A stretch of DNA of 64,000 bases from an uncultured Bacteroidota bacterium. GTDB lineage: Bacteria; Bacteroidota; Ignavibacteria; UBA10030; UBA6906. The translations under genes and the position numbers were made by a program. Location of the stretch: NCBI GenBank assembly GCA_963700635.1, contig CAVOYH010000005.1, positions 96,001-160,000 of the forward strand. The letters run 5' to 3'. The notes beneath the pieces were generated by a model, which was not told the origin of the DNA, searched no databases, and worked only from the letters and a program-made list of their open reading frames with translations. Shown here one piece after another: positions 1-64,000 of the stretch; position 1 is the first letter of the stretch, and the number at the start of each line of letters is the position of its first letter.

Positions 1-1359
1 TCGAAGGTGCTGATTGTTGCCGATGGTGCGTATCAACGCGGAAGGATCGTTCCGCTGAAAGGTATTGCCGACGAAGCACTCCAGCGCGCTGCGACAGTGG
101 AGAGTGTCCTGGTCGTCAAGCGCACCGGTGAAACGGTCAACATGGAGTCAGGCCGCGACATGTGGTACCATGAGCTGATGGCTCTGCCCATCGCCGGGTC
201 GCAGTGTCAGATGGAGGTTATGGACGCAGAGGATCCGCTGTTCATCCTGTATACCTCCGGCACCACCGGCAAACCCAAGGCGATTCTGCACACGCATGGC
301 GGGTATATGGTGGGGATCTACTCCACACTCAAATATGTGTTTGATATTCACGAGGAGGACCGGTACTGGTGTGCAGCCGACCCGGGATGGATCACGGGAC
401 ACAGCTACATCGTGTACGGGCCGTTGCTCAACGGGGCAACATCGTTTATGTACGAAGGTGCGCCCACCCATCCGTATCCCAACCGGTGGTGGCAGATGAT
501 CGAGAAGTATGGTATCAACATCCTCTACACGGCTCCGACAGCCATCCGCGGCCTTATGCGTTTCGGCGAAGCATGGCCCAACCGGCACGATCTTTCCTCA
601 CTCCGCATCCTGGGATCAGTCGGAGAACCGATCAATCCGGAAGCATGGAAGTGGTATCACCGCGTGATCGGGAAGGGTCGGTGCCCGGTAATGGACACGT
701 GGTGGCAGACGGAAACAGGCATGTTCATGATCACCCCGACCCCATCCGTCCCGCTGAAGCCGGGATCCGGAACACGGCCTTTTCCCGGCGTGCGCATGGA
801 TATCCTGAATGAAGAAGGGAGTCCGGTCGGGGCTAACGAGGAAGGATTCCTGGTGATCAAAACACCCTGGCCTGCGATGATGCGGACAGTCTACGGCGAT
901 CCTGAGCGTTACAAAGCCCAGTACTGGAGCAAGTTCCCCGGGGTGTACCTGACAGGTGACTCCGCGCGAAGGGACGAGGACGGGTACTACTGGGTTATCG
1001 GCCGGGTGGACGATGTTCTGAAGGTGTCAGGGTATCGTCTCGGTACGGCAGAGATTGAAAGCGCCCTGGTCAGTCATCAGGCCGTCGCAGAGGCGGCGGC
1101 AATCGGTCTTCCCCATGATGTGAAAGGCAATGCCATCCACACATATGTGATTTTGAAAGCCGGCATCACGAAGAGCGACAAGCTGATCGAAGAACTTCGG
1201 GCCCATGTTGCGCACGAAATGGGGCCGATTGCCAAACCGGACAGCATACAATTCGTTGACTCTCTGCCAAAGACGAGGAGCGGCAAGATTATGCGGCGTG
1301 TGCTGAAAGCGCGTGCGCTCGGTCAGGAACCCAAGGACATCACAACTCTTGAGGAGTGA
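1..1359 (+). CDS. acs: acetyl-CoA synthetase (5'-truncated by the window edge)
   Basis: [13 protein letters not shown]-binding loop, [15 protein letters not shown] and [12 protein letters not shown] motifs; frame is open from base 1. Confidence 0.95.
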
Positions 1360-1413
1360 TCCTGAGCAGCCGCGGCTTCTTTTTCAATCCCTAAATGCGT
1401 ATATTATCTGCCT

Positions 1414-2244
1414 ATGTCTGTCATTTTCATAGTCGATCTGCTCCGCCTTCTGCTTCCGCCCCTGTATGCGGTTCTTGTGGTGGTGTACGGTATCTCGTTT
1501 TTTAGAAGTGCGCCGCGGCTGGAAAGAACAAAACACCCGGCACTTATTCTCGTTATCGTGCTCCATCTGACGTACCTCGGAGCCCGCACCGTTGCATTTG
1601 ACCACCCCCCGATCACGTCGGTGTTCGAAATCCTTACGCTGCTGGCGGCGGCCACGGCGGTGGCGTATCTCTACCTCGAATTCCGCACCCACATACAGAA
1701 TACCGGGCTGTTTATCCTTTCCCTTACGCTTGTCTTTCAGACGGTGTCGTCCCTTTTTATCAAGGACCTTCTGGTCATTCCTGATTATCTCCACAGTCTG
1801 GTCCTGGGGTTTCACGTTTCTACAGCGCTTCTGGGATACACCGCGCTTTCGCTTTCGGCCGTCTATGGCTTGCTGTACCTCATGCTGTATCATGAAATCA
1901 AATCGAACCGCTTCGGCGTTGTCTACAGCCGGCTGCCAAATCTGGAAATGCTCGAATCGATGAGTCACCGGGCTGAAGCGTTCGGCTTTGTCATGCTCAC
2001 CGTTGCAATTCTCATCGGCGTGGTGTGGCTTCCGGTGGTCTTCACGGACATCTCCTACCTTGATCCCAAGCTGATAGGGACAATCGCCATCTGGTGCTTG
2101 TATGCACTTGCCCTGATCGCGAAGCGCAAGGGGGGGTGGCAGGGACGCAAAACGATGATTGTTTCCCTCGTTGGATTTGCCTTCGTGTTTCTCTCGATGA
2201 TGGTCATCAATTTATACCTCAGCAGTTTTCACACTTTCCACTAG
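1414..2244 (+). CDS. cytochrome c assembly protein family (CcsA/HemX-like) membrane protein
   Basis: About 8 TM helices, a conserved His (GFHVS), LPNLEMLE and LDPK..W..Y motifs; lies immediately upstream of hemA. Confidence 0.8.
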   Translation: MSVIFIVDLLRLLLPPLYAVLVVVYGISFFRSAPRLERTKHPALILVIVLHLTYLGARTVAFDHPPITSVFEILTLLAAATAVAYLYLEFRTHIQNTGLFILSLTLVFQTVSSLFIKDLLVIPDYLHSLVLGFHVSTALLGYTALSLSAVYGLLYLMLYHEIKSNRFGVVYSRLPNLEMLESMSHRAEAFGFVMLTVAILIGVVWLPVVFTDISYLDPKLIGTIAIWCLYALALIAKRKGGWQGRKTMIVSLVGFAFVFLSMMVINLYLSSFHTFH

Positions 2245-2262
2245 TCGGGTAGTGCGGCCAGG

Positions 2263-3546
2263 ATGAATCTTTTTTCAATCGGAATCAGTCACCATACGGC
2301 GTCGGTCGACATCCGCGAAAAAATGTGGCTTTCGGCGGATGAGATGCCGCCTGTGCTGGCGCTGCTGAAGAACCGGTTCTTCAGCGAGTGTATGCTGGTC
2401 TCGACCTGTAATCGCACGGAGTTGTACGGTATTCTGTCCGACCCGGCGATCCCGGAACGTGAAATCCTTGCGGCACTTCTGGAGACAAAACATGCCGGCG
2501 GGGATGTCCATCCCGAACACTTCCTCGCCCGCCACGCCGGTGCGGCCATCCACCATCTGTTCAGAGTGTCCGCCGGGATCGATTCCATGGTCATCGGCGA
2601 CATCCAGATCCTGAATCAGGTAAAAGAAGGATTCCAGACCGCGCGTGCCGCGGGCAGCCTTGGCCCCGTCATGAATCGTGTCATGCAGGCAAGCCTCCAC
2701 GTCGGCAAACGTGTACGCTCGGAGACGTCGATATGCGAGGGCGCTGTATCCGTCAGTTATGCCGCGGTGGAACTGGCCACCAAAATCTTCGCGGACCTAT
2801 CACGCAAATCCGCCCTGCTGATCGGGGCAGGTGAAACAGGCGAGCTCACGCTGAAGCACCTGGTGGGAAAGGGTATCGGGAAGGTGCGGGTCGCAAACCG
2901 CACCCGCGCCCGCGCGGAAGCCCTGGTCGCCGATCTGGGCGGAGAAGTGATCGATTACGAGCTGATGGCCGACGCGCTGCGCGACGCCGATATCGTCATT
3001 ACATCGGTCAACAGTCCGTCGTACGTTGTGCAGCCGGACGACGTGCAGAAGGTCATGCGCCAGCGGGGCAACAACCCGCTCTTCATAATCGATATCGGCG
3101 TTCCGCGTAATGTAAACCCTGCCGCGCGGAAGATGGAGAATGTGTTCCTCTATGATATTGATTCTCTGAGTGCAATTGTGGACCACAATCTTGTAAAACG
3201 TGCTTCGGCCATGCCCGCAGTGACAAGGATTATTCGCGAGGAGATGGTCGAGTTTTTCCGGTGGCACAAATCACTCGGCGTTGCCCCGACCATCCAGGAC
3301 TTCCGCGCCACCCTGGAACTGATCCGGCACGACGAAGTGCAGAAGCACATCAACCGGTTTGCCGCAGAGGACCGGGAATTGGTGGATCTCGTGACACGCC
3401 GCATCGTGAACAAAATACTTCACCAGCCGCTTACAACACTCAAGCAGGGGGCAGAAAACGGCAGTGGAGAAGCAGAAACTACTCTTCGTATAAAAGTCCT
3501 CCGGGAACTTTTCGGGTTGACACAGAGCGGGCGACATGGCGACTGA
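2263..3546 (+). CDS. hemA: glutamyl-tRNA reductase
   Basis: STCNRTE catalytic motif, [26 protein letters not shown] Rossmann motif, DIGVPRNV. Confidence 0.97.
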
Positions 3547-4511
3547 CACGATCCGTATCGGCAGTCGCGGAAGCGAACTCGCTCTCTGGCAGGCCCACTG
3601 GGTGAGAGACCGCCTTGCGCAACTCTTTCCCTCGAAGACCATAGCCATTATCATCATCAAGACCAAAGGGGACAGAATCCTCGATGCGCCGTTGTCACGC
3701 ATCGGCGACAAGGGGCTGTTTACCCGCGAGATCGAACACGCTCTGCTGGAAGAGTCCATCGACCTGGCAGTGCACAGTCTCAAAGATCTGCCTACCACCC
3801 TGCCGGACGGACTCATGCTGGGCGCCGTCACGGAGCGCGAGGATGTCCGGGATGTTTTCCTGCCCAGACCCGGCAATCCGGTCAAGATCCTTTTTCCACC
3901 AGCCGCCGGGTGCCCGGATTGCAACGGGCAGCCTGCGGAGAAAATGCCAGATCTTGCATGTCAGGCCCGACCTGGAGGTCGTTGATATCCGTGGCAACCT
4001 GAACACACGCTACAAGAAGTTGATGGAATCAGACTGGGCGGGCATGATGCTCGCACGCGCAGGCGTTCTCCGTCTGGGATGGGAAGAGCGTATCGGCGAA
4101 TCACTCGATCCGCACGTTTTCCTTCCTGCCGTCGGACAGGGCGCCCTTGGTGTTGAAATCAGGGCAGGTGATGAACGTACATCCTCTCTTGTGCGCCATC
4201 TACATCATCAGGCAACTGATCAGGCTACGACGGCCGAACGAGCCCTGCTCCGCACCCTCGAGGGCGGATGTCAGGTGCCCATCGGCACGTTCGGCCGGAT
4301 AACCACCGATGCCCGGGGGCCGTCTGTCCTCGTGCTCGATGCCATGGTTGGCTCCTTAAATGGTAAGCGGATTGTGCGTGGCACGATATCCGGGAATCCG
4401 GATCAGGCCGATGAACTTGGGCAGTCGCTGGCGAGGGAACTACTTCAAAAAGGTGCACGGGACATTCTCGATAGGATTCGTGCAGACGAACATGACACCC
4501 CTGCCTCTTGA
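3536..4511 (+). CDS. hemC: hydroxymethylbilane synthase, split by an apparent +1 frameshift near the T5 run at 3891-3895
   Basis: N-half ([29 protein letters not shown]) is in ORF 3536..3985. C-half ([23 protein letters not shown]) is in ORF 3684..4511. Removing one base fuses them. Confidence 0.9.
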
Positions 4512-5289
4512 AGGAAAAAGAGTGATCGTCACCCGGCCTGCGGAACAGGCAGGGGAGATGGCTGGAGCAATCAAGGATCTGGGTGGCATCCCCGTCGTGA
4601 TTCCGATGATCAGGATTCTCCCCGTTGAAGATCCATCACCGTGTGACCACGCGCTCCTCGCGTTGGAGACCATGGATGCCGTGGTCTTTACGAGCGCCAA
4701 TGCAGTCCGATATACCATGGACCGATCGGCGGAAATTGGCATCTCAAGCGCTCACTGGGACGGTAAAGAAATATATGTTGTGGGAAGCAAGACAGCGGAC
4801 GCGGCGAAGGGATATGGTCTGCCCGTCACGATGGTTCCGGGCGAATTTTCCGGCGCCGGGCTGGCGGCGGCCCTTTCCGGGCGTTCACTTCGTGACAAAC
4901 GTATCCTGCTTCCACGCGGGAACATCGGGAGGGATGAGGTGCTGCATGCCCTGACCGCGTCGGGATGTGACGTGGTGCCGGTGGTGGTCTACAGGACTGC
5001 AGGTCCCGGCGAAGAAAGCGCACGGATGATGCGTCAGGAGATTCTCAGCCACACCATGTCCGTTATCACCTTTACCAGTCCGTCGGCCGCACGTCATTTT
5101 GCCGGATTATTCACAGACGAAGAACTCCCGGCATTCCGTCCGCGCATGATTATCGCGGCAATCGGGGCCACAACACGGGAGGCAATTACGGCGTTGCAGT
5201 TGCCCGTTCACATTTGCGCCGACGAGGCAACCGCACCGGGACTCGTGACTTCGATTGTTTCGTACTTTCAATCTCAACATTTCCCCTGA
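4492..5289 (+). CDS. hemD: uroporphyrinogen-III synthase
   Basis: VTRP.EQA, FTSANAV, FTSPSA and AIG.TT motifs; ATG at 4492 overlaps the end of hemC. Confidence 0.93.
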   Translation: MTPLPLEGKRVIVTRPAEQAGEMAGAIKDLGGIPVVIPMIRILPVEDPSPCDHALLALETMDAVVFTSANAVRYTMDRSAEIGISSAHWDGKEIYVVGSKTADAAKGYGLPVTMVPGEFSGAGLAAALSGRSLRDKRILLPRGNIGRDEVLHALTASGCDVVPVVVYRTAGPGEESARMMRQEILSHTMSVITFTSPSAARHFAGLFTDEELPAFRPRMIIAAIGATTREAITALQLPVHICADEATAPGLVTSIVSYFQSQHFP

Positions 5290-5293
5290 TACC

Positions 5294-6349
5294 ATGCCCA
5301 ATTTTCTCAATGATCTCTTTCTCCGCGCCTGCCGGCGCCAGCATGTTGAACGGACGCCTGTCTGGATGATGCGCCAGGCCGGCAGATATTTGCCGGAGTA
5401 CCGCGCGGTGCGCGCAAAATCTGATTTTCTGACCATGGTGCGGACGCCTGAACTCGCAGCGGAGGTGACCATCCAGCCGGTGGATCTGGTGGGCGTTGAT
5501 GCAGCGATCATCTTCTCGGACATCCTTGTCATCCCTGAGGCGATGGGAATGCGCCTGGTCATGGAAGAGAGCAAGGGACCGCGGTTTCCCCAGCCGATCA
5601 GGACAAAAGAACAGATTGATGCCATTCCTCTGGTGGATCCGGAAAAACATCTGCGGTATGTCACGGATGCCATCAGTCTTACAAAGCGCCAGCTGGGGGG
5701 GCGGGTCCCCATTATTGGATTCGCGGGAGCGCCCTGGACCCTGGCTGCGTACATGGTTGAGGGTGGGGGAACAAAAAATTTCGGTGCGATCAAGAAGATG
5801 ATGCTCGACGAGCCCGAGAGCCTCCTTGCGTTGCTTGAAAAACTCTCTGTCTCTGTACGGTACTACCTCGAAGCACAGCTCGCCGCCGGCGCTGATGCGG
5901 TGCAGATCTTTGACAGCTGGGGAGGCATCCTCACCCCCGATCATTTCAGGAAGTTCTCTCTCGATTTTATGGCCGATATCGTTGCCAGGATGCGCCGGGA
6001 TGGCGCACCTGTCATCGTGTTCTCCAAAGGAGCGCACACCACCCTCCGCGATATTGCGGCCATCGGAGCGGATGTGGTTGGGGTGGACTGGACGGTTGAT
6101 CTCGCAGAAGCCCGTGAACAGGTTGGGGAGACCGTTGCGTTGCAGGGAAACCTCGATCCGGCGTATCTTTATGCAGCACCCGAAAAAATCAGGCACGAAG
6201 TCCTTTCCGTCCTCCGGAAGTATGGAAAAGGGCCGGGCCACGTTTTTAACCTCGGGCATGGCATCCTGCCTGATGTTCCCCCGGATAACGCCCGGGCGAT
6301 GGTAAAGGCCGTAAAAGACCAGAGCCCCGCATTTCATTCACGGGCCTGA
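5294..6349 (+). CDS. hemE: uroporphyrinogen decarboxylase
   Basis: PVWMMRQAGRYLPEY, AAIIFSDIL, LQGNLDP, FNLGHG. Confidence 0.97.
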   Translation: MPNFLNDLFLRACRRQHVERTPVWMMRQAGRYLPEYRAVRAKSDFLTMVRTPELAAEVTIQPVDLVGVDAAIIFSDILVIPEAMGMRLVMEESKGPRFPQPIRTKEQIDAIPLVDPEKHLRYVTDAISLTKRQLGGRVPIIGFAGAPWTLAAYMVEGGGTKNFGAIKKMMLDEPESLLALLEKLSVSVRYYLEAQLAAGADAVQIFDSWGGILTPDHFRKFSLDFMADIVARMRRDGAPVIVFSKGAHTTLRDIAAIGADVVGVDWTVDLAEAREQVGETVALQGNLDPAYLYAAPEKIRHEVLSVLRKYGKGPGHVFNLGHGILPDVPPDNARAMVKAVKDQSPAFHSRA

Positions 6350-6352
6350 CGG

Positions 6353-7330
6353 ATGAAAACGCCGCACCGATCTGCAGTTGTGCTGCTTCAACTCGGAGGC
6401 CCGGATTCTCTGGATGCAGTCGAGCCTTTCCTCTATAATCTGTTTTGTGATCCTGATATCATTGACCTGCCTTTTGCATTTCTCTTCCGGGTGCCGCTTG
6501 CACGCCTGATCTCGAGACGGCGCGCACCGCGTGTGCAGGAGTACTACCGGCGTATCGGCGGACGATCTCCGATCGCCCGGCTGACGCAACGGCAGGCCCT
6601 CGCGCTGGAACGCCGGCTTGCAGCGACACATGTGACCAGCGTGAAAGTGGCGATGCGGTACTGGCACCCGCTAACGGAAAAAACAGTGGCCGATCTGCAA
6701 AGGGAGGACGTCCGGCGCGTGGTGTTGTTGCCGCTCTATCCTCAATATTCTCGCAGTACAACGGGTTCCAGCGTGAACGAATGGCGGCGGGTCGCAGCCA
6801 GAAAGGGCTTTGCTCCCGAGCTCAGGCTGGTGGAGCAATACTGTGATCACCCGCTGTATATCCGTGCACTGGTGGAGCACATCCACATCGCCCTCCGGCG
6901 GGTTCCACCGGAGGACCGGAACAAAGTCCATATCGTCTTCAGTGCGCATGGCACACCGATGCAACTCGTCCGGAAAGGCGATCCCTATCAGGCGCAGGTT
7001 ATACGGACCCGCGATGCGGTGGTCCGCGCAGGAGACTTCGGTCTCCCGCACCATCTCTGCTATCAGAGCAAAGTCGGCCCGCAGAAATGGCTCGAGCCTT
7101 CACTCACGGACACGATTCATCGGCTGGCCACTGGCGGCACGTCCCATGTCCTTGTGGTTCCGCTGGCCTTCGTATCGGACCATAGCGAGACACTATGGGA
7201 AATCAACATGGAGGTCCGGAATGAAGCCAAAGCCCTCGGAATCCGTTACTTTGACATGACACCGGCTCTGCACACCAACACCGCGTTTATCGCGGCGCTG
7301 GCCGAGCTTGCGGCAGAACAATTACAATAA
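6353..7330 (+). CDS. hemH: ferrochelatase
   Basis: LGGP, MRYWHP, LPLYPQYS, FSAHG, YQSKVGP..WLEP, FVSDHSETL. Confidence 0.95.
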   Translation: MKTPHRSAVVLLQLGGPDSLDAVEPFLYNLFCDPDIIDLPFAFLFRVPLARLISRRRAPRVQEYYRRIGGRSPIARLTQRQALALERRLAATHVTSVKVAMRYWHPLTEKTVADLQREDVRRVVLLPLYPQYSRSTTGSSVNEWRRVAARKGFAPELRLVEQYCDHPLYIRALVEHIHIALRRVPPEDRNKVHIVFSAHGTPMQLVRKGDPYQAQVIRTRDAVVRAGDFGLPHHLCYQSKVGPQKWLEPSLTDTIHRLATGGTSHVLVVPLAFVSDHSETLWEINMEVRNEAKALGIRYFDMTPALHTNTAFIAALAELAAEQLQ

Positions 7331-7341
7331 CAGTATTTTCT

Positions 7342-8739
7342 ATGAGCACACCACATGCGGTGATTATCGGCGGCGGCATCTCCGGTCTGACCGCCGCGTT
7401 CTGGCTTCAGCGCGGGGGCGCGAAGGTTACGGTTCTTGAACGTGAGCGCGTTCCGGGCGGCACGATGCGAACCGTCTCGGACAACGGATGGCTTGTCGAG
7501 AACGGGCCCAACAGCGCGCTTGAAACGACTCCGGTCTTCGGAGAGATGTTCGATCTCCTGGGGATCACCGGGGAACGACTGTACGCCGACGCGGCGTCCA
7601 ACAGGCGTTACATTGTCCGGAACGGTGCGTTACACGCGATACCGATGTCAGCATCTGCCTTTCTCAAGACACGGCTCTGGTCCACCCGGGCAAAACTCCG
7701 TCTTCTGAAAGAACCGTTCATCGGTCGGGCGGCACACGAAGAGACGATTGCGGAGTTCGTGGAACGCCGGCTCGGGAGAGAATTTCTTGACTATGCAATT
7801 AATCCGTTTGTCGCCGGCGTGTACGCGGGCAATCCGGAGGAATTGAGCGTCCGGGAGGCGTTTCCGAAACTGTATGCGCTGGAAGAAACATATGGCGGCC
7901 TGATCAAAGGGATGATCGGCGGAGCACGGGAACGGAAACGGCGGGCCGAAGTTGCCAAGGACCGCGCACGGATGTTTTCGTTTGCCGCCGGCATGCAGAC
8001 GTTTCCCGATGCGCTGGCGCGGAATCCAGGGATGTCGGTACACTGCAACTGCGAGGTCACCGGGCTTGAAGTCGGAAAACACCGTGCCGGTGGTAGCCCT
8101 GGTTTCGTGGTGAAGTATTCAAACGCAGGCACATCCACGGTGCTGGATGCCGAGGCGGTCGTTCTCGCTGTTCCGGCGTATACAGCAGCCGGCTTGCTCG
8201 GGATCCACTCGCCTGTGCTGGCTTCACAGCTGCAGAATATTTATTATCCTCCCGTGGCGGAAGTGTTTCTTGGATACCGGATGGAACAATGTGCTCGTAC
8301 GCTGGACGGCTTCGGATACCTCATCCCGGCCGTTGAAAGACGGAGCATCCTGGGCACGATCTGGTCTTCCGCATTGTTTCCGGGGAGGGCGCCGGAAGGG
8401 CACATCGCCCTTACAACCTTTGTCGGTGGATCCCGCCAACCGGACCTTGTCGCACAGCCGGAGGATCAACTTCTCCATTCCGTGCGTTCGGAACTTGAGG
8501 CGCTTATGGGTGTACGCGGCGAACCGGTCTACGTGCGCGTCAACCGCTGGAAGAAAGCCATCCCGCAATACAATCTTGGCTATCATAATATTCTGGAAAC
8601 GATCGAGAACCTGGAGAAGACTCTGCCCGGACTGGCTATATGCAGCAACTACCGGGGAGGGATTGCGGTGGGGGATTGCGTGAAAAGCGGCAAAGCTACT
8701 GCGCTGCGACTCCTGGAAGTGGTGCGGACCGGCGGGTAA
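7342..8739 (+). CDS. hemY: HemY-type protoporphyrinogen/coproporphyrinogen oxidase
   Basis: GGGISGL FAD-binding motif, ENGPNS, GVYAG.P, GFGYL, AIPQY..G. Confidence 0.9.
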
Positions 8740-8789
8740 CCTGTTATCCGGGAACCGGTCTTTCATGTTCTGCAATGGAGAATTATAGT

Positions 8790-9779
8790 ATGGACACTCT
8801 TGTCGGTGGATACCCTGTAACAAGACTGCGGCGCACGAGGATGAATCCGGTGGTACGTGCCATGGTTCGTGAAACTGAACTTACGCCGAACGATTTTATT
8901 TATCCGCTTTTTGTCGTCCCCGGGAAACAGATCAAAAAAGAAATTTCTTCCATGCCGGGGGTGTACCAGATGTCGGTGGATACAATTGTACGGGAATGCG
9001 CCGAGGTGTATGCCATGGGCATTCCGGCCGTGATATTTTTCGGCATTCCGGAACACAAGGATGAGGTTGGATCCGGTGCTTACGATGACAAGGGGATTAT
9101 CCAGCAGACGCTCCGTGTTGTGAAAAAAGAAGTGCCGGACCTTCTGCTGATTACGGACGTCTGTCTCTGCGAATATACGTCGCATGGCCATTGTGGCATC
9201 GTCCGCGGTGAGGAAATTGTCAATGATGCGTCGGTGGAGCTCCTTGCCAGAGAGGCCCTCAGCCACGCGAATGCGGGAGCGGATCTGATTGCGCCGTCCG
9301 ACATGTTCGACGGCCGGGTGGGTGCGATCCGGACGATACTGGATGCGAACGGGTTCCACAATATACCCATCATGTCCTATGCCGCGAAATATGCCTCCGG
9401 ATTTTACGGACCGTTCCGCGAGGCGGCCGAGAGCACACCCAAGTTCGGGGACAGGCGTTCCCATCAGATGGATCCTGCCAACAGTGACGAAGCACTGCGG
9501 GAGATCGCGCAGGACATCCAGGAAGGTGCCGACATCGTCATGGTGAAACCCGCTCTTTCCTATCTCGATGTCATCCATCGGGTAAAGGAACGATTTGCCA
9601 TGCCCACGGCAGCATACAATGTCAGCGGCGAGTACTCACTGATCAAGGCCGCATCAAAAATGGGATGGGTCGATGGCGAACGCGTCATGATGGAAGTGCT
9701 TACCAGTATCAAACGTGCAGGAGCTGATATGATCCTGACATATTTTGCCAAGGACGCAACGAAGGTTCTCAAACGATGA
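8790..9779 (+). CDS. hemB: porphobilinogen synthase (Zn-type, [11 protein letters not shown])
   Basis: [41 protein letters not shown]; GGAG upstream of ATG 8790. Confidence 0.97.
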
Positions 9780-11077
9780 GTGTAACGACGACAAGAACAT
9801 CAGAGGCATTGTTCGAGAGAGCAAGGCAGGTCATCCCCGGCGGCGTCAATTCGCCCGTCCGGGCTTTTACATCGGTCGGCCGTAACCCGATCTTTATAAC
9901 CAGAGCATCGGGATCGGCGATCTGGGATGTGGACGGGAATGTGTATATCGATTATGTGGGATCGTGGGGGCCCATGATACTCGGACACGCCCACCCGCGT
10001 GTGATTGAAGCCATCCGGAAAGCGGCCATGGATGGAACAAGCTACGGCGCCCCGACGGAATATGAAATCCGGATGGCAGAACTCATCTGTAAAATCGTCC
10101 CGTCCATCCAGATGGTCCGGATGGTAAACTCCGGCACGGAAGCCACGATGAGTGCCGTCCGTCTGGCACGTGCGTTCACGGGTAGAGAAAAAATCATCAA
10201 GTTTGAAGGATGTTATCACGGCCATGCGGATGCATTCCTGATTAAAGCCGGATCCGGAGCGATGACGTTCGGTGTGCCGGACAGTCCGGGTGTGCCGGCA
10301 GGTGTGGCAGAAGGCACCCTCACGGCGACGTTCAACAACCTGAAATCGGTAGAGTCGCTTGTGGCACATCACAAGGGCGCCATTGCGGCTGTTATCGTTG
10401 AACCGGTTGTAGGAAATATGGGCTGCATCCCTCCTGATCCGGGTTTCCTGCAGGGATTGCGATCGCTCTGTACACGAGAGGGGATCCTGCTCATCTTTGA
10501 CGAAGTGATGACCGGATTCCGGCTGGCGCCTGGCGGAGCCCAGGAACTCTACGGGATAACACCGGACCTTACTACACTGGGGAAGATAATCGGGGGAGGG
10601 CTTCCTGTCGGCGCCTATGGAGGGCGCAGGGATATCATGGGCATGGTCGCACCCCAGGGACCAATGTATCAGGCAGGGACGCTGTCGGGAAATCCACTGG
10701 CGATGGTGGCGGGACTGGAGACGCTCACGGTGATGATGGAGGAACCAGGATTTTACAACCGGCTGAACGAAACTGCTTCCCGCCTGAGTTCAGAATTGCA
10801 GAAAGTGATTGATAAACTCTGGCTACCCGTGACGCAGAACCGCGTGGGATCAATGTTCACGCTCTTTTTTACAAAACACGCGGTGAGAGACTATGCTACA
10901 GCAGCGGCTTCTGACCGGGAGAAATTTGCGGTCTTTTTCAGGGAAATGCTTGTTCGGGGAATTGCCCTTGCACCGTCACAGTTTGAGGCGGGATTTGTGT
11001 CATTTGCTCATTCCGAAAAAGATATCGACCGGACCGTCGAGGCGGCGCGGGAGGCCCTGAAAGTGGTGTATTCCTAG
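9776..11077 (+). CDS. hemL: glutamate-1-semialdehyde 2,1-aminomutase
   Basis: [38 protein letters not shown]. Confidence 0.97.
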
Positions 11078-11190
11078 GCGCGGTTGAGAGACATTGGAGA
11101 ATTCCTTACATTGGGCGTCGAATAGGAACGATTTTGGCCTATCTCGTGTTCATAACAGTACGCAGAGCAACGCGCTTTTTTTTGAACCAC

Positions 11191-11215
11191 AAACCGGACT
11201 GATTTAGTCGTATAT
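11191..11215 (+). promoter_or_regulatory. putative IscR/Rrf2-type operator (AAACCGGACTGATTTAGTCGTATAT)
   Basis: GACT-N5-AGTC dyad with AT-rich flanks directly upstream of the Rrf2 gene; resembles IscR type-1 sites. Confidence 0.6.
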
Positions 11216-11220
11216 ATCCT

Positions 11221-11625
11221 ATGGTCAGACTCTCCAAAAAAGTAGAATACGGGCTCATTGCCATCCGGCATATTGCAGCACATCCGGCTGGTGAGCTTGT
11301 GACGGCAAAGGAGATCTCTGACCGGTACGGGATCCCCTTTGATTTGCTGGCGAAAGTCCTTTCGCGTCTCAGCAAAGCAGGCCTGATAGTGTCACATCAG
11401 GGCGTACGGGGGGGGTATTCCCTCGCACTTGATCCTCGCACCGTGCAGGTTTCCGCAATCATCCATGCCATCGAAGGAACAACGCCGGTCATCGCCCAGT
11501 GTCTGTCCGGGGGACCCGACAGTTGTGATGTTTTTGATGTATGCACGATCAAATCGCCTCTCACCAAAGTGCAGGCAAATATTGAGCAGGCGTTTACAAG
11601 TATGACTCTCGCAGAAATAGTCTGA
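11221..11625 (+). CDS. Rrf2-family transcriptional regulator (IscR-like, three C-terminal Cys)
   Basis: LSKKVEYGL N-terminus, wHTH with G.RGGYSL, C-x7-C-x5-C-like Cys triad (QCLSGGPDSCDVFDVC); heads the Fe-S operon. Confidence 0.9.
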   Translation: MVRLSKKVEYGLIAIRHIAAHPAGELVTAKEISDRYGIPFDLLAKVLSRLSKAGLIVSHQGVRGGYSLALDPRTVQVSAIIHAIEGTTPVIAQCLSGGPDSCDVFDVCTIKSPLTKVQANIEQAFTSMTLAEIV

Positions 11626-11629
11626 GCAT

Positions 11630-12835
11630 ATGCGCGCACCGATATACCTTGACAACCATGCCACAACGCGGATTGACCCGCGGGTGCTGGACGCGATGAT
11701 GCCTTTCCTTCGTGATCAGTACGGTAATGCCGCAAGCCGCGCGCATGAATTCGGCTGGTTTGCTGCAGCTGCCGTGGACGTTGCCCGCGCGCGCGTCGCC
11801 CGGCTGATCGGTGCTGATAGCCGCGAGATTGTCTTTACAAGCGGAGCCACGGAATCCATCAATCTCGCGCTTAAGGGTCTCGCGGAAGCTGTGTTCAACC
11901 GGAAGCAGAAATCAGGGTATCACATTATTACCGTAGCATCCGAACACAGGGCCGTTCTTGATTCCTGCGCACATCTGGAACGCGCCGGGTTCCGCGTGAG
12001 CGTCCTCCCGGTTGATGAGTATGGCCGCATCTCAGCGGATCAGGTCGCGCACGCCATCACCGATGAGACAATTCTGGTGAGTGTCATGTGGGCCAATAAC
12101 GAGATCGGGACAATCGCGCCCATGGAAGAAATCGCCCGGGTGTGCAGCAAGCGCGGTGTTCTCTTTCATTCTGATGCAACGCAGGCAGTCGGGAAAATCC
12201 CGGTGGACCTCACGCGTATCCCCGTGGATCTCCTGTCGTTCAGCGCACACAAGATGTACGGACCCAAAGGGATCGGTGCGCTCTATGTACGAAGCCGGAA
12301 CCCGAAAATTCCACTCGAATCTCAAATTGATGGGGGAGGGCATGAGTCGGGGGTACGTTCCGGAACGCTGAATGTGCCGGGGATTGTCGGGTTTGGCAGA
12401 GCGGCCGAGATCTGCGGCGAAGAAATGGAACAGGAGGCAGGGAGAGTTATTGTATTACGCGACCTCCTGGTGGGGGAACTCCGGCAACAGTTGCCTGACG
12501 TCGTCGTCAACGGGGATCCGGAAAACCGCCTTCCGCACAATGCAAGCATCACATTCCCCGCCCGGCGAGCCGAGAGGCTCATGCGTGGGATGAAAGAAAT
12601 CGCGGTTTCATCGGGATCCGCATGCAGTTCCGCGCAACCCGGACCGTCTCACGTCCTGAAAGCAATCGGATTGTCTCCGGCAATGGCCGCGGGGACGCTG
12701 CGATTCGGACTGGGTCGGTTCACCACACGCGAAGAGATCGAATACACTGTCCTAAAAGTCGTGGAAGCAGTTACAGCTCAACAACACAATGAACAATGGA
12801 TACCTCATGAAGGCACAAGAATATCTTCTGAATAA
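11630..12835 (+). CDS. iscS: IscS/NifS-type cysteine desulfurase
   Basis: YLDNHATT, FTSGATESIN, SAHKMYGPKG (PLP lysine), SSGSACSS catalytic loop. Confidence 0.9.
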   Translation: MRAPIYLDNHATTRIDPRVLDAMMPFLRDQYGNAASRAHEFGWFAAAAVDVARARVARLIGADSREIVFTSGATESINLALKGLAEAVFNRKQKSGYHIITVASEHRAVLDSCAHLERAGFRVSVLPVDEYGRISADQVAHAITDETILVSVMWANNEIGTIAPMEEIARVCSKRGVLFHSDATQAVGKIPVDLTRIPVDLLSFSAHKMYGPKGIGALYVRSRNPKIPLESQIDGGGHESGVRSGTLNVPGIVGFGRAAEICGEEMEQEAGRVIVLRDLLVGELRQQLPDVVVNGDPENRLPHNASITFPARRAERLMRGMKEIAVSSGSACSSAQPGPSHVLKAIGLSPAMAAGTLRFGLGRFTTREEIEYTVLKVVEAVTAQQHNEQWIPHEGTRISSE

Positions 12836-13268
12836 CAGCAAAGAGTTCCTGGCGTTTTTACGAACACGGGTTCCGGTTTTCCATCTTTCGAACATCTTTT
12901 TCCGCGATGTCCACTTTTCGGTCATTGCATTTCTCGAGGCTCAGGGGATGCGCGTGGCGTACACGTCGGCGGAACGTTTGGCGTACAGGTTGATCGAGAA
13001 ACTTGAGAAGGAGAAGATCCTGGGGCCCATTGACCGGCAGACGTGGGTGGTGCTGTATCCGGACTACCGGACGCCGAACCGGAAGCCTGCAGCTGCTGCG
13101 GCTCCGGCCAAACCGGCAGGGCCCGCTGCTGCGACCGCCAAACCGGCAGGGCCCGCTGCTGCGACCGCCAAACCCGCGGGGCCCGCTGCGCCCGTCAAAC
13201 CGGCGGCAGCCTCTGCGCCAACGGCGACACCGGCCGGCAGCCCTGCATCGTCCGCCGCTCCGGTCTGA
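12807..13268 (+). CDS. hypothetical protein: ~90-aa globular domain plus Ala/Pro-rich repeat tail
   Basis: Fills the gap between iscS and sufB on the operon strand; the tail is encoded by 30-bp tandem repeats. Confidence 0.75.
13107..13196 (+). repeat. 3x 30-bp tandem repeat (GCCAAACCGGCAGGGCCCGCTGCTGCGACC) encoding [10 protein letters not shown]
   Basis: Two identical units at 13107-13166 and a third degenerate unit. Confidence 0.9.
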
Positions 13269-13300
13269 ACAGAAATACACGCACACGTACACGAGGAGTC

Positions 13301-14746
13301 ATGAGCACTGAAACATCAACAATCGAATCTCTCGCCAATAGCGAGTACAAGTACGGATTTGTCACCGACATCGAGGCCGATGCAGCGCCACGGGGACTGA
13401 GCGAGGATATTGTCCGCCTGATCTCGACAAAGAAGGGCGAACCCGCGTGGCTTCTGGAATGGCGGCTCAAGGCATACCGCCACTGGCTGACCATGAAAGA
13501 GCCCCGGTGGCCGAACGTGTCCTATCCGCCCATCGACTATCAGAACATCATTTATTACTCGGCCCCGAAACAGAAGGTCCAGCTCAATAGCCTGGATGAG
13601 GTCGATCCGGAACTCCTCCGCACCTATGAAAAACTGGGAATCCCCCTTGCGGAACGGGCGCGGCTTGCCGGGGTGGCGGTGGATGCGGTGTTTGACAGCG
13701 TGTCGGTGGCCACCACATACAAAGAGAAACTGATGGAGCTCGGCGTGATCTTCAGCTCCTTTTCGGAAGCGGTCAAGGATCACCCGGACCTGGTAAAGAA
13801 GTATCTTGGATCGGTGGTTCCATCGAATGACAATTATTTTGCGGCACTCAACTCCGCAGTCTTCAGCGACGGATCCTTCTGCTTTATCCCGAAGGGTGTC
13901 CGTTGTCCGATGGAGCTATCGACCTATTTCCGCATCAACGCCGCTGAAACCGGCCAGTTTGAACGGACTCTTATCGTTGCGGAAGAAGGGGCATACGTCA
14001 GCTACCTTGAAGGATGTACGGCCCCGATCAGGGACACCAATCAGCTTCATGCAGCGGTTGTGGAGCTGGTCGCGCTGGACAATGCGCAGATAAAGTATTC
14101 AACGGTCCAAAACTGGTATCCGGGTGACAAGGATGGAAAAGGTGGCATCTACAATTTTGTTACAAAGCGGGGGAAATGCCAGGGTCAGGGATCGAAGATC
14201 TCCTGGACGCAGGTTGAAACCGGATCAGCCATCACCTGGAAATACCCCAGCGTGCTCCTCATTGGAGACAACTCGGTGGGGGAATTTTATTCAGTGGCAG
14301 TGACCAACAACCGCCAGCAGGCCGATACAGGGACAAAGATGATCCATATCGGCAAGAACACCAAGAGTACCATCGTCTCGAAGGGAATCTCCGCCGGATT
14401 CGGTCAGAATTCATACCGCGGTCTGGTCGATGTCAAGAAGAATGCCTCGCATGCCAGAAACTTCTCCCAGTGCGATTCGTTGTTGTTGGGCGACAAGTGC
14501 GGAGCCCACACGTTTCCGTATATCGAGGTGCGGAATACCTCTTCGCGCGTTGAACATGAGGCATCAACATCCAAGATCGGCGAGGACCAGATTTTCTACT
14601 GCAGGCAGCGTGGATTATCGACCGAGGATGCGGTGAATATGATCGTAAACGGCTTCTGCAAGGAAGTGTTCCGGGAGCTCCCGATGGAGTTCGCCGTGGA
14701 AGCGCAGAAGCTCCTGGGGGTGAGTCTGGAAGGCAGCGTTGGTTGA
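13301..14746 (+). CDS. sufB: Fe-S cluster assembly protein SufB
   Basis: [43 protein letters not shown]-terminus; GAGGAG SD before ATG 13301. Confidence 0.97.
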
Positions 14747-14817
14747 TGGTTCCCCGTCCCCAGTCGAATAAAGAACAACCATCGGATAGACCCAAGGCAA
14801 AGGACACAGGAAAGAAT

Positions 14818-15573
14818 ATGCTTCGAATCAAAAATCTTCACGCCGCCGTCAACGGCAATAAAATACTGGAAGGCATTTCCCTCGAAGTGAAGGCCGGGGA
14901 GGTGCATGCAATCATGGGCCCCAATGGCTCCGGGAAAAGCACGCTGGCCGGAGTGCTCGCCGGGAAAGAGAGCTTTGACGTCACCGCCGGGGAAGTACAG
15001 TATGACGGCAAAGACCTTCTGGAAATGAACCCGGAAGAACGGGCACGGGAAGGTCTCTTCCTTGCCTTCCAGTACCCCGTGGAAATTCCAGGGGTGACGA
15101 ACACGTATTTTCTCAAGGCCGCACTGAACGCCATCCGGAAGCACCGCGGACTGGAGGAGCTGGATGCCATGGAGTTCCTTTCGCTGGTCAAGGAGAAGAT
15201 GAAACTGGTGGATCTTGATGCATCGCTTCTCAACCGGCCGGTGAACGAAGGATTCTCCGGAGGGGAGAAAAAGCGTAACGAAATTTTTCACATGGCCGTG
15301 CTGGAGCCCAGACTGGCCATCCTGGATGAGACCGATTCGGGGCTGGACATCGACGCGCTGCGCATTGTCGCGGATGGCGTGAACAAACTCCGCTCGAAAG
15401 AGAACGCCGTTGTGGTGGTAACACACTATCAACGGCTGCTCAACTACATCATTCCGGACTATGTCCATGTCCTCATGGACGGGCGCATCGTCAAGTCCGG
15501 CGGGAAAGAACTGGCGCACCAGCTTGAAGAAAAAGGATACGACTGGCTCAAGACGGAACCTCAAGCGGTGTGA
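14818..15573 (+). CDS. sufC: Fe-S cluster assembly ATPase SufC
   Basis: GPNGSGKST Walker A, FQYPVEIPGV, GFSGGEKKRNE, LDETDSGLDID. Confidence 0.97.
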   Translation: MLRIKNLHAAVNGNKILEGISLEVKAGEVHAIMGPNGSGKSTLAGVLAGKESFDVTAGEVQYDGKDLLEMNPEERAREGLFLAFQYPVEIPGVTNTYFLKAALNAIRKHRGLEELDAMEFLSLVKEKMKLVDLDASLLNRPVNEGFSGGEKKRNEIFHMAVLEPRLAILDETDSGLDIDALRIVADGVNKLRSKENAVVVVTHYQRLLNYIIPDYVHVLMDGRIVKSGGKELAHQLEEKGYDWLKTEPQAV

Positions 15574-15624
15574 GCGACGTCTGTATCCCCCTGACGAAAT
15601 ACGCATGAGAATCTAAGGACCTGT

Positions 15625-16962
15625 ATGCAAAAGAGTGAATCACCAGTCGTCTGGTATGAACAGCAGTTTGAACTCCTTGAGCGCGAGCTTAACGGATCAG
15701 CGGGCTCCGCGGTCCATGCTCTCCGCCGCCGGGCAATGGCGCAGTTTACACAATCAGGTTTCCCCACAACCCGCGATGAAGAGTGGCGTTTCACGAACCT
15801 GGCGTCGCTGGCACGGCTGGAGTGTGTGCGTGCCGAAAAAGAGACGCGGGTGACGGCGCGGGAACTCACGCCGTATGTCCTGCCCGGGTCGTCTCATCGC
15901 CTTGTGTTTGTGAACGGGCGGTGGTCGCCGGGCCTCTCATCGATCGGATCCCTTCCGGCCGGAGTGCGGGTCGAGAGTATCGCTGAGGCATTCCGGCGCG
16001 ACGAAAAGGAAGTGCTCCGGACACTGGGCTCTCTCGCCCCCCTGGAGGATCACCCCTTCACCGCGCTGCAGACGGCATTTTTGTCTGACGGAGCGTATAT
16101 CGTGGTACCCGACAAGACCGATTGTCCGGACCCGGTAGAACTACTTTTTGTGGCGACGCCCGGAGAGTCCCCGCTGGCCATCCACCCCAGAAATCTGATC
16201 CGTGTGGGCAATCGTTCGCGGCTCTCGGTCGTTGAAACGTACGCCGGATTGGGCACATCCCCGTACTTCACGAACATGGTTACGGAGGTTCTTGTCGGGG
16301 AGGGTGCGGTACTTGAACACGATAAGCTTCAGGTTGAGAATATGCACGCCTATCACATCGGGAGTACCTACATTCGGCAGGAGGGGGAGAGCACGGTGAC
16401 TTCAAATTCCATCGCCCTCGGAGGCGCACTGGTGAGGAATGCCGTGATCTCGACATTCGCGGCACCGCACGCAGAATGTACATTAAACGGTCTAACCCTT
16501 ACCACCGGCAGCCAGCATATCGACAACCGCACCACGATTGACCATGCTCATCCGCACTGTGCCAGCCACGAGTTATACAAAGCGATCCTTGACGGCCAGT
16601 CCCGGGGTGTGTTTAACGGAAAAATTTTCGTCCGGAAGGATGCCCAGAAGACTGATGCCCGGCAGACGAACAAGACATTGTTGCTCTCCGATGAAACGAC
16701 GATGGATACGAAGCCGCAGCTGGAGATTTTTGCCGATGATGTAAAATGTACCCATGGTGCCACCATCGGCCAGCTGGAAGAAGACCAGGTGTTTTACCTG
16801 CGCACAAGGGGTATCGATGAGGCCGCTGCCCGCGACATCCTCACATTCGCCTTTGCCGGTGACGTTGTGGACCGTATTCACATCGTTTCACTGCGGGGGC
16901 GGCTGGAAGAAATCCTCCACAAACGGCTCCAGCAGGGCCGCATTCACACGGTGGAATCATGA
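15625..16962 (+). CDS. sufD: Fe-S cluster assembly protein SufD
   Basis: [43 protein letters not shown]. Confidence 0.96.
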
Positions 16963-18221
16963 CACAATCCGAAACAGCGACTCTTGCCGAGCAGTTTAAC
17001 AAGATTATCAGCATCGCCGGGTGCCGGCACCATTTCCCCCTCCTCCGCCAGTATGTGAACGGGAAGCCGCTGGTCTATTTTGATAATGCGGCAACGAGCC
17101 AGAAGCCCCAGGCCGTGATCGATGCGATGATGCGGTACTACCAGGAAGAAAATTCGAATATTCACCGCGGGGTGCATTCGCTCAGCGAGCGGGCCACGCA
17201 GGCGTACGAAAAGGTCCGGCACAAGGTTGCTGCCTTCATGAATGCCGGAGATCATCGCGAGATCATTTTCGTGCGTGGCACCACCGAAGGCATCAACCTC
17301 GTGGCGCACAGTTTTGGACGCGCCTTTGTGCAGGAGGGGGATGAAATCCTCATTTCCGGCATGGAACATCATTCAAACATCGTTCCGTGGCAGATTCTCT
17401 GTGAAGAACGTAAGGCGATCCTGCGCGTCATCCCTCTTACCGATACCGGTGAACTGGATCTCGATGCATTTCCGGCCATGCTTACCGAAAAGACCCGTTT
17501 GATGGCCGTAACGCACGTGTCAAACGCCCTGGGCACGGTGAACCCCGTCAAGGAGCTTGTCCGCCAGGCACATGCAAAAGGGATTCCGGTACTCGTGGAT
17601 GGCGCCCAGGCGGTTCCACATATGCACGTGGACGTGCAGGATCTGGACTGCGACTTCTATACGTTTTCGGCTCATAAGATGTTCGGACCAACCGGCGTTG
17701 GCGTCCTGTACGGCAAGCGGCGCTGGCTGGATACCATGCCTCCGTATCAGGGAGGAGGCGATATGATAAAGTCGGTGACGTTCGAAAAGACCATCTACAA
17801 TGATCTGCCCTACAAATTTGAAGCCGGTACGCCCAACATCGGGGGGAGTATAGGTTTGGGCGCGGCCCTGGACTATCTGCGCGAGTTGAACATGGATGCC
17901 ATCAGGCGGTTTGAAGACGAACTGCTCGCGTATGCGACGGAGCGGATTCTCACCGTCCCGGGGGTGCGTCTTATCGGCACGGCGCGGGAAAAAGCGGGGG
18001 TCCTCTCATTCGTGATGGAAGAGATTCATCCGCACGATATTGGCACCATTCTGGATGTTGAAGGAGTTGCGATCCGGACGGGGCATCATTGTGCGCAGCC
18101 GGTCATGCAGCGGTTCGGCATTCCGGCAACCGCGCGCGCCTCCTTCGCGTTCTACAACACCAAGGAAGAAGTTGATGCCTTCATCAAGGCCCTGCACAAA
18201 GTGAGGGAGGTGCTTTCCTGA
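16959..18221 (+). CDS. sufS: SufS-type cysteine desulfurase
   Basis: [40 protein letters not shown]. Confidence 0.96.
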
Positions 18222-18673
18222 TGCCCGCCCTGAGAGAACTGTACCAGGAGATCATCCTGGACCACAACAAGGCGCCTCGCAATTTCCGCAGGATGGAGGG
18301 CGCTACCCGGCGTGTGGAAGGATACAACCCCCTGTGCGGTGATCACTATACGGTGTATGTGAAAGTGGAAGGGGACACGATTGTGGACGTGAGCTTTGAG
18401 GGAGCCGGATGCGCAATTTCGAAGGCCTCGGCGTCGGTGATGAGCGCAATGGTAAAATCGCGCACCGTTGCCCAGGCTGAGGAACTTTTTGAGGAGTTTC
18501 ATCGGTTAGTCAAAGGTGAGCTGCATGGGGAAGAGGACGTCGAGCGGCTTGGGAAGCTGGCGGCGTTTGCCGGCGTGAGCGAATTTCCCGCACGGGTAAA
18601 ATGTGCGAGTCTTGCCTGGCATACACTCCACACGGCACTCAATTCCACCGAAGAGAGTATCAGCACCGAATAA
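18221..18673 (+). CDS. sufU: SUF-system SufU (NifU-like) protein
   Basis: LYQEIILDH, NPLCGD, GCAISKASAS, PARVKCASLAW. Confidence 0.93.
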   Translation: MPALRELYQEIILDHNKAPRNFRRMEGATRRVEGYNPLCGDHYTVYVKVEGDTIVDVSFEGAGCAISKASASVMSAMVKSRTVAQAEELFEEFHRLVKGELHGEEDVERLGKLAAFAGVSEFPARVKCASLAWHTLHTALNSTEESISTE

Positions 18674-18696
18674 TATCGCGAAAGCACGGTCGTATC

Positions 18697-19029
18697 ATGA
18701 GTGACACAATCATCAGCACTATTGAACAAAAATTGATTGAAGGACAGGCCACAGAGGCGATCAGGGGCTGTTATGATCCCGAGATCCCGGTGAATATCTA
18801 TGACCTGGGCCTGATCTATGACGTGGCGGTGAACGAGCGGGGCGAAGTTGGTGTCACGATGACCCTGACATCACCTCACTGTCCGGCTGCACAGTCCCTC
18901 CCCCGGGATGTGGAGCAACGTATCAAGATCATCCCCCGTGTGTCCGGGGTGAACGTAAAAGTTGTCTGGGATCCACCGTGGAATCCCAGCATGATGAGCG
19001 AAGCTGCAAAGCTCGAACTGGGTTTTTAA
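18697..19029 (+). CDS. DUF59/SufT-like Fe-S maturation protein
   Basis: YDPEIPVNIYDLGLIY, MTLTSPHCP, WDPPW. Confidence 0.92.
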   Translation: MSDTIISTIEQKLIEGQATEAIRGCYDPEIPVNIYDLGLIYDVAVNERGEVGVTMTLTSPHCPAAQSLPRDVEQRIKIIPRVSGVNVKVVWDPPWNPSMMSEAAKLELGF

Positions 19030-19051
19030 ACACTCATACAGGTAGAACACC

Positions 19052-19420
19052 ATGGACACAACAACACTCGATCCCAAGCCCATTGTCAATGATGAAATCA
19101 CACTCACTGCCAAAGCGGTGGCTGAGGTCCGCCGGCTGATGTCGTCCGGCAGCATACCCGAAACGCACGGACTCCGGCTCAGCGTTAAAGGCGGAGGGTG
19201 TTCGGGCCTCTCGTATGTGCTTGGCTTTGATGAACATCCCAAAGAAGCCGATGCGGTGATGGCGATCCAGGGGCTAAAGGTATTTGTTGATCCGAAGAGC
19301 CTTTTCTACATCTCCGGGACAGTCCTGGATTTTAGTGATGGGCTCAACGGCAAGGGATTTGTCTTCAACAACCCAAAGGCAGAGCGGACCTGCGGGTGTG
19401 GCAGCTCATTTGGCGTGTAA
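19052..19420 (+). CDS. A-type Fe-S carrier (IscA/SufA/HesB family)
   Basis: GGGCSG and CGCGSSF motifs. Confidence 0.95.
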   Translation: MDTTTLDPKPIVNDEITLTAKAVAEVRRLMSSGSIPETHGLRLSVKGGGCSGLSYVLGFDEHPKEADAVMAIQGLKVFVDPKSLFYISGTVLDFSDGLNGKGFVFNNPKAERTCGCGSSFGV

Positions 19421-20184
19421 TGGATACCATGAAGCCGATAAATCGCCGGGTTTTTGTACAGACCATCGCCGCCTCTGGCGCGCTTACCCTTATCCCTCAG
19501 GTACTGAGAGCACATTCTACAGAAGAAACAATCATACATAATAAGGAGAATACACAGATGGCATTTGAATGGAAGTTTAAGACCAGACCGTATAGCGACG
19601 AGGAAGCAAAGAAACTGCTCGCTCCCGTCATTGATGCCGAGACATCTGATTGGCACTACAACACCCATCACAAAGGTTATGTCACGGCGCTGAATACCAT
19701 CGAGAAGGCGCTCGAGACAGCCGACCGGGGTACTGCCAATGGAAATTACAGCCAGATCGGTGAGCTGAAAAGAAGAACCACGTGGAACCATGCCGGGGCG
19801 CTCCTTCATGATGTGTACTGGGAGGTGCTGGGCGGAGATGGAGATCCGAACAAGGGGCCTGAGGTGAAAGCGGCGATCGAGAAGGAGTTTGGATCCTTTG
19901 ATGCGTGGAAAGCGGATTTTAAGGCAACAGCGGTGTCCGCAAAGCTGAGCGGCTGGGGAGTGTTGACGTTTGATATGCTCTATTCGCGCCGTGTGCTTAA
20001 CGTCCTGGTTGATGAGCACCACTATGGCGCCATCTGGGGCGGGATTCCCTTGATTCCCGTGGATGTATTCGAGCATGCGTACTATCACAAGGATGGACCG
20101 AAACGTGCGCTCTACATCGACAATTTTATTGCCAATCTGCACTGGGGCCGTATCAACGAGCGCTTCAAGAAATACGCAAAATAG
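19420..20184 (+). CDS. sod: Fe/Mn superoxide dismutase, with an in-frame Tat-like N-terminal extension (alternative start at 19558)
   Basis: HYNTHHKGY, NHAGALLHDVYW and DVFEHAYY metal ligands; NRRVFV twin-arginine motif upstream; AAGGAG SD before ATG 19558. Confidence 0.9.
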   Translation: MDTMKPINRRVFVQTIAASGALTLIPQVLRAHSTEETIIHNKENTQMAFEWKFKTRPYSDEEAKKLLAPVIDAETSDWHYNTHHKGYVTALNTIEKALETADRGTANGNYSQIGELKRRTTWNHAGALLHDVYWEVLGGDGDPNKGPEVKAAIEKEFGSFDAWKADFKATAVSAKLSGWGVLTFDMLYSRRVLNVLVDEHHYGAIWGGIPLIPVDVFEHAYYHKDGPKRALYIDNFIANLHWGRINERFKKYAK

Positions 20185-20221
20185 TTGTGGATGCTCCACA
20201 GCATGCCTCATATGATGCTGT

Positions 20222-20291
20222 TGAGCCAGCGGACGGGGTGTGCGCAGCGTGTCCGGAAACGGAACGCTGCGCCTTTGTCCCGCCGGGCTCA
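20222..20291 (+). terminator. long GC-rich hairpin with GAAA tetraloop after sod (probable terminator or 3' stabiliser)
   Basis: GCGCAGCGT-GTCCG-GAAA-CGGA-ACGCTGCGC core, extended by an outer TGAGCC/GGCTCA pairing. Confidence 0.55.
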
Positions 20292-20461
20292 GAAAGATGG
20301 CATTCGCGCTGAGCGGTTTTTGGTACGATTTCCATTCATTCTCCCTGCATCACCTCCCGGCAGTCCGGACCGCGTGGCATAATGCGCAGGACACCGTCCG
20401 TCAGTTCAGCAATTTCCGCATGCTTTCGCATCATGACCCTACCGCAGAGTACGGTTTCAGC

Positions 20462-20490
20462 TTGAAGTTCTCCCCATTTTTGGCTATACT
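20462..20490 (+). promoter_or_regulatory. sigma70-like promoter TTGAAG-N17-TATACT
   Basis: Near-consensus boxes with 17-bp spacing, 21 nt upstream of ATG 20512. Confidence 0.6.
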
Positions 20491-20511
20491 TTTGCATCGA
20501 AGGGGCCAGGC

Positions 20512-21132
20512 ATGAATGTGGAACACCTCCCCCTCTTTCCACTGCAGGTTGTCCTCTTTCCCCACGCCGCACTCCCACTCCACATTTTTGAGGAGCGGTA
20601 CCGAGCGCTGCTGCGGATGTGTATCAAGGAGTCCGTGGAATTCGGCATTGTGATGTTGAAGGGAGACCAGCTGGCGGAAATAGGGTGCTCGGCAGCAGTG
20701 ACGTCGGTTCTGCAAATGTATGAAGACGGGCGGATGGATGTGCTTGTGGAAGGCCGCAGACGATTTCGTACGCTGAAGGTTGACGACAGCCAGGCCCTGT
20801 ACCTGATCGGAAATGTGGAGTATCTGGACGAGCGCAGAGAGTTGCCCGACCCGGACAGCTTCACCGACACGGTCCAGAAGTACAACCAGCTTGTCGGACT
20901 GGTGTACGGGGGAAAAGTAAAGATGCTGGATCCGGTCGTTCCGTTGCCCGATCTTTCGTTTGTGATGGCGCAGAAGGCCGGGATGGATCTGGATCAACGC
21001 CAGCATTTGCTGGAGCGCGAAACCGAAGACGAACGGTTGGGCTTGCTGAACGAGTACCTGACCGGAGTACTGCCCCGGCTCAAAAAGCTTGAAGAGGTAG
21101 AACGTATCATACGAAGTGATGGATACCTTTAA
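20512..21132 (+). CDS. Lon protease N-terminal (substrate-binding) domain protein
   Basis: LPLFPL.VVLFP...LPLHIFEERY, FGIV, IGC, G.RRF motifs. Confidence 0.9.
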   Translation: MNVEHLPLFPLQVVLFPHAALPLHIFEERYRALLRMCIKESVEFGIVMLKGDQLAEIGCSAAVTSVLQMYEDGRMDVLVEGRRRFRTLKVDDSQALYLIGNVEYLDERRELPDPDSFTDTVQKYNQLVGLVYGGKVKMLDPVVPLPDLSFVMAQKAGMDLDQRQHLLERETEDERLGLLNEYLTGVLPRLKKLEEVERIIRSDGYL

Positions 21133-21153
21133 TTTACGCACAAGGAGATACCG

Positions 21154-21255
21154 ATGAACAAAAAAAGACGGAACGCCCGCAAGAAACACCGCAAGGCGAC
21201 TGACCGGGCGAAGGCAAAAAGAAGAACCCAGCTGGCGAATAAGAAAACCGTGTAA
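21154..21255 (+). CDS. small Lys/Arg-rich protein, 33 aa (MNKKRRNARKKHRKATDRAKAKRRTQLANKKTV)
   Basis: AAGGAG SD upstream of the ATG, fills the intergenic gap, followed by a perfect hairpin; below the ORF-track size cutoff. Confidence 0.65.
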   Translation: MNKKRRNARKKHRKATDRAKAKRRTQLANKKTV

Positions 21256-21262
21256 CGTACCC

Positions 21263-21286
21263 AAGGGTGACCGGACCGGTCACCTT
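21263..21286 (+). terminator. hairpin GGTGACCGG-A-CCGGTCACC downstream of the small basic ORF
   Basis: Perfect 9-bp inverted repeat followed by TT; the U-tract is weak. Confidence 0.45.
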
Positions 21287-21294
21287 CGGTATTT

Positions 21295-22158
21295 ATGCCC
21301 TCTCCAACCTCGTACACGCTCGGTCGTCGACAGTTTCCCTTTACCCGGACGTATGTCATGGGTATCGTGAACGTAACCCCCGATTCTTTTTCTGATGGGG
21401 GTTTGTATTTTGATCCCGAAAAGGCGATTGCGCATGCCCTCCGGCTTGTGGAGGAAGGAGCAGACATTCTGGATATCGGCGGCGAATCCAGCCGGCCGAA
21501 GGGGACTGCCTATGGAAGCGGATCCGCGCCGGTTCCGGCTGAAGAGGAATTACGCCGTATCCTCCCTGTAATTTCTGCACTTTCCAGGCTGACCGATGTG
21601 CCACTTTCCGTGGATACCTCCAAGGCTTCTGTTGCAGGCGAGGCGCTGGCAGCGGGCGCAGCCATCGTCAACGACATCAGCGGATTCCGGATGGATCCGG
21701 CTCTGCCGGGTGTCATAGCCCGGGCCAATGCGGCGGCGGTTGTTATGCATATGCGTGGCACACCGGAGACCATGCAGCAGGACACTGAATATGACGATCT
21801 GTTTGGCGAGATCCGGTCAGCACTCAAGGAGAGTATCACAACGGGTGAAGCCGCGGGCATATCCCGCATTATTGTGGATCCCGGCATCGGATTCGGCAAG
21901 GACACTGCGGGCAATCTCCGGCTGCTGAACGGATTACACGAATTTGCGGAGTTGGGTTATCCGATTCTCGTCGGACCTTCCCGGAAGGCTTTTCTGGGTG
22001 CCGTGCTCGGCACGCCGGTCCAGGACCGCCTGGAGGGCACCATTTCCTCATCGGTGCTTGCTGCCGCCCGCGGTGCACGATTTATACGTGTCCACGATGT
22101 ACTTGCAGTTCACCGCGCCCTGCGCGTCGCAGACGCCATACTCACTGCCGAAGGGTAG
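21295..22158 (+). CDS. folP: dihydropteroate synthase
   Basis: MGIVNVTPDSFSDGG, DIGGESSRP, DPGIGFGK, GPSRK, RVHDV. Confidence 0.96.
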   Translation: MPSPTSYTLGRRQFPFTRTYVMGIVNVTPDSFSDGGLYFDPEKAIAHALRLVEEGADILDIGGESSRPKGTAYGSGSAPVPAEEELRRILPVISALSRLTDVPLSVDTSKASVAGEALAAGAAIVNDISGFRMDPALPGVIARANAAAVVMHMRGTPETMQQDTEYDDLFGEIRSALKESITTGEAAGISRIIVDPGIGFGKDTAGNLRLLNGLHEFAELGYPILVGPSRKAFLGAVLGTPVQDRLEGTISSSVLAAARGARFIRVHDVLAVHRALRVADAILTAEG

Positions 22159-22160
22159 CC

Positions 22161-22982
22161 ATGGAGCTCTTTCGTATCGGCTTCCTCTCTTTCACGCTGT
22201 TCGATATTCTGGACATCGCGCTCGTCTCGTTTATCTTCTACCGGTTGTATCTGGCGATGCAGGGTACCATTGCCATCCAGATCTTCGCCGGTCTCATCCT
22301 CGTCCTCGCAGTGTCGTTTCTCGCCCAGGCGGCGAATCTTAAGGCACTGAGTTCCATACTTCGTACGATCACCGATATCTGGGTCGTCGCTTTTATCATC
22401 CTCTTCCAGCCTGAACTTCGCCGTTTGTTTGTGCTGGTCGGACGAAGTCCCGTGGTGCGTCTGTTTCTGAAAATGGACGTGGACGAATCCATTGACGAAG
22501 TTGTCGGAGCGGTGACCGAACTCTCGAGGAAAAAATACGGTGCCCTGATCGTGTTTGTCCGCGCCACGGGAATACGGCTACACACCGAAACCGGTACCAA
22601 GCTCGAGGCCCTTGTCGGGCGAGCGCTGTTGCTGTCAATTTTTCACCCGCGGTCACCTTTGCACGACGGTGCGGTGGTAATCAAAGACCGGCTCATTGAA
22701 GCTGCACGGTGTACGCTGCCGTTGTCCAACATGACCACCTGGCAGGGTGTCCTGCTGGGCACGCGCCACCGGGCGGGACTCGGGATCTCAGAGCAGGCGG
22801 ACGTTATTGTGGTCATCGTTTCCGAAGAAAGCGGGACAATTTCCATTGCCGAGAACGGGACATTGTACCGTGCGCTGGCACCGGCAAATCTCAAGAAGGA
22901 ACTCAAATCACGCCTGAGTGTTGAAGGCGAACGATCACTTGCGTCTGCGTGGCGGACACTGCGCACGGGCGGGTGGTCCTGA
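22161..22982 (+). CDS. cdaA: membrane-bound diadenylate cyclase (CdaA/DacA)
   Basis: Three N-terminal TM helices, FQPELRR, LHDGA and GTRHRA catalytic motifs, VSEE. Confidence 0.93.
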   Translation: MELFRIGFLSFTLFDILDIALVSFIFYRLYLAMQGTIAIQIFAGLILVLAVSFLAQAANLKALSSILRTITDIWVVAFIILFQPELRRLFVLVGRSPVVRLFLKMDVDESIDEVVGAVTELSRKKYGALIVFVRATGIRLHTETGTKLEALVGRALLLSIFHPRSPLHDGAVVIKDRLIEAARCTLPLSNMTTWQGVLLGTRHRAGLGISEQADVIVVIVSEESGTISIAENGTLYRALAPANLKKELKSRLSVEGERSLASAWRTLRTGGWS

Positions 22983-23629
22983 TGGTCGTACGCCGTTTTG
23001 TTTCAGAGTGTGAAGAAATGATCCAGGTGATCCGCTCCCGCGGCATCACTGATGAACGAGTCCTTTCGGCCATGCGGTCCGTAGAGCGGCATCATTTCCT
23101 CCCCGAACACTTCATCAATCGCGCCTATGAAGATACCGCACTTCCGATCGGACATGGGCAGACGATTTCGCAACCGTACACGGTTGCGTTTATGACCCAG
23201 GCGCTCGGGCTCAGTGAGGGTGACAAGGTTCTGGAAGTGGGCACCGGTTCGGGATACCAGGCGGCGGTGCTGGCCGCGATGGGCCTGAGGGTGTTTACCA
23301 TTGAGCGTAACCTTACGCTTCTGGCCGGTGCCCGGAAGTTATTTGACCGGAAGAACCTCCGTATCGCCTCCCGGGGCGGTGATGGTACCGTCGGGTGGAC
23401 TGATCATGCCCCGTATGCGGGCATTCTGGTCACTGCCGCTGCGCCTGATGTTCCACAACCACTTCTTCAGCAGCTGGCCGACGGCGGGAAGCTTGTCATC
23501 CCTGTCGGCGACCTGGAGGTTCAATCGGTGGTCGTCTGCACGCGCCGCGGGGAAACCATCGAGCGGCAGGAAGAATACGGATTCAAATTTGTTCCGCTGA
23601 TCGGGAAGATGGGGTGGAAAGGGGAGTAG
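22982..23629 (+). CDS. pcm: protein-L-isoaspartate O-methyltransferase
   Basis: AYED.ALPIG.GQTISQP, VLEVGTGSGYQAA, FVPLIG. Confidence 0.95.
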   Translation: MVVRRFVSECEEMIQVIRSRGITDERVLSAMRSVERHHFLPEHFINRAYEDTALPIGHGQTISQPYTVAFMTQALGLSEGDKVLEVGTGSGYQAAVLAAMGLRVFTIERNLTLLAGARKLFDRKNLRIASRGGDGTVGWTDHAPYAGILVTAAAPDVPQPLLQQLADGGKLVIPVGDLEVQSVVVCTRRGETIERQEEYGFKFVPLIGKMGWKGE

Positions 23630-23633
23630 ACAG

Positions 23634-24596
23634 GTGAAGAGCAGTCCCCTCGTCGTGGTGCTGGTCGGGCCGACGGCATCGGGCAAAACGTCGGTGTCGC
23701 TACCGCTCGCTGAACTTCTTCATGCAGAGATTCTCTCCGCTGATTCACGCCAGATCTATCGGTTCATGAACATCGGAACCGCCAAACCGGGAGTCTCCGA
23801 AAGAGCGCGCATCCCGCATCACTTCATTGATATTCGTAATCCCGATGAAGAATACAGCGCCGGGACTTTCGGGAGTGAAGGCCGGGAAACAATTGAGCAG
23901 ATTCTCAAGAGGGGACACACCCCTCTTGTGGTAGGCGGCTCGGGGCTATACATACAGTCGCTTGTTGACGGGTTCTTTGCCGGTCCTCCGGCGGATCCAG
24001 AATACCGCGCACGCGTTATGGTCCGTCTCCGCGTTGAAGGCATCGAGCCTCTCCTCGGGGAATTGGGGCGGGTTGATCCTGTCTCCGCAGCTTCTATCGA
24101 TCCCACCAAACCGCGCCGGATCGTCCGCGCGCTCGAAGTCTACGCCACAACGGGCATACCGCTCAGTCAACTCCAGCGTGAACGCAAGATCGGGATCCCC
24201 TTCACGCCTGTTTTCTTCGGACTCGACGTGGAACGGGCGGAACTGTACCGCCGGATCAACAGCCGATGCGAGATGATGCTGCGCCAGGGGCTCCTGGATG
24301 AGGTGGGAGGGCTGAGCGGTCGGGGTTACACAGCGTCCCTGAATGCGCTCAAGACTGTGGGATACGCTGAAGTGTTTGCGTATCGCGGCGGTACGATCGG
24401 ATACGAAGATATGGTGCGGTTGTTCAAGCAGAATACGCGGCGGTATGCAAAACGGCAGCTTACGTGGTTCCGGCGGGATACAAGAATCCGGTGGATGCCC
24501 GTGACGGACGACGCCGATGCGGCGCGCCTTGCGCAGTCCATTGCGGCGGCTATCCCACCGGGCGTTTCTTCTGGGAATTTGACGGCAGGTCAATAA
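23634..24596 (+). CDS. miaA: tRNA dimethylallyltransferase
   Basis: GPTASGKT, DSRQIYR.M.IGTAKP, VGGSGLY, TRRYAKRQLTWFR. Confidence 0.96.
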   Translation: MKSSPLVVVLVGPTASGKTSVSLPLAELLHAEILSADSRQIYRFMNIGTAKPGVSERARIPHHFIDIRNPDEEYSAGTFGSEGRETIEQILKRGHTPLVVGGSGLYIQSLVDGFFAGPPADPEYRARVMVRLRVEGIEPLLGELGRVDPVSAASIDPTKPRRIVRALEVYATTGIPLSQLQRERKIGIPFTPVFFGLDVERAELYRRINSRCEMMLRQGLLDEVGGLSGRGYTASLNALKTVGYAEVFAYRGGTIGYEDMVRLFKQNTRRYAKRQLTWFRRDTRIRWMPVTDDADAARLAQSIAAAIPPGVSSGNLTAGQ

Positions 24597-26106
24597 TAAA
24601 CGTTGTGCCCTTCCCCATCTGCACATCCATAGTGGCATTCAGTTGATGAACAAGGCTGTCCACCACCATCATTCCCATCGATGACGAGGTGCGGGGGTCT
24701 TTCCCGCCCGGGAGTCCGATCCCATTGTCGGACACCATGAGGCGGATCCCGCCTCCGGAGAGGGTGTTCATGGAAATAACTATCTCTCCGCTTCTCCCGT
24801 CCGGAAAGGCGTGGGTGAGGGCATTGGTGGCGAGCTCATTGACGATGAGCCCGCAGGAGATTGCCCTGTCGAGGTCGAGGGGGACATTCTCGGTCTTCAG
24901 GAGAATCTGCACATCAGTCCGGTAGTTGGACTCCCGGAATTCCTGCGCGAGCGCGTTCAGGTAGTCGCCGAAGTCAATGGAAGACAGATCTCCGCGGTGT
25001 GTGAGCCGTTCATGGATACGTGCCATGGCCATCACGCGCCGTCGTGCTTCTACCAGCAGCCGGGCGTCCTCGGGGTCCCTTACGTACTCGGTCTGGAGAT
25101 TCAGGAGGCTGGCGACCAGATTCAGGTTGTTTTTCACCCGGTGATGAATTTCACGGTGCAGGAGTTCCTTGTCCGCAAGAGCCGTTTCCAGCCACTCCTT
25201 TGCTTGTTCACGTTCGCGGAGCACAGACGCAAGGGCGAGGGTGGACAGCGCGCTGACCGCGAGCAGCATTTGCAGCCCAAGCACGGTCCGGTAATCAAAT
25301 CCATAAATGAATGCAAATTCGCCGTGCCCCTGTGCTGCAACAACATTTGCGAGCGCGGCAATCAGGAAGTTCACCCATGCTGCGCCGCGTAAGCCGAAGC
25401 GAATGGGTGCCCACATGATCAGCGGAAGGATGAGATAATCGTCCACCCGCGACCATGACAGGATATTCGTAAAAATGAGTGCGCTCCAGACGCCTGCGGC
25501 GAGGGTAAGAAGGGCGGCCTCGACAAGTCGGCGGGGCTCCAGCCGGAAGAGATTGAACACACGTTCAGTATCCCACGTAAGCAGGAGTGGTGCTGCTGTG
25601 AGGGTGCCGAGCAGGTGCGCGCTTGCCCAGGATTTCCACAGGGCGTTCATGGATTCGTGTGGGAAGAAGTAGACCCCGACGACGCTGCTGAGTGTTGCGC
25701 CGACGACGGTGGCGAGCACGCCGCCGATGGCGGTAAACTCAAACACTTCCTGCAACGATTCCAGCCGGGGCCGGGTTGTGCCCAGGGCCTGGATGAGGAG
25801 CACACCCACGAGTGCCTGGATATGGTGGACGCCCCAGAAAAAAGCCGCGTGGGGAAGAGGTTCGTTGTGGAAGTACATCGCAGCGGCGATACCGGGAACG
25901 GTCGCGATAAAAAAGGCGGCCCATTCGCTGCGCGGGGCGATCAGGAGAGCAGCGATGAGGAAGCCGATGGTCGGGCAGAAGGCCGAATGATATGATTCGG
26001 GCAGGGGCGAAGTACCCACGGCGAGGACGCTCGCAAAGAACGCCACGGCAAACACCGAGGCACGGAAAAGGAGGGGTTTCGAGGTGAGGGAGAACTGCGC
26101 CGGCAT
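24550..26106 (-). CDS. MASE1-domain sensor histidine kinase (HisKA_2 type)
   Basis: Multi-TM MASE1-like N-terminus (WAPIRFG), EIHHRVKNNL H-box, NELATNA, DNGIG; start uncertain (26106 or 26169). Confidence 0.85.
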   Translation of the reverse strand: MPAQFSLTSKPLLFRASVFAVAFFASVLAVGTSPLPESYHSAFCPTIGFLIAALLIAPRSEWAAFFIATVPGIAAAMYFHNEPLPHAAFFWGVHHIQALVGVLLIQALGTTRPRLESLQEVFEFTAIGGVLATVVGATLSSVVGVYFFPHESMNALWKSWASAHLLGTLTAAPLLLTWDTERVFNLFRLEPRRLVEAALLTLAAGVWSALIFTNILSWSRVDDYLILPLIMWAPIRFGLRGAAWVNFLIAALANVVAAQGHGEFAFIYGFDYRTVLGLQMLLAVSALSTLALASVLREREQAKEWLETALADKELLHREIHHRVKNNLNLVASLLNLQTEYVRDPEDARLLVEARRRVMAMARIHERLTHRGDLSSIDFGDYLNALAQEFRESNYRTDVQILLKTENVPLDLDRAISCGLIVNELATNALTHAFPDGRSGEIVISMNTLSGGGIRLMVSDNGIGLPGGKDPRTSSSMGMMVVDSLVHQLNATMDVQMGKGTTFIIDLPSNSQKKRPVG

Positions 26107-26163
26107 CTTCGACCAGGTTGTTAGTAAAATGTACGTTGCAGGGGACTTGGATGCAACATGATA

Positions 26164-26192
26164 TTGCATTCCGAGGGGAGTTTTTGTATCTT
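26164..26192 (+). promoter_or_regulatory. sigma70-like promoter of tRNA-Pro (TTGCAT-N17-TATCTT)
   Basis: 17-bp spacing, about 14 nt upstream of the tRNA 5' end. Confidence 0.55.
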
Positions 26193-26206
26193 GGCATGTG
26201 TAAAAT

Positions 26207-26281
26207 CGGGGCGTAGCGCAGCCCGGCTAGCGCGCTTGGTTCGGGACCAAGAGGTCCCGGGTTCAAATCCCGGCGCCCCGA
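26207..26281 (+). tRNA. tRNA-Pro(CGG), CCA not encoded
   Basis: CGGGGCG/CGCCCCG acceptor stem, CTTGG-TTCGGGA-CCAAG anticodon arm, GGTTCAAATCC T arm. Confidence 0.96.
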
Positions 26282-26565
26282 CAAGATGTATACATGGGTG
26301 ACACTGTTTCAGCGTGTCCCATGCCCCACCGCTGCGAACGGAATTAGAGAGAGAAGCAAGAAAATGGCGGCAATTCCGGAGCGGCTTTCCCGTTTCAAAC
26401 GTCTCAGCATTTACTACCTCCTATACTACCTTGCTGGTCAATATCGCTGGAAAAGCACGAGTGCCAGCACGCGCCCCGACAAATGCATATGATGTGCGCC
26501 ATCTGTGCGTGGGTACCGACGCGATTGGATCTGATTGAGAATCATCCGTTGCGCGACATAACGGC

Positions 26566-27696
26566 ATGTCGTATATTTGCCACATGACACGCGTACGACA
26601 TAGCGCATACCACCTGGGCTCACCATGCGACCGGGCAGAATGGACGCCGAAAACTGCGTCAGGGATCAGCCGGCGTAAATTCCTCGCGACGATCACAATC
26701 GGTGGCGGAGCCCTGGTCACAGGGATGGGGCATATGTCGGGTGACGCAAAGCCCGCCATCCTCCCGGCAGCCGAGGATCAGCCGGTCTTCCGATTCCTGC
26801 AGGTCAACGATGTGCATGTGCAGCAGGAGGAAGGATGGACGCACCCCACGTACCGCGACGCAAACCGCCGCGCAATCTGGCTCTTCGAAAACCTCAATAA
26901 CCCGAAATTCTTTCCTCCGCTTGACTTCGTTTTGCTCAACGGGGACATGATCCACCAGGGCTCTCTCGAAAGCAACCAGAAGGCCTTCGCGACCCTTCGC
27001 ACGCTTCTACCTCGAATACCCGTTCCGTATTATCCCGCAGTCGGCAATCATGAGGTCAGCCAGCGTGAGGGAGACACTCTGTGGGAGGAACCGTATACCG
27101 CCACCTACGGTGAGGGGCGGCAGTTCTACAGCTTTGTCCACCGGGGCTTAGCATTCGTCGTCTTCAACAATGCGGGCACGGGCGAGGGTCTGGAAGCGGC
27201 GATATACCGTCATCGTGCCGATCGTCTGGAAGCCATGCTGGAAAAACATGCCGGGTCTCCGACGATCGTTGTCTGCCATATCCCGGTCTTTCCGGTCCGG
27301 CAACAAGACGTCCTCGCACGGTCATTCGGATTCCATTCCTGGCAGACACGGGAACCCGAGATCGCGGAGATCCTCGATGCACACCCCTCGGTGATTGCCA
27401 TCGTCTCCGGTCATCTCCACCTGACCGGCATGTCACTGCATGGGCGGGTTCCGCAAATTGTGTTCGCCGGGACGGCATCGTATCCCCACGACGTGGGACT
27501 TTTCACCGTCTCACAGAGCACCATCACAGTTCAGGCAATACGGCTTCCTTCTCATCTGCTCGTTCCGGAGACCAATATCCATGGTTTACAGCGTCATGGC
27601 ATTGATTTCACGGACGACGACCACTCCTCATACACACAGTACCTGATGGGAAACGCTGACGAGCGCCGCTTCACGATTGAGCGTCCTTCGTCCTGA
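26566..27696 (+). CDS. Tat-exported calcineurin-like metallophosphoesterase
   Basis: SRRKFL twin-arginine motif; NDVH, NGD, GNHE, CH and GHLH metal motifs; exact start uncertain. Confidence 0.85.
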   Translation: MSYICHMTRVRHSAYHLGSPCDRAEWTPKTASGISRRKFLATITIGGGALVTGMGHMSGDAKPAILPAAEDQPVFRFLQVNDVHVQQEEGWTHPTYRDANRRAIWLFENLNNPKFFPPLDFVLLNGDMIHQGSLESNQKAFATLRTLLPRIPVPYYPAVGNHEVSQREGDTLWEEPYTATYGEGRQFYSFVHRGLAFVVFNNAGTGEGLEAAIYRHRADRLEAMLEKHAGSPTIVVCHIPVFPVRQQDVLARSFGFHSWQTREPEIAEILDAHPSVIAIVSGHLHLTGMSLHGRVPQIVFAGTASYPHDVGLFTVSQSTITVQAIRLPSHLLVPETNIHGLQRHGIDFTDDDHSSYTQYLMGNADERRFTIERPSS

Positions 27697-27862
27697 CTGA
27701 GGTTTTGTGATTTGGTGGAATGACCCGCACCGCCTGCTCATCATTCCAGGCAACAAACTGTCCGGATTCTTCGTACCTTAGAATATTGATCCATCTGTTG
27801 CCGGAGCAGACGATTCTGCGTACGATTATCCGGTACGATTATCCATCACTGCGGAGCCATCC

Positions 27863-28429
27863 ATGTTCTTCTTTTTTGTGGTGTTCGGTATACTCCTCCT
27901 GTTCCTTTTCTGGGGAATCGCGCAATACAACAAGCTCATCACACTGCGAAACCAGGTCGAGAACGGCTGGAAACAAATCGACGTTCAGCTGAAACGCCGG
28001 CACGACCTGATTCCTAATCTGGTCAATACGGTGAAGGGGTACATGCAATACGAGCAGGAAACGCTGCAGCAGGTGATCCAGGCAAGAAATTCTGCCACCA
28101 CGGCTTCCGGGGTCGCCGACTCGGCGGTCAAGGAAAATGCACTTACCGGCGCCCTCGGCCGTCTCTTCGCCCTCGCGGAGAACTACCCGACGCTGAAGGC
28201 AAATGAAAACGTCATGCAACTCCAGGAAGAGCTCTCAAGCACGGAAAACAAGATTGGATTCGCCCGCCAGTTCTTCAACGACATCGCGACAAAATTCAAC
28301 ATTGCGCAACAGGTCTTCCCGTCAAACATCATCGCTGGTATGTTTGGATTTAAGCCGTCGGAGCTCTTCGAAGTGACCGATGCGACGGAGCGTGCTGTGC
28401 CAAACGTCGATCTGTCCCTGAAGAAGTAG
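27863..28429 (+). CDS. lemA: LemA family protein
   Basis: N-terminal TM, IDVQLKRRHDLIPNLV, ENYP.LKA. Confidence 0.95.
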   Translation: MFFFFVVFGILLLFLFWGIAQYNKLITLRNQVENGWKQIDVQLKRRHDLIPNLVNTVKGYMQYEQETLQQVIQARNSATTASGVADSAVKENALTGALGRLFALAENYPTLKANENVMQLQEELSSTENKIGFARQFFNDIATKFNIAQQVFPSNIIAGMFGFKPSELFEVTDATERAVPNVDLSLKK

Positions 28430-28438
28430 GGCCATCCC

Positions 28439-29423
28439 ATGGCTCCGATGCCAAAGAACATCTACGAACAGCAGGCGCAGAACAAGCGACTCACAGTCAT
28501 CGTGCTCGCCGGATTCATTCTCTTCGTTGGTTTTCTGGGGTTCGGGCTGGACGTGTTCCTGTTCGGCTACGGGCCCGGAAGTGATGGTGGCGGATTGTTC
28601 CCGCTGCCGATCGCTACGATTGCGGCCATGTCGCTCGGCGGGATCGGTGCGGCCCGCAGCGCTTCAGGCGGAGACGCCGCGGTACTCGCTTCTGCCACCG
28701 CAAAGCCGGTAGGCGAGGATGACCCGAAATACCGTCAACTCTTGAACATCGTGGATGAGATGGCGATCGCGTCGGGACTTCCCCGGCCAAAGGTATACAT
28801 CATCCCCGACCCCGATCCCAATGCGTTTGCAACGGGAATGGCTCCGGAGCGGGCTTCCATCGCAGTCACCGAAGGACTCGTAGAGCGGTTGAACCGCGAG
28901 GAACTCCAGGCGGTGGTCGCGCACGAGATGGGTCACATCCGCAACTACGACATCCGGCTGATGACCGTCGTGGCTGCGCTCATCGGAACTGTCCTGCTGA
29001 TCTCCGAGTTCGGGACTCGGATGATGCGGTTCGGCGGCGGCGGGGGGTCGGAAGAAGAGTTCTAAGAACAGCGGCGGGCTGGGGATCCTGATGGTGGTGT
29101 GGATCGTAGCACTCATCCTGGCACCGTTCATCTCACAGATTCTCGCTATGGCCGTCTCCCGGCAGCGGGAGTACCTCGCTGATGCCTCCGGCGCGGAGTT
29201 GACCCGCAATCCACTGGCGCTTGCCTCAGCCCTGCAGAAGATCACAGACGCGGACGAACCGACGCAGGCAATCAAAAAGGGGACCGCCCATCTCTGCATT
29301 GCGGATCCCCTGGGACGCAAAGCCAACGAGCGGGAGGGGGTCATGGCAAATCTTCTGGGAACACATCCGCCTGTTGAGCGGAGGATCACACTTCTCAAAG
29401 CAATGGCCTACCAGCACGGTTGA
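28439..29423 (+). CDS. htpX: HtpX-like M48 zinc protease, split by an apparent +1 frameshift in the G6 run at 29042-29047
   Basis: PNAFATG and AHEMGH are in the first frame; SRQREYLAD, LASALQKI and THPP..RI are in the next frame. Deleting one G gives GGGRKKSSKNSGG and fuses them. Confidence 0.88.
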
Positions 29424-29519
29424 CAACGCAGCTGGCTGGAGTGATTCTACAACCGACCCCTGAAGGGATCATTACAGCTTTCCAGATTCGTACCCATGTC
29501 TTACCAGGAAGATATCAAG

Positions 29520-31094
29520 ATGAAAAGCACCGTCCTTGCCGCGATAGTCCTCAGTGTGCTCTGCCTTGTTGTGACAGGCACCCGGGCACAATCACCCACC
29601 CCTGGCGACATCGACGCATTTGTTGAGAACGTCAGGTTAGAATTTGAAGTCCCGGGAATCTCCCTCGCCGTGGTCAAAGATGGTCGGGTCGTGATCACGA
29701 AGGGCTACGGGGTGAAGACGCTCGGACAAGCAGAGAAGGTCGACGCGCGGACACTCTTCGGGATCGCCTCAAATACAAAGGCCTTCACCGCAACCGGTCT
29801 TGCACTGCTCGTCGAGGAGGGGAAACTGGAGTGGGATGCGCCGGTGATCCGGTACCTTCCCTGGTTCCAACTCTCTGATCCATACGTCACACGTGAACTA
29901 ACCATCCGAGATCTCCTCGTCCACCGGAGCGGTCTGGGGCTCGGGGCCGGGGACCTGCTCTGGTGGCCCCCCACGACCTACAACCGGAACGAAATCGCCC
30001 GCCGCCTCCGGTTTATCCCTCTTGCAACAAGCTTCCGCAGCGCATATGCCTATGACAACGTTCTGTATATCGTGGCCGGGGAGGTGGTCGAGGCGGTGAG
30101 CGGCCAGAGCTGGGAAGACTTCGTCACCGGGCGCATCCTCCGGAAAATTGGCATGATGGAGAGCACCGTGCGGCATGGAAATGCCGGCCCGAATGGAAAT
30201 GTTGCGACTCCCCACGCCCCCGTACAGGGGAAAGTGAGAGTTGTAAAACCGTTCGACAGCGACAATACGAATCCGGCAGGTGGGATTAACTCGAATGCCG
30301 ACGAGATGGCAAAATGGCTCATCGTCCAACTCGACTCCGGCCGGGTCGCAGACGGATCGCGTCTATTCTCAGCACGGACGACACGCCAGCTCTGGTCCCT
30401 CGTGACGCCGATGGGGATCCGTGAACCGATCCCCGAACTTTCCGGCCTACGGCAGAACTTCAACGGGTATGGCCTGGGATTTCATGTGATGGACTACCGG
30501 GGGGTGAAGATCGTCACCCACACCGGCGGACTCCCCGGATATCTGTCGCGTGTCACCCTGGTCCCTGAACTCAAACTCGGCATTGCTGTGTTGACAAACC
30601 AGGAATCGGGCGCAGCATTTGAATCAGTGACGTACCATATTCTCGACAAATTCCTCAATGCGCCCGGGACCGACTGGATCGCCGGATTTAAGAGACTGGA
30701 AACGCGCCGCGACTCCCTGCGGGCGGCGGCCGACCAACGAACCTCTTCACGGGTGGACACCTCCACCCGGCCGCACCTCCCGCTGGAACGGTACACGGGA
30801 ACCTACACTGACCCCTGGTACGGAGATGTAGAGATCGCGCTGAAGGACGGTCAGTTAGTGATCCGGATGGCGCCGACTCCGGCGCTTCAGGGAAAACTTG
30901 TGCACTGGCAGTATGATACGTTCGTTGCGAGATGGTATGATCCCGAGCTGCGCGCGGATGCATTTGTCACGTTCGCTCTGACTCCGGACGGAAGCATCGA
31001 TCGGGTGAACATGAGGCCCGTGTCAGCGGAAACCGACTTCAGCTTCGATTTTCAGGATTTGCTGCTCAAACCGGCAAAAAGCCAGAACAGGTAA
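29520..31094 (+). CDS. secreted serine hydrolase (beta-lactamase/PBP-like, with DUF3471-like C-terminal domain)
   Basis: Signal peptide, SxxK (SNTK), YDN, HTGG, and a YTGTY..PWYG C-terminal domain. Confidence 0.88.
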   Translation: MKSTVLAAIVLSVLCLVVTGTRAQSPTPGDIDAFVENVRLEFEVPGISLAVVKDGRVVITKGYGVKTLGQAEKVDARTLFGIASNTKAFTATGLALLVEEGKLEWDAPVIRYLPWFQLSDPYVTRELTIRDLLVHRSGLGLGAGDLLWWPPTTYNRNEIARRLRFIPLATSFRSAYAYDNVLYIVAGEVVEAVSGQSWEDFVTGRILRKIGMMESTVRHGNAGPNGNVATPHAPVQGKVRVVKPFDSDNTNPAGGINSNADEMAKWLIVQLDSGRVADGSRLFSARTTRQLWSLVTPMGIREPIPELSGLRQNFNGYGLGFHVMDYRGVKIVTHTGGLPGYLSRVTLVPELKLGIAVLTNQESGAAFESVTYHILDKFLNAPGTDWIAGFKRLETRRDSLRAAADQRTSSRVDTSTRPHLPLERYTGTYTDPWYGDVEIALKDGQLVIRMAPTPALQGKLVHWQYDTFVARWYDPELRADAFVTFALTPDGSIDRVNMRPVSAETDFSFDFQDLLLKPAKSQNR

Positions 31095-31095
31095 T

Positions 31096-31230
31096 TGTAC
31101 ACTTGCCATGAGGTGAGAACCTGATCCGATCAGGTAAGGTTCAGTGCTGGTAACTACGACTCGGATGGCCATAGTGGATACGTCAGCGTGCCCGGCCACG
31201 GACCGGTCGGTTACAGGTTCTGAGTGTGCG
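31096..31230. ncRNA. candidate structured non-coding RNA of unknown family
   Basis: Nested pairings TGTACACTT/GAGTGTGCG, AGAACCTG/CAGGTTCT, GTAAC/GTTAC and TGGCC/GGCCA in intergenic sequence. Confidence 0.35.
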
Positions 31231-31340
31231 CATGATCTCCCTTCAGCCACCCCGCCCGTTTCACTGGCTGGGATTCTGATGACAAATTATTGATTTCTGG
31301 GCGTTTTTGACCATATTTGTGGTGCCCTCCAAAATTTAAC

Positions 31341-31369
31341 TTGACTTCTTGATTAAGCATCCTTAATCT
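31341..31369 (+). promoter_or_regulatory. sigma70-like promoter TTGACT-N17-TAATCT with an overlapping GATTAAG-N4-CTTAATC palindrome
   Basis: Near-consensus boxes; the perfect 7-bp dyad at 31351-31368 covers the -10 box. Confidence 0.6.
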
Positions 31370-31574
31370 TGACATGCTTTTCAAGTGCCTCGGTCTCCGT
31401 CACCCCGGCGTTTCTTTGAGACCCGCACAAAATCCCGGCAGCAGTTCCGGCTCTACATCATCCTGATTCATACCCCGGCAGGAAACACACCTGCCCCCAA
31501 ATGTCACAAGGATCTCCGGCGGGCACCACGTATCCAGGTGTGCCTCGATCCCTCATCTTCGAGGAGAGTGCCTC

Positions 31575-31763
31575 ATGAGGAAACAGAACAATCTGAGTAT
31601 TGAACAACGCCGCGTGGCGATTCAAAAGGAAATTGAGGCAATTGCCGTTGATATAGAGCGGGTACGCTCACTCGCAAACCCCGGTGAAATCCCCGAAGCC
31701 GGCAAGGAATCCCAGCACGGACACCCACCGTTGCCATCCCGCCCATCATCCAGACTCAATTAG
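31575..31763 (+). CDS. small hypothetical protein, 62 aa, with an N-terminal coiled coil
   Basis: GAGGAG SD; heptad-like IEQRRVAIQKEIEAIAVDIERV segment; upstream promoter. Confidence 0.55.
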   Translation: MRKQNNLSIEQRRVAIQKEIEAIAVDIERVRSLANPGEIPEAGKESQHGHPPLPSRPSSRLN

Positions 31764-32006
31764 CGGTCACTCAGCCCATGCTACGGCATGCCTTGGGGCG
31801 GCGGTGGTCTTAGCGTTCGTCGCCCCAACCCTTACCCCATCCTCACGATAAGAGACCAGCAGCCTTTTTCCCCGGCCGCTGCTTCCCGGGCGTCCCGGCT
31901 CCACGCCGTATCATTCCTCCTCGCCCGTTTGCTTTACCGCCTGCCGTTTGGTACATTTTGACATGTTCTGTACTCTCCGCCGCCAATCAGAATGAAAGGA
32001 ATCCCC

Positions 32007-32897
32007 ATGAACGTGCTCCGTCCGCTTTTCCATACCGCACTCCTGGTTACCCTTTGTTTCGCGCTCGCCGATGCGCAACCGAAAAAACGTATTGCCGTCG
32101 CCCGCTTTGACGATGGTGCCGCATACCATGGGTGCGGCGCAGGGGTATCCGATATGCTCGCAACAGCGCTTGTGAAATCCGGAAAGTTTCTGGTTACCGA
32201 ACGAAAAGATCTGGACAAGGTGCTGACCGAACAAAAACTTGGCGCAAGCGGCATCGTTACGGCAGAGACCGCTCCGGCCATGGGCCGCGTGCTGGGCGTT
32301 GATATGATCGTCGTGGGCAGCGTTTCCGAATTGGGGACAAAAAAACGCGACGTTGGCGGCGGCATCGGGATTTTTGATGCCGGGGTTTCCTCGAAGACCG
32401 CACGCGCGGCCGTGGATATCCGCCTGGTTAATACAACAACCGGCGAGATCATCGCTGCGGAGACTGAAGAAGGCACGGAATCAACTCTCGGCCTCGGAGT
32501 TCGGTACGACGACATCAATTTCAGCGACATGAGTGCATGGGATGACACCGACCTCGGGAAGGCCGCACGCGAGGCGATCAACAACTGTGTCGAATTGATC
32601 GTGGACAATATGGACGCGATTCCCTGGTCCGGCCGGGTCATCAAAGTGAATGCCGACGGAACCGTCCTCATGAAACCCGGTTCTGAAGGGAACATCACGT
32701 CGGGGATGGAGGTGGAAGTCTACCAGCTCGGCGAGGAAATCAAGGATCCGGATACGGGGCTTTCCATGGGCAACGAGGAGACAAAAGTCGGCCGTCTCAA
32801 GGTGGTATCCGACATGCTGAACGGGAAGGCCTGCAAGGCAAAGGTGGTGTCAGGGCAGGGGATGAAAACGGGAGATGTTGTCAGATTGCCCGAGTAA
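32007..32897 (+). CDS. CsgG/HfaB-family protein with a FlgT-like C-terminal domain
   Basis: Signal peptide; RIAVARFD, DML.TALV.SGKF.V.ER..L..VL.EQ, VDIRLVN.TTGEI; IKDPDTG C-terminal domain. Confidence 0.82.
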   Translation: MNVLRPLFHTALLVTLCFALADAQPKKRIAVARFDDGAAYHGCGAGVSDMLATALVKSGKFLVTERKDLDKVLTEQKLGASGIVTAETAPAMGRVLGVDMIVVGSVSELGTKKRDVGGGIGIFDAGVSSKTARAAVDIRLVNTTTGEIIAAETEEGTESTLGLGVRYDDINFSDMSAWDDTDLGKAAREAINNCVELIVDNMDAIPWSGRVIKVNADGTVLMKPGSEGNITSGMEVEVYQLGEEIKDPDTGLSMGNEETKVGRLKVVSDMLNGKACKAKVVSGQGMKTGDVVRLPE

Positions 32898-32928
32898 ATC
32901 TCAACGGCAGGGAGGGGGCGGACAGCGA

Positions 32929-33543
32929 CTATCGTAAAAAGGACGTATCGCCCGCTCCCTGCCGGATGATAACCGGCTCCTCTCCAGTCAGGTCCAGAAC
33001 GGTCGACTGCTCGGACATGAGCGGACCCGCGTCGAGTATTAACTCCACGGTGTTGCGGTACATATCGATGATTTCCGATGGATCGGTCAGAAAGACGCCC
33101 TTCTCGTCGGTGGCGCTTGTGCTCAGGATGGGATGTCCAAGCTGTTTGACGATCGCGAGCGTCGGTTCACTGGCAGGCACCCGCACGCCGACCGTCTTAC
33201 GCTTCGAGACAAGTATCCTGGGCACACTTTTCATCTTCGCTGCCGGCAGGATAAATGTGTACGGGCCGGGGATCAATCGCTTCATGATTTTGAATGCAGG
33301 ATTGCTGACGTGGGCATACCTGCTGATGTGTGTGAGGTCGGAACAGACAAAACTGAATGGCTTGTCTGCACGCTGCCGCTTGATAAGATATATCCGCTCA
33401 ATAGCCGTCTTGCTTTCGACGCTGCAGCCCAGTCCGTATACGGTGTCGGTCGGGTAAATCACGATGCCGCCGGCAGCGAGAACGTCCGCAGCCCGGTGGA
33501 TGGCCCGGGGTTCAGGGTGAGCGGTATGGATGGAGAGAATCAT
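32929..33543 (-). CDS. Sua5/YciO/YrdC-family (threonylcarbamoyl-AMP synthase-like) protein
   Basis: YPTDTVYGLGC, K.R..DKP, PGPYTFIL, LSTSA, STVLDLT, RQGAG. Confidence 0.9.
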   Translation of the reverse strand: MILSIHTAHPEPRAIHRAADVLAAGGIVIYPTDTVYGLGCSVESKTAIERIYLIKRQRADKPFSFVCSDLTHISRYAHVSNPAFKIMKRLIPGPYTFILPAAKMKSVPRILVSKRKTVGVRVPASEPTLAIVKQLGHPILSTSATDEKGVFLTDPSEIIDMYRNTVELILDAGPLMSEQSTVLDLTGEEPVIIRQGAGDTSFLR

Positions 33544-33591
33544 CGGCTCAGAGATTTCAGGAATTTAAAAACGTAAGAAGAATCGAGCAGA

Positions 33592-34908
33592 ATGGCAACC
33601 GGATCAACATGGCTGGTGACAATTGTGGGACGCCCGAACGTGGGGAAATCCACGTTGTTCAACCGCATCATCGGCCGGCGCCATGCAATCGTGGACGATA
33701 TGCCGGGGGTCACGCGCGACCGGCACTATGGTGAGGCCGACTGGGCCGGGAAAAACTTCACCCTTGTGGATACCGGTGGATTTGTCCCTGATTCCGATGA
33801 TACCATGGAAACCGCGATCCGCGAACAGGCTCAGATCGCCATCGAGGAAGCGAACGTGATCCTGTTTGTGGTGGATGCCGATGCGGGAATTGTGTCAACC
33901 GACCGTGAAATCGCCGAAATTCTCCGGAAGGCCGGCAAACGTGTGGTCCTTGTGGCGAATAAGAGTGACGGAGAAAAGAAAGAAAGCGGATCGACGGAAT
34001 TCTATCAACTCGGGCTGGGAGATCCGGTCCCCGTGTCGGCGCTCGGAGGACGGAAAATTGGTGATCTGCTGGACCTGATCACCCGCGACATTCCCGCGGC
34101 CCCGGCGCTTGATCAGGATCCCCGCGTGAAGATTTCCATCATCGGAAAACCCAATGTCGGCAAATCGTCACTGGTGAACGCGCTGCTCCAGGAAGACCGC
34201 CACATTGTCACCGAAATACCAGGGACGACCCGCGACCCGATTGATGCCGTGCTCAAATATTACGGCGAGGAGTTTCTTCTCATCGATACCGCCGGACTAC
34301 GCCGGAAGAGCAAAGTCAAGGAGTCCGTGGAACTGTACAGCGCGCTCCGAACGATCAAGAGTATTGAACGATGTGATGTTGCGGTGATCATGATCGATGC
34401 GATAGAAGGTGTCGAGCATCAGGATCTGCGGATCATAGAAACCGCGATGGAGAAAAAGACCCCGGCAATCATCGCCGTGAACAAATGGGATCTGGTTGAA
34501 AAGGACGACCGCACCGCTCCGGCCTATGAGCGCGCAATACGCGAACGCCTGCGCATCTATGATTTTCTCCCTGTACTCTTCCTTTCTGCCATCACACGCC
34601 AGCGTATTTATAAACTCATCGAGATCGTGAAGCAGATACATCAGGAGGCGCAGAAGCGGATCACCACCAGCCGGCTTAATGACCTGATCCTTCCGGAGAT
34701 TTCGTCCCATCCGCCACGGAGCAGATCGGGTAAAGAGATCAAGATCAAGTTCATCACGCAGGTGAAGGCCTCTCCGCCGGTCTTCGCCTTCTTCTGTAAT
34801 GACCCCCGCCTGGTCGAGGACACCTACATCCGCTTTCTGGAAAACCGGTTGCGTGACCACTTCGGGTTCACAGGTGTTCCTCTGGTGATCACACTGAAGA
34901 AAAAATGA
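33592..34908 (+). CDS. der: ribosome biogenesis GTPase Der (EngA)
   Basis: Two GxPNVGKS domains, GVTRDR/GTTRD, DTGG/DTAG, KH-like C-terminus. Confidence 0.97.
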   Translation: MATGSTWLVTIVGRPNVGKSTLFNRIIGRRHAIVDDMPGVTRDRHYGEADWAGKNFTLVDTGGFVPDSDDTMETAIREQAQIAIEEANVILFVVDADAGIVSTDREIAEILRKAGKRVVLVANKSDGEKKESGSTEFYQLGLGDPVPVSALGGRKIGDLLDLITRDIPAAPALDQDPRVKISIIGKPNVGKSSLVNALLQEDRHIVTEIPGTTRDPIDAVLKYYGEEFLLIDTAGLRRKSKVKESVELYSALRTIKSIERCDVAVIMIDAIEGVEHQDLRIIETAMEKKTPAIIAVNKWDLVEKDDRTAPAYERAIRERLRIYDFLPVLFLSAITRQRIYKLIEIVKQIHQEAQKRITTSRLNDLILPEISSHPPRSRSGKEIKIKFITQVKASPPVFAFFCNDPRLVEDTYIRFLENRLRDHFGFTGVPLVITLKKK

Positions 34909-36284
34909 ACGGACCACCACGGACAATTATTGTTGTCGGAGGAGTGGCGGCAGGCCCGAGTGCGGCCAGCAAAGCAGCCCGCACGGACCCGAATGCGCGG
35001 GTAATCCTGATCGAACAATCCGACACGATTTCCTACGGTATCTGTGAACTGCCGTATTTTATCGCCGGGCAGGTCCCGCAGAAAGATCTTGTTGTCCATA
35101 CGGCCGAAAGCCTGAAACGTGAGAAGGGCGTGGACGTTCGCCTTCTGCACCGGGTTGAAGAAATTCACCCGGGAGCCCGCCGTCTACGCGTCCGGGATAT
35201 TCAATCGGGACGCGTGTCCGACATGCCTTTTGACCGGCTTATTCTTGCGACCGGGGCCAGCCCCCGCCGGCTGGGTGTACCGGGAGAAGATGCACGGAAT
35301 GTCTTCCACATCCGGACCCTTGACGGGGCAGTCCACCTCCACCACTTCATCGAACAGGAACATCCCCGCCGTGCCGTCATCGTCGGCGCCGGCTACATCG
35401 GGGTGGAAATGGCGGAAGCGCTCCGCTCGCGCGGCATGGATGTCACCATGCTCCAGTCACACGAACTGCCTTTGACCGGAATGGCGGACATTGCCCGCGA
35501 AGCCATCCACCAGACACTACTCCGCCACGGTGTTACCTTCAGAGGTGGCGAAACACCCGTCACGATCGCTACACGGCCCGATGGGACGGCAACACACGTG
35601 CTGACACCGCATGGGACGTATCCGGCGGACCTGGTCGTGGTAGCCATCGGTGTTGTGCCCAATACCGCTCTGGCAGTGGGAGCGGGCATCCGGGTAGGCC
35701 GTTCGGGCGGTATCCTCCCCGACCAGCGACAACACACGTCCGTGCACAACATTTTTGCCGCAGGAGATTGTTGCGAGGTGCGCAACCGGATAACAGGCAC
35801 CTCGATGTATGCGCCCCTTGCGACCATCGCGAGCAGAGCCGGATGGGTGGCAGGAACGAACGCTGCGGGTGGACGGGCGCGGTTTGAAGGCGCGCTTCGT
35901 TCGGTTGCCGTCAAAGTGTTTGAGCTCGAAATCGTCAGGCTTGGCCTGAGCGAAACGGAAGCGCGGGAATCAGGATTTACGCCCGTGTGCCAGACTATCA
36001 CGGCACGGTCCCGCGTCGGGATGATGCCCGGCAGCAGAGCACTCTCCGTCACCCTCATCGCGGACCGGGCCTCGGGACAGTTGTTGGGTGGTACACTGTT
36101 CGGCGAAGAGGGTGCGGTCTTACGCGGCAACGCTCTCGCCGTGGCTTTGCAGCAGCGATGTACCGTGGACGACCTCAGGTCGACCGATTTCGCGTATGCC
36201 CCCACATTCAGTCCACTCTGGGACCCCCTGCTTGTCGCAGCCAACGCTCTCGCGCGAGAGCTTCATCCATCGGACCGATCATGA
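34905..36284 (+). CDS. CoA-disulfide reductase/NADH oxidase-like flavoprotein
   Basis: GGVAAG, SYGICELPY redox Cys, GAGYIG, AAGD, YAPTFS. Confidence 0.88.
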   Translation: MNGPPRTIIVVGGVAAGPSAASKAARTDPNARVILIEQSDTISYGICELPYFIAGQVPQKDLVVHTAESLKREKGVDVRLLHRVEEIHPGARRLRVRDIQSGRVSDMPFDRLILATGASPRRLGVPGEDARNVFHIRTLDGAVHLHHFIEQEHPRRAVIVGAGYIGVEMAEALRSRGMDVTMLQSHELPLTGMADIAREAIHQTLLRHGVTFRGGETPVTIATRPDGTATHVLTPHGTYPADLVVVAIGVVPNTALAVGAGIRVGRSGGILPDQRQHTSVHNIFAAGDCCEVRNRITGTSMYAPLATIASRAGWVAGTNAAGGRARFEGALRSVAVKVFELEIVRLGLSETEARESGFTPVCQTITARSRVGMMPGSRALSVTLIADRASGQLLGGTLFGEEGAVLRGNALAVALQQRCTVDDLRSTDFAYAPTFSPLWDPLLVAANALARELHPSDRS

Positions 36285-36907
36285 AAAACCTGACCATCAT
36301 CGACCATCCCCTCATCAAACGTGACGTTGCGATTCTGCGCGACACCACGACCAGTAACCATCTGTTCCGCACCACCCTCCGGCGGATTTCATCGATTATG
36401 GCATTCACCGTCACGCACGATCTCCGTGTGCGGAAAACCAGGGTACGCACTCCGCTGGAACGGACGACCGGATACATCCTCGCGGACGACATTGTGATCG
36501 TTCCGGTTTTGCGCGCGGGGTTGGGGCTCATCGATGGGTTTATGGATGTCCTACCGGAGGCGCGCGTCGGACACGTCGGGCTTTACCGGAATGAGAAAAC
36601 GCTCGAGCCGGTTGATTACTATTCGAAATTTCCCCAGGGGCTGGGGAAAAGCCGTGTTCTGCTCCTTGATCCGATGCTTGCCACGGGGGGGAGCGCAACG
36701 GCTGCGATTTCATTTCTAAAACGGAGGGGCGCCCGGCATATCCGGTTCGTGGCGCTAGTCGCCGCTCCGGAAGGGGTAAAACGGGTTACCACAGCCCACC
36801 CTGATGTACCCGTCTTTTCAGCTGTTCTGGACCGCGCACTGAACAAATCCGGATACATCCTTCCCGGTCTCGGTGACGCCGGGGATCGGATGTTCGGCAC
36901 GGAATAG
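36281..36907 (+). CDS. upp: uracil phosphoribosyltransferase
   Basis: VPVLRAGLG, DPMLATGGS, YILPGLGDAGDRMFGT. Confidence 0.97.
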   Translation: MKNLTIIDHPLIKRDVAILRDTTTSNHLFRTTLRRISSIMAFTVTHDLRVRKTRVRTPLERTTGYILADDIVIVPVLRAGLGLIDGFMDVLPEARVGHVGLYRNEKTLEPVDYYSKFPQGLGKSRVLLLDPMLATGGSATAAISFLKRRGARHIRFVALVAAPEGVKRVTTAHPDVPVFSAVLDRALNKSGYILPGLGDAGDRMFGTE

Positions 36908-36931
36908 GAGTGTGCCTGCCTCAAGTGCTAC

Positions 36932-36960
36932 TTGATTATCGGGCTCGTACGACCTATATT
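36932..36960 (+). promoter_or_regulatory. sigma70-like promoter TTGATT-N17-TATATT upstream of relA/spoT
   Basis: Near-consensus boxes with 17-bp spacing. Confidence 0.55.
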
Positions 36961-37057
36961 TTCTGGTGATTCCGTTATCTGAACTTCCCAATCGGACGGG
37001 CTGTTCTTACTATAAAGAGCACCACACTTCTGCGCGATGCAGAAGGTACGGGCACCG

Positions 37058-39244
37058 ATGACAAACCCCAAGTACAAGAAGAAGCTTGACGACCTGCTGG
37101 TGCTGTGCCAGAAGAGCCTGCCGCGGGTAGATGAAGCGCTCATACGGCGCGCTTTCGACTTTGGTTTTAATGCCCACCGCCATGATATCCGCGCCTCCGG
37201 TGAACCCTATTTTGACCACCCCTACGCCGTTGCCAAGATTGTAGCCAAGGAAATCGCCCTGGACGACGTGTCGGTTGCGTCCGCACTGCTCCATGACGTC
37301 GCCGAAGACACGGAATACCAGATCAAAGACATCCGCGAGGAGTTCGGCAACACCATCGCTGAAATTGTTGACGGCGTGACAAAGATCTCCGATATCTTCA
37401 AGAGTCATGACGTCACCCAGGCCGAGAGTTACCGCAAGATGCTGCTCTCGATGGTGAATGATATCCGCGTGATGCTGGTCAAGTTCGGAGACCGCCTGCA
37501 TAATATGCGCACGCTGGAATACCTGCCACTGGAAAAACAGCGGCGCCTGTCCAAGGAAACACTGGACATTTATGCTCCGTTTGCCCACCGGTTCGGACTG
37601 GCAAACGTCAAGTGGGAACTGGAAGACCTCTCGTTCAAGCATCTGCACCGGGAAGCGTACGACCAGATCGCCCGCGATCTGAAGTCCCGGCGAAGGGAAC
37701 GTGAACATTATATCCGCAAGTTTTCCTCGCCCATCGAAAAACGGCTGCGCGACGAGGGGTTTAAATTTGAAATCAGCGGCCGCCCCAAACACATCTACAG
37801 CATCTATAACAAGATGATCAAGCGGAACAAGCCGCTTGAAGAAGTGTACGACCTCTTTGCCGTCCGGATTATCCTGGACACGAAGGATCCCAACGACTGC
37901 TTTGCGGTGTACGGCACGGTCTCCGATATCTATATGCCGAATCCGGAACGGTTCAAGAACTACATCTCCGTCCCCAAGAAAAACGGGTATCAGTCCATCC
38001 ATACGACTGTCGTCGGACCGGACGGGAAAATGGTGGAGGTGCAGATCCGGACCATGAACATGCACGAGGTGGCTGAAAAGGGTGTGGCGGCGCACTGGGC
38101 ATACAAGGATAGCGCCGCGTCCGTGGATCCCGAACTCACCAACTGGGTGAGCTGGGTACGGGAAATTTTTGAGAGTTCGGCAGAAGGTCAGGTCCCGACC
38201 CAGCAACTCCTGGAAAGCTTCAAGCTGAATCTCTACCAGGATGAAATTTATGTCTTCACTCCGAAAGGCGAGCTAAAGATTCTGCCCAGTGCCTCAACGC
38301 CCATCGACTTCGCCTATGAGATCCACTCAAAAGTGGGCGACCACTGCATCGCGGCCAAAGTGAACGGCCGGATCGTCCCCCTGGATACACAATTGAGAAG
38401 CGGGGACCAGGTGGAAATTCTGACCTCAAAAAACCAGACCCCGAATCCGGACTGGGAGAAGTTTGTCGGCACGCACAAAGCCAAATCCCATATCCGCCGA
38501 TGGATCAAGGACGAACAACGTAAGGCCATCGATGAAGGGAAAGAGTTATGGGAACGGCGGCTCAAGCGCGCCAAGGTGAGTATCAGTGACGATGACATGA
38601 CCCGGTTTGTGCGGGACAAGAAAATGGAGAACATTTCCCTGTTCTATCTCGGCGTGCGGGAGGGCAAGATTGACGCCGATGAAGTTATTGCGTTGTACCA
38701 GGAGGAACAAAAACATCCGCAACCGGTCGTTGCGGACGACTCCCGCATTGACGGACTCTTCAACAGGTTTATCTCGACGGCACGGAGCGCCTCCGGTGGG
38801 ATTGTGCTCGACGGCACCCATGATAACTTCATGCACAATTATGCCAAATGCTGCCAGCCAATCCCGGGCGATGAGGTGGTCGGGTTCGTGACAACGGGAG
38901 AGGGAGTCAAGATCCACCGGCGCACATGCCATAACATCCAGGCCATGATGAAGAATGACAGCAAACGTATTGTGGATGTGCAATGGCCGTCGGACAACGG
39001 CGTGTTGTTTGTGAGCGGCGTGCGTGTGGCCGGCGACGACCGGCCCTCCATGCTCAACGATCTTACCCATGCCATTTCAACGCATAACAACACCAACATC
39101 CGGAGCGTCAACATCGCATCGGAAGACGGACATTTTGAGGGGACGTTTATCCTGAATGTTGAGAACACGGAGCATTTGAAGGGTGTTCTTGAGAAGATCA
39201 AAAGGGTGCAGGGGATCCGCAGCGCCGAGCGATTCGAGGAGTAG
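37058..39244 (+). CDS. relA: bifunctional (p)ppGpp synthetase/hydrolase
   Basis: R.SGEPY..HP and LLHDV HD domain, GRPKHIYSI, YQSIHT, EVQIRT, plus TGS and ACT domains. Confidence 0.96.
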   Translation: MTNPKYKKKLDDLLVLCQKSLPRVDEALIRRAFDFGFNAHRHDIRASGEPYFDHPYAVAKIVAKEIALDDVSVASALLHDVAEDTEYQIKDIREEFGNTIAEIVDGVTKISDIFKSHDVTQAESYRKMLLSMVNDIRVMLVKFGDRLHNMRTLEYLPLEKQRRLSKETLDIYAPFAHRFGLANVKWELEDLSFKHLHREAYDQIARDLKSRRREREHYIRKFSSPIEKRLRDEGFKFEISGRPKHIYSIYNKMIKRNKPLEEVYDLFAVRIILDTKDPNDCFAVYGTVSDIYMPNPERFKNYISVPKKNGYQSIHTTVVGPDGKMVEVQIRTMNMHEVAEKGVAAHWAYKDSAASVDPELTNWVSWVREIFESSAEGQVPTQQLLESFKLNLYQDEIYVFTPKGELKILPSASTPIDFAYEIHSKVGDHCIAAKVNGRIVPLDTQLRSGDQVEILTSKNQTPNPDWEKFVGTHKAKSHIRRWIKDEQRKAIDEGKELWERRLKRAKVSISDDDMTRFVRDKKMENISLFYLGVREGKIDADEVIALYQEEQKHPQPVVADDSRIDGLFNRFISTARSASGGIVLDGTHDNFMHNYAKCCQPIPGDEVVGFVTTGEGVKIHRRTCHNIQAMMKNDSKRIVDVQWPSDNGVLFVSGVRVAGDDRPSMLNDLTHAISTHNNTNIRSVNIASEDGHFEGTFILNVENTEHLKGVLEKIKRVQGIRSAERFEE

Positions 39245-39246
39245 GG

Positions 39247-39693
39247 ATGGTGCCTGACACGCCGGGGCGGGTTCTGGGAATCGATTACGGTAGCAAGCGG
39301 GTCGGTCTTGCCTTGAGCGACCCTTTGCGCGTGATCGCCGGACCGGTCGGGACATGGAATAACGACGGGACGCTGCTTGAGCGGCTCGCAACTCTGATGG
39401 CCGGTGAGAATGTTACACTGGTGGTTGTCGGGATGCCCTATGCGCCCGACGGTGGCAAGGGGGCAAAAGCCAGGGAGGTTGACGGGTTTATTGCGCAGCT
39501 CAAACGTTTACATCCCGTACCGGTCGTCGAGTGGGATGAAAGTTATACGAGTATTGAAGCCAAACGCGTCCTGATCGCCGGAGGGAAACGACGCAAACAG
39601 AGACGTGCACGCGGTGCAGTCGATCTTATGGCTGCGCGCCTTCTCCTCCAGCAGTATCTTGATGCACAACCGGTTCCGTCACGATCCTCATAA
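39247..39693 (+). CDS. ruvX: YqgF/RuvX-family RNase H-fold protein
   Basis: LGIDYG.KRVGLALSD, VVGMP, DESYTS, VD..AA..LLQ.YLD. Confidence 0.93.
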   Translation: MVPDTPGRVLGIDYGSKRVGLALSDPLRVIAGPVGTWNNDGTLLERLATLMAGENVTLVVVGMPYAPDGGKGAKAREVDGFIAQLKRLHPVPVVEWDESYTSIEAKRVLIAGGKRRKQRRARGAVDLMAARLLLQQYLDAQPVPSRSS

Positions 39694-39699
39694 AAACCC

Positions 39700-40590
39700 G
39701 TGCCCATCCCGTCACTCACACCCGAAGCCGCGCCTCCGGTCGGTCCGTTCCGGGGCGCCCTGCGATGGGTGCGCACGCACAAATTCAAAACCATGCTGTT
39801 TCTGGTCGGCGCGTTTCTGCTCTATGAGATCCTGACCATTCCGTTTTTCAGCATCGTGGGACTCCAGGCGAACACTCCGGGGGAGACCGCATTAATGCGG
39901 CAGCGGGTGCGTGAGGCAGGGCGTGAAGGGAAATCGCTGCGAATCGTGCACACATGGATTCCGATCTCACGGTTGCCCAAATATGTGCTCGATGCCATCG
40001 TCGTGGCGGAGGATGGTACGTTCTACGAACATGGAGGCATTGACTGGTTTGAGGTGCAGGAATCGTTCGAACGGAATATTGAAGAAGGACGCGCCGCCCG
40101 GGGTGCCAGCACGATTACGCAGCAGCTCGCGAAAAACCTGTTTCTTTCCACATCCAAAGACCCGGTGCGGAAACTGAAAGAAGTGTTGATTACCGTGCTG
40201 ATGGAAGGCAGTCTGAGCAAACAGAGGATTCTCGAGTTGTATGTAAACCTGATTGAATGGGGACGCGGAATATTTGGCATCGAAGCTGCAGCCCGCACGT
40301 TCTTTGGCAAATCTGCTTCGGCGTTGACGCTGGACGAAGCGACCAGGCTTGCGGCGGTGATTCCGAGCCCTCTGCGCCACCGGCCCGATGACAACTCGAG
40401 ATATGTGCTGCGGCGCAAGAATATCGTGCTCAACAGGATGTCCGCACGCCGGTACTTTTTCAAATCCACAGAAGAGGAGAATCAATCAAGATCACTCGAA
40501 CAGTCTCCCGAGGGTGAAGGCCCCGTTGCCGCTCCACCAGAAGCGCCACCCGAGCCTCCGGATACCAGTACCACAGACCAGGGAAGCTGA
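39700..40590 (+). CDS. mtgA: monofunctional peptidoglycan transglycosylase
   Basis: AED..FYEH.G.D, RGASTITQQLAKNLFL, RKLKE, LELY.N.IEWG. Confidence 0.92.
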   Translation: MPIPSLTPEAAPPVGPFRGALRWVRTHKFKTMLFLVGAFLLYEILTIPFFSIVGLQANTPGETALMRQRVREAGREGKSLRIVHTWIPISRLPKYVLDAIVVAEDGTFYEHGGIDWFEVQESFERNIEEGRAARGASTITQQLAKNLFLSTSKDPVRKLKEVLITVLMEGSLSKQRILELYVNLIEWGRGIFGIEAAARTFFGKSASALTLDEATRLAAVIPSPLRHRPDDNSRYVLRRKNIVLNRMSARRYFFKSTEEENQSRSLEQSPEGEGPVAAPPEAPPEPPDTSTTDQGS

Positions 40591-40591
40591 C

Positions 40592-41260
40592 ATGGATTAC
40601 AAAGACGTGAACCGTCTCATCGAAGAGGGCGAAGGTTTTACGATCGAGTTCAAACGGAAGTTTTCAACACAGGAAAAGATCGCGCGGGCATTGATCGCAT
40701 TTGCGAACACGAAAGGCGGACATGTTCTTTTCGGAGTGGGTGACGATGGATCGATCGTGGGAGTCGAAAGCGAAAAAAGCGAAGTGGACCTGATCCATGA
40801 AGCCGGGATGGACTTCTGTGTCCCGGAGATCCGCCCGGACATTGATATTGTTCCATTCAACGGCAAGGACGTGGTCGTTGCCACGGTGCAGGAAAGTGAC
40901 GACAAGCCACACTATTTTACGGGAGAATCGAACGGGTATCCCAATGGGGCGGGGACGAGGGTCTATATCCGCGTCAACGACAAAACCGTAATGGCCAGCA
41001 AGGAAGTAGTCAAGATTCTCAGGGATGAGCGGCCTGATTCACCGCCGATGCGTATTGAAATAGGGGAGAATGAGAAACGCCTCTTCCGGCATCTGGATGT
41101 TCACGAGCGGATTACCGCAAAGGAGTTCAGCAATCTTGTGAACATCTCGGAGCACCGTGCATCCCGGATCCTCGTGTCACTGGTGCGGGCAGGCGTGGTG
41201 CGTATTCACACGCTGGAAAAGACCGACTTCTTCACCCTGGCCTACGACGTGCTCAAGTAG
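40592..41260 (+). CDS. Schlafen/AlbA_2-domain protein with a C-terminal wHTH
   Basis: GEG.TIEFK, AFANT.GG..LFGV.D.G motifs; HTH at the C-terminus. Confidence 0.88.
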   Translation: MDYKDVNRLIEEGEGFTIEFKRKFSTQEKIARALIAFANTKGGHVLFGVGDDGSIVGVESEKSEVDLIHEAGMDFCVPEIRPDIDIVPFNGKDVVVATVQESDDKPHYFTGESNGYPNGAGTRVYIRVNDKTVMASKEVVKILRDERPDSPPMRIEIGENEKRLFRHLDVHERITAKEFSNLVNISEHRASRILVSLVRAGVVRIHTLEKTDFFTLAYDVLK

Positions 41261-41810
41261 ATGCTCCGGACCGGGCAATGCGGATCATCTCGAAAACAAC
41301 AATTCCATAGGCGACGGCAACATTGAGGGACTGTTTGGCCCCGAACATGGGTATTTCAATGGCCAGGTCCGCTGCCTCAAGAAACACTGGAGACACTCCT
41401 GTTAACTCATTGCCAATAATGAGACATAAGGGAAATTGATCTAACGTGATATCTGTGTATGCCACGCTCTTGTTCGTGTGCTCCACGACGCACAACCGGA
41501 TTCCTTTCTCCCTCAGAACCTTGATGGCGTCAGCGGGATCACGATGGTAGGTCCAGGGGACTGTTTCCGTGGCTCCCAGAGCGGTTTTTTTGATCTCGTT
41601 CCGCGGTGGGTGAGGAGTAAAGCCTGTCAGTAGTAGCCCTTCAATCCGTGCTCCGTCAGAGGTCCTGAAAATCGACCCGACATTGTACATGCTCCGGATG
41701 TTGTCCAAAAGGGCGTATACCGGGTTTCTGGGAGCACTGTGGACCTCGTCCCCGGAGAGCCGGCGGTCAACGAGTTCCTGGTGGCTGAGTTTTTGGATTC
41801 TGGAGATCAT
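41253..41810 (-). CDS. TrmH/SpoU-family RNA methyltransferase
   Basis: LDNIRS.YNVGSIFRT, IGNE..GV, IPM.G.KQSLNV. Confidence 0.92.
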   Translation of the reverse strand: MISRIQKLSHQELVDRRLSGDEVHSAPRNPVYALLDNIRSMYNVGSIFRTSDGARIEGLLLTGFTPHPPRNEIKKTALGATETVPWTYHRDPADAIKVLREKGIRLCVVEHTNKSVAYTDITLDQFPLCLIIGNELTGVSPVFLEAADLAIEIPMFGAKQSLNVAVAYGIVVFEMIRIARSGAST

Positions 41811-41857
41811 GGTTGTGAGTGGGAAGATACGGGATTTCAGTGAAGGAAGCAAAGAAG

Positions 41858-41886
41858 TTGCTGATTATTGTCCATTTGCGTATATT
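41858..41886 (+). promoter_or_regulatory. sigma70-like promoter TTGCTG-N17-TATATT upstream of cmk
   Basis: 17-bp spacing, in the divergent gap before cmk. Confidence 0.55.
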
Positions 41887-41910
41887 TAATTCTTACGTAA
41901 TGACGTCTCT

Positions 41911-42603
41911 GTGACAAAACGCCGTCTGGTAATCGCGATTGATGGCCCCGCCGCATCGGGAAAAACTACGACGGCGAGGCTCGCATCCGAGCGACTGGGA
42001 TATGTGCACATCGATACCGGCGCGATGTACCGAGCTGTTACGTTGAAAGTCCTGCGCGCAGGCCTTTCGCCCGGAAACAGCGAGGGGGTTGCCAGCTTGC
42101 TGGCCACGACACATGTCGGACTGACACGCACTGCGGGCGGGCTCCGTGTGATGCTGGACGGAGAGGATGTGACGGAAGCGATCCGCACGCCTGTTGTCAC
42201 GCGCGCAGTCAGCGCCGTAAGCAGTCAGCGTAAGGTTCGCGATGCAATGGTCCGCGAACAGCGGGCGATGGGCAAAGACGGAGGTATTGTGCTGGAAGGG
42301 CGGGACATCGGTACCGTGGTGTTCCCGGACGCAGATCTCAAGTTCTTTATGGTGGCCGGAATCCGGTCGCGCGCTTTGCGCCGGCACAAGGAACTGGCCG
42401 ATCGCGGCGAAAACATCCCGCCCGATTTCCTGGAACGTGAAATCGCCGAACGGGATGCACATGACGCCTCCCGTGCGGAGTCACCGCTCCGCAGGGCCGA
42501 TGACGCGATCGAGATTGACACATCCGATCTGAGTATCGACGAACAGGTGGAGCTGGTGGTGGAAACAGCGAAGAAGATGATCATGAAGAGAGAGGGCGGA
42601 TGA
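41911..42603 (+). CDS. cmk: cytidylate kinase
   Basis: IAIDGPAASGKTT, DTGAMYR, EGRDIGTVVFPDA. Confidence 0.96.
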   Translation: MTKRRLVIAIDGPAASGKTTTARLASERLGYVHIDTGAMYRAVTLKVLRAGLSPGNSEGVASLLATTHVGLTRTAGGLRVMLDGEDVTEAIRTPVVTRAVSAVSSQRKVRDAMVREQRAMGKDGGIVLEGRDIGTVVFPDADLKFFMVAGIRSRALRRHKELADRGENIPPDFLEREIAERDAHDASRAESPLRRADDAIEIDTSDLSIDEQVELVVETAKKMIMKREGG

Positions 42604-43505
42604 AAGTCACCATCGACCGTAACGCCGGTTTTTGCTGGGGTGTAGTGCGGACGATCGACGTTGCGCAGGAAGAGCTGGCGTCCGGCCAGGAGCTCTTCTC
42701 TCTGGGACCGATCATTCATAATCCCATGGAGATCGAGCGGCTGAGGACACAGGGTCTCGAAACGGTTTCGCTCGACGATCTTGCTACCGTGCAGGGTAAA
42801 AGGGTTCTGATTCGCGCGCACGGCGAGCCACCCTCGACATACGAGAAGGCACGACGGCTGGGCATCACGTTGATCGATGCGACCTGCCCGGTTGTGACAA
42901 AGGTGCAGGAACGGATCCGCAAGTTCTATGACAGCGGTTATCAGATCGTGATCTTCGGCAAGAAGGATCATGCCGAAGTGATCGGACTTGTCGGGCATAC
43001 GAACGGCGAAGCGGTGGTGGTCAAGTCGGTTGACGAACTGGACAAGGTGAAACAGGGAAGAAAGACGGTGCTGTTTTCCCAGACCACCATGGACAAGCCG
43101 ACATTTTACGAAATCGCCGGCGAGCTGCGCCAGAGAATCGAAGAATTTGAGGTCGGGACTTTTGAAGAGTCCGCAATTGACTTTCATGCGAAGGACACAA
43201 TCTGCGGGCAGGTCTCGGGTCGCGATAAGAAACTGCGGGAGTATGCCGCCGCCAACGATGTGATGATCTTTGTTGCCGGCCGCAACTCGTCCAACGGGAA
43301 GGTCCTTTTTGACATCTGCCGCGAAGCGAACCCCCGGTCGTATCTTATTGAAGAGCCGGGTGAGTTGCAGGCGGATTGGTTTTCGGGTGCACGCACGGTC
43401 GGCATCAGTGGCGCCACCTCAACACCCCAGTGGCTGATGGAACGCGTACAACAGGATATTGAACACTCTAACGTCATCACTAAATCACACACCACCATAC
43501 AATAA
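42600..43505 (+). CDS. ispH: 4-hydroxy-3-methylbut-2-enyl diphosphate reductase
   Basis: AGFCWGV, RAHG, DATCP.V, SQTT, DTIC, SSNG, GATSTP. Confidence 0.95.
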   Translation: MKVTIDRNAGFCWGVVRTIDVAQEELASGQELFSLGPIIHNPMEIERLRTQGLETVSLDDLATVQGKRVLIRAHGEPPSTYEKARRLGITLIDATCPVVTKVQERIRKFYDSGYQIVIFGKKDHAEVIGLVGHTNGEAVVVKSVDELDKVKQGRKTVLFSQTTMDKPTFYEIAGELRQRIEEFEVGTFEESAIDFHAKDTICGQVSGRDKKLREYAAANDVMIFVAGRNSSNGKVLFDICREANPRSYLIEEPGELQADWFSGARTVGISGATSTPQWLMERVQQDIEHSNVITKSHTTIQ

Positions 43506-43510
43506 ATACT

Positions 43511-43574
43511 CTTCCTGCCGATGTGTCTCTGCAGGGCCGTACGATGACGGCGGTCCGGGAACCCCGGCAGGAAA
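43511..43574 (+). promoter_or_regulatory. structured rpsA 5' leader
   Basis: TTCCTGCCG/CGGCAGGAA long-range stem enclosing a GCCGT/ACGGC hairpin. Confidence 0.4.
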
Positions 43575-43618
43575 ATCCCGCAGTGCGCGGGATGGTATGT
43601 CGCACAACAGGAGGATGA

Positions 43619-45364
43619 ATGGCTGAGAAGACCACCAGCACGAAGCCATCTTTGGATGACCACGATTACAGCGAGACCCAGTACAACGAAATGCTGAAGT
43701 TGTACGAGGGTACCCTCGGCAAGATTAACGAGGGAGAGATCATCAAGGGACGCGTCGTCAACATCGGGGATAATGAAGTTTCGGTGGATATCGGATTTAA
43801 ATCCGAGGGCGTCGTTCCGCTCGCAGAATTTACACGCCCCGAAGAGCTCAAGGTCGGGGAGGAGATTGAAGTATTCCTCGAGAGCGTCGAGAACAAAGAG
43901 GGGCAACTTGTACTCTCCCGCAAACGTGCTGACTTTATGCGCGTCTGGGAACGGGTCACCAAGGCCTTTGAGACGGGTGAGGTTCTGCAGGGTCGTTGCG
44001 TCAGGCGCATTAAGGGCGGCATCGTTGTCGACCTGATGAGCATCGATGCATTCCTGCCGGGCTCGCAAATTGACGTCCGCCCCGTGCGCGACTTCGATGT
44101 CCACATCGGCAAGACAATGGACTTCCGGGTGGTAAAGATCAACCATCCCTCCGAAAATGTGGTCGTCAGCCACAAGGTGCTGGTCGAAGAAGAAATGGCC
44201 GGCCAGCGCAAGGCGATCATCGAGAGCCTCGAAAAAGGCCAGATCCTCGAAGGATCTGTCAAAGCCATTACAGATTTTGGCGTGTTTGTGGACCTCGGCG
44301 GCGTGGACGGCCTCGTCCATATTACCGACCTCTCATGGGGCCGTATTAATCATCCTTCCGAGATCGTTAAACTCGACCAGACCATCAACGTTGTCGTGCT
44401 CGACTTCGATCAGGAGAAAAAGCGAATATCGCTTGGCTACAAACAGCTGCAACCCCACCCCTGGGAAAATATCGAGAACAAATATCCGGTCGGTACCAAA
44501 GTCACCGGCAAGGTGGTCTCGCTCGCAGACTACGGTGCATTTGTGGAAATCGAAAAAGGCATCGAAGGCCTTATCCATATTTCCGAAATGAGCTGGACCC
44601 AGCACATCAAACACCCCTCACAGGTCGTGTCGATGGGGCAGATGGTGGATGCGGTAATCCTGAGTCTGGACAAGGATGCCAAAAAGCTTTCACTCGGCAT
44701 CAAGCAGCTTGAACCGGATCCATGGCTGACCCTCATGCAGAAATACCCGGTCGGCTCACGCCACACGGGTATCGTGCGCAACCTCACGAATTTCGGCGTC
44801 TTCGTGGAGCTGGAACAGGGTGTGGACGGTCTGGTACACATCTCCGACCTGTCATGGACGAAGAAAGTCCGTCACCCCGGAGAAATTGTGAAGAAAGGCG
44901 ACGAGATCGAAGTCGTCATCCTCGGTGTGGATGTGGACCAGCGGCGTATCTCGCTCGGCCACAAACAGATCGAAGATAATCCCTGGGATCGATTCGGAGA
45001 CAACTACAAGGTTGGTACCGAGGTCGAAGGGAAGGTCGTCCGTATTATCGAGAAGGGCGTTATCGTGGAGTTGCCCCTCGGCGTCGACGGCTTTGTGCCG
45101 ATTTCGCAGCTCGGGATGGGACAGGTCAAGAATATCTCCGACAAATTCAAGATCGGCGACCCGCTCCCCCTGAAGGTGGTGGAATTTGACAAGGACTCCA
45201 AGAAGATCGTCCTTTCAGCCGCCGAATTCCTGAAGGGTAAGGAAGGCAAGGTTGTGCAGGATTATATGGACGCGCACAAGCTGCCGACACACACGGTTGC
45301 CGATCTGGCAACCATCACGGGACAGACACCCTCGGGTGATACGTCGATTCCGAAGGAAAACTGA
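43619..45364 (+). CDS. rpsA: 30S ribosomal protein S1
   Basis: Six S1 repeats (DFGVFVDLGGVDGLVHITDLSW and related); AGGAGG SD. Confidence 0.97.
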   Translation: MAEKTTSTKPSLDDHDYSETQYNEMLKLYEGTLGKINEGEIIKGRVVNIGDNEVSVDIGFKSEGVVPLAEFTRPEELKVGEEIEVFLESVENKEGQLVLSRKRADFMRVWERVTKAFETGEVLQGRCVRRIKGGIVVDLMSIDAFLPGSQIDVRPVRDFDVHIGKTMDFRVVKINHPSENVVVSHKVLVEEEMAGQRKAIIESLEKGQILEGSVKAITDFGVFVDLGGVDGLVHITDLSWGRINHPSEIVKLDQTINVVVLDFDQEKKRISLGYKQLQPHPWENIENKYPVGTKVTGKVVSLADYGAFVEIEKGIEGLIHISEMSWTQHIKHPSQVVSMGQMVDAVILSLDKDAKKLSLGIKQLEPDPWLTLMQKYPVGSRHTGIVRNLTNFGVFVELEQGVDGLVHISDLSWTKKVRHPGEIVKKGDEIEVVILGVDVDQRRISLGHKQIEDNPWDRFGDNYKVGTEVEGKVVRIIEKGVIVELPLGVDGFVPISQLGMGQVKNISDKFKIGDPLPLKVVEFDKDSKKIVLSAAEFLKGKEGKVVQDYMDAHKLPTHTVADLATITGQTPSGDTSIPKEN

Positions 45365-45384
45365 TTCCCGTTGTATCATTCTAC

Positions 45385-45421
45385 AAGGGGTTGACGGCAG
45401 AGTACGGCTGTCAACCCCTTT
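45385..45421 (+). terminator. rho-independent terminator after rpsA
   Basis: AAGGGGTTGACGGC/GCTGTCAACCCCTT stem followed by a T-rich tail. Confidence 0.75.
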
Positions 45422-45435
45422 GATATTATTCTGCT

Positions 45436-46830
45436 ATGCCACGTGTCGCACTCCATACGCTCGGCTGCAAGCTCAACTTCGCCGAAACGTCCACGCTCGG
45501 CGGTCAGTTCCTCGACCGCGGCTATGAGGTGGTCCCGTTCAGCGAACCGGCGGAGATCTATCTCCTCAATACCTGCAGCGTTACCGAACGGGCAGATCGT
45601 GAATGCCGGCAACTTGTCCGCCGGGCCTTACGCCGTTCGCCCGGCGCCCTGGTCGTTGTGACGGGGTGTTACGCCCAGCTTGCCCCCGAGGAAATTGCAT
45701 CCATCGAAGGGGTTGACTTCGTTCTCGGAACGAAAGAAAAATCCTCCCTCTTTGAGTATCTCGGCGGACTGGATAAACAAACCACTCCGCAGGTGTGTGT
45801 CTCGGATGTGGGGGACGCTGTGAGCTTCGGGCCGGCCATGTCCGGTCCCGCCACGGATCGCACCCGGGCTTTCCTGAAAATCCAGGATGGGTGCGACTAT
45901 CAGTGTACCTTCTGTACCATCCCGCTTGCCCGCGGGGTGAGCCGCAGCCAGTCCGTGGATCTCTGCGTCCAGCAGGCAGAGGGGCTCGTGTCTCAAGGCT
46001 ACAAAGAAGTGGTGCTCACCGGAGTAAATGTGGGTGACTACGGAAGGAAGATTGACTCGGACCTGCTCTCCCTTCTGCAGAAACTTGTTGTCATCGATGG
46101 ACTCCAGCGCATCCGGATAAGCTCCATCGAGCCGAACCTCCTTACAGGGGAACTTCTTGCCTTTGTTGCCGGCCACGAAACCATCTGCCGTCATTTCCAC
46201 ATTCCGTTGCAAAGCGGCAGCGATGCCGTTCTCCGGCGGATGCGGCGGCGGTATACATCCGGGATGTACGGTGATCTCGTCAGGAAGGTCAGACAGATGT
46301 TCCCGCTGGCCGGCATCGGCGCGGATGTGATTACCGGATTTCCGGGAGAATCGGAGTCAGAGTTCGAAGAGACCCACCGCCTTCTTGCGGATCTTCCGGT
46401 TTCGTATCTTCATGTGTTCACGTATTCCGAACGTCCCAACACTCCGGCGGCGGCGGATGGAAGTCCTGTTCCCCCGGGCGTACGCGCGCGGCGCACGGAA
46501 CAACTCCGGATACTCGGCCAGAGGAAAAGAACCCTGTTTGCCGAACAGCACATCGGGCAAACGGTGACCGTGCTGACCGAAAGCACGGTGGCCGACGGCA
46601 GACGGTTCGGGTTTACCGGTTCGTTTGTCCGGGTCGGAGTGCCCGCTCATGCTGTGCAAGAGAATACCATGGTGAAGGTGACGATAACCGGCGTTGCAGA
46701 CGACTATTGTGTGGGTGACGTACCCGGCTGCGAAGTGGAGAGCACATCCCCGCCCGGTGGCGGTCCAGCAGGGAGCACGAGGATGGGGCAGAACCAGGAC
46801 GACTCGATGGTGCATGAGGAGGGACGATGA
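45436..46830 (+). CDS. mtaB: tRNA t6A methylthiotransferase
   Basis: TLGCKLN, NTCSVT, GCYAQ, KIQDGCDYQCTFC radical-SAM motif, RISSIEP, LHVFTYS.R. Confidence 0.93.
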   Translation: MPRVALHTLGCKLNFAETSTLGGQFLDRGYEVVPFSEPAEIYLLNTCSVTERADRECRQLVRRALRRSPGALVVVTGCYAQLAPEEIASIEGVDFVLGTKEKSSLFEYLGGLDKQTTPQVCVSDVGDAVSFGPAMSGPATDRTRAFLKIQDGCDYQCTFCTIPLARGVSRSQSVDLCVQQAEGLVSQGYKEVVLTGVNVGDYGRKIDSDLLSLLQKLVVIDGLQRIRISSIEPNLLTGELLAFVAGHETICRHFHIPLQSGSDAVLRRMRRRYTSGMYGDLVRKVRQMFPLAGIGADVITGFPGESESEFEETHRLLADLPVSYLHVFTYSERPNTPAAADGSPVPPGVRARRTEQLRILGQRKRTLFAEQHIGQTVTVLTESTVADGRRFGFTGSFVRVGVPAHAVQENTMVKVTITGVADDYCVGDVPGCEVESTSPPGGGPAGSTRMGQNQDDSMVHEEGR

Positions 46831-48152
46831 AGATTGTTGGAGTGGGAGAGGGGAGTATTGCACATCAGGCCGGTCTGCTGCCCGGGGACGAACTGCTCGA
46901 ACTAAACGGTCAGCGGGTACAGGACAATCTGGATGTGCGCTTTCACGAGGGTGACGCCCGGGTCTCTCTGAAAATTGCCCGCGCGGGGGAGGTTCTGCTA
47001 TTTGACATCGACAAAGACGATGGCGAAGCTCTCGGGCTGGAAATGGAAGAGATGAAGGTCCTCTCGTGCGGGAATGATTGTATTTTCTGCTTTGTGGATC
47101 AGAATCCAAAAGGGCTGCGGAACCAGCTTTATTTCCGCGACGGTGACTATCGCCTGTCGTTTATGTATGGCAACTACACAACCATGACCAACGCCGGTCC
47201 GGCGATTCTGAGGCGGATTATTGAGCAACGTCTCTCCCCGCAGTACATCTCCGTCCATGCAACCGACCTCCCCACACGCATCAAGCTCATGGGGCTGAAA
47301 AAGGATGACCGGATTCTTGAAAAGATCAAGCTCCTGCACGACAACGATATCGACATGCACACGCAGATTGTGTTGTGTCCGGGAATGAACGATGGCGCAG
47401 TGCTGGACCGCACGGTGCACGATCTCTATGCGTACAACCGGCAGGTAGTTTCATTGGCCGTCGTGCCGGTCGGACTCACCGATCACCGGTTCACACTCGC
47501 GCAGATGAAGCGGGTGGACCGTCCGTATGCGCAGGAATTGCTTGACAGGGTGGAGAAATGGCAGGAGCGATTCCGCCGGGAATGCGGAAGGGGATTTGTG
47601 TATGCCTCGGACGAATTTTATCTGGTGGCCGGCCGTCCGATCCCACGGCCTGCGGACTATGACGGGTATCCCCAGATTGAAAACGGCGTCGGGATGGTGC
47701 AGACCTTCCTGACCCGGTTCCGCAGCCAGGCCAGGCGATTTCCAGCGTCCATTCCCCGGCGCCGCACGCTTACGATTGTCACGGGAAAACTGGCTGAAGG
47801 ATTTATGCGCAGTGAAGTGTTGCCCCGGCTGGCGGCGATACGCAATCTTCATGTGCAGCTGGTCGCCGCACCCAACACGCTCTTCGGGCGAAGTGTCACG
47901 GTATCTGGACTTCTCTCGGGGAAATGCGTATATTCAGCCATGCGGAAGAAGACTCCGGGAGATCTGGTGTTACTTCCTCCCGACATCCTGAATGCGGATG
48001 GAATGTTTCTGGATGACATGACCATCCCGCAGCTGGAAGAATCTCTCCGCACCCCTGTTGCCGTGTTTAGCGGACGATGGGGGGCGGTTGTGCGATCTCT
48101 TACCCGTCACAAAAGGAGTACACGCCTCCGGGCTTTGGTACGCGTTTCATAA
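46827..48152 (+). CDS. PDZ + radical-SAM (DUF512-type) protein
   Basis: N-terminal PDZ-like segment, CGNDCIFC, DYRLSF..GNY, QIENGVG. Confidence 0.85.
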   Translation: MKIVGVGEGSIAHQAGLLPGDELLELNGQRVQDNLDVRFHEGDARVSLKIARAGEVLLFDIDKDDGEALGLEMEEMKVLSCGNDCIFCFVDQNPKGLRNQLYFRDGDYRLSFMYGNYTTMTNAGPAILRRIIEQRLSPQYISVHATDLPTRIKLMGLKKDDRILEKIKLLHDNDIDMHTQIVLCPGMNDGAVLDRTVHDLYAYNRQVVSLAVVPVGLTDHRFTLAQMKRVDRPYAQELLDRVEKWQERFRRECGRGFVYASDEFYLVAGRPIPRPADYDGYPQIENGVGMVQTFLTRFRSQARRFPASIPRRRTLTIVTGKLAEGFMRSEVLPRLAAIRNLHVQLVAAPNTLFGRSVTVSGLLSGKCVYSAMRKKTPGDLVLLPPDILNADGMFLDDMTIPQLEESLRTPVAVFSGRWGAVVRSLTRHKRSTRLRALVRVS

Positions 48153-48168
48153 TCAAAGGAGCCTGAAG

Positions 48169-48921
48169 ATGTCACGATTCTGGTGGGCGTGTGCAGTCCT
48201 GCTGAGTGTTGCTACACCCCTTCACGCGCAAGAACCACAACACCTCACGCGGTATGAGGCAGGTCTCGACCTGCTGACAGCCATGCCTGTCTCCGCCCCG
48301 CCGTCTTTGCTGCAAGGGGAAAGCATTCCGGCGAAAAAATCTGTCGGCCTCGCTGCTCTGTACTCACTTCTCATTCCCGGAATGGGAGAGTGGTATGCCG
48401 AGGGATTTTCTTCCGGGAAATACTTCCTGATTGCCGAAGGCGTGTTATGGCTCGGCTATGCCGCGGTGGAGATTCACGGAAACGATCTGCGGGATGGTGC
48501 GCGGGCGTACGCCGCTGCACATGCGGGAGTGGATGCTGCAGGGAAAAATGACGACTTCTTCGTCAACGTCGGCAACTTTACGTCAGTGGCGGACTATAAC
48601 GACAAACGTCTGCGTGATCGGGAACCCGAAAAGTTGTACGATCCTCTGGCCGGATACAGCTGGCGGTGGGAGAACGATGCAGCGCGTCTGATCTACCGTG
48701 AACAAAGGATCAGCAGCGAGAACATGTACAACAACCGCAAGTTTGTGGGCGCGGCGATTCTGATCAATCATCTTGTCAGCGCCATCAATGCGGCCCGGTC
48801 AGCGATAGCATACAACAATGCACAGGCAGAGGCGCTCGGAGATCTGCATCTCTCCACCCGTATCCTGGGCGGGATGGAACAACCGCACGGGGTTCTGGTT
48901 ACGGTTGCCCGGTCGTTCTAA
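48169..48921 (+). CDS. hypothetical exported/membrane protein
   Basis: AAGGAG SD, signal peptide, KKS...A.LYSLLIPG.G..Y motif, terminal Phe. Confidence 0.7.
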   Translation: MSRFWWACAVLLSVATPLHAQEPQHLTRYEAGLDLLTAMPVSAPPSLLQGESIPAKKSVGLAALYSLLIPGMGEWYAEGFSSGKYFLIAEGVLWLGYAAVEIHGNDLRDGARAYAAAHAGVDAAGKNDDFFVNVGNFTSVADYNDKRLRDREPEKLYDPLAGYSWRWENDAARLIYREQRISSENMYNNRKFVGAAILINHLVSAINAARSAIAYNNAQAEALGDLHLSTRILGGMEQPHGVLVTVARSF

Positions 48922-48944
48922 GCGTATCAGAAGCAAAAGACGCC

Positions 48945-49673
48945 GTGCGAACACTCAAGCTCACCCTGGAATACGATGGTACTGACTTTGTCGGATGGCA
49001 GAGCCAGGTAAACGGCCGCGCAGTGCAGGATGAAATTGAGAAAGCACTCCGACAGATTCTCAGCGAAGAAATCCGGATCGCAGGTGCCGGGCGGACGGAT
49101 TCCGGGGTGCATGCCAGGGGCCAGGTTGCAAGTCTTAAAACTTCGTCTCCCATCACATCTGCCAAACTTCTTTCCGCGTTAAACGGGGTCCTGCCCGAAG
49201 ACATCTGCACGCATGCTGTCGAAGAGGTTCCTGACTCATTTCATGCCCGTTTTGATGCGACCGGACGGGAATACAGCTATACCATTCTGTTTCACCCTGC
49301 AGTTCTTCCACGGAGGTACTCCTGGTACACAAAGTATCCGCTCACGCCGTCCCTTCTTCATGCGGTTGCTCCACAGATCCTCGGGAAACATGACTTCAGC
49401 TCCTTTTGCAAGCATGAATCCGAAGTAGAAAACAGGATTTGTACCGTCTCGCAGTCGGTGTGGCAGGAAATACCCGGCGGTGTTGTGTACCACGTTGTTG
49501 CTGATCGGTTTGTGCACGGGATGGTTCGATCGCTTGTGGGGACGATGGTTGACATTGCGCGGGGACACTTTGCGCCTGACGTGATGCAGGGGATTTTCAG
49601 GGCGCAGGAAAGGAGCAAGGCGGGCACCGCTGCGCCTGCGAAAGGACTTGTGCTGGAGAGAGTCGAGTACTGA
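48945..49673 (+). CDS. truA: tRNA pseudouridine(38-40) synthase
   Basis: YDGT.F.GWQ, GRTDSGVHA, FHARF.A, G.HDF..F, A.RF..GMVR. Confidence 0.96.
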   Translation: MRTLKLTLEYDGTDFVGWQSQVNGRAVQDEIEKALRQILSEEIRIAGAGRTDSGVHARGQVASLKTSSPITSAKLLSALNGVLPEDICTHAVEEVPDSFHARFDATGREYSYTILFHPAVLPRRYSWYTKYPLTPSLLHAVAPQILGKHDFSSFCKHESEVENRICTVSQSVWQEIPGGVVYHVVADRFVHGMVRSLVGTMVDIARGHFAPDVMQGIFRAQERSKAGTAAPAKGLVLERVEY

Positions 49674-49793
49674 GCAGAATACACCCGGTAGACTACGGTG
49701 GCGTGACCTGCCCCTCGGAATTCCATCCCCTCATGTGTAGTTCTGGTATCGAGCCACTGGCTCTCGAACACCCGGAACTGTACGCATACACAC

Positions 49794-51329
49794 TTGCCCT
49801 CAAAGGTCCTCAGCAGCGCCACCTATGGCGTCACGGCCTTTCTCGTAGAGGTTGAGACCCATCTTGAAAAAGGCCTCCCCGGCTTCTCCATCGTCGGTCT
49901 TCCGGACAATGCCATCCGGGAAAGCCGCGAACGGATTGCCGCCGCCATCCGGAACTGCGGATTCGAATTCCCCCTGCGAAAAATAACCATGAACCTCGCT
50001 CCGGCCGACATCAAAAAGGAGGGTTCCTCCTTTGACCTCCCCATGGCTGTGGGCATCCTGGCGGCCACAGGGCAGGTCAACAATGAGGTACTCCCGGACT
50101 ATCTCCTCGTGGGGGAGCTGGCGCTGGACGGAGCATTAAGACCGGTGCACGGCGTGCTCCCGATGGCCCTTGAAGCAAGAACCCGGAGCATAAAGGGTAT
50201 GCTCCTGCCCAAAGAGAATGGCAAGGAAGCATCAATGGTGTCTGGACTGTCGGTTTTCCCTGTTTCTTCGCTCAAGGAGGCCGTTGAATTCCTGGATTCG
50301 GATCACGAGAGGCTTCTACCCGTAGTTCTTGACAGGGAAGAACTCTTCCGTCAGGATCACCGGTATCTGGCGGACTTTGCGGATGTCAAGGGGCAGGAAA
50401 ATGTCAAGCGTGCGCTTGAGGTGGGGGCTGCAGGAGCCCATAATATCATCATGATAGGGCCTCCTGGCTCAGGTAAAACGATGCTTGCCAAACGGCTTCC
50501 CGGCATATTGCCTCCTCTTTCTTTTGATGAAGCTCTGGAGACGACCAAAGTTCATTCTGTGGCGGGCCTGCTCCCACCCGACACGGCTGTCGTGTCAATC
50601 CGTCCTTTCCGCTCACCCCACCATACGATTTCGGACGCGGCGCTTGTGGGTGGTGGCTCCGTGCCACGCCCCGGTGAGATCTCCCTGTGCCACAATGGTG
50701 TTCTGTTTCTTGACGAGCTCCCGGAGTTCGCCCGGAACGTGCTTGAGGTGCTCCGGCAGCCTCTCGAAGACGGGTGTGTAACCATCAGCAGGTCCAAGCT
50801 GACCGTGACCTACCCCGCAAACTTTATGCTGGTTTGTGCGATGAACCCCTGTCCGTGCGGCCATTTCACCGATCCTCAGAAGGAGTGCACCTGTCAGCCC
50901 GCGGAGGTGCAGAGGTACATGACTCGTATCTCAGGCCCTTTGCTCGACCGGATTGATTTGCACATCGAAGTTCCCGCCGTGAAATATCGTGAGCTTGCCA
51001 GCAAAGAGCATGGGGAATGCTCGGCTGAAATCAGGGCGCGCGTGACCGCTGCCCGCGCCCGACAGACCGCCAGGTTCAGAGCCCGGAAGGGTCTCTATGC
51101 CAATGCCGATATGCAATCCAGCCAGATACGGGAATTCTGCGGGATCAATGGCACCGGAGAAGAGTTGTTGAAAATGGCCATTACAAAACTAGGGCTTTCC
51201 GCGCGGGCATACGATCGAATTCTCAAAGTGTCGCGTACGATTGCCGATCTGGCTCAGTCGGAGGGGATCAAGCCAGAACACGTTGCCGAGGCGATACAGT
51301 ACCGGTCGCTGGATCGGACTTTGCTGTGA
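49794..51329 (+). CDS. comM: YifB/ComM-family Mg-chelatase-like AAA+ ATPase
   Basis: [59 protein letters not shown]; the frame is intact. Confidence 0.94.
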
Positions 51330-51454
51330 AGAGGTCGCAGCCCCTTGACTGATAACGCCTGTTGATTCCCTGTTCGGCCACTGTGCGGCAACTGCCCCCG
51401 ATGTGTGGACGTGTTTCGCCTACCTCGTGCGAGAGAACCGAACACGCTCAAGTG

Positions 51455-51491
51455 TGTCTCTGCGCGCCCTGTCTCTGCGCGCGGTCTCTGC
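51455..51491 (+). repeat. three short direct repeats of GTCTCTGC(GCGC)
   Basis: TGTCTCTGCGCGC at 51455 and 51470, plus GTCTCTGC at 51484. Confidence 0.6.
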
Positions 51492-51784
51492 ATGTATGTG
51501 TTTTCTTCTTGATAAACTCGAACTCAGCCCGTATATTGCTGCCAACTTTCCGGGGGGAGAGCAAATGCGAACTAGATCCGAAGCCTCACTGGTCCGAATG
51601 GATGGTGGGGCTTCTTTCGTTTTGTTCGGAGCATTCCCTTTCTCCGTTTCGTGAGAGTGGAGTCTCCGTGCTCTGCGACATCTGACACCATGGAAGATGA
51701 TGCCGCCATCTTCTTGATTCCGTACTCAATGTTTGTCTTATCGTCTCAGGGGATGAGAAGAGGCATAGAGAACTGGATAAGGCT

Positions 51785-53077
51785 ATGGAGCAGCGGATGA
51801 GAAAATGGACTCAGATGTTCTTCTTTGGGATCCTGATCTTCACCTGTTCAGCTTCAGCCCAACAATGGGTTGGGCAAATCGGCGGTGTAAGCACGGCGTT
51901 GTTTTCCGTACAGTTTATTGATTCCCTCCGCGGCTGGGCGGTTGGTGACAGCGGCATGGTTCTTCACACATGCACCGCCGGACAACAATGGACACAGCAA
52001 CTCTCAGGGGTGAACTCGGTCCTCCGAAAGGTGTTCTTTGTCGACTCCCTCTCCGGCTGGGCAGTTGGCAGCAGAGGTGTTGTTATCTACACAAAGGATG
52101 GCGGAAATACGTGGCGACAAAAGGCGATGAGCCCGAACCCTCCATATTGGGATGTTCATTTCGCGGACTCTCTTCACGGATGGATTGTTGGTGGTACTGA
52201 AACCTTTGATGGCGTTTTTGGAGTCATCTTTAGAACCACGGATGGTGGTTCGACGTGGACGGAAACAATCGCCAATGATGCCGGGGGTTTTCAAGGAGTC
52301 TTTTTTCTGGACTCACTCAGGGGTTGGGTTGTCGGTGGGAAGCGACTCTTTGACAACTTTGATCCTGACATTGTTCTTCACACGACAAACGGAGGGAACT
52401 CATGGCAGGAGCAACACACGCCAACTGATGGCCCGCTGTATCGCGTAGAATTCTCTGATTCATTGAATGGATGGGCAGGAGGATTCTCCAATCCTGGCGG
52501 CACAGTTGCGCTCCACACAACAGACGGTGGAACAACGTGGCTAGTGGTGTCATTCCAACCGGGGCCAATCGTAACCAATGAAGGTATCCTGGATATTGAA
52601 GTGACTGGGAACGATGTTGTGTGGCTTGTCCGTGTTAATTCTGTCCATCGTACGATGAATGAGGGGGCCTTGTGGCAGGAAATCAATCCGTCCGAACCAA
52701 GTGGCACGCTGGCCATTTCATTCTCTGATGGGCGTCATGGCTGGCTGGTGGGGGGGGTGGGTCATATCTGGAAGTACTCGAATCCAAGTACCGGTGTCAT
52801 CGAGGCGATTGGCGCACCTCAAGATGGGTCTCTCAGTATTTTCCCCAATCCCACAAACGGTCAGGTGACGATTCAATTTCAATCAAGGGGATCCGACCAG
52901 ACAGTTATCGAGATATATTCCCTCGTTGGACAAAGAGTCTTCCACACCTACAGGGATTCTCACACTGGTGTCAATACTGTTGTTCTCGACCCTTCAATGT
53001 TGGGCAGCGGAGTATATTTCGCCAGAGTATGGGGACGGGATAGAATACAGTGGGGAAGATTCATCATCAATAAATAG
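51785..53077 (+). CDS. YCF48-like/BNR-repeat beta-propeller protein with a T9SS C-terminal sorting domain
   Basis: Signal peptide, repeated F.DSL.GW.VG and T.DGG.TW motifs; FPNPT...IYSLVGQ...SGVYF CTD. Confidence 0.88.
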   Translation: MEQRMRKWTQMFFFGILIFTCSASAQQWVGQIGGVSTALFSVQFIDSLRGWAVGDSGMVLHTCTAGQQWTQQLSGVNSVLRKVFFVDSLSGWAVGSRGVVIYTKDGGNTWRQKAMSPNPPYWDVHFADSLHGWIVGGTETFDGVFGVIFRTTDGGSTWTETIANDAGGFQGVFFLDSLRGWVVGGKRLFDNFDPDIVLHTTNGGNSWQEQHTPTDGPLYRVEFSDSLNGWAGGFSNPGGTVALHTTDGGTTWLVVSFQPGPIVTNEGILDIEVTGNDVVWLVRVNSVHRTMNEGALWQEINPSEPSGTLAISFSDGRHGWLVGGVGHIWKYSNPSTGVIEAIGAPQDGSLSIFPNPTNGQVTIQFQSRGSDQTVIEIYSLVGQRVFHTYRDSHTGVNTVVLDPSMLGSGVYFARVWGRDRIQWGRFIINK

Positions 53078-53173
53078 AATCAAACTAGACGGAGGATCCT
53101 ATTGACCTGACCCCCGAAACTCGGTCCAAGATTTTGTAGACAAAAATGTTATCTTGGACCAGAAGGAGGGCAT

Positions 53174-53452
53174 ATGGGTAAGCAACGGCACACGGCAGAG
53201 CAGATTATTGCAAAGTTGCGAGAGGCGGAGGTCCTCCAGGGCAAAGGGATGTTGCTGGAGGAGGTCCTGCGGCAGATCGGGATCAGTGACGCGACGTACT
53301 ACAAGTGGCGGAAAGAGTACGGAGGGTTACGGGTCGACCAGGCGAAGCGGCTCAAGGAGCTCGAGCACGAGAACAGCCGCCTGAAGAAGGCAGTGGCCGA
53401 TCTGACGTTGGATAACATGATCCTGAAGGAAGTCAGCCGGGGAAAATATTGA
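53174..53452 (+). CDS. IS3 transposase OrfA (HTH)
   Basis: HTAEQII.KLR, TYYKWRKEYGG, KRLKELE.EN.RLKK; AAGGAGG SD. Confidence 0.92.
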   Translation: MGKQRHTAEQIIAKLREAEVLQGKGMLLEEVLRQIGISDATYYKWRKEYGGLRVDQAKRLKELEHENSRLKKAVADLTLDNMILKEVSRGKY

Positions 53453-53474
53453 GCCCGGCCAAACGGCGCCGGGC
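53440..53474 (+). other. programmed -1 frameshift signal: G_GGA_AAA plus a GCCCGGC/GCCGGGC hairpin
   Basis: X_XXY_YYZ heptamer in the orfA frame at the orfA/orfB overlap, with a stimulatory stem 5 nt downstream. Confidence 0.8.
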
Positions 53475-54295
53475 AGCAGTTCAGGTTCAGTCAGTACTCC
53501 AGGTGTCAGAACGACGTGTCTGTCGTGCCATGGACCACCCCAGATCAACGCAGAGACGAAACCCGGTGGTCAAGTCCGATGAGGAGGCTCTGCGAAAGGA
53601 AATTGTCAAGACGGCATGTGCCTACGGGCGGTATGGGTATCGTAGGGTAACGGCACTGTTGCGGAACGGTGGGTGGAGGGTAAATCATAAGCGGGTTGAG
53701 CGGATATGGCGTCAGGAAGGGCTGAAAGTGCCCAAGCGGCAGCCCAAACGGAGAAGGTTGTGGTTGAATGATGGTTCCTGTATCCGGCTGCGACCCGAGT
53801 ATCCAAACCACGTCTGGAGCTATGATTTTGTGGCTGAGCGGACCACTGACGGAAGACCACTGCGGATGTTGAACATCATGGATGAATACACGCGGGAATG
53901 CCTCAGAATCCACATTGGACGGCAGGTCAAGGCGACAGATGTAATCTATGAATTATCTGAACTCTTCATCGAACGTGGAGCGCCGGACTACCTTAGGTCA
54001 GACAACGGATCAGAGTTTACGGCAGATCTGATTCGGGAATGGCTCGGGCGGCTCGGTGTCAAGACACTGTTCATCGAACCGGGGAGTCCCGTGGGAAAAC
54101 GGGTACATCGAGTCATTCAACGGTAAACTCAGAGACGAGCTGCTCAACGGGGAGATCTTTGACACGATCCTGGAAGCGAGAGTAGTAGCGGAGGACTGGA
54201 GGCGGCTCTACAACACAATCAGGCCACACAGCTCACTGGGCTATCGAGCACCGGCACCGGAAGCACACTCCCTACACCAGGTCGCCAATGCCTGA
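53449..54295 (+). pseudogene. IS3 transposase OrfB (rve integrase) with an extra +1 frameshift at about 54081-54090
   Basis: YGYRR, WSYDF and RSDNG.EF in one frame; PWENGYIESFNGKLRDE and RPHSSLGY in the next frame. Confidence 0.82.
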
Positions 54296-54359
54296 GACAG
54301 GGAAAAAACGAACTCAACATTGGTACACGAACCGGGGGCAGGTCATTAGGAGATGATGC

Positions 54360-55121
54360 GTGCAGCCTCCTATGCAAGACACGAACGCCGAAATCAAGCT
54401 CCTGTTGGGGGCACACACGCTGAGTTCGTTTGGCAGGCGGTGTGCGGTCTTGTTGGGGGTTCTGCTCGCCATGCAATTGTCATGTAAGGATGTTGGTCTC
54501 CCTCCCGATGAGAAGAATGGTCACAATTCCCCCGAGTGCCTGAGTGATCGATACCCCATTGACACAACAAGAGTCTACCTCTTTCCACTCTCGCGAGACA
54601 CGCTCACGATCTATCCCAAGGCCATCTTCGCGCGTTTCCACCCCTGGGTAAGTGATACTTCACGGATCGTGGCGCTGGCTGCGAAGCACAACCTTCGGCT
54701 TCTACGGTATCTTTTCATGCTCGACGGCCAATTCGCCGGAGTCTTTTGTGTGACCGATGGCAGAAGGGCGGAGTACCATTTCACCCCGTGGGGAAAGCAA
54801 CCGTGGGACAACTTTGGTGCGGATTCATTGGTCGAGCACTGCTTTGGGACCTTTGATTCAGGGTACCATATTCCATACGGGACAATTGTCTTTCAGTTCG
54901 TCGATGGGACACCATCTAGCACAATCGACAGTTTGTTTGTCGCGAATGGATTACGCTTTCTATATACTGGAAATCCTACAGGTGAGCTCTATTATACACT
55001 TGTCACTCCTCGTGCAGTGAATAATCCGCTTGATTTGGCCTGCAAGTTACAATCATTGTCGTTTGTACGCTACATTAACGCTGAAATCGCCTCAGCAATG
55101 TCACCTGTTAGATGTGAGTGA
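54360..55121 (+). CDS. hypothetical lipoprotein
   Basis: RR + hydrophobic stretch + QLSC lipobox; two similar small alpha/beta repeats; start uncertain. Confidence 0.6.
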   Translation: MQPPMQDTNAEIKLLLGAHTLSSFGRRCAVLLGVLLAMQLSCKDVGLPPDEKNGHNSPECLSDRYPIDTTRVYLFPLSRDTLTIYPKAIFARFHPWVSDTSRIVALAAKHNLRLLRYLFMLDGQFAGVFCVTDGRRAEYHFTPWGKQPWDNFGADSLVEHCFGTFDSGYHIPYGTIVFQFVDGTPSSTIDSLFVANGLRFLYTGNPTGELYYTLVTPRAVNNPLDLACKLQSLSFVRYINAEIASAMSPVRCE

Positions 55122-55409
55122 AGCATTCTCGATTTTGAGATGGAGGTTGTGGCAAGTTTGCTCTGACACCTGAGCAAAAGAGATCCCAGCGGTGACAACG
55201 AAACATGTTGGACAGACGCTGACGCAGCGGCGCTCTACCAGAGCTTCCGTGAGTCTTTCACGAATTGTCAAGTCCAGCGAAACGTGCGAGTTGAACAGCT
55301 GATTGTGCAACGAGGCTGTTTTGCCAGCGAGTGTGTACGCTTCGCCGTTGCGGTTGTTCTTTGGTCAGTGAGAGGACAAACCCTCATCTGACTTGATGAG
55401 GGACTGGAT

Positions 55410-55943
55410 TCACGGGCGTTTGTCCGGCGGCGGCCCGCCCATGCCCGGCGGTGGGACGCCCCGCCCATCTTGGAGGGGGTGTGGGAGCGATAACTCCTGC
55501 AGCACCTGCTGCATGATCCGATCAAACTTCGCGGACTGCTGCTCAGCGCATATTCCCTTAATCTCCTGAAAATGTCTCAGCGTTACCAGACCGAGCTCTG
55601 ACTCGTGCCGCCCGATTTCTCTCGCCTTTGCCGTGACGAGACTGTCTGATACGCTCGGTCTTTGCACGAGCGCGAAGAAATCCCTCTTGGCATTCCTCAA
55701 TTGTTCCAGGATCTCCCGGCTTGTGCGCTGATGTGACAAGACGAGTTGATCAAACTGCTTCTGCTGTTCAGGTGAGAATTGTAATTCTTTCGCGATAAAT
55801 TCCTTCGGACTTACATCGGGCTTAGGAGGCACATCAGTCTGCCGATCTACCATCCACCAGAGCGTTCCCAGGGTCACAAGATCGATTACGATGAGCACGG
55901 CGATGATGCCGAGCAATACCTTATTCTTTCCGAAGTAGTCCAT
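55410..55943 (-). CDS. Spy/CpxP-like periplasmic (heavy-metal sensor-type) protein
   Basis: N-terminal TM, ELQFSPEQQKQF (LTxxQ-like), HF.EIK.IC..QQ..KF, Pro/Gly tail. Confidence 0.8.
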   Translation of the reverse strand: MDYFGKNKVLLGIIAVLIVIDLVTLGTLWWMVDRQTDVPPKPDVSPKEFIAKELQFSPEQQKQFDQLVLSHQRTSREILEQLRNAKRDFFALVQRPSVSDSLVTAKAREIGRHESELGLVTLRHFQEIKGICAEQQSAKFDRIMQQVLQELSLPHPLQDGRGVPPPGMGGPPPDKRP

Positions 55944-55958
55944 AGAGAGTTCTCTTCT

Positions 55959-56270
55959 TTAATAGCTGTATCCGTTTGCGGTCAAGTGATATTCAGCGAC
56001 AATGCTCTGGACCGGATCTGCATTCTCCTGCATGGAAGCATGCGAACGAATTTCAACCAAGGAAAAGACATTGCCAATAATCAACAGGAGCAGCCCGGCA
56101 AGCGCCAAGCGATACGCCCGCGGCGTGAACGCCGGACGTTCGTCCCGCTGTTCCGCAATGCGCCGCATCACTTTATCGGCGAGATACGGGTTCGATTGAA
56201 CCCGGTTGATCTTCGTAAACAGGTTGAGTGTGCGTTCTGCTTCTTCATCATATTTGTCGAGAGGGTTCAT
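55959..56270 (-). CDS. putative single-TM anti-sigma factor
   Basis: NPYL..KVM.RI cytoplasmic helix and one TM; directly downstream of the ECF sigma gene. Confidence 0.72.
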   Translation of the reverse strand: MNPLDKYDEEAERTLNLFTKINRVQSNPYLADKVMRRIAEQRDERPAFTPRAYRLALAGLLLLIIGNVFSLVEIRSHASMQENADPVQSIVAEYHLTANGYSY

Positions 56271-56277
56271 ATCCGCC

Positions 56278-56910
56278 TCACAAATTGTTTTTGTAAAAAT
56301 CGAAAAGCCTCTTTTTCAGCGTCGACCGGGCCCGGAAAATGAGCGACTCGACGGACGACACGCTCACCGACATCATGTCCCCGATCTCTTTGTGACTTAA
56401 TCCTTCCACCAAGTGCATCGTCAATGCAATACGTTGGTTGTCGGGAAGCTTGTCAATGTGCCGGAACAAGACTTGCGCACGCTCCTTGTCTTCCATTTGC
56501 ACACCCGGATGGGAAAACTCGTCGGCAACATCAATGTCTTCCCCCTCTGCGCCTACAAGCGACTGCAAAAAGCCGAACCGCTTTTTCCGCTTCTTCCAGC
56601 GCAAATGGTCAAGCGACTTCGTTACTGCAATGCGATAGACCCACGTTGACAACTGTGAGTCGCCGCGAAACGACGCAAGCGAATGATGTACTTCGAGAAA
56701 CACTTCCTGGGTCACATCTTCCGCATCTTCTTTGTTGTGAAGAAATCCCAGACACGTATTGAAGACACGGTCTTGATTGTGTCCCATCCAGCTTCGGAAC
56801 ACTGCGTCTTTCTCCCTAAGGGACGTGCCGGATTTAACAATCTCAACGAGATTGCTGTCTTCAGCTGAGGCCTGTGGCGGTCCCTGATGATGTGACGTTA
56901 TCGGAGTCAA
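56278..56910 (-). CDS. ECF (sigma-70 family) RNA polymerase sigma factor
   Basis: DAEDVTQEVF, FRG.SQLSTWVYRIA (region 2), LP..QR.A...EGLSHKEI..SVESLIFRAR (region 4); start codon uncertain. Confidence 0.93.
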   Translation of the reverse strand: MTPITSHHQGPPQASAEDSNLVEIVKSGTSLREKDAVFRSWMGHNQDRVFNTCLGFLHNKEDAEDVTQEVFLEVHHSLASFRGDSQLSTWVYRIAVTKSLDHLRWKKRKKRFGFLQSLVGAEGEDIDVADEFSHPGVQMEDKERAQVLFRHIDKLPDNQRIALTMHLVEGLSHKEIGDMMSVSVSSVESLIFRARSTLKKRLFDFYKNNL

Positions 56911-56920
56911 AATCTTGCGC
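56891..56920 (-). promoter_or_regulatory. putative ECF promoter, copy 1 (GCGCAAG-N16-CGTCACA)
   Basis: Same boxes and spacing as the copies at 57049 and 59839; overlaps the predicted TTG start of the sigma gene. Confidence 0.6.
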
Positions 56921-57048
56921 TGACGGATCTATGATTGCACAATGATAGTGTTTTCGACGGATATGTTGCCACCTCACTACGCATTTAGGGCCAAAACCAT
57001 GAAAAAAGGCATTAAAAAGTCACTCTGAGAAGAAATTGGCTTCCGGGA

Positions 57049-57078
57049 GCGCTGGATTTTACCCGGAATAGCGTCTTA
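57049..57078 (+). promoter_or_regulatory. putative ECF promoter, copy 2 (GCGCTGG-N16-CGTCTTA)
   Basis: About 120 nt upstream of the ferredoxin gene; CGTC is typical of ECF -10 boxes. Confidence 0.65.
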
Positions 57079-57101
57079 AGTAATAGCATCCGCCGGCAGG
57101 T

Positions 57102-57163
57102 AATTGTTGACTCATCGCGTTCACCGGGAACCCGATAAGGCCGCAAGGTTTCTCTCAATTGAT
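57102..57163 (+). ncRNA. candidate cis-regulatory structured leader
   Basis: TAATTG/CAATTG closing stem, ATCG-GTTC/GAAC-CGAT arm and a GGCC-GCAA-GGTT tetraloop hairpin in the 5' UTR. Confidence 0.35.
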
Positions 57164-57197
57164 CGTCAAAAGTAATACGAGATGAAGAACGGAGATT

Positions 57198-57416
57198 GTG
57201 ATGTCAATTAAGAGTATTGATGGATGCATTGGATGTGGGACATGTATACAAACATGTCCTACAGATGTTATTCGTTTCGATCCAAATTCGAAAAAAGCAA
57301 TGATACAGTATCCGGAAGATTGTCAGATATGCCACTTGTGCCGTATGTATTGCCCGGTTGATGCCATCACTATTTCACCGGAGAAATCCATTCCGGTCAT
57401 AGTGTCATGGGGATAA
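57198..57416 (+). CDS. 2x[4Fe-4S] ferredoxin (AprB-like), no signal peptide
   Basis: CIGCGTCIQTCP and CQICHLCRMYCP motifs; GGAG SD. Confidence 0.92.
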   Translation: MMSIKSIDGCIGCGTCIQTCPTDVIRFDPNSKKAMIQYPEDCQICHLCRMYCPVDAITISPEKSIPVIVSWG

Positions 57417-57420
57417 GATA

Positions 57421-58071
57421 ATGAATAAAGATTCAAAAATGGAATATCTGATTCCAGCAACAGGAATCCTTATCGGTCTGCCCGTGCTGTTTTGGGCATT
57501 AGGAGACTTTCCCCGTCGAACCGTTCTCAAGGAATCTCTTTCACTCCTCTTCATTCTGTCGTTTTCTCTGATGCTTGGACAGTTTTTTCTTGGCCGGGGT
57601 AACAGAAATATTGTCATGAGATTCAAAATGAGTACGGTTCTCAGATATCATAAGGTCATTGCGTATACCATTGTTGGTGTATTCTTGATGCATCCCTTTC
57701 TTATCGTGTTTCCCAGGTATTTTGAATCTGGAATTACCCCCATGGAGGCATTCACGACCATGATTACAACATATGAAAGCCTTGGTATAGTGTTCGGACT
57801 CAGTGCATGGTTCCTGTTGCTTGTGTTGGGATTAACATCTCTCCTCCGCAATAAGCTTCCACTGAAGTACAACCATTGGAGAGTCTTTCACGGCATTGTG
57901 TCTATGCTCTTTATATCAGTTGCCACGTATCATGCAATTGACCTTGGCCGTCACACAAATCTGGCTCTGTCCATGTACATGATTGTCCTGGCTGTGAGCG
58001 GAATACTGCTGCTGGTGAAGACCTATATCGTCAAACCATCGAAGGTAGGGAGTGGACATGGCCTTGAATAA
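57421..58071 (+). CDS. ferric-reductase-like transmembrane (putative di-heme b) subunit
   Basis: About 6 TM helices with two His pairs (YHK...MHP; FHG...YHA) and an LRNKL..KY..WR..H motif; no FAD/NAD domain. Confidence 0.82.
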   Translation: MNKDSKMEYLIPATGILIGLPVLFWALGDFPRRTVLKESLSLLFILSFSLMLGQFFLGRGNRNIVMRFKMSTVLRYHKVIAYTIVGVFLMHPFLIVFPRYFESGITPMEAFTTMITTYESLGIVFGLSAWFLLLVLGLTSLLRNKLPLKYNHWRVFHGIVSMLFISVATYHAIDLGRHTNLALSMYMIVLAVSGILLLVKTYIVKPSKVGSGHGLE

Positions 58072-59821
58072 GAGTAAAGACACGCACGGTTTATCCAGGC
58101 GTCAGTTCATAGCGCTTTCTGGTGGTGCGGCAGGTTTTGCGACCCTTGTTGCAATGGGTGTACCGGCAGGGTGGGCGGAAAATGAACCGGATGTTGACGT
58201 GGACGCGATGAACACAAAAGAACATAGAACAGATGTACTCGTTATCGGCGGAGGAATGGCAGGATTGTTTGCGGCAGTAAAGGCTCACGATGCGGGATCC
58301 ACAGTGATGCTCGTTTCCAAAGGTCGCCTGGGCTCGTCGGGGATGACTCCGTTTGCCAAAGGAATATTCACGTACGATCCCGTGACTGAAAAACTTAGCC
58401 TTAATGAATTTGTTGATACTGTATCCCGCTCGGCCTTAGGGACCAACAATGCGGTTTATACCAGGCAAATGGCCGAACATTCGCTGGCGCGGGTACATGA
58501 GCTACGGGAATGGGGATTTTTTGATTCACCTCTTTACAATAATTCCTTTAGCAAGCCCATTACTGACCGAAAAATCCCTGTGATGGAGAGGATTGTAATT
58601 ACACATCTCATCAAAGAAGAAGGCAGGATTGCAGGTGCTGCAGGTTTTAGCCTCGATGAATCGAGGGTTCACATCTTCAATGCGAAGAGTGTTATTCTCT
58701 GTACGGGTGCAGGTGGTTTTAAACCTAATGGCTTTCCCATCTGTGATCTGACACATGACGGCACGATTATGGCGTACAACATCGGAGCAAAAGTCACAGG
58801 CAAAGAATGGAACGACGGCCATCCGGGTCAGGCAACGAATGCCGCGGATTGTTTCGGCGGTTGGCATGGCATGTTTGAGCGAACACCAGGAACAACCGGA
58901 GTTGAGGTCCATCACGATTTGGGCGTTGATCTGAATTACAAGGCATATATTGCCGGAAACCCGGTTGAAATGGGGCGTCCGGGGCAGGGCGATGAAAATC
59001 AGGTGCAAGGCGGCCCGTATGTTCCGGCTGAATTTAGACGAAGCGGACCTCCCCCAGGGGGAAGAAATAACGGCGATGGAGGAGAAAGACCCAGAGACGG
59101 TGGTGCGCCTCCTGGAATGCGTGGAGTTCCTGTGGGTGGATCTTCTGCCGGAATGTCTATTCACAAATCGGAAGGAATTGTACCGATTAATGACAAATGC
59201 GAATCGACTATTCCAGGTTTATATGCTGCTGGTGATTCGCTGGGATCCTATATGGCAGGAGCTATTTATACCCAGGTAGGATCTTCATTGGCGGGCTCTG
59301 CCGTCCAGGGTGCTATAGCGGCAGAGGCTGCGGCTGAATATTGTAAAAACACTGAAGCAGCGACTATTTCAACTTCCCAAATCAATAGAATAGAAGAAGA
59401 GATTCTCGCTCCATTGAAAAGGGAAGCTGGGTACAGTCCCGCCTGGGTAACTCAAACATTACAGAGCGTAATGATTCCTAACTTTGTCCTCTACATCAAA
59501 AAAGAGAACATGCTCAAAGCAGCGTTATCGTACGTTGAAGAGTTGAGGGATCACCACATGCCTTTACTGAGAGCCTCCGATATGCATGAGCTACGATTAG
59601 CCCATGAAACCAGGAACATGATTACAACCGCAGAAATGAAACTTAAAGCTTCACTTATGCGAAAAGAGAGCCGCTGTAGTCATTACCGACTCGATTATCC
59701 CGATGTAGACAATACCAATTGGGAAGCGTGGATCAACATCTACAAAGATGCTGATGGTACTATGCAATTTGAAAAGCAAGCGTTTGACACCTGGCCGGAT
59801 GGTAAGAAACTCATTATCTGA
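58058..59821 (+). CDS. Tat-exported FAD-dependent oxidoreductase of the SdhA/FrdA/AprA/NadB superfamily
   Basis: SRRQFI Tat signal, DVLVIGGGMAG, AKSVILCTG.GG, PGLYAAGD, RKESRCSHYRLDYP C-terminal domain. Confidence 0.88.
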   Translation: MALNKSKDTHGLSRRQFIALSGGAAGFATLVAMGVPAGWAENEPDVDVDAMNTKEHRTDVLVIGGGMAGLFAAVKAHDAGSTVMLVSKGRLGSSGMTPFAKGIFTYDPVTEKLSLNEFVDTVSRSALGTNNAVYTRQMAEHSLARVHELREWGFFDSPLYNNSFSKPITDRKIPVMERIVITHLIKEEGRIAGAAGFSLDESRVHIFNAKSVILCTGAGGFKPNGFPICDLTHDGTIMAYNIGAKVTGKEWNDGHPGQATNAADCFGGWHGMFERTPGTTGVEVHHDLGVDLNYKAYIAGNPVEMGRPGQGDENQVQGGPYVPAEFRRSGPPPGGRNNGDGGERPRDGGAPPGMRGVPVGGSSAGMSIHKSEGIVPINDKCESTIPGLYAAGDSLGSYMAGAIYTQVGSSLAGSAVQGAIAAEAAAEYCKNTEAATISTSQINRIEEEILAPLKREAGYSPAWVTQTLQSVMIPNFVLYIKKENMLKAALSYVEELRDHHMPLLRASDMHELRLAHETRNMITTAEMKLKASLMRKESRCSHYRLDYPDVDNTNWEAWINIYKDADGTMQFEKQAFDTWPDGKKLII

Positions 59822-59838
59822 ATTGCATGAGAATATCT

Positions 59839-59868
59839 GCGCAAGGTATTTGCCATATCATCGTCTTA
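59839..59868 (+). promoter_or_regulatory. putative ECF promoter, copy 3 (GCGCAAG-N16-CGTCTTA)
   Basis: Upstream of the CotH gene; same boxes and spacing as copies 1 and 2. Confidence 0.65.
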
Positions 59869-60044
59869 CATAAGTGAACACGCTGACCAACGCCCGCCGG
59901 GGGGAAAGTGATTGTGATGCCAACGGACTCACAATTCCGCACTCGCTCAATTGTGATTCTGACAATGTATCGGGGCGAATGCGGCGACACGTTGTATTCG
60001 ACTACACAGAATCCATGTGCCTTCAACCAACTAAAGAGGATCCA

Positions 60045-62333
60045 ATGAAAAGGATATATATGTCTCTGCTGATGATTCTTGTGAGCATTGGCGGGTTCAC
60101 AACAAACTCTTTTGCGCAAGAATTCTACGACATTAACACCATTCAGACTATTTCAATAACGTTTTCGCAAAGTAATTGGGACTATATGCTGGATACTGCC
60201 AAAGCCGGAAGCGATGGCTATATCATGGCACAATCAGTCAGCATAAATGGAACTCTGTTTGATAGTGTGGGCGTAAAATACAAAGGGAACAGCAGTTACA
60301 ATCCCAGCTACATTAAGAATCCATTCCATATTGAATTAGATACATACAAAGAACAGGATTATCAAAGTTACAAAGACATCAAGCTTAGTAATGTCTACAA
60401 GGATCCATCGTATTTGCGCGAAGTGCTCTCATATTCCATTCTGCGGCAGTATATGATTGCTCCATTATCAAACTATGCCAATGTTACCGTCAACGGAGCC
60501 TTACTCGGACTGTATGTGAGCTCCGAGTCCATCGGCAAAACATTTGTCAGCAAAAATTTCTATTCCAAAGATAATGCATTCTTCAAGTGCAGTCCGGTTG
60601 ATGGTGCCACTCCCGGAACAACCGCTATACCCAATCTGGTGTATCTGGGCCCCGACAGTGCGAGCTACTCTGAAGCATACGAAATAAAATCTGATTATGG
60701 ATGGATGGATTTACTCACGCTTATGAGCACACTTCAGAGCAATGTAGGCGCTATAGAAAATGTTCTGGATGTGGATAGAGCCTTGTGGATGCTCGCCTTT
60801 AATAACATTCTGGTGAATCTTGATAGTTATATAGGCGTATTTGCACAGAACTACTATTTGTATAAAGACAATACCGGACGTTTTAGTTGTGTGCTCTGGG
60901 ATTTTAATGAGTCGTTCGGAGTATTCAGCCAGACGGGAACAATTAATCTCCCGAATACGCCTGACAAAATTCAGATGACGCATTTGTTGCATGCCGGTGA
61001 CGCGAGCTGGCCGTTAGTACAAAAGCTGCTTTCCGTTCCTACGTATAAGAAGATGTACCTGGCACACTTGCATACAATCCTCACAGAAAACTTTTCAAAC
61101 AATAGTTATTATACGTTGGCGCAGTCAATACAACCAATAATTGATGCTGCGGTGCAGGCTGATCCAAATAGGTTTTTTACGTATCCGCAATACCAAAGCA
61201 ATCTTACAACAGAAGTAGGGTTCGGCCCGAATGCCGTTCCCGGCATTACAGCGTTGATGAATGGCAGAAACACCTACCTCTCTGGGCTTTCTGATTTTAC
61301 GAATACGAAACCAACGATCACCAGCGTCGCATCCAGTGACACAAATCCCAATGTAAATAGCACGATAGTTATTACTGCAAATGTAATTAATACAAACACA
61401 AATGCTGTCTACCTGGGGTATAGAGGGAATAAAGAACATAGATTCACAAAGATCCTCATGTATGATGACGGCGCTCATGGTGATGGTGCCGCGGGGGACA
61501 ATGTGTATGGTGTGTCAATTATTGCAAGCAGTTCGCCACTGCAATACTACATCTATGCAGAAAATAATAATGTTGGAATGTTCTCGCCGGTTAGGGCTGA
61601 ACATGAATTCTATTCGATCACTGTTAATACAACAAGTAGCAGTGATATCGTGATGAATGAAATATATTCAAGAGGCACCACGGCAGATCCTGACTGGATA
61701 GAGATGTATAACGCATCGTCGTCACCAATCGATATCAGTGGTTACAAAATCTATGACAGCGGTGGTGAAGGCGGCACGAAACCCAAGAAAGAACTTCCTG
61801 CCGGGTCCGTAGTTCCTTCTCACGGTGTGTTCGTTGTCGTTACAGACGACACATCCGCAAGTGGTTTCGGGCTTTCAAGTTCTGGCGAGAAAGTGTGGTT
61901 GGAGAACACTGCAGGCGAAGTCATCGACTCGGTGACCTTCCCGGCACTTACCGTCTCCCAGTCCTATGGAAGAATGCCGGATGGAGGCGTGTGGCAAACA
62001 TTGGGTACGATTACACGCGGTGGATCGAATGGTTCACCTACCGGAATTACGGACGACGCATTGAACATAACAACCTATAAGCTTTCCCAAAACTATCCGA
62101 ATCCGTTCAATCCATCAACAACAATCAGCTATCAGCTTGCGGCGGAAGGTCACGCCACATTAAAAGTGTACAACCTGCTCGGGGAAGAAGTCGCTACACT
62201 TGTAAACGAACGCCTGGGCGCTGGATCGTTCACAACGGAATGGAACGCAGCACAATTGCCAAGCGGTATCTACTTCTACCGCCTGCAAGCGGGGTCATTC
62301 TCGGAAACGAAGAGGTTGATACTCTTGAAGTAG
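60045..62333 (+). CDS. CotH-family kinase with a lamin-tail-like domain and a T9SS C-terminal sorting domain
   Basis: Signal peptide; VGVKYKGNSS, REVLSY, GLY...E, N.DSY...QNYYLY and WDFNESFG CotH motifs; MNEI..DWIE.YN LTD; QNYPNPFNPST...SGIYFYRL CTD. Confidence 0.9.
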   Translation: MKRIYMSLLMILVSIGGFTTNSFAQEFYDINTIQTISITFSQSNWDYMLDTAKAGSDGYIMAQSVSINGTLFDSVGVKYKGNSSYNPSYIKNPFHIELDTYKEQDYQSYKDIKLSNVYKDPSYLREVLSYSILRQYMIAPLSNYANVTVNGALLGLYVSSESIGKTFVSKNFYSKDNAFFKCSPVDGATPGTTAIPNLVYLGPDSASYSEAYEIKSDYGWMDLLTLMSTLQSNVGAIENVLDVDRALWMLAFNNILVNLDSYIGVFAQNYYLYKDNTGRFSCVLWDFNESFGVFSQTGTINLPNTPDKIQMTHLLHAGDASWPLVQKLLSVPTYKKMYLAHLHTILTENFSNNSYYTLAQSIQPIIDAAVQADPNRFFTYPQYQSNLTTEVGFGPNAVPGITALMNGRNTYLSGLSDFTNTKPTITSVASSDTNPNVNSTIVITANVINTNTNAVYLGYRGNKEHRFTKILMYDDGAHGDGAAGDNVYGVSIIASSSPLQYYIYAENNNVGMFSPVRAEHEFYSITVNTTSSSDIVMNEIYSRGTTADPDWIEMYNASSSPIDISGYKIYDSGGEGGTKPKKELPAGSVVPSHGVFVVVTDDTSASGFGLSSSGEKVWLENTAGEVIDSVTFPALTVSQSYGRMPDGGVWQTLGTITRGGSNGSPTGITDDALNITTYKLSQNYPNPFNPSTTISYQLAAEGHATLKVYNLLGEEVATLVNERLGAGSFTTEWNAAQLPSGIYFYRLQAGSFSETKRLILLK

Positions 62334-62550
62334 TATGGAAACGGCTGCCTGTCAGGTTCCTTGATAGTGAAGCAGATTCCCTATAAACACGAGATCATGT
62401 GCTCTTAGCATTGTAATGGCGACACCTCCGGCAACAGATGACTTTACTCACTGTGAGGAATGCGAAGAGCACATTGATCAACACTCTCTCAGAGCCTTTC
62501 AGCGTACCAGGTTCTTTGATGGTATTCGTACTCACTTCAAGGTGACCTGA

Positions 62551-63555
62551 CTATAGAGTCCTGGTGGTCAAAGGTGCGCCGGAATGGAAATTCTCCACTC
62601 CAGGATCGCCCGCTGCCGACCGCCCGGCGAGCAGCTCTCCTCCCAGTCTTTCCAGCTGCAGACGCCTGCCAATCTCAACCTCGCGCGCCAGGCTCGTAAC
62701 AATGTTTGCAAGGTCGTACCGGGAAGCATGTGCATCCAGTGAGGCGAGCGCCCTGGCGGTTACTGCGTTTCCCACAAGAGGGCGCAACCGTTTCCTTGTG
62801 CGTTCAATGTTCCCCTGGCAACTCTGCCGGGTGCTTTCCTGAATTGAGCGCATCACACGTTCTTGAATGTCTCGGGATTCGTCGATTTCGCGCTCCAGAA
62901 AGTCCCTGAGCATCCATTCCGGATGGCCGTAATGGACACATTGTCGCTTTCCGGAGTCAATCTCAATAACCGCGCCGTTGGAACAGACGTACCGGAGGAC
63001 AAAATGGTGGACTGAGAGAGCACGGAATCCCGTTTCCGAGTTGAACACATTGTGCCCCATGCCGCACTCATCGCCCGGAACCGGGAACACGCGCGCACGG
63101 ATAGTTGTATACACTCTCATGAAGAAGTCGTTTCGCGATATGCTGGCAACCCCGAGTGACCGGGCCAGCTCAAGTACTTCAAGATCAGAAATGTTGTTGT
63201 ATCTGCCGCTGGTGATCGAAAGTGCCTCTCCATTTTCCACCTTCAACGTCACGTCTCCGCTCCTGATGTTGAGGAGAAAATCGTTCAGGATTGAACTCAC
63301 GGTGTCAATGTTCAGCCGACCCAAATGGCGTGCCGGAAACCCGTACCATTTCAGGAGCTTGTGCAAAAAAACCTCCCTCACCGGGTATTCCGACACGCCA
63401 CCCCTGGACATTCGGAGAAGCAACATGGTGCCGTCATTCACGACATGCAGGTTCTGCGGATCCACCTGGAACTCTTGCAGCCGGCGGTCCCTGAGAAAGT
63501 CCACGACTTCTTCGGGAGCCGCTTCTGCGAACGTCTGACCATGCCTCAGATTCAC
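62551..63555 (-). CDS. DUF932/DUF945-like protein
   Basis: S.RY..I.D..VL, FNSETG..AL.V and LRYVCSNG motifs, C-terminal NIVTSLA...RRL.LERLGG; GTG start overlaps the upstream TGA. Confidence 0.7.
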   Translation of the reverse strand: MNLRHGQTFAEAAPEEVVDFLRDRRLQEFQVDPQNLHVVNDGTMLLLRMSRGGVSEYPVREVFLHKLLKWYGFPARHLGRLNIDTVSSILNDFLLNIRSGDVTLKVENGEALSITSGRYNNISDLEVLELARSLGVASISRNDFFMRVYTTIRARVFPVPGDECGMGHNVFNSETGFRALSVHHFVLRYVCSNGAVIEIDSGKRQCVHYGHPEWMLRDFLEREIDESRDIQERVMRSIQESTRQSCQGNIERTRKRLRPLVGNAVTARALASLDAHASRYDLANIVTSLAREVEIGRRLQLERLGGELLAGRSAAGDPGVENFHSGAPLTTRTL

Positions 63556-64000
63556 CGTTGTTTTGCTCCCTTTGCTCCTTCCTTTTTCCGGAACGCCGCA
63601 AGGTGTATCTGATGGGTATTATAGACCAGTTCAAACCCGGTCACACCTTCCGAATCAAAACGCCGGTCCGTTCCCACGCCGGCCCCGGGGGCTTCGTGGT
63701 ACTGCTGTTCTTCGAGGAGATCGAGGAATTCCAGAGTCCGGTAGCGCGCCTCGGCTTCGGAAAGTTTTGCCTTGGTAGGCCGTTTAGCACCTGCCTCGAA
63801 TGCGGCCCCGCGGAGGAGCTTCGGGAAGTATTCCGCATACACGTCACGGCGGTTAAACACGTCAACCCCGACAAGCGTCTTGCCGAAGAATACCGCCAGC
63901 CCGTTGGCATTTTCGCTCAGCGTAAAATGACTTATAAACGTGGTGAATTCGTCCGCCTTCTCTTTGAAGACATCCGACAGGTTGGATGTCGGAGAGGCGA
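63552..64000 (-). CDS. ARPP-1/DUF6569-like protein (5'-truncated by the window edge)
   Basis: Frame is open to the window end: SPTSNLSDVF...NGLAVFFG..LVGVDVFN...Y..YFPKLLRGAA.EA...GVG.D.R...G..L.....IHLAAF. Confidence 0.7.
   Translation of the reverse strand, partial: ASPTSNLSDVFKEKADEFTTFISHFTLSENANGLAVFFGKTLVGVDVFNRRDVYAEYFPKLLRGAAFEAGAKRPTKAKLSEAEARYRTLEFLDLLEEQQYHEAPGAGVGTDRRFDSEGVTGFELVYNTHQIHLAAFRKKEGAKGAKQR

What the first reader, a model, noticed from the sequence alone, without database searches (positions are those of the whole stretch)
55410..62333. Candidate undescribed ECF-sigma regulon: periplasmic AprAB-like flavo/Fe-S enzyme, heme-b anchor and secreted CotH kinase, linked by one promoter motif found three times
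Seen in sequence: the bipartite motif GCGC(A/T)(A/G)G-N16-CGTC occurs with identical spacing at the 5' end of each transcription unit of the locus: 56920-56891 on minus (sigma, anti-sigma, Spy-like), 57049-57078 (ferredoxin, membrane subunit, flavoprotein) and 59839-59868 (CotH). Established knowledge: ECF sigmas typically autoregulate and read CGTC-type -10 boxes, and Spy/CpxP/ZraP-like proteins sense envelope or metal stress. Inference: a self-contained envelope/metal-stress circuit switches on a periplasm-facing redox chain together with a T9SS-secreted kinase. I do not recognise this combination as a described system.
Basis: partly seen in the sequence, partly recalled or inferred. Interest (0 to 1): 0.85.

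Follow-up and report, generated by a model that had tools for sequence, protein, structure and literature searches.

The report
Sigma-factor regulon for periplasmic flavoenzyme and CotH
One shared promoter-like motif stands before every transcription unit of this gene cluster and recurs with the same sigma-factor family in other bacterial groups, so a stress-type sigma factor likely switches on an exported flavin/iron-sulfur enzyme of unknown substrate and a secreted CotH kinase.

Summary
GCGCWRG-N16-CGTC stands at 56920-56891(-), 57049-57078(+) and 59839-59868(+).

A weight matrix built only from 21 sites of other genomes ranks these four as the top four of 8.4 million positions in this genome. 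The motif travels with orthologues of the adjacent ECF sigma. It occurs in 23 of 29 independently drawn orthologue loci and in 1 of 9 paralogue loci. In Calditrichota, Ignavibacteria and Chlorobium genomes it again precedes the ferredoxin/di-haem/Tat-flavoprotein cassette, and in some of them CotH. The ECF-regulon reading is therefore supported in silico; no transcript data exist.

Corrections:
- The sigma gene most likely starts at GTG 56802, not TTG 56910.
- The closest relative lacks the CotH promoter segment.
- A paralogous sigma triad with a similar promoter exists 105 kb away.
- The flavoprotein resembles APS/PAPS reductase only in fold and is not AprA.

The cassette is 65-85% identical across many phyla and has no known substrate. 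The closest published group by promoter motif is ECF249. This scan had noted related cassette and ECF-CotH regulons on other DNA.

The parts
55381..55402 (-). terminator-like hairpin with T-rich tail just after the Spy-like gene; likely end of the sigma operon
   Evidence: consensus scan, (8 such sites in the region against 7.2 in shuffles, so weak on its own)
55410..55943 (-). membrane-anchored periplasmic Spy/CpxP/ZraP-like protein (position +2 of the triad) with a G/P-rich C-terminal tail
   Evidence: Pfam Metal_resist E 2e-5 (25.2 bits, below the 29.2 cut-off) and LTXXQ E 0.007. The +2 proteins of orthologous triads match Metal_resist, above the cut-off in L122 and L123. The N-terminal hydrophobic helix is read from the translation.
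55959..56270 (-). short single-pass membrane protein, likely the anti-sigma factor (position +1)
   Evidence: Only weak family hits. A profile-profile match to the zf-HC2 anti-sigma factors of orthologous triads gives probability 96%, E 3.8e-9, residues 6-74 against 38-107. The protein lacks the zinc-finger N-terminal part.
56278..56802 (-). ECF sigma factor, 174 aa from GTG 56802 (the longest ORF runs to TTG 56910)
   Evidence: Pfam Sigma70_r2 9.4e-15 and Sigma70_r4_2 5.5e-15; NCBIfam sigma70-ECF 96.2 bits against a cut-off of 42.9. Start: codons 1-36 of the long ORF carry 9 non-synonymous and 1 synonymous changes against G001, while codons 37-210 carry 7 and 7. A GGAG stands 8-9 nt before the GTG in both genomes.
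56891..56920 (-). promoter-like site 1 (GCGCAAG-N16-CGTC), 88 nt before the sigma start
   Evidence: top hit of the independent matrix in the whole genome (28.6); invariant in G001
57049..57078 (+). promoter-like site 2, distal (GCGCTGG-N16-CGTC), 122 nt before the ferredoxin start
   Evidence: score 22.0. G001 differs only at two spacer bases.
   Evidence: third-best hit of the genome with the matrix built from other genomes only (23.4). It is placed like the sites before fdx in relatives, 45-53 nt in L081 and L086.
57198..57416 (+). 72-aa 2x[4Fe-4S] ferredoxin without a signal peptide, predicted to be exported bound to the flavoprotein
   Evidence: Pfam Fer4 families; two CxxCxxCxxxCP motifs in the translation; 68-86% identical in 76 of 80 related loci. 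Export by hitch-hiking is inferred.
57421..58071 (+). Ferric_reduct (MsrQ/NOX-type) membrane protein with two H-x13-H pairs, predicted di-haem b electron conduit
   Evidence: Pfam PF01794 E 1.5e-10; His pairs read from the translation; present in 73 of 80 related loci
58052..59821 (+). Tat-signal flavoprotein of the fumarate reductase/APS reductase superfamily, with a disordered G/P-rich loop (about residues 306-355)
   Evidence: SRRQF twin-arginine motif; FAD_binding_2 and Succ_DH_flav_C; model pLDDT 87.2, pTM 0.89; best folds are PAPS reductase 8a8o and AprA 1jnr/2fja, then FrdA/SdhA
59826..59963 (.). segment of about 140 bp between the flavoprotein and CotH that is absent from the closest relative; it holds site 3
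   Evidence: alignment; BLAST blocks 55300-59825 (96.6%) and 59964-62329 (88.2%); unique in the genome
59839..59868 (+). promoter-like site 3 (GCGCAAG-N16-CGTC), 179 nt before the likely CotH start
   Evidence: second-best hit of the genome (26.6)
60045..62333 (+). secreted CotH kinase-family protein with a lamin-tail domain and a T9SS C-terminal sorting domain (start moved to ATG 60045, MKRIYMSLL signal peptide)
   Evidence: Pfam CotH 2.4e-46, LTD 1.7e-16, Por_Secre_tail 2.8e-10. The AGAGGA-ATG start region aligns with G001, where it differs at a few bases.

Best explanation
The four GCGCAAG-N16-CGTC sites are most likely promoters read by the adjacent ECF sigma factor, which would thereby switch on its own operon, the ferredoxin/di-haem/Tat-flavoprotein operon and the CotH gene.

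Shown by the sequence and by comparison:
- The sites all point toward the downstream genes.
- They are the four best matches in the genome to a matrix made from other genomes.
- The same motif accompanies orthologues of this sigma across the phylum.
- The motif precedes the same cassette, and CotH, in distant relatives.

Inferred, regulation: in the resting state the short membrane anti-sigma holds the sigma. The membrane-anchored Spy/CpxP-like protein takes part in sensing an envelope signal of unknown nature. On release the sigma amplifies itself from site 1 and drives the two effector units.

Inferred, effector chemistry: the di-haem membrane protein passes electrons outward, from the quinol pool or a cytoplasmic donor, to the exported 2x[4Fe-4S] ferredoxin and the FAD subunit. 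That enzyme reduces a still unknown periplasmic substrate, as MsrQ feeds MsrP. CotH is exported by the T9SS and acts on surface or secreted proteins.
For: 1. Non-random motif. It occurs 4 times against 0.22 expected in the window.

2. Specificity in this genome. A matrix built from 21 sites of other genomes ranks the four window sites 1-4 of 8.4 million positions (28.6, 26.6, 23.4, 22.0). Every lower hit listed (20.8 or less) lies in an open frame of 120 aa or more, and one of them stands before the paralogous sigma.

3. Link to the sigma family. Among the 29 best orthologue loci from a 301-genome phylum sample, 23 have a hit of 14 or more within 1.5 kb. Among paralogue loci 1 of 9 does. The background is 0.018 per locus. 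The hits sit upstream of the sigma gene or between the sigma and anti-sigma genes.

4. Conserved targets.
- In a Calditrichota genome the motif precedes sigma, anti-sigma, macA, fdx and CotH (L081/L094).
- In an Ignavibacteria genome it precedes anti-sigma, macA, fdx and a small Spy-CotH unit (L019).
- In a Calditrichaceae MAG (L086) and a Chlorobium MAG (L085) it precedes fdx although the sigma orthologue (43-47% identical) lies on another contig.
- Distances from the -10 box to the called start codon are 9-56 nt, except 131 nt for the L085 site, which lies inside a long ORF.

5. The sigma/anti-sigma/Spy-like triad is conserved, and the +1 protein is homologous to zf-HC2 anti-sigma factors.

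6. No sigma-70-type consensus match falls in either intergenic region.

7. Effector anatomy: Tat motif, Fe-S motifs, four haem-ligand histidines, CotH with a T9SS tail. The cassette is kept as a unit in 72 of 80 loci. All 26 nearby CotH genes (24 loci) are co-directional with it.

8. Elsewhere the cassette sits beside BaeSR-like, LytTR-type or ArsS-type envelope sensors. This fits an envelope-stress effector.
Against: - There are no transcripts, start sites or induction data; no RNA holder is listed.
- The -35 word lacks the AAC core of most ECF promoters (recalled knowledge).
- Three of the four sites leave long leaders (88, 122, 179 nt), whereas sites in relatives are 9-56 nt from the called start.
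- Site 3 is missing from the closest relative, where CotH follows the flavoprotein by about 85 nt.
- The 21 'independent' sites were themselves found with a matrix seeded from the three window sites, so conservation of the matrix columns is partly circular. Only their positions before orthologous genes and the 29-locus test are independent.
- Many of the 29 loci come from one family, so they are not independent events.
- A 48% identical paralogous sigma with a similar promoter exists in the same genome.
- The anti-sigma lacks the zinc-finger half, and its binding could not be tested.
- The Spy-like hits are below Pfam's cut-offs in this protein.
- The direction of electron flow and the substrate are pure inference.
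Confidence: 0.75

Rival explanations
1. The sites are ECF-type promoters, but they are read mainly or also by the paralogous sigma of the second triad (G000 contig 5, 47055-48584). The locus would then be under cross-talk or under the other sensor.
For: The second triad has the same architecture: sigma, a short anti-sigma and a Spy-like protein. Its sigma is 48% identical. A similar site, CCGCAGT-N16-CGTCTAA, lies just upstream.
Against: The closest relative G001 keeps sites 1, 2 and 2b but has no second orthologue; its next-best sigma is 30% identical. In the Calditrichota and Ignavibacteria loci the adjacent sigma is the best match. The paralogue's own site has a one-base-shorter -35 word and scores lower, 20.0 against 22-28.6.
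Confidence: 0.12
2. The motif is an operator for a DNA-binding regulator and not a promoter. The genes would then be transcribed from other, unrecognised promoters.
For: The -35 word is unusual for ECF promoters. The leaders are long in this genome. No start sites are known.
Against: The motif is strictly directional and bipartite, with fixed N16 spacing and a CGTC box. It co-occurs with one sigma family and not with any regulator gene: the loci hold no other regulator, and paralogue sigma loci lack it. It sits 9-56 nt before start codons in relatives. Cassette loci governed by two-component systems lack it; no hit above 13 in L014, L017, L062, L037 or L027.
Confidence: 0.05
3. The sites are real family motifs, but in this genome they are partly relics. 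Only the sigma operon is controlled, and the cassette and CotH are expressed constitutively or by read-through.
For: The module looks recently transferred: 96.6% identity to G001 against 69-72% in the flanks. Site 3 sits in an indel. The distal sites leave long leaders.
Against: The proximal fdx site is well placed and conserved. The same targets carry the motif in four other genomes, two of them with the sigma encoded elsewhere. Such sites would decay if unused.
Confidence: 0.06

Closest known systems
ECF249 group of ECF sigma factors (Casas-Pastor et al. 2021, PMC7826278; supplementary text read as passages)
   Same: The predicted target motif is 'CGCAACTTT in -35 and GTT in -10', against CGCAAGTTT...CGTC here. 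The anti-sigma is at +1, mostly with one membrane helix. The group occurs in Bacteroidetes and Chlorobi. Subgroup s3 has an EF-hand protein in its neighbourhood, as seen here beside orthologues L120 and L123.
   Different: Membership was not tested, because no ECF-group models are on hand. The passages read mention no Spy-like +2 protein, no CotH and no flavoprotein cassette. The -35 word differs at one base and the -10 box is CGTC.
Classical ECF sigma with a co-transcribed membrane anti-sigma and a periplasmic sensor, for example CnrYXH of Cupriavidus (ECF291) or the ECF281/ECF290 groups with a 'heavy-metal resistance' protein at +2 (PMC7826278, passages)
   Same: Both have the order sigma, anti-sigma, PF13801-type periplasmic protein, with autoregulation and a CGTC/GTC-type -10 box.
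   Different: ECF281 is not reported from Bacteroidetes and is predicted to read GGAACTT...GTCTAA. The targets there are metal efflux pumps. Here they are a redox cassette and a kinase.
MsrPQ (YedYZ) of E. coli under HprSR control (recalled knowledge)
   Same: Both pair a Ferric_reduct-family haem b membrane protein with a Tat-exported periplasmic reductase, and both are switched on by an envelope or oxidative-stress regulator.
   Different: The catalytic partner here is an FAD protein with a 2x[4Fe-4S] ferredoxin, not a molybdoenzyme. The substrate is unknown. The regulator is an ECF sigma.
APS/PAPS reductase AprAB (PDB 1jnr, 2fja; the archaeal PAPS reductase 8a8o)
   Same: These are the best structural matches (TM 0.66-0.75) and among the best sequence matches in the PDB. 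Both pair an FAD alpha subunit with a two-cluster ferredoxin-type subunit.
   Different: Identity is only about 20%. The NCBIfam aprA and aprB scores are far below their cut-offs (94.2 against 641.75; 31.8 against 135.65). The ferredoxin has 72 aa and lacks the AprB tail. The enzyme carries a Tat signal and a membrane haem partner. FrdA/SdhA folds score almost as well.
BaeSR-Spy and Cpx-CpxP envelope stress responses of E. coli (recalled knowledge)
   Same: Both use LTXXQ/Spy-like periplasmic proteins as part of the sensing or response set. In Desulfobacterota and a Shimia MAG the same cassette lies next to BaeS/BaeR-like pairs.
   Different: Those are two-component systems. Their known targets are efflux pumps and chaperones, not a redox enzyme or CotH.

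Membership tests
ECF (group 4) sigma-70 factors | only sigma-2 and sigma-4 domains, small size | tested here: met
   Sigma70_r2 and Sigma70_r4_2 only, 174-210 aa; NCBIfam sigma70-ECF 96.2 bits against a cut-off of 42.9
ECF (group 4) sigma-70 factors | cognate anti-sigma encoded next to it | tested here: inconclusive
   The +1 protein is homologous to the C-terminal half of the zf-HC2 anti-sigma factors of orthologous triads (96%, E 3.8e-9) but lacks the zinc-finger part. The binding prediction could not be run.
ECF (group 4) sigma-70 factors | autoregulatory promoter with conserved -35 and -10 (CGTC-type) boxes shared by its targets | tested here: met
   Met in silico only. Start sites were not mapped.
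ECF249 (Casas-Pastor 2021) | assignment by the group's sequence model | not testable with these tools
   no ECF-group HMMs in the libraries held
ECF249 (Casas-Pastor 2021) | predicted promoter CGCAACTTT (-35) and GTT (-10) | tested here: inconclusive
   The consensus of 25 sites is GCGCAAGTTTTTT...CGTCT.A. It differs at one base of the nine-base -35 word, and the -10 box contains GT. The resemblance falls short of identity.
ECF249 (Casas-Pastor 2021) | taxa (Bacteroidetes, Chlorobi and others) and a one-helix anti-sigma at +1 | tested here: met
   Orthologues occur in 120 of 301 genomes of the phylum sample, including 62 of 63 in one family. The +1 protein has one hydrophobic helix.
AprAB dissimilatory APS reductase | alpha subunit reaching the aprA family score | tested here: not met
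   TIGR02061 94.2 bits against a cut-off of 641.75
AprAB dissimilatory APS reductase | beta subunit of about 130-150 aa with the AprB tail | tested here: not met
   The ferredoxin has 72 aa; TIGR02060 31.8 bits against a cut-off of 135.65, and only profile positions 9-66 of 132 are matched.
AprAB dissimilatory APS reductase | cytoplasmic location | tested here: not met
   The twin-arginine motif SRRQF followed by a hydrophobic stretch at the N-terminus is conserved in relatives.
AprAB dissimilatory APS reductase | fold of the FAD subunit | tested here: met
   The top Foldseek hits are 8a8o, 1jnr and 2fja, but FrdA/SdhA score nearly the same.
AprAB dissimilatory APS reductase | substrate-binding and catalytic residues | not tested
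   no residue-level mapping was done
MsrPQ-type periplasmic reductase system | Ferric_reduct-family membrane subunit with haem-ligand histidines | tested here: met
   PF01794 E 1.5e-10; two H-x13-H pairs in the translation
MsrPQ-type periplasmic reductase system | molybdopterin catalytic subunit MsrP | tested here: not met
   The partner is a FAD_binding_2 flavoprotein.
CotH kinase family | CotH domain | tested here: met
   PF08757 E 2.4e-46, 159 bits against a cut-off of 23.8
CotH kinase family | intact kinase active-site residues | not tested
   -
T9SS cargo | type A C-terminal sorting domain | tested here: met
   Por_Secre_tail 2.8e-10; TIGR04183 43.6 bits against a cut-off of 23
Spy/CpxP/ZraP (LTXXQ, Metal_resist) | family score above the curated cut-off | tested here: inconclusive
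   The window protein scores 25.2 against 29.2 and 17.4 against 24.3. The +2 proteins of orthologous triads reach the cut-off in L122 (30.4) and L123 (33.0).

The most novel reading that the evidence does not exclude
The ECF triad, the ferredoxin/di-haem/flavoprotein cassette, CotH and their recurring companions form one undescribed envelope system. The companions are small Spy-like and EF-hand proteins, VTC, DUF4956 and Lcl_C proteins. In this reading a membrane-fed, APS-reductase-like periplasmic enzyme and a secreted kinase act together on G/P-rich exported proteins or on an envelope component. Different bacterial lineages would have wired this system independently to ECF, BaeSR-like or LytTR-type sensors.
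Probability: 0.25. Interest if true: 0.85.

Novelty: new variant of a known kind. Interest (0 to 1): 0.62.

Why it matters
The regulatory logic is ordinary: an autoregulated ECF sigma with a membrane anti-sigma. What it controls is not ordinary.

- The three-gene cassette is among the best conserved orphan redox modules I have seen. It is 65-85% identical from Bacteroidota to Desulfobacterota, Campylobacterota and Omnitrophota, with at least 2456 protein clusters. The sources that name its homologues call them only 'FAD-binding protein', 'FAD-dependent oxidoreductase' or a succinate dehydrogenase/fumarate reductase flavoprotein subunit.
- A defined promoter and a dedicated sigma give a direct experimental handle. 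Expressing the sigma, or deleting the anti-sigma, should turn the module on, which allows a search for the inducing signal and the substrate.
- The repeated linkage with secreted CotH kinases ties two unexplained families to one stress response.

Tried and rejected
- Sigma/anti-sigma binding prediction: the queue was full and the job never ran. Binding is therefore untested.
- RNA evidence: no RNA holder is listed.
- Rfam at E up to 1 over 55000-62600: no match, so the long leaders hold no known riboswitch.
- Sigma-70 consensus scan: none of the 7 hits lies in the intergenic regions.
- TTG 56910 as the sigma start: rejected on substitution pattern. Some orthologues do have a longer N-terminal helix.
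- The 145-bp segment as a repeat or mobile element: it is unique in the genome.
- ECF281, ECF290, ECF111 and ECF03 as the home group: considered because of the +2 heavy-metal-resistance/LTXXQ protein. Set aside because their predicted -35 words (GGAACTT, TTGAACCT, TTAAACC) and, for ECF281, their taxa differ.
The matrix was then built from an alignment made by reference.
- Literature: 'ECF sigma' with CotH gave only clostridial SigI papers. CotH/VTC/DUF4956 gave only Gram-positive Pel and NELoc papers. MsrQ, flavoprotein, ferredoxin and Tat terms, and ferric-reductase, FAD and envelope-stress terms, gave nothing on this cassette. 'ECF249' occurs only in the classification paper. The supplement of that paper was stored cut, so a fuller description may exist there.

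Full report
ANATOMY. On the minus strand lie three genes:
- an ECF sigma factor (longest ORF 56278-56910);
- a 103-aa single-pass membrane protein (55959-56270);
- a 177-aa membrane-anchored protein with weak Metal_resist/LTXXQ matches (55410-55943), followed by a terminator-like hairpin.

Divergently, on the plus strand, lie four genes:
- a 72-aa 2x[4Fe-4S] ferredoxin (57198-57416);
- a Ferric_reduct membrane protein with two H-x13-H pairs (57421-58071);
- a 589-aa flavoprotein with an SRRQF twin-arginine signal (58052-59821);
- a CotH protein with a lamin-tail domain and a T9SS sorting domain.

The true CotH start is most likely ATG 60045, which opens a signal peptide and sits in a start region that aligns with the closest relative.

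- The degenerate pattern occurs 4 times in the window against 0.22 expected, and 0 of 100 shuffles reach 4.
- In the 4.2-Mb genome it occurs 24 times at N16 against 8-17 at six other spacings.
- Because the pattern was derived from the sites, I also asked which three-way 30-mer match is best among the three upstream regions.
- A weight-matrix scan then found a fourth copy at 57141-57170, 30 nt before the ferredoxin start.

THE SIGMA START. TTG 56910 lies inside site 1, which would make the site useless as a promoter for the sigma. Against the closest relative (G001; flavoprotein 97% identical) the two parts of the long ORF evolve differently:
- codons 1-36 carry 10 changed codons, 9 of them non-synonymous and mostly radical;
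- codons 37-210 carry 14 changed codons, 7 synonymous and 7 conservative.

A GGAG box stands 8-9 nt before GTG 56802 in both genomes. Two orthologues start at the same place and others are about 15 residues longer. I therefore place the start at GTG 56802, which leaves site 1 88 nt upstream. This is likely but not proven.

IS THE MOTIF THE SIGMA'S PROMOTER?

Relatives of the cassette (80 loci kept of 343 confirmed relatives) were scanned with the matrix. Hits of 16.6 or more fell in only five other genomes; one further hit lies inside CotH coding sequence. The five genomes are G001, an Ignavibacteria MAG (G041), a Calditrichota MAG (G042), a Calditrichaceae MAG (G045) and a Chlorobium MAG (G044). 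All five encode an orthologue of the sigma that is 43-92% identical, while the next-best sigma in each is 30-33% identical, except 37% in G045.
- In G042 the motif precedes the sigma, the anti-sigma, a macA-macB efflux operon, the ferredoxin and CotH.
- In G041 it precedes the anti-sigma, macA, the ferredoxin and a small Spy-like gene followed by CotH.
- In G045 and G044 it precedes the ferredoxin although the sigma lies on another contig.
- Distances from the -10 box to the called start codon are 9-56 nt, except for one site 131 nt upstream and inside a long ORF (L085).

The 25 sites were aligned by reference. They give the consensus GCGCAAGTTTTTT-N-CGTCT.A, with C4, G7, T26 and A30 invariant.

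A matrix from the 21 sites of other genomes, run over all 8.4 million positions of this genome, puts the four window sites first to fourth (28.6, 26.6, 23.4, 22.0). Every lower hit listed lies in an open frame of at least 120 aa.

As an independent sample I drew the sigma family from 301 genomes of the phylum. It is present at E of 1e-30 or better in 120 of them. Of the 29 best loci outside G000, 23 hold a hit of 14 or more within 1.5 kb of the gene, typically just upstream of the sigma or between sigma and anti-sigma. Among paralogue sigma loci 1 of 9 does, and the background is 0.018 per locus. Many of these 29 loci come from one family and are not independent events.

Control genomes behave as expected. 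Three Bacteroidota carry the sigma orthologue elsewhere, but their cassette, which sits next to a LytTR system, has no motif. A Desulforhopalus and a Shimia genome have neither the orthologue nor the motif.

THE TRIAD. The sigma, a +1 membrane protein and a +2 membrane-anchored Metal_resist/LTXXQ protein recur together in Aureibaculum, Labilibaculum, Calditrichaceae, Chlorobium and others.
- In three of the four long +1 proteins tested, Pfam finds a zf-HC2 zinc finger.
- The short form found here aligns to residues 38-107 of the long form (probability 96%, E 3.8e-9). It is therefore a truncated relative of a classical anti-sigma.
- A complex prediction could not be run, so binding is untested.

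THE EFFECTORS.
- The ferredoxin, membrane protein and flavoprotein are kept together in 72 of 80 loci. Three of the eight exceptions are cut by contig ends.
- The flavoprotein is 65-85% identical across Bacteroidota, Desulfobacterota, Campylobacterota, Chlorobi, Calditrichota, Cloacimonadota, Omnitrophota and others.
- Its homologues that carry a name are called 'FAD-binding protein', 'FAD-dependent oxidoreductase' or a succinate dehydrogenase/fumarate reductase flavoprotein subunit.
- The model is confident (pLDDT 87.2, pTM 0.89) apart from a G/P-rich loop at about residues 306-355.
- Its best structural neighbours are the archaeal PAPS reductase 8a8o and AprA, closely followed by FrdA/SdhA. 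It fails every AprA/AprB family threshold.
- So 'AprAB-like' is fair for fold and subunit logic, but the protein is not a member of that family.
- The logic of the system resembles MsrPQ: a haem b protein of the Ferric_reduct family feeding a Tat-exported enzyme.

CotH lies within the fetched loci in 24 of 80 cases, and all 26 CotH genes there are co-directional with the cassette. In Aureibaculum a triad of this sigma family is followed by an EF-hand protein and CotH without the cassette.

Elsewhere the cassette sits beside other envelope sensors:
- BaeS/BaeR-like pairs, whose scores are below the equivalog cut-offs;
- a LytS/LytTR-type pair;
- an ArsS-family kinase.

Recurring neighbours are small Spy-like proteins, EF-hand proteins, Lcl_C, VTC and DUF4956.

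CAVEATS SPECIFIC TO THIS GENOME.
- Against G001 the module 55300-59825 is 96.6% identical, CotH 88.2% and the flanks 69-72%. The two genomes differ by a segment of about 140 bp exactly at the flavoprotein/CotH joint, and that segment holds site 3. In G001 CotH follows the flavoprotein by about 85 nt and would be read from the ferredoxin promoters. CotH therefore stays in the regulon either way, but site 3 is a recent gain or loss.
- The genome has a second triad 105 kb upstream. Its sigma is 48% identical and it has its own, slightly different site. G001 lacks it.

COMPARISON WITH PRINT. The ECF classification of Casas-Pastor et al. (PMC7826278; I read main-text passages and passages of the supplementary text, which is stored cut) predicts 'CGCAACTTT in -35 and GTT in -10' for ECF249. 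That group has an anti-sigma at +1, members in Bacteroidetes and Chlorobi, and an EF-hand protein near subgroup s3. It is the closest described group, but I could not test membership. Groups with a heavy-metal-resistance or LTXXQ protein at +2 (ECF281, ECF290, ECF111, ECF03s10) have other motifs or other taxa. I found no paper on the cassette or on ECF control of CotH in these phyla.

Earlier notes of this scan describe the same cassette under ECF, CusR-type and OmpR-type control, and ECF-CotH/EF-hand regulons, in other genomes. I used them as leads only.

VERDICT. The ECF-regulon reading is well supported in silico and now rests on cross-phylum conservation. The signal, the substrate and the role of CotH remain unknown.

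Noticed in passing
G000 contig 5, 46860-48584 (L154 2860-4584), outside the window: A second sigma/short anti-sigma/Spy-like triad of the same family. Its sigma is 48% identical, and its own promoter-like site CCGCAGT-N16-CGTCTAA lies at L154 2996-3025.
   Followed up: partly
window 58052-59821 (loop at about residues 306-355), 55410-55943 (C-terminus), and neighbours in L013-L092: Words GPP, PPG or PPP occur two or more times in 71 of 82 flavoproteins, 15 of 19 small 90-aa secreted proteins, 10 of 10 EF-hand proteins, 15 of 29 small Spy-like proteins, 10 of 19 BaeS-like kinases and 5 of 14 LytS-type kinases. They are nearly absent from the other neighbour families. This shared G/P-rich element in exported effectors and sensor domains is unexplained.
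   Followed up: partly
window 51304-55300: About 4 kb are present here but not in G001: a BNR/T9SS-tailed protein (51785-53077), an IS3-type transposase split over three ORFs (53174-54295) and an unassigned lipoprotein-like ORF (54360-55121). The sigma-cassette module is 96.6% identical to G001 while the flanks are 69-72%, which suggests recent exchange of the module.
   Followed up: partly
L081 360, L102 2040, L103 1490, L121 2957, L120 2362, L100 1198 and many of L125-L153: In most orthologous triads a copy of the motif lies between the sigma and anti-sigma genes, which suggests the anti-sigma and Spy-like genes have their own sigma-dependent promoter. In the window the two genes are only 7 nt apart and have no such site.
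   Followed up: partly
L112 (G041 contig 46) 603-632 and 1501-1530: Two further motif copies in the Ignavibacteria MAG lie next to an ORF that resembles the C-terminal part of the flavoprotein. This may be a second or fragmentary cassette.
   Followed up: no
L086 359-4970; L081 8385-12371: CotH travels with VTC (polyphosphate polymerase domain) and a small membrane protein (DUF4956 by Pfam in L081; not scanned in L086), and in L086 also with a Cthe_2159 beta-helix protein, next to the cassette.
   Followed up: partly
window 62551-64000: The genes downstream of CotH have no Pfam match (62551-63555). G001 shares no similarity with the window there. Another note of this scan treats them as a separate WYL/DUF932 module.
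   Followed up: no

Follow-up and report, generated by a model that had tools for sequence, protein, structure and literature searches.

Do the ferredoxin, membrane protein and flavoprotein encoded side by side in the window (the whole 64,000-nucleotide stretch analysed, from an uncultured Bacteroidota bacterium) act as one complex, and if so, what would it reduce? The initial annotation had read them as a periplasm-facing electron wire with an atypical active site, and we followed this up with family surveys, profile and fold comparisons and a model of the complex. The features of the trio are as follows.

57201..57416, + strand: 2x[4Fe-4S] ferredoxin, 71 aa, resembling the AprB core, without signal peptide, with an invariant C-terminal SWG
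57421..58071, + strand: MsrQ/FRD-type six-helix diheme cytochrome b, 216 aa, without reductase domain
58058..59821, + strand: Tat-exported flavoprotein of the AprA/SdhA superfamily, 587 aa, with predicted non-covalent FAD and a D253/H255/H369/Y404 site
58058..58177, + strand: twin-arginine signal peptide of the flavoprotein, with SRRQFI at 58094-58111
58820..58957, + strand: H255 plus the remnant of the cap, folded (about residues 255-300), which contributes to the ferredoxin interface in the model
59045..59116, + strand: Gly/Pro-rich loop, flavoprotein residues 330-353, with varying length and sequence and low model confidence
59162..59269, + strand: H369 (FrdA H356) to Y404 (FrdA R391), the C-terminal active-site residues

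Distribution and gene neighbourhood

The ferredoxin and membrane genes lie 4 nt apart and the membrane and flavoprotein genes overlap by 14 nt; the ferredoxin could also start at a GTG at 57198, and scans for promoters, terminators and repeats gave nothing beyond chance level. A survey of GTDB returned 457 loci, and gene context was taken from the best 80. The initial annotation had made co-occurrence in other genomes a test of its reading, and the trio is adjacent in 72 of these 80 loci, spread over many phyla, with one of the 72 (L020) being a remnant. Four of the other eight carry the ferredoxin and flavoprotein only, and four are cut by a contig end. The cultured hosts are Paracoccus seriniphilus, which carries the same trio, Desulfobacter, Lutibacter and Ilyobacter. 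Identities of 66-97% across many phyla point to a mobile trait under selection. At E <= 1e-20, 1571 of 7998 candidates belong to the flavoprotein family; the trees were built without AprA, no AprA-annotated record being among the plasmid matches listed. Fused forms were found neither among 7998 flavoprotein candidates (1100-3140 aa) nor among 8000 membrane-protein candidates (379-2000 aa), each a weak negative. The ESM Atlas, queried with the homologue P0084, returned automatic FAD-protein names only, and no paper describing the trio or the family was found in the literature searched, subscription journals lying outside its coverage.

The ferredoxin has no signal peptide, and an in-frame Tat-like motif upstream of its start was found at none of the 76 starts examined. 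Its proposed export as a Tat hitchhiker, bound to the flavoprotein, is supported by the loci in which the membrane gene is absent, all four of which (among the best 80 of 457) retain the ferredoxin beside the flavoprotein. The Ilyobacter cluster speaks for it as well: the ferredoxin is kept, a NapH-like/FMN-binding membrane protein has been swapped in, and three flavoproteins, one with a signal, are accompanied at the end of the cluster by tatA-tatC-tatA, which we regard as dedicated to it.

Four further genes flank the trio in the window.

55410..55943, - strand: membrane-anchored Spy/CpxP/CnrX-like periplasmic protein with a Gly/Pro tail (PF13801 25.2 bits, cut-off 29.2; PF07813 17.4 bits)
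55959..56270, - strand: single-pass anti-sigma-like protein, placed by its position behind the sigma gene and a weak match to NF052375 (16.6 bits, cut-off 100)
56278..56910, - strand: divergent ECF sigma factor, probably the local regulator, with a like arrangement in locus L005
60045..62333, + strand: CotH kinase with LTD and T9SS sorting domain

Across the best 80 of the 457 loci, stress-type neighbours include a Spy/CpxP-like protein in 31 and a small secreted GPPP protein in 21, with a BaeSR-like pair in 12 (these genes score under the NCBIfam cut-offs) and MFS, RND or MarR genes in 12. Counted without the catch-all two-component cluster, the figure for neighbours is 61 of 80 loci. We conclude that the neighbours are envelope-stress genes (Spy/CpxP-like, BaeSR-like, ECF and efflux). 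The commonest neighbours in the same 80 loci are CotH (29), DUF1566 (29), VTC (16), DUF2490 (16) and DUF4956 (15).

Export, fold and active site of the flavoprotein

The flavoprotein combines FAD_binding_2 and Succ_DH_flav_C domains, the SdhA/AprA-type pair recognised in the initial annotation, which had also pointed out the Tat signal. SRRQFI occupies residues 13-18, the twin arginines recur in 117 of the 120 closest flavoproteins, and the signal peptide is probably cleaved after AGWA. Alignment with E. coli FrdA (hhalign; Met-1 numbering for H45 and H233) places H255 of EWNDGHP at H233 and Y404 at R391, the Arg of HGANRL, so that the His noted before is indeed kept and the Arg indeed replaced. 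Three points had been missing from that description: the other dicarboxylate-site His is present too (H369 at FrdA H356), the covalent-FAD His (FrdA H45) is Gly95, invariant in 120/120, and the RFGG hairpin has lost about 29 residues after G153. In addition, FrdA T245/E246 become G267/G268 and no Arg aligns to R288. D253, H255, H369 and Y404 are invariant in 120/120, and H270, H286 and D287 of the cap remnant are also conserved. Searching the PDB with just the H369-Y404 segment yielded generic FAD-domain matches only.

The capping region had been described as short and largely a Gly/Pro-rich loop. The loop is there (residues 330-353), and pLDDT falls under 50 only at residues 334-353 (350 excepted), but the segment is of normal length, with 115 residues from H255 to H369 compared with 124 in FrdA, 113 in SdhA and 108 in NadB, and part of it is folded. 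Residues about 251-300 are conserved and modelled at pLDDT 79-92, and the region as a whole has a pair of short helices, a single short strand and a loop rather than a full alpha/beta capping domain. In the model, then, the canonical cap is not merely shortened but gives way to a small remnant that is folded and a loop that varies, and the remnant may aid ferredoxin docking. An intact capping domain with canonical Frd/NadB residues is thus not what we find.

Known families were rejected one after another as a name for this protein. SdhA/FrdA (TIGR01812, 123.6 against a cut-off of 567.3) fails through absence of the covalent-FAD His, catalytic Arg pair, T245/E246, hairpin and cap, and NadB (TIGR00551, 89.6 against 452.75) fails through the Tyr at the HGANR Arg position. 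AprA (94.2 against 641.75, with aprB at 31.7 against 135.65) belongs to the cytoplasmic AprAB, unlike a protein with a conserved Tat signal. The top NCBIfam match, PRK08275, an uncharacterised flavoprotein with an adjacent ferredoxin, is reached with 178.9 bits (28% identity over 508 columns) against a cut-off of 587, where true members score 1014 and 1144; its members have no signal, keep the hairpin, lack D253/H255/Y404, and their genes sit beside ABC transporter and HEAT-repeat genes. Among the NCBIfam cut-offs shown, none was passed by any of 54 more distant relatives. The initial annotation's exclusion of fumarate and APS chemistry is in line with these results. What remains of complex II is the pair of dicarboxylate-site His (H233 = H255, H356 = H369), invariant in 120/120; an SdhB/FrdB-type partner is absent, the 71-aa 2x[4Fe-4S] protein taking its place.

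The closest relatives by profile and fold are the AprAB/PAPS reductases (PDB 8a8o, 1jnr, 2fja, including the Methanothermococcus PAPS enzyme), which give the best sequence-profile match (E 1.9e-74) and the best Foldseek match (TM 0.70-0.72); 8a8o aligns to the flavoprotein model over 467 residues with Z 41.1 and rmsd 3.0. They share with the trio non-covalent FAD, the helical C-terminal domain, a small 2x[4Fe-4S] partner and a His equivalent to H369. In the available text of PMC10322725, the substrate loop of PAPS reductase is residues 104-123, and this loop is deleted in the flavoprotein. FAD-binding Trp206/Tyr207 become F226/P227, scores of 94-125 bits stay far from the cut-offs of 557-642, and these reductases have neither the Tat signal nor the membrane cytochrome of the trio. 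The ferredoxin also differs, with 71 aa against 104-166 and a Gln after C41. As had been claimed, it resembles the AprB core: it has two CxxCxxC...CP motifs, and its eight Cys and S69-W70-G71 are invariant in 60/60.

The membrane cytochrome and the modelled complex

The membrane protein matches PF01794 (41.6 bits, cut-off 28) and has no reductase domain, and H77, H91, H157 and H171 are invariant in 60/60, in agreement with the four transmembrane His and missing reductase domain reported before. The six helices, the two His-X13-His heme pairs and PF01794 are features of the FRD superfamily (MsrQ/NOX/STEAP), with H77/H157 as predicted ligands of the inner heme and H91/H171 of the outer. The best fold match is SpNOX (8qq7; Z 15.4, rmsd 4.0, 185 aligned); a cytochrome b561 gives Z 14.2. 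No NCBIfam model matched, MsrQ included, and no solved MsrQ was among the sequence or fold matches, although the two may well be kin.

In the three-chain model, the ferredoxin scored 0.90 compared with 0.52 for the best of three controls; 116 of the 157 solved complexes came up to that mark, as did 2 of the 215 mismatched pairs. The job was unlike the tool's calibration in that it used its own alignments with heme riding along. At least 91% of contacts agreed between runs, and the partners had pLDDT of at least 86. Together with the folds and the eight Cys, this gives the AprAB-type pairing, in which an alpha subunit of the fumarate-reductase family binds a 2x[4Fe-4S] beta subunit; the flavoprotein–ferredoxin score may stem from resemblance to solved AprAB/PAPS reductase. 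The ferredoxin has the flavoprotein on one side and, on the other, the cytochrome loops that face outward; the cytochrome is contacted only in the K/R-poor outer loops 30-37, 95-123 and 175-177. Contacts with the flavoprotein cluster at one Fe-S cluster of the ferredoxin, and those with the cytochrome at P52 beside the other. Interface columns are better conserved than the rest in the flavoprotein (0.92 versus 0.80) and the cytochrome (0.76 versus 0.58), but not in the ferredoxin (0.88 versus 0.87). Synteny, the model and topology thus support a single complex with a periplasm-facing wire from heme b through Fe-S to FAD, as first proposed, and this architecture by itself is well supported and, in our view, very probably right. 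From these results we infer export, cofactors, direction of flow, stress induction and substrate class.

The flavoprotein would bind FAD non-covalently, fold in the cytoplasm with the ferredoxin bound in AprAB fashion, and carry it out through Tat, whereupon the pair would dock with the diheme cytochrome at its outer loops. Electrons would pass from quinol or a cytosolic donor, the latter as possible as the former given the invariant inner heme ligands, to the inner heme, the outer heme, the distal [4Fe-4S] (C9/C12/C15/C51), the proximal [4Fe-4S] (C19/C41/C44/C47) and FAD.

Candidate substrates and role

The initial annotation had suggested a macromolecule or metal as substrate on the strength of an open site. 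This is weakened by the invariant Asp253/His255/His369/Tyr404 and by the Tyr of small-molecule enoate reductases (available text of 10.1101/2022.12.26.521950), which together make a bulky organic substrate at least as likely. In that same text, the last active-site position of the cinnamate reductases CirA and CirC holds an essential Tyr instead of Arg; judging from residue positions, Y404 may correspond to their "alignment position 6". These PF00890 extracytosolic flavin reductases (CirA, CirC, UrdA, Fcc3) are likewise exported FAD enzymes, but they carry FMN or cytochrome c modules where the trio has Succ_DH_flav_C and an Fe-S partner, and no more than about 290-320 residues of the flavoprotein model can be aligned with them. 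We favour, tentatively and at somewhat less than an even chance for architecture and substrate class jointly, an inducible membrane-fed periplasmic reductase of a bulky organic electrophile serving envelope defence. Loss of the RFGG hairpin and rigid cap would open the pocket, Tyr404, His369, His255 and Asp253 would bind and protonate the substrate, and hydride would pass from reduced FAD to an organic electrophile that is bulky and carries little or no charge, for instance an enone, enoate or quinone-like compound. Counting against an organic electrophile, the CotH, DUF1566, VTC, DUF2490 and DUF4956 neighbours suit a chemistry of phosphate, metals or the surface better than one of xenobiotics.

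A less probable reading is a flavin-based analogue of MsrPQ, in which the wire serves the repair of envelope proteins or polymers that have been damaged. S-sulfonate adducts might be taken off by an AprA-type attack at FAD N5, for instance, or oxidised side chains reduced, and the Gly/Pro loop would help to catch unfolded clients. Like MsrPQ, the trio is predicted to supply a periplasmic enzyme from a six-helix diheme cytochrome of the PF01794 type that stands alone, and in the available text of PMC5676040 the known MsrQ client, MsrP, repairs periplasmic proteins; MsrP is a molybdoenzyme, however, whereas catalysis here falls to an FAD enzyme that has an Fe-S relay. The PAPS/APS reductases as closest folds, with their His at H369, the lost hairpin and rigid cap, and a Spy/CpxP-like or GPPP secreted protein in 52 of the best 80 of 457 loci agree with repair. 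The replacement of the AprA-type Trp/Tyr FAD pair by F226/P227 does not, nor does Gly257 at the position of AfAprA Arg265, a functional residue of AprA. The added Asp253 disfavours an anionic sulfur substrate, cytoplasmic relatives have the same residue set, the Ilyobacter paralog triplets suggest diversification toward small molecules, and no MsrP-like family was among the annotated recurring neighbour families. In its boldest form, which we consider improbable, an exported, lid-less APS-reductase-derived module on a NOX/MsrQ-type cytochrome would be a second periplasmic repair pathway parallel to MsrPQ, reversing an envelope-protein lesion within an undescribed mobile stress module, with the Gly-Pro-Pro segments of sensors, chaperones and enzyme as a common recognition tag.

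Equally doubtful is the idea that the complex detoxifies metals or oxyanions by reducing them in the periplasm, the ion being kept next to the flavin by either Asp253/His255/His369/Tyr404 or the histidines of the cap. In the window, the divergent ECF gene and its anti-sigma-like and PF13801-like neighbours are arranged much like CnrHYX, but the PF13801 match is under its cut-off. CNNM genes in 5, EF-hand proteins in 9 and VTC in 16 of the best 80 of 457 loci, and the extra conserved H270, H286 and D287, would fit, as would the frequent service of FRD proteins in metal reduction (PMC8238504, in its available part). For one-electron metal reduction, however, the outer heme or Fe-S would be enough and an FAD enzyme needless.

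We think it unlikely, too, that the trio conserves energy as a respiratory terminal reductase of some organic acceptor, in the manner of MFR or the gut flavin reductases. In MfrABE (SdhABE) of Wolinella and Campylobacter, according to the available text of PMC2680327, a superfamily flavoprotein with non-covalent FAD and its hydrophilic partner pass through Tat, and the flavoprotein here has the Tat signal and predicted non-covalent FAD in common with it. It scores 45.3 bits against a MfrABE model with cut-off 1100, lacks the dicarboxylate arginines, and has an AprB-type rather than SdhB-type Fe-S protein and an FRD cytochrome rather than the SdhE anchor. Many hosts are sediment anaerobes and Ilyobacter has the NapH-like partner, but Flavobacteriaceae and Paracoccus are hosts as well, the neighbours are stress regulators and secreted proteins, and no catabolic, donor-dehydrogenase or substrate-uptake genes are among the families recurring in at least four loci.

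An inward wire, with a periplasmic dehydrogenase reducing the quinone pool, seems decidedly unlikely. Dehydrogenases exist in the superfamily, and the C-terminal FAD segment weakly matches the 3-ketosteroid dehydrogenase model PRK12844 (42.6 bits, cut-off 789); covalent FAD favours oxidation, however, and Gly95 rules it out here. The characterised FRD proteins move electrons outward in the available text of PMC8238504 and PMC5676040. That the ferredoxin stays cytoplasmic as donor to the inner heme, the outer heme feeding the flavoprotein directly, is very improbable: the missing signal peptide, the invariant inner heme ligands and a score still at 0.52 with the flavoprotein replaced would allow it, but model contacts are on outer loops, the ferredoxin persists where the membrane gene is absent or swapped, and cytoplasmic relatives likewise pair flavoprotein and ferredoxin.

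The trio appears to be a variant of the membrane-fed periplasmic reductases not previously described in the literature searched, most likely neutralising a damaging compound, perhaps an organic one, during cell-envelope stress. It unites an AprAB-like catalytic pair with an MsrQ/NOX-type cytochrome, a combination not found in the searches made, and its model offers a concrete proposal for electron transfer from an FRD cytochrome to a periplasmic ferredoxin. After MFR, it would be the second complex-II/APS-reductase-like flavoprotein to leave through Tat with an Fe-S protein as hitchhiker. A widespread family labelled in databases as "succinate dehydrogenase/fumarate reductase flavoprotein" is, judged by its residues, probably incapable of that chemistry, and the cultured hosts make the question of its substrate directly testable.

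The three genes and their probable acquisition

ORF and Pfam reading bore out the three adjoining genes of the initial annotation, with 4 nt between the ferredoxin and membrane protein genes and a 14-nt overlap between the membrane protein and flavoprotein genes.

The three genes
57201–57416: ferredoxin, 71 aa, two 4Fe-4S motifs by Pfam
57421–58071: membrane protein, 216 aa, PF01794 above cut-off
58058–59821: flavoprotein, 587 aa, Pfam FAD_binding_2 and Succ_DH_flav_C

None of the three proteins reaches an NCBIfam cut-off; the top match of the flavoprotein, PRK08275, scores 178.9 against a cut-off of 587, and 0 of 54 flavoprotein relatives scanned pass any NCBIfam cut-off shown.

The GC3 of the trio and cotH is 0.36–0.48; the 42 ORFs upstream have a median of 0.65, and none of them is below 0.57. 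The 4.5-kb block at 55300–59825 shares 96.6% identity with the closely matching locus L005, whereas the flanking core genes share 69–73%, and in both the block lies downstream of comM. The divergent identities, the low GC3 and the common comM site thus indicate that the trio block was acquired by recent lateral transfer. The cassette is contained in a low-GC accessory region 3′ of comM (49794–62333); L005 carries it at the same site, where the inserts are absent.

Genes of the accessory region and its borders
49794–51329: comM, left neighbour
51785–53077: T9SS-sorted BNR-repeat protein
53174–54126: element that we take, by motif, to be IS3-like
54360–55121: uncharacterised lipoprotein-like gene
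62551–63998, minus strand: DUF932-like gene (weak match) adjoining an ARPP-1 domain gene (PF20208, 85.8 bits), right end

Flavoprotein active site and family

The proposed SdhA/AprA-type fold is supported by the Pfam domains and by the AlphaFold model of the mature flavoprotein (mean pLDDT 91.9), which structurally resembles PAPS reductase, APS reductase and FrdA most closely; PAPS reductase and AprA also rank first with the family profile. In the alignment to Escherichia coli FrdA (Met-1 numbering), H45 corresponds to G95, suggesting that the FAD would not be covalently bound. FrdA H233 and H356 correspond to H255 and H369, T245/E246 align to glycines, R391 aligns to Y404, and no Arg of the flavoprotein matches R288. 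The His of the QFHPT-equivalent motif is therefore kept and the HGANRL Arg replaced, as first described. Relative to FrdA, the RFGG hairpin has lost about 29 residues, and the same deletion removes the counterpart of PAPS reductase loop 104–123, which bears the specificity residues of that enzyme (PMC10322725). K101, K249, D253, H255, H369 and Y404 are invariant in all 120 listed flavoproteins (query included, 71–86% identity to it). In bioRxiv 10.1101/2022.12.26.521950, two clades of cinnamate reductases are described as having a conserved Tyr that is essential at the last active-site position, a position that probably corresponds to Y404. Dicarboxylates and APS were considered as substrates, and the loss of both arginines together with the gain of Asp253 argues against them.

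The capping region had been described as short and mostly Gly/Pro. Its second half does form a Gly/Pro loop, whose length varies widely and whose pLDDT falls below 50 at about 334–353, but the segment has 115 residues, compared to 124 in FrdA, 113 in SdhA and 108 in NadB, and the first half, a small remnant, is conserved and modelled with confidence.

Of 7998 candidates scored, 1571 are relatives at E ≤ 1e-20. The Tat signal holds across the 120 listed proteins, 117 of which keep the twin arginines; in the other three the start falls downstream of the RR position. A FastTree phylogeny with E. coli FrdA/SdhA/NadB as the root, based on a set of 107 sequences that has no true AprA, places the query in a 39-member clade (SH 0.955), which is embedded in cytoplasmic PRK08275/TfrA-like proteins. 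A Tat motif occurs in 29/39 members compared to 1/68 sequences outside, a short hairpin in 27 compared to none outside, D253 with H255 in 37 and Y404 in 33. An IQ-TREE analysis of 38 sequences gave the query grouping moderate support (UFboot 64–69) and the wider group 91–99. A subclade of longer Tat flavoproteins (P0161, P0177, P0180, P0185, P0187 and P0230) keeps the D/H/H/Y set with a longer hairpin, and several carry a lipoprotein-type Cys.

Gene linkage and the predicted complex

A flavoprotein relative is encoded by 457 GTDB stretches; all locus counts refer to the best 80 of these (66–97% identity), with titles naming Bacteroidota, Desulfobacterota, Campylobacterota, Omnitrophota, Cloacimonadota, Calditrichota, Planctomycetota and other hosts. 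The three genes do co-occur in other genomes: the order ferredoxin–membrane gene–flavoprotein is found in 72/80 loci, counting the remnant L020 (ferredoxin down to its last 15 codons, flavoprotein split), and the trio is also present on a Paracoccus seriniphilus plasmid. In four loci (L024, L047, L048 and L053) the ferredoxin directly precedes the flavoprotein and the membrane gene is absent, and in four the contig end cuts the trio region. The Ilyobacter polytropus plasmid (L002, 9428–17723) encodes, in order, a NapH-like/FMN-binding membrane protein, a small secreted protein, a single ferredoxin, three flavoprotein paralogs (two without a signal, the last with a Tat signal), tatA, tatC and tatA, possibly a multi-subunit hitchhiker complex. 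As the four loci and the Ilyobacter arrangement show, the ferredoxin stays with the flavoprotein and the membrane partner is exchangeable. The ferredoxin has no signal peptide, as proposed, with an in-frame Tat-like motif upstream of 0/76 starts. Tat genes adjoin the cluster in a second case, a Cloacimonadaceae genome with tatC beside the trio (L057, 12227–12982). In L048 (11799–17743), L053 and L037 the ferredoxin and flavoprotein genes are followed directly and in the same direction by an outer-membrane factor, a membrane-fusion protein and an RND permease; L048 and L053 lack the cytochrome gene.

The four transmembrane His of the membrane protein (H77, H91, H157 and H171) proved invariant in 60/60 sequences. 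It is modelled with six helices, and the nearest folds are SpNOX (Z 15.4, with rmsd 4.0 over 185 aligned positions) and cytochrome b561 (Z 14.2). Mean Lys+Arg counts place loops 58–78 (5.7) and 140–155 (4.2) inside, and 28–38 (2.4), 97–120 (1.5) and 173–181 (1.1), each richer in acidic residues, outside. MsrQ is described as quinone-binding (PMC8238504) and as possibly supplied by the flavin reductase Fre (PMC5676040); by analogy, the donor to the cytochrome could be on either the quinol or the flavin-reductase side.

Multimer modelling of the three chains with two hemes, run with three controls, predicts the ferredoxin between the flavoprotein and the cytochrome. The ferredoxin scored 0.90 compared to 0.52 for the best control, a level reached by 116/157 solved complexes and 2/215 mismatched pairs, counts that apply only roughly to this three-chain, two-heme prediction; the flavoprotein–ferredoxin half may pass through its likeness to AprAB. 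Contacts agree between runs to at least 91%, and the pLDDT of the partners is 86 or higher. The lowest-error flavoprotein contacts (H510, R513, C229 and D230) touch ferredoxin residues 17–22 and 36–45 at one cluster, and the cytochrome touches P52 at the other, the order that a heme → Fe–S → Fe–S → FAD wire would require. The cap remnant (257–302 and 359–363) contributes to the modelled contact surface with the ferredoxin. Conservation is higher in interface columns than elsewhere for the flavoprotein (0.92 versus 0.80) and cytochrome (0.76 versus 0.58), whereas the ferredoxin shows no such difference (0.88 versus 0.87). All modelled cytochrome contacts lie on its three outer loops, and it is highly improbable that the ferredoxin, despite having no signal of its own, simply stays cytoplasmic.

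Gene neighbourhood and candidate function

One or more genes of a neighbour module that recurs are present in 61/80 loci: Spy/CpxP-like (31), CotH (29), DUF1566 (29), a small secreted GPPP protein (21), VTC (16), DUF2490 (16), DUF4956 (15), EF-hand (9) and Cthe_2159 (8). Twenty-three loci have a LytS/LytTR pair and 12 a BaeSR-like pair, BaeSR being the top NCBIfam match, below cut-off, in the examples scanned. MFS, RND or MarR genes occur in 12 loci, nine of which are among the 19 without module genes. In the window itself the probable regulator is a divergent set of ECF, anti-sigma-like and Spy/CnrX-like genes.

By raw count, GPP or PPG is found in 25/31 Spy/CpxP-like and 19/24 small secreted ORFs, and Pro-rich stretches occur in sensor kinases, EF-hand proteins and the flavoprotein loop. 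Gly-Pro-Pro segments thus recur throughout the module (window 55410–55943, 56278–56910 and 59045–59116; neighbours in L007, L025, L037, L050 and L001) and could be a shared tag or sensing motif. The small secreted protein (about 90 aa; L050, 8174–8449; L001, 6269–6604; relatives in 21/80 loci) has the motif GPPPEA..AC, a second conserved Cys and no Pfam match, and its gene is often directly 5′ of the ferredoxin. In Bacteroidota (L011, L012, L014, L022, L041, L074, L077 and others) a block of VTC, DUF4956, DUF2490, (Cthe_2159) and CotH accompanies the trio and may act in polyphosphate chemistry or in phosphorylation outside the cell; the literature searched gave no account of the block together with a redox enzyme.

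The reading we favour, tentatively and from sequence, is that the trio serves to defend the envelope as an inducible reductase in the periplasm, and a predicted open pocket in the flavoprotein would suit a bulky organic electrophile as substrate. MsrPQ is a precedent for the cytochrome, and MsrPQ-like repair of macromolecules is the strongest rival, albeit an unlikely one. Metal reduction is doubtful, a role in respiration more so, and inward flow from a dehydrogenase quite improbable. AprAB is the precedent for the catalytic pair of this putative reductase, and methylmenaquinol:fumarate reductase (PMC2680327) for Tat export of such a flavoprotein/Fe–S pair. Neither the trio combination nor the flavoprotein family was found in the literature searched; the supplements of PMC8238504 and of the cinnamate reductase preprint could list members of the family. 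Each module by itself has a precedent.
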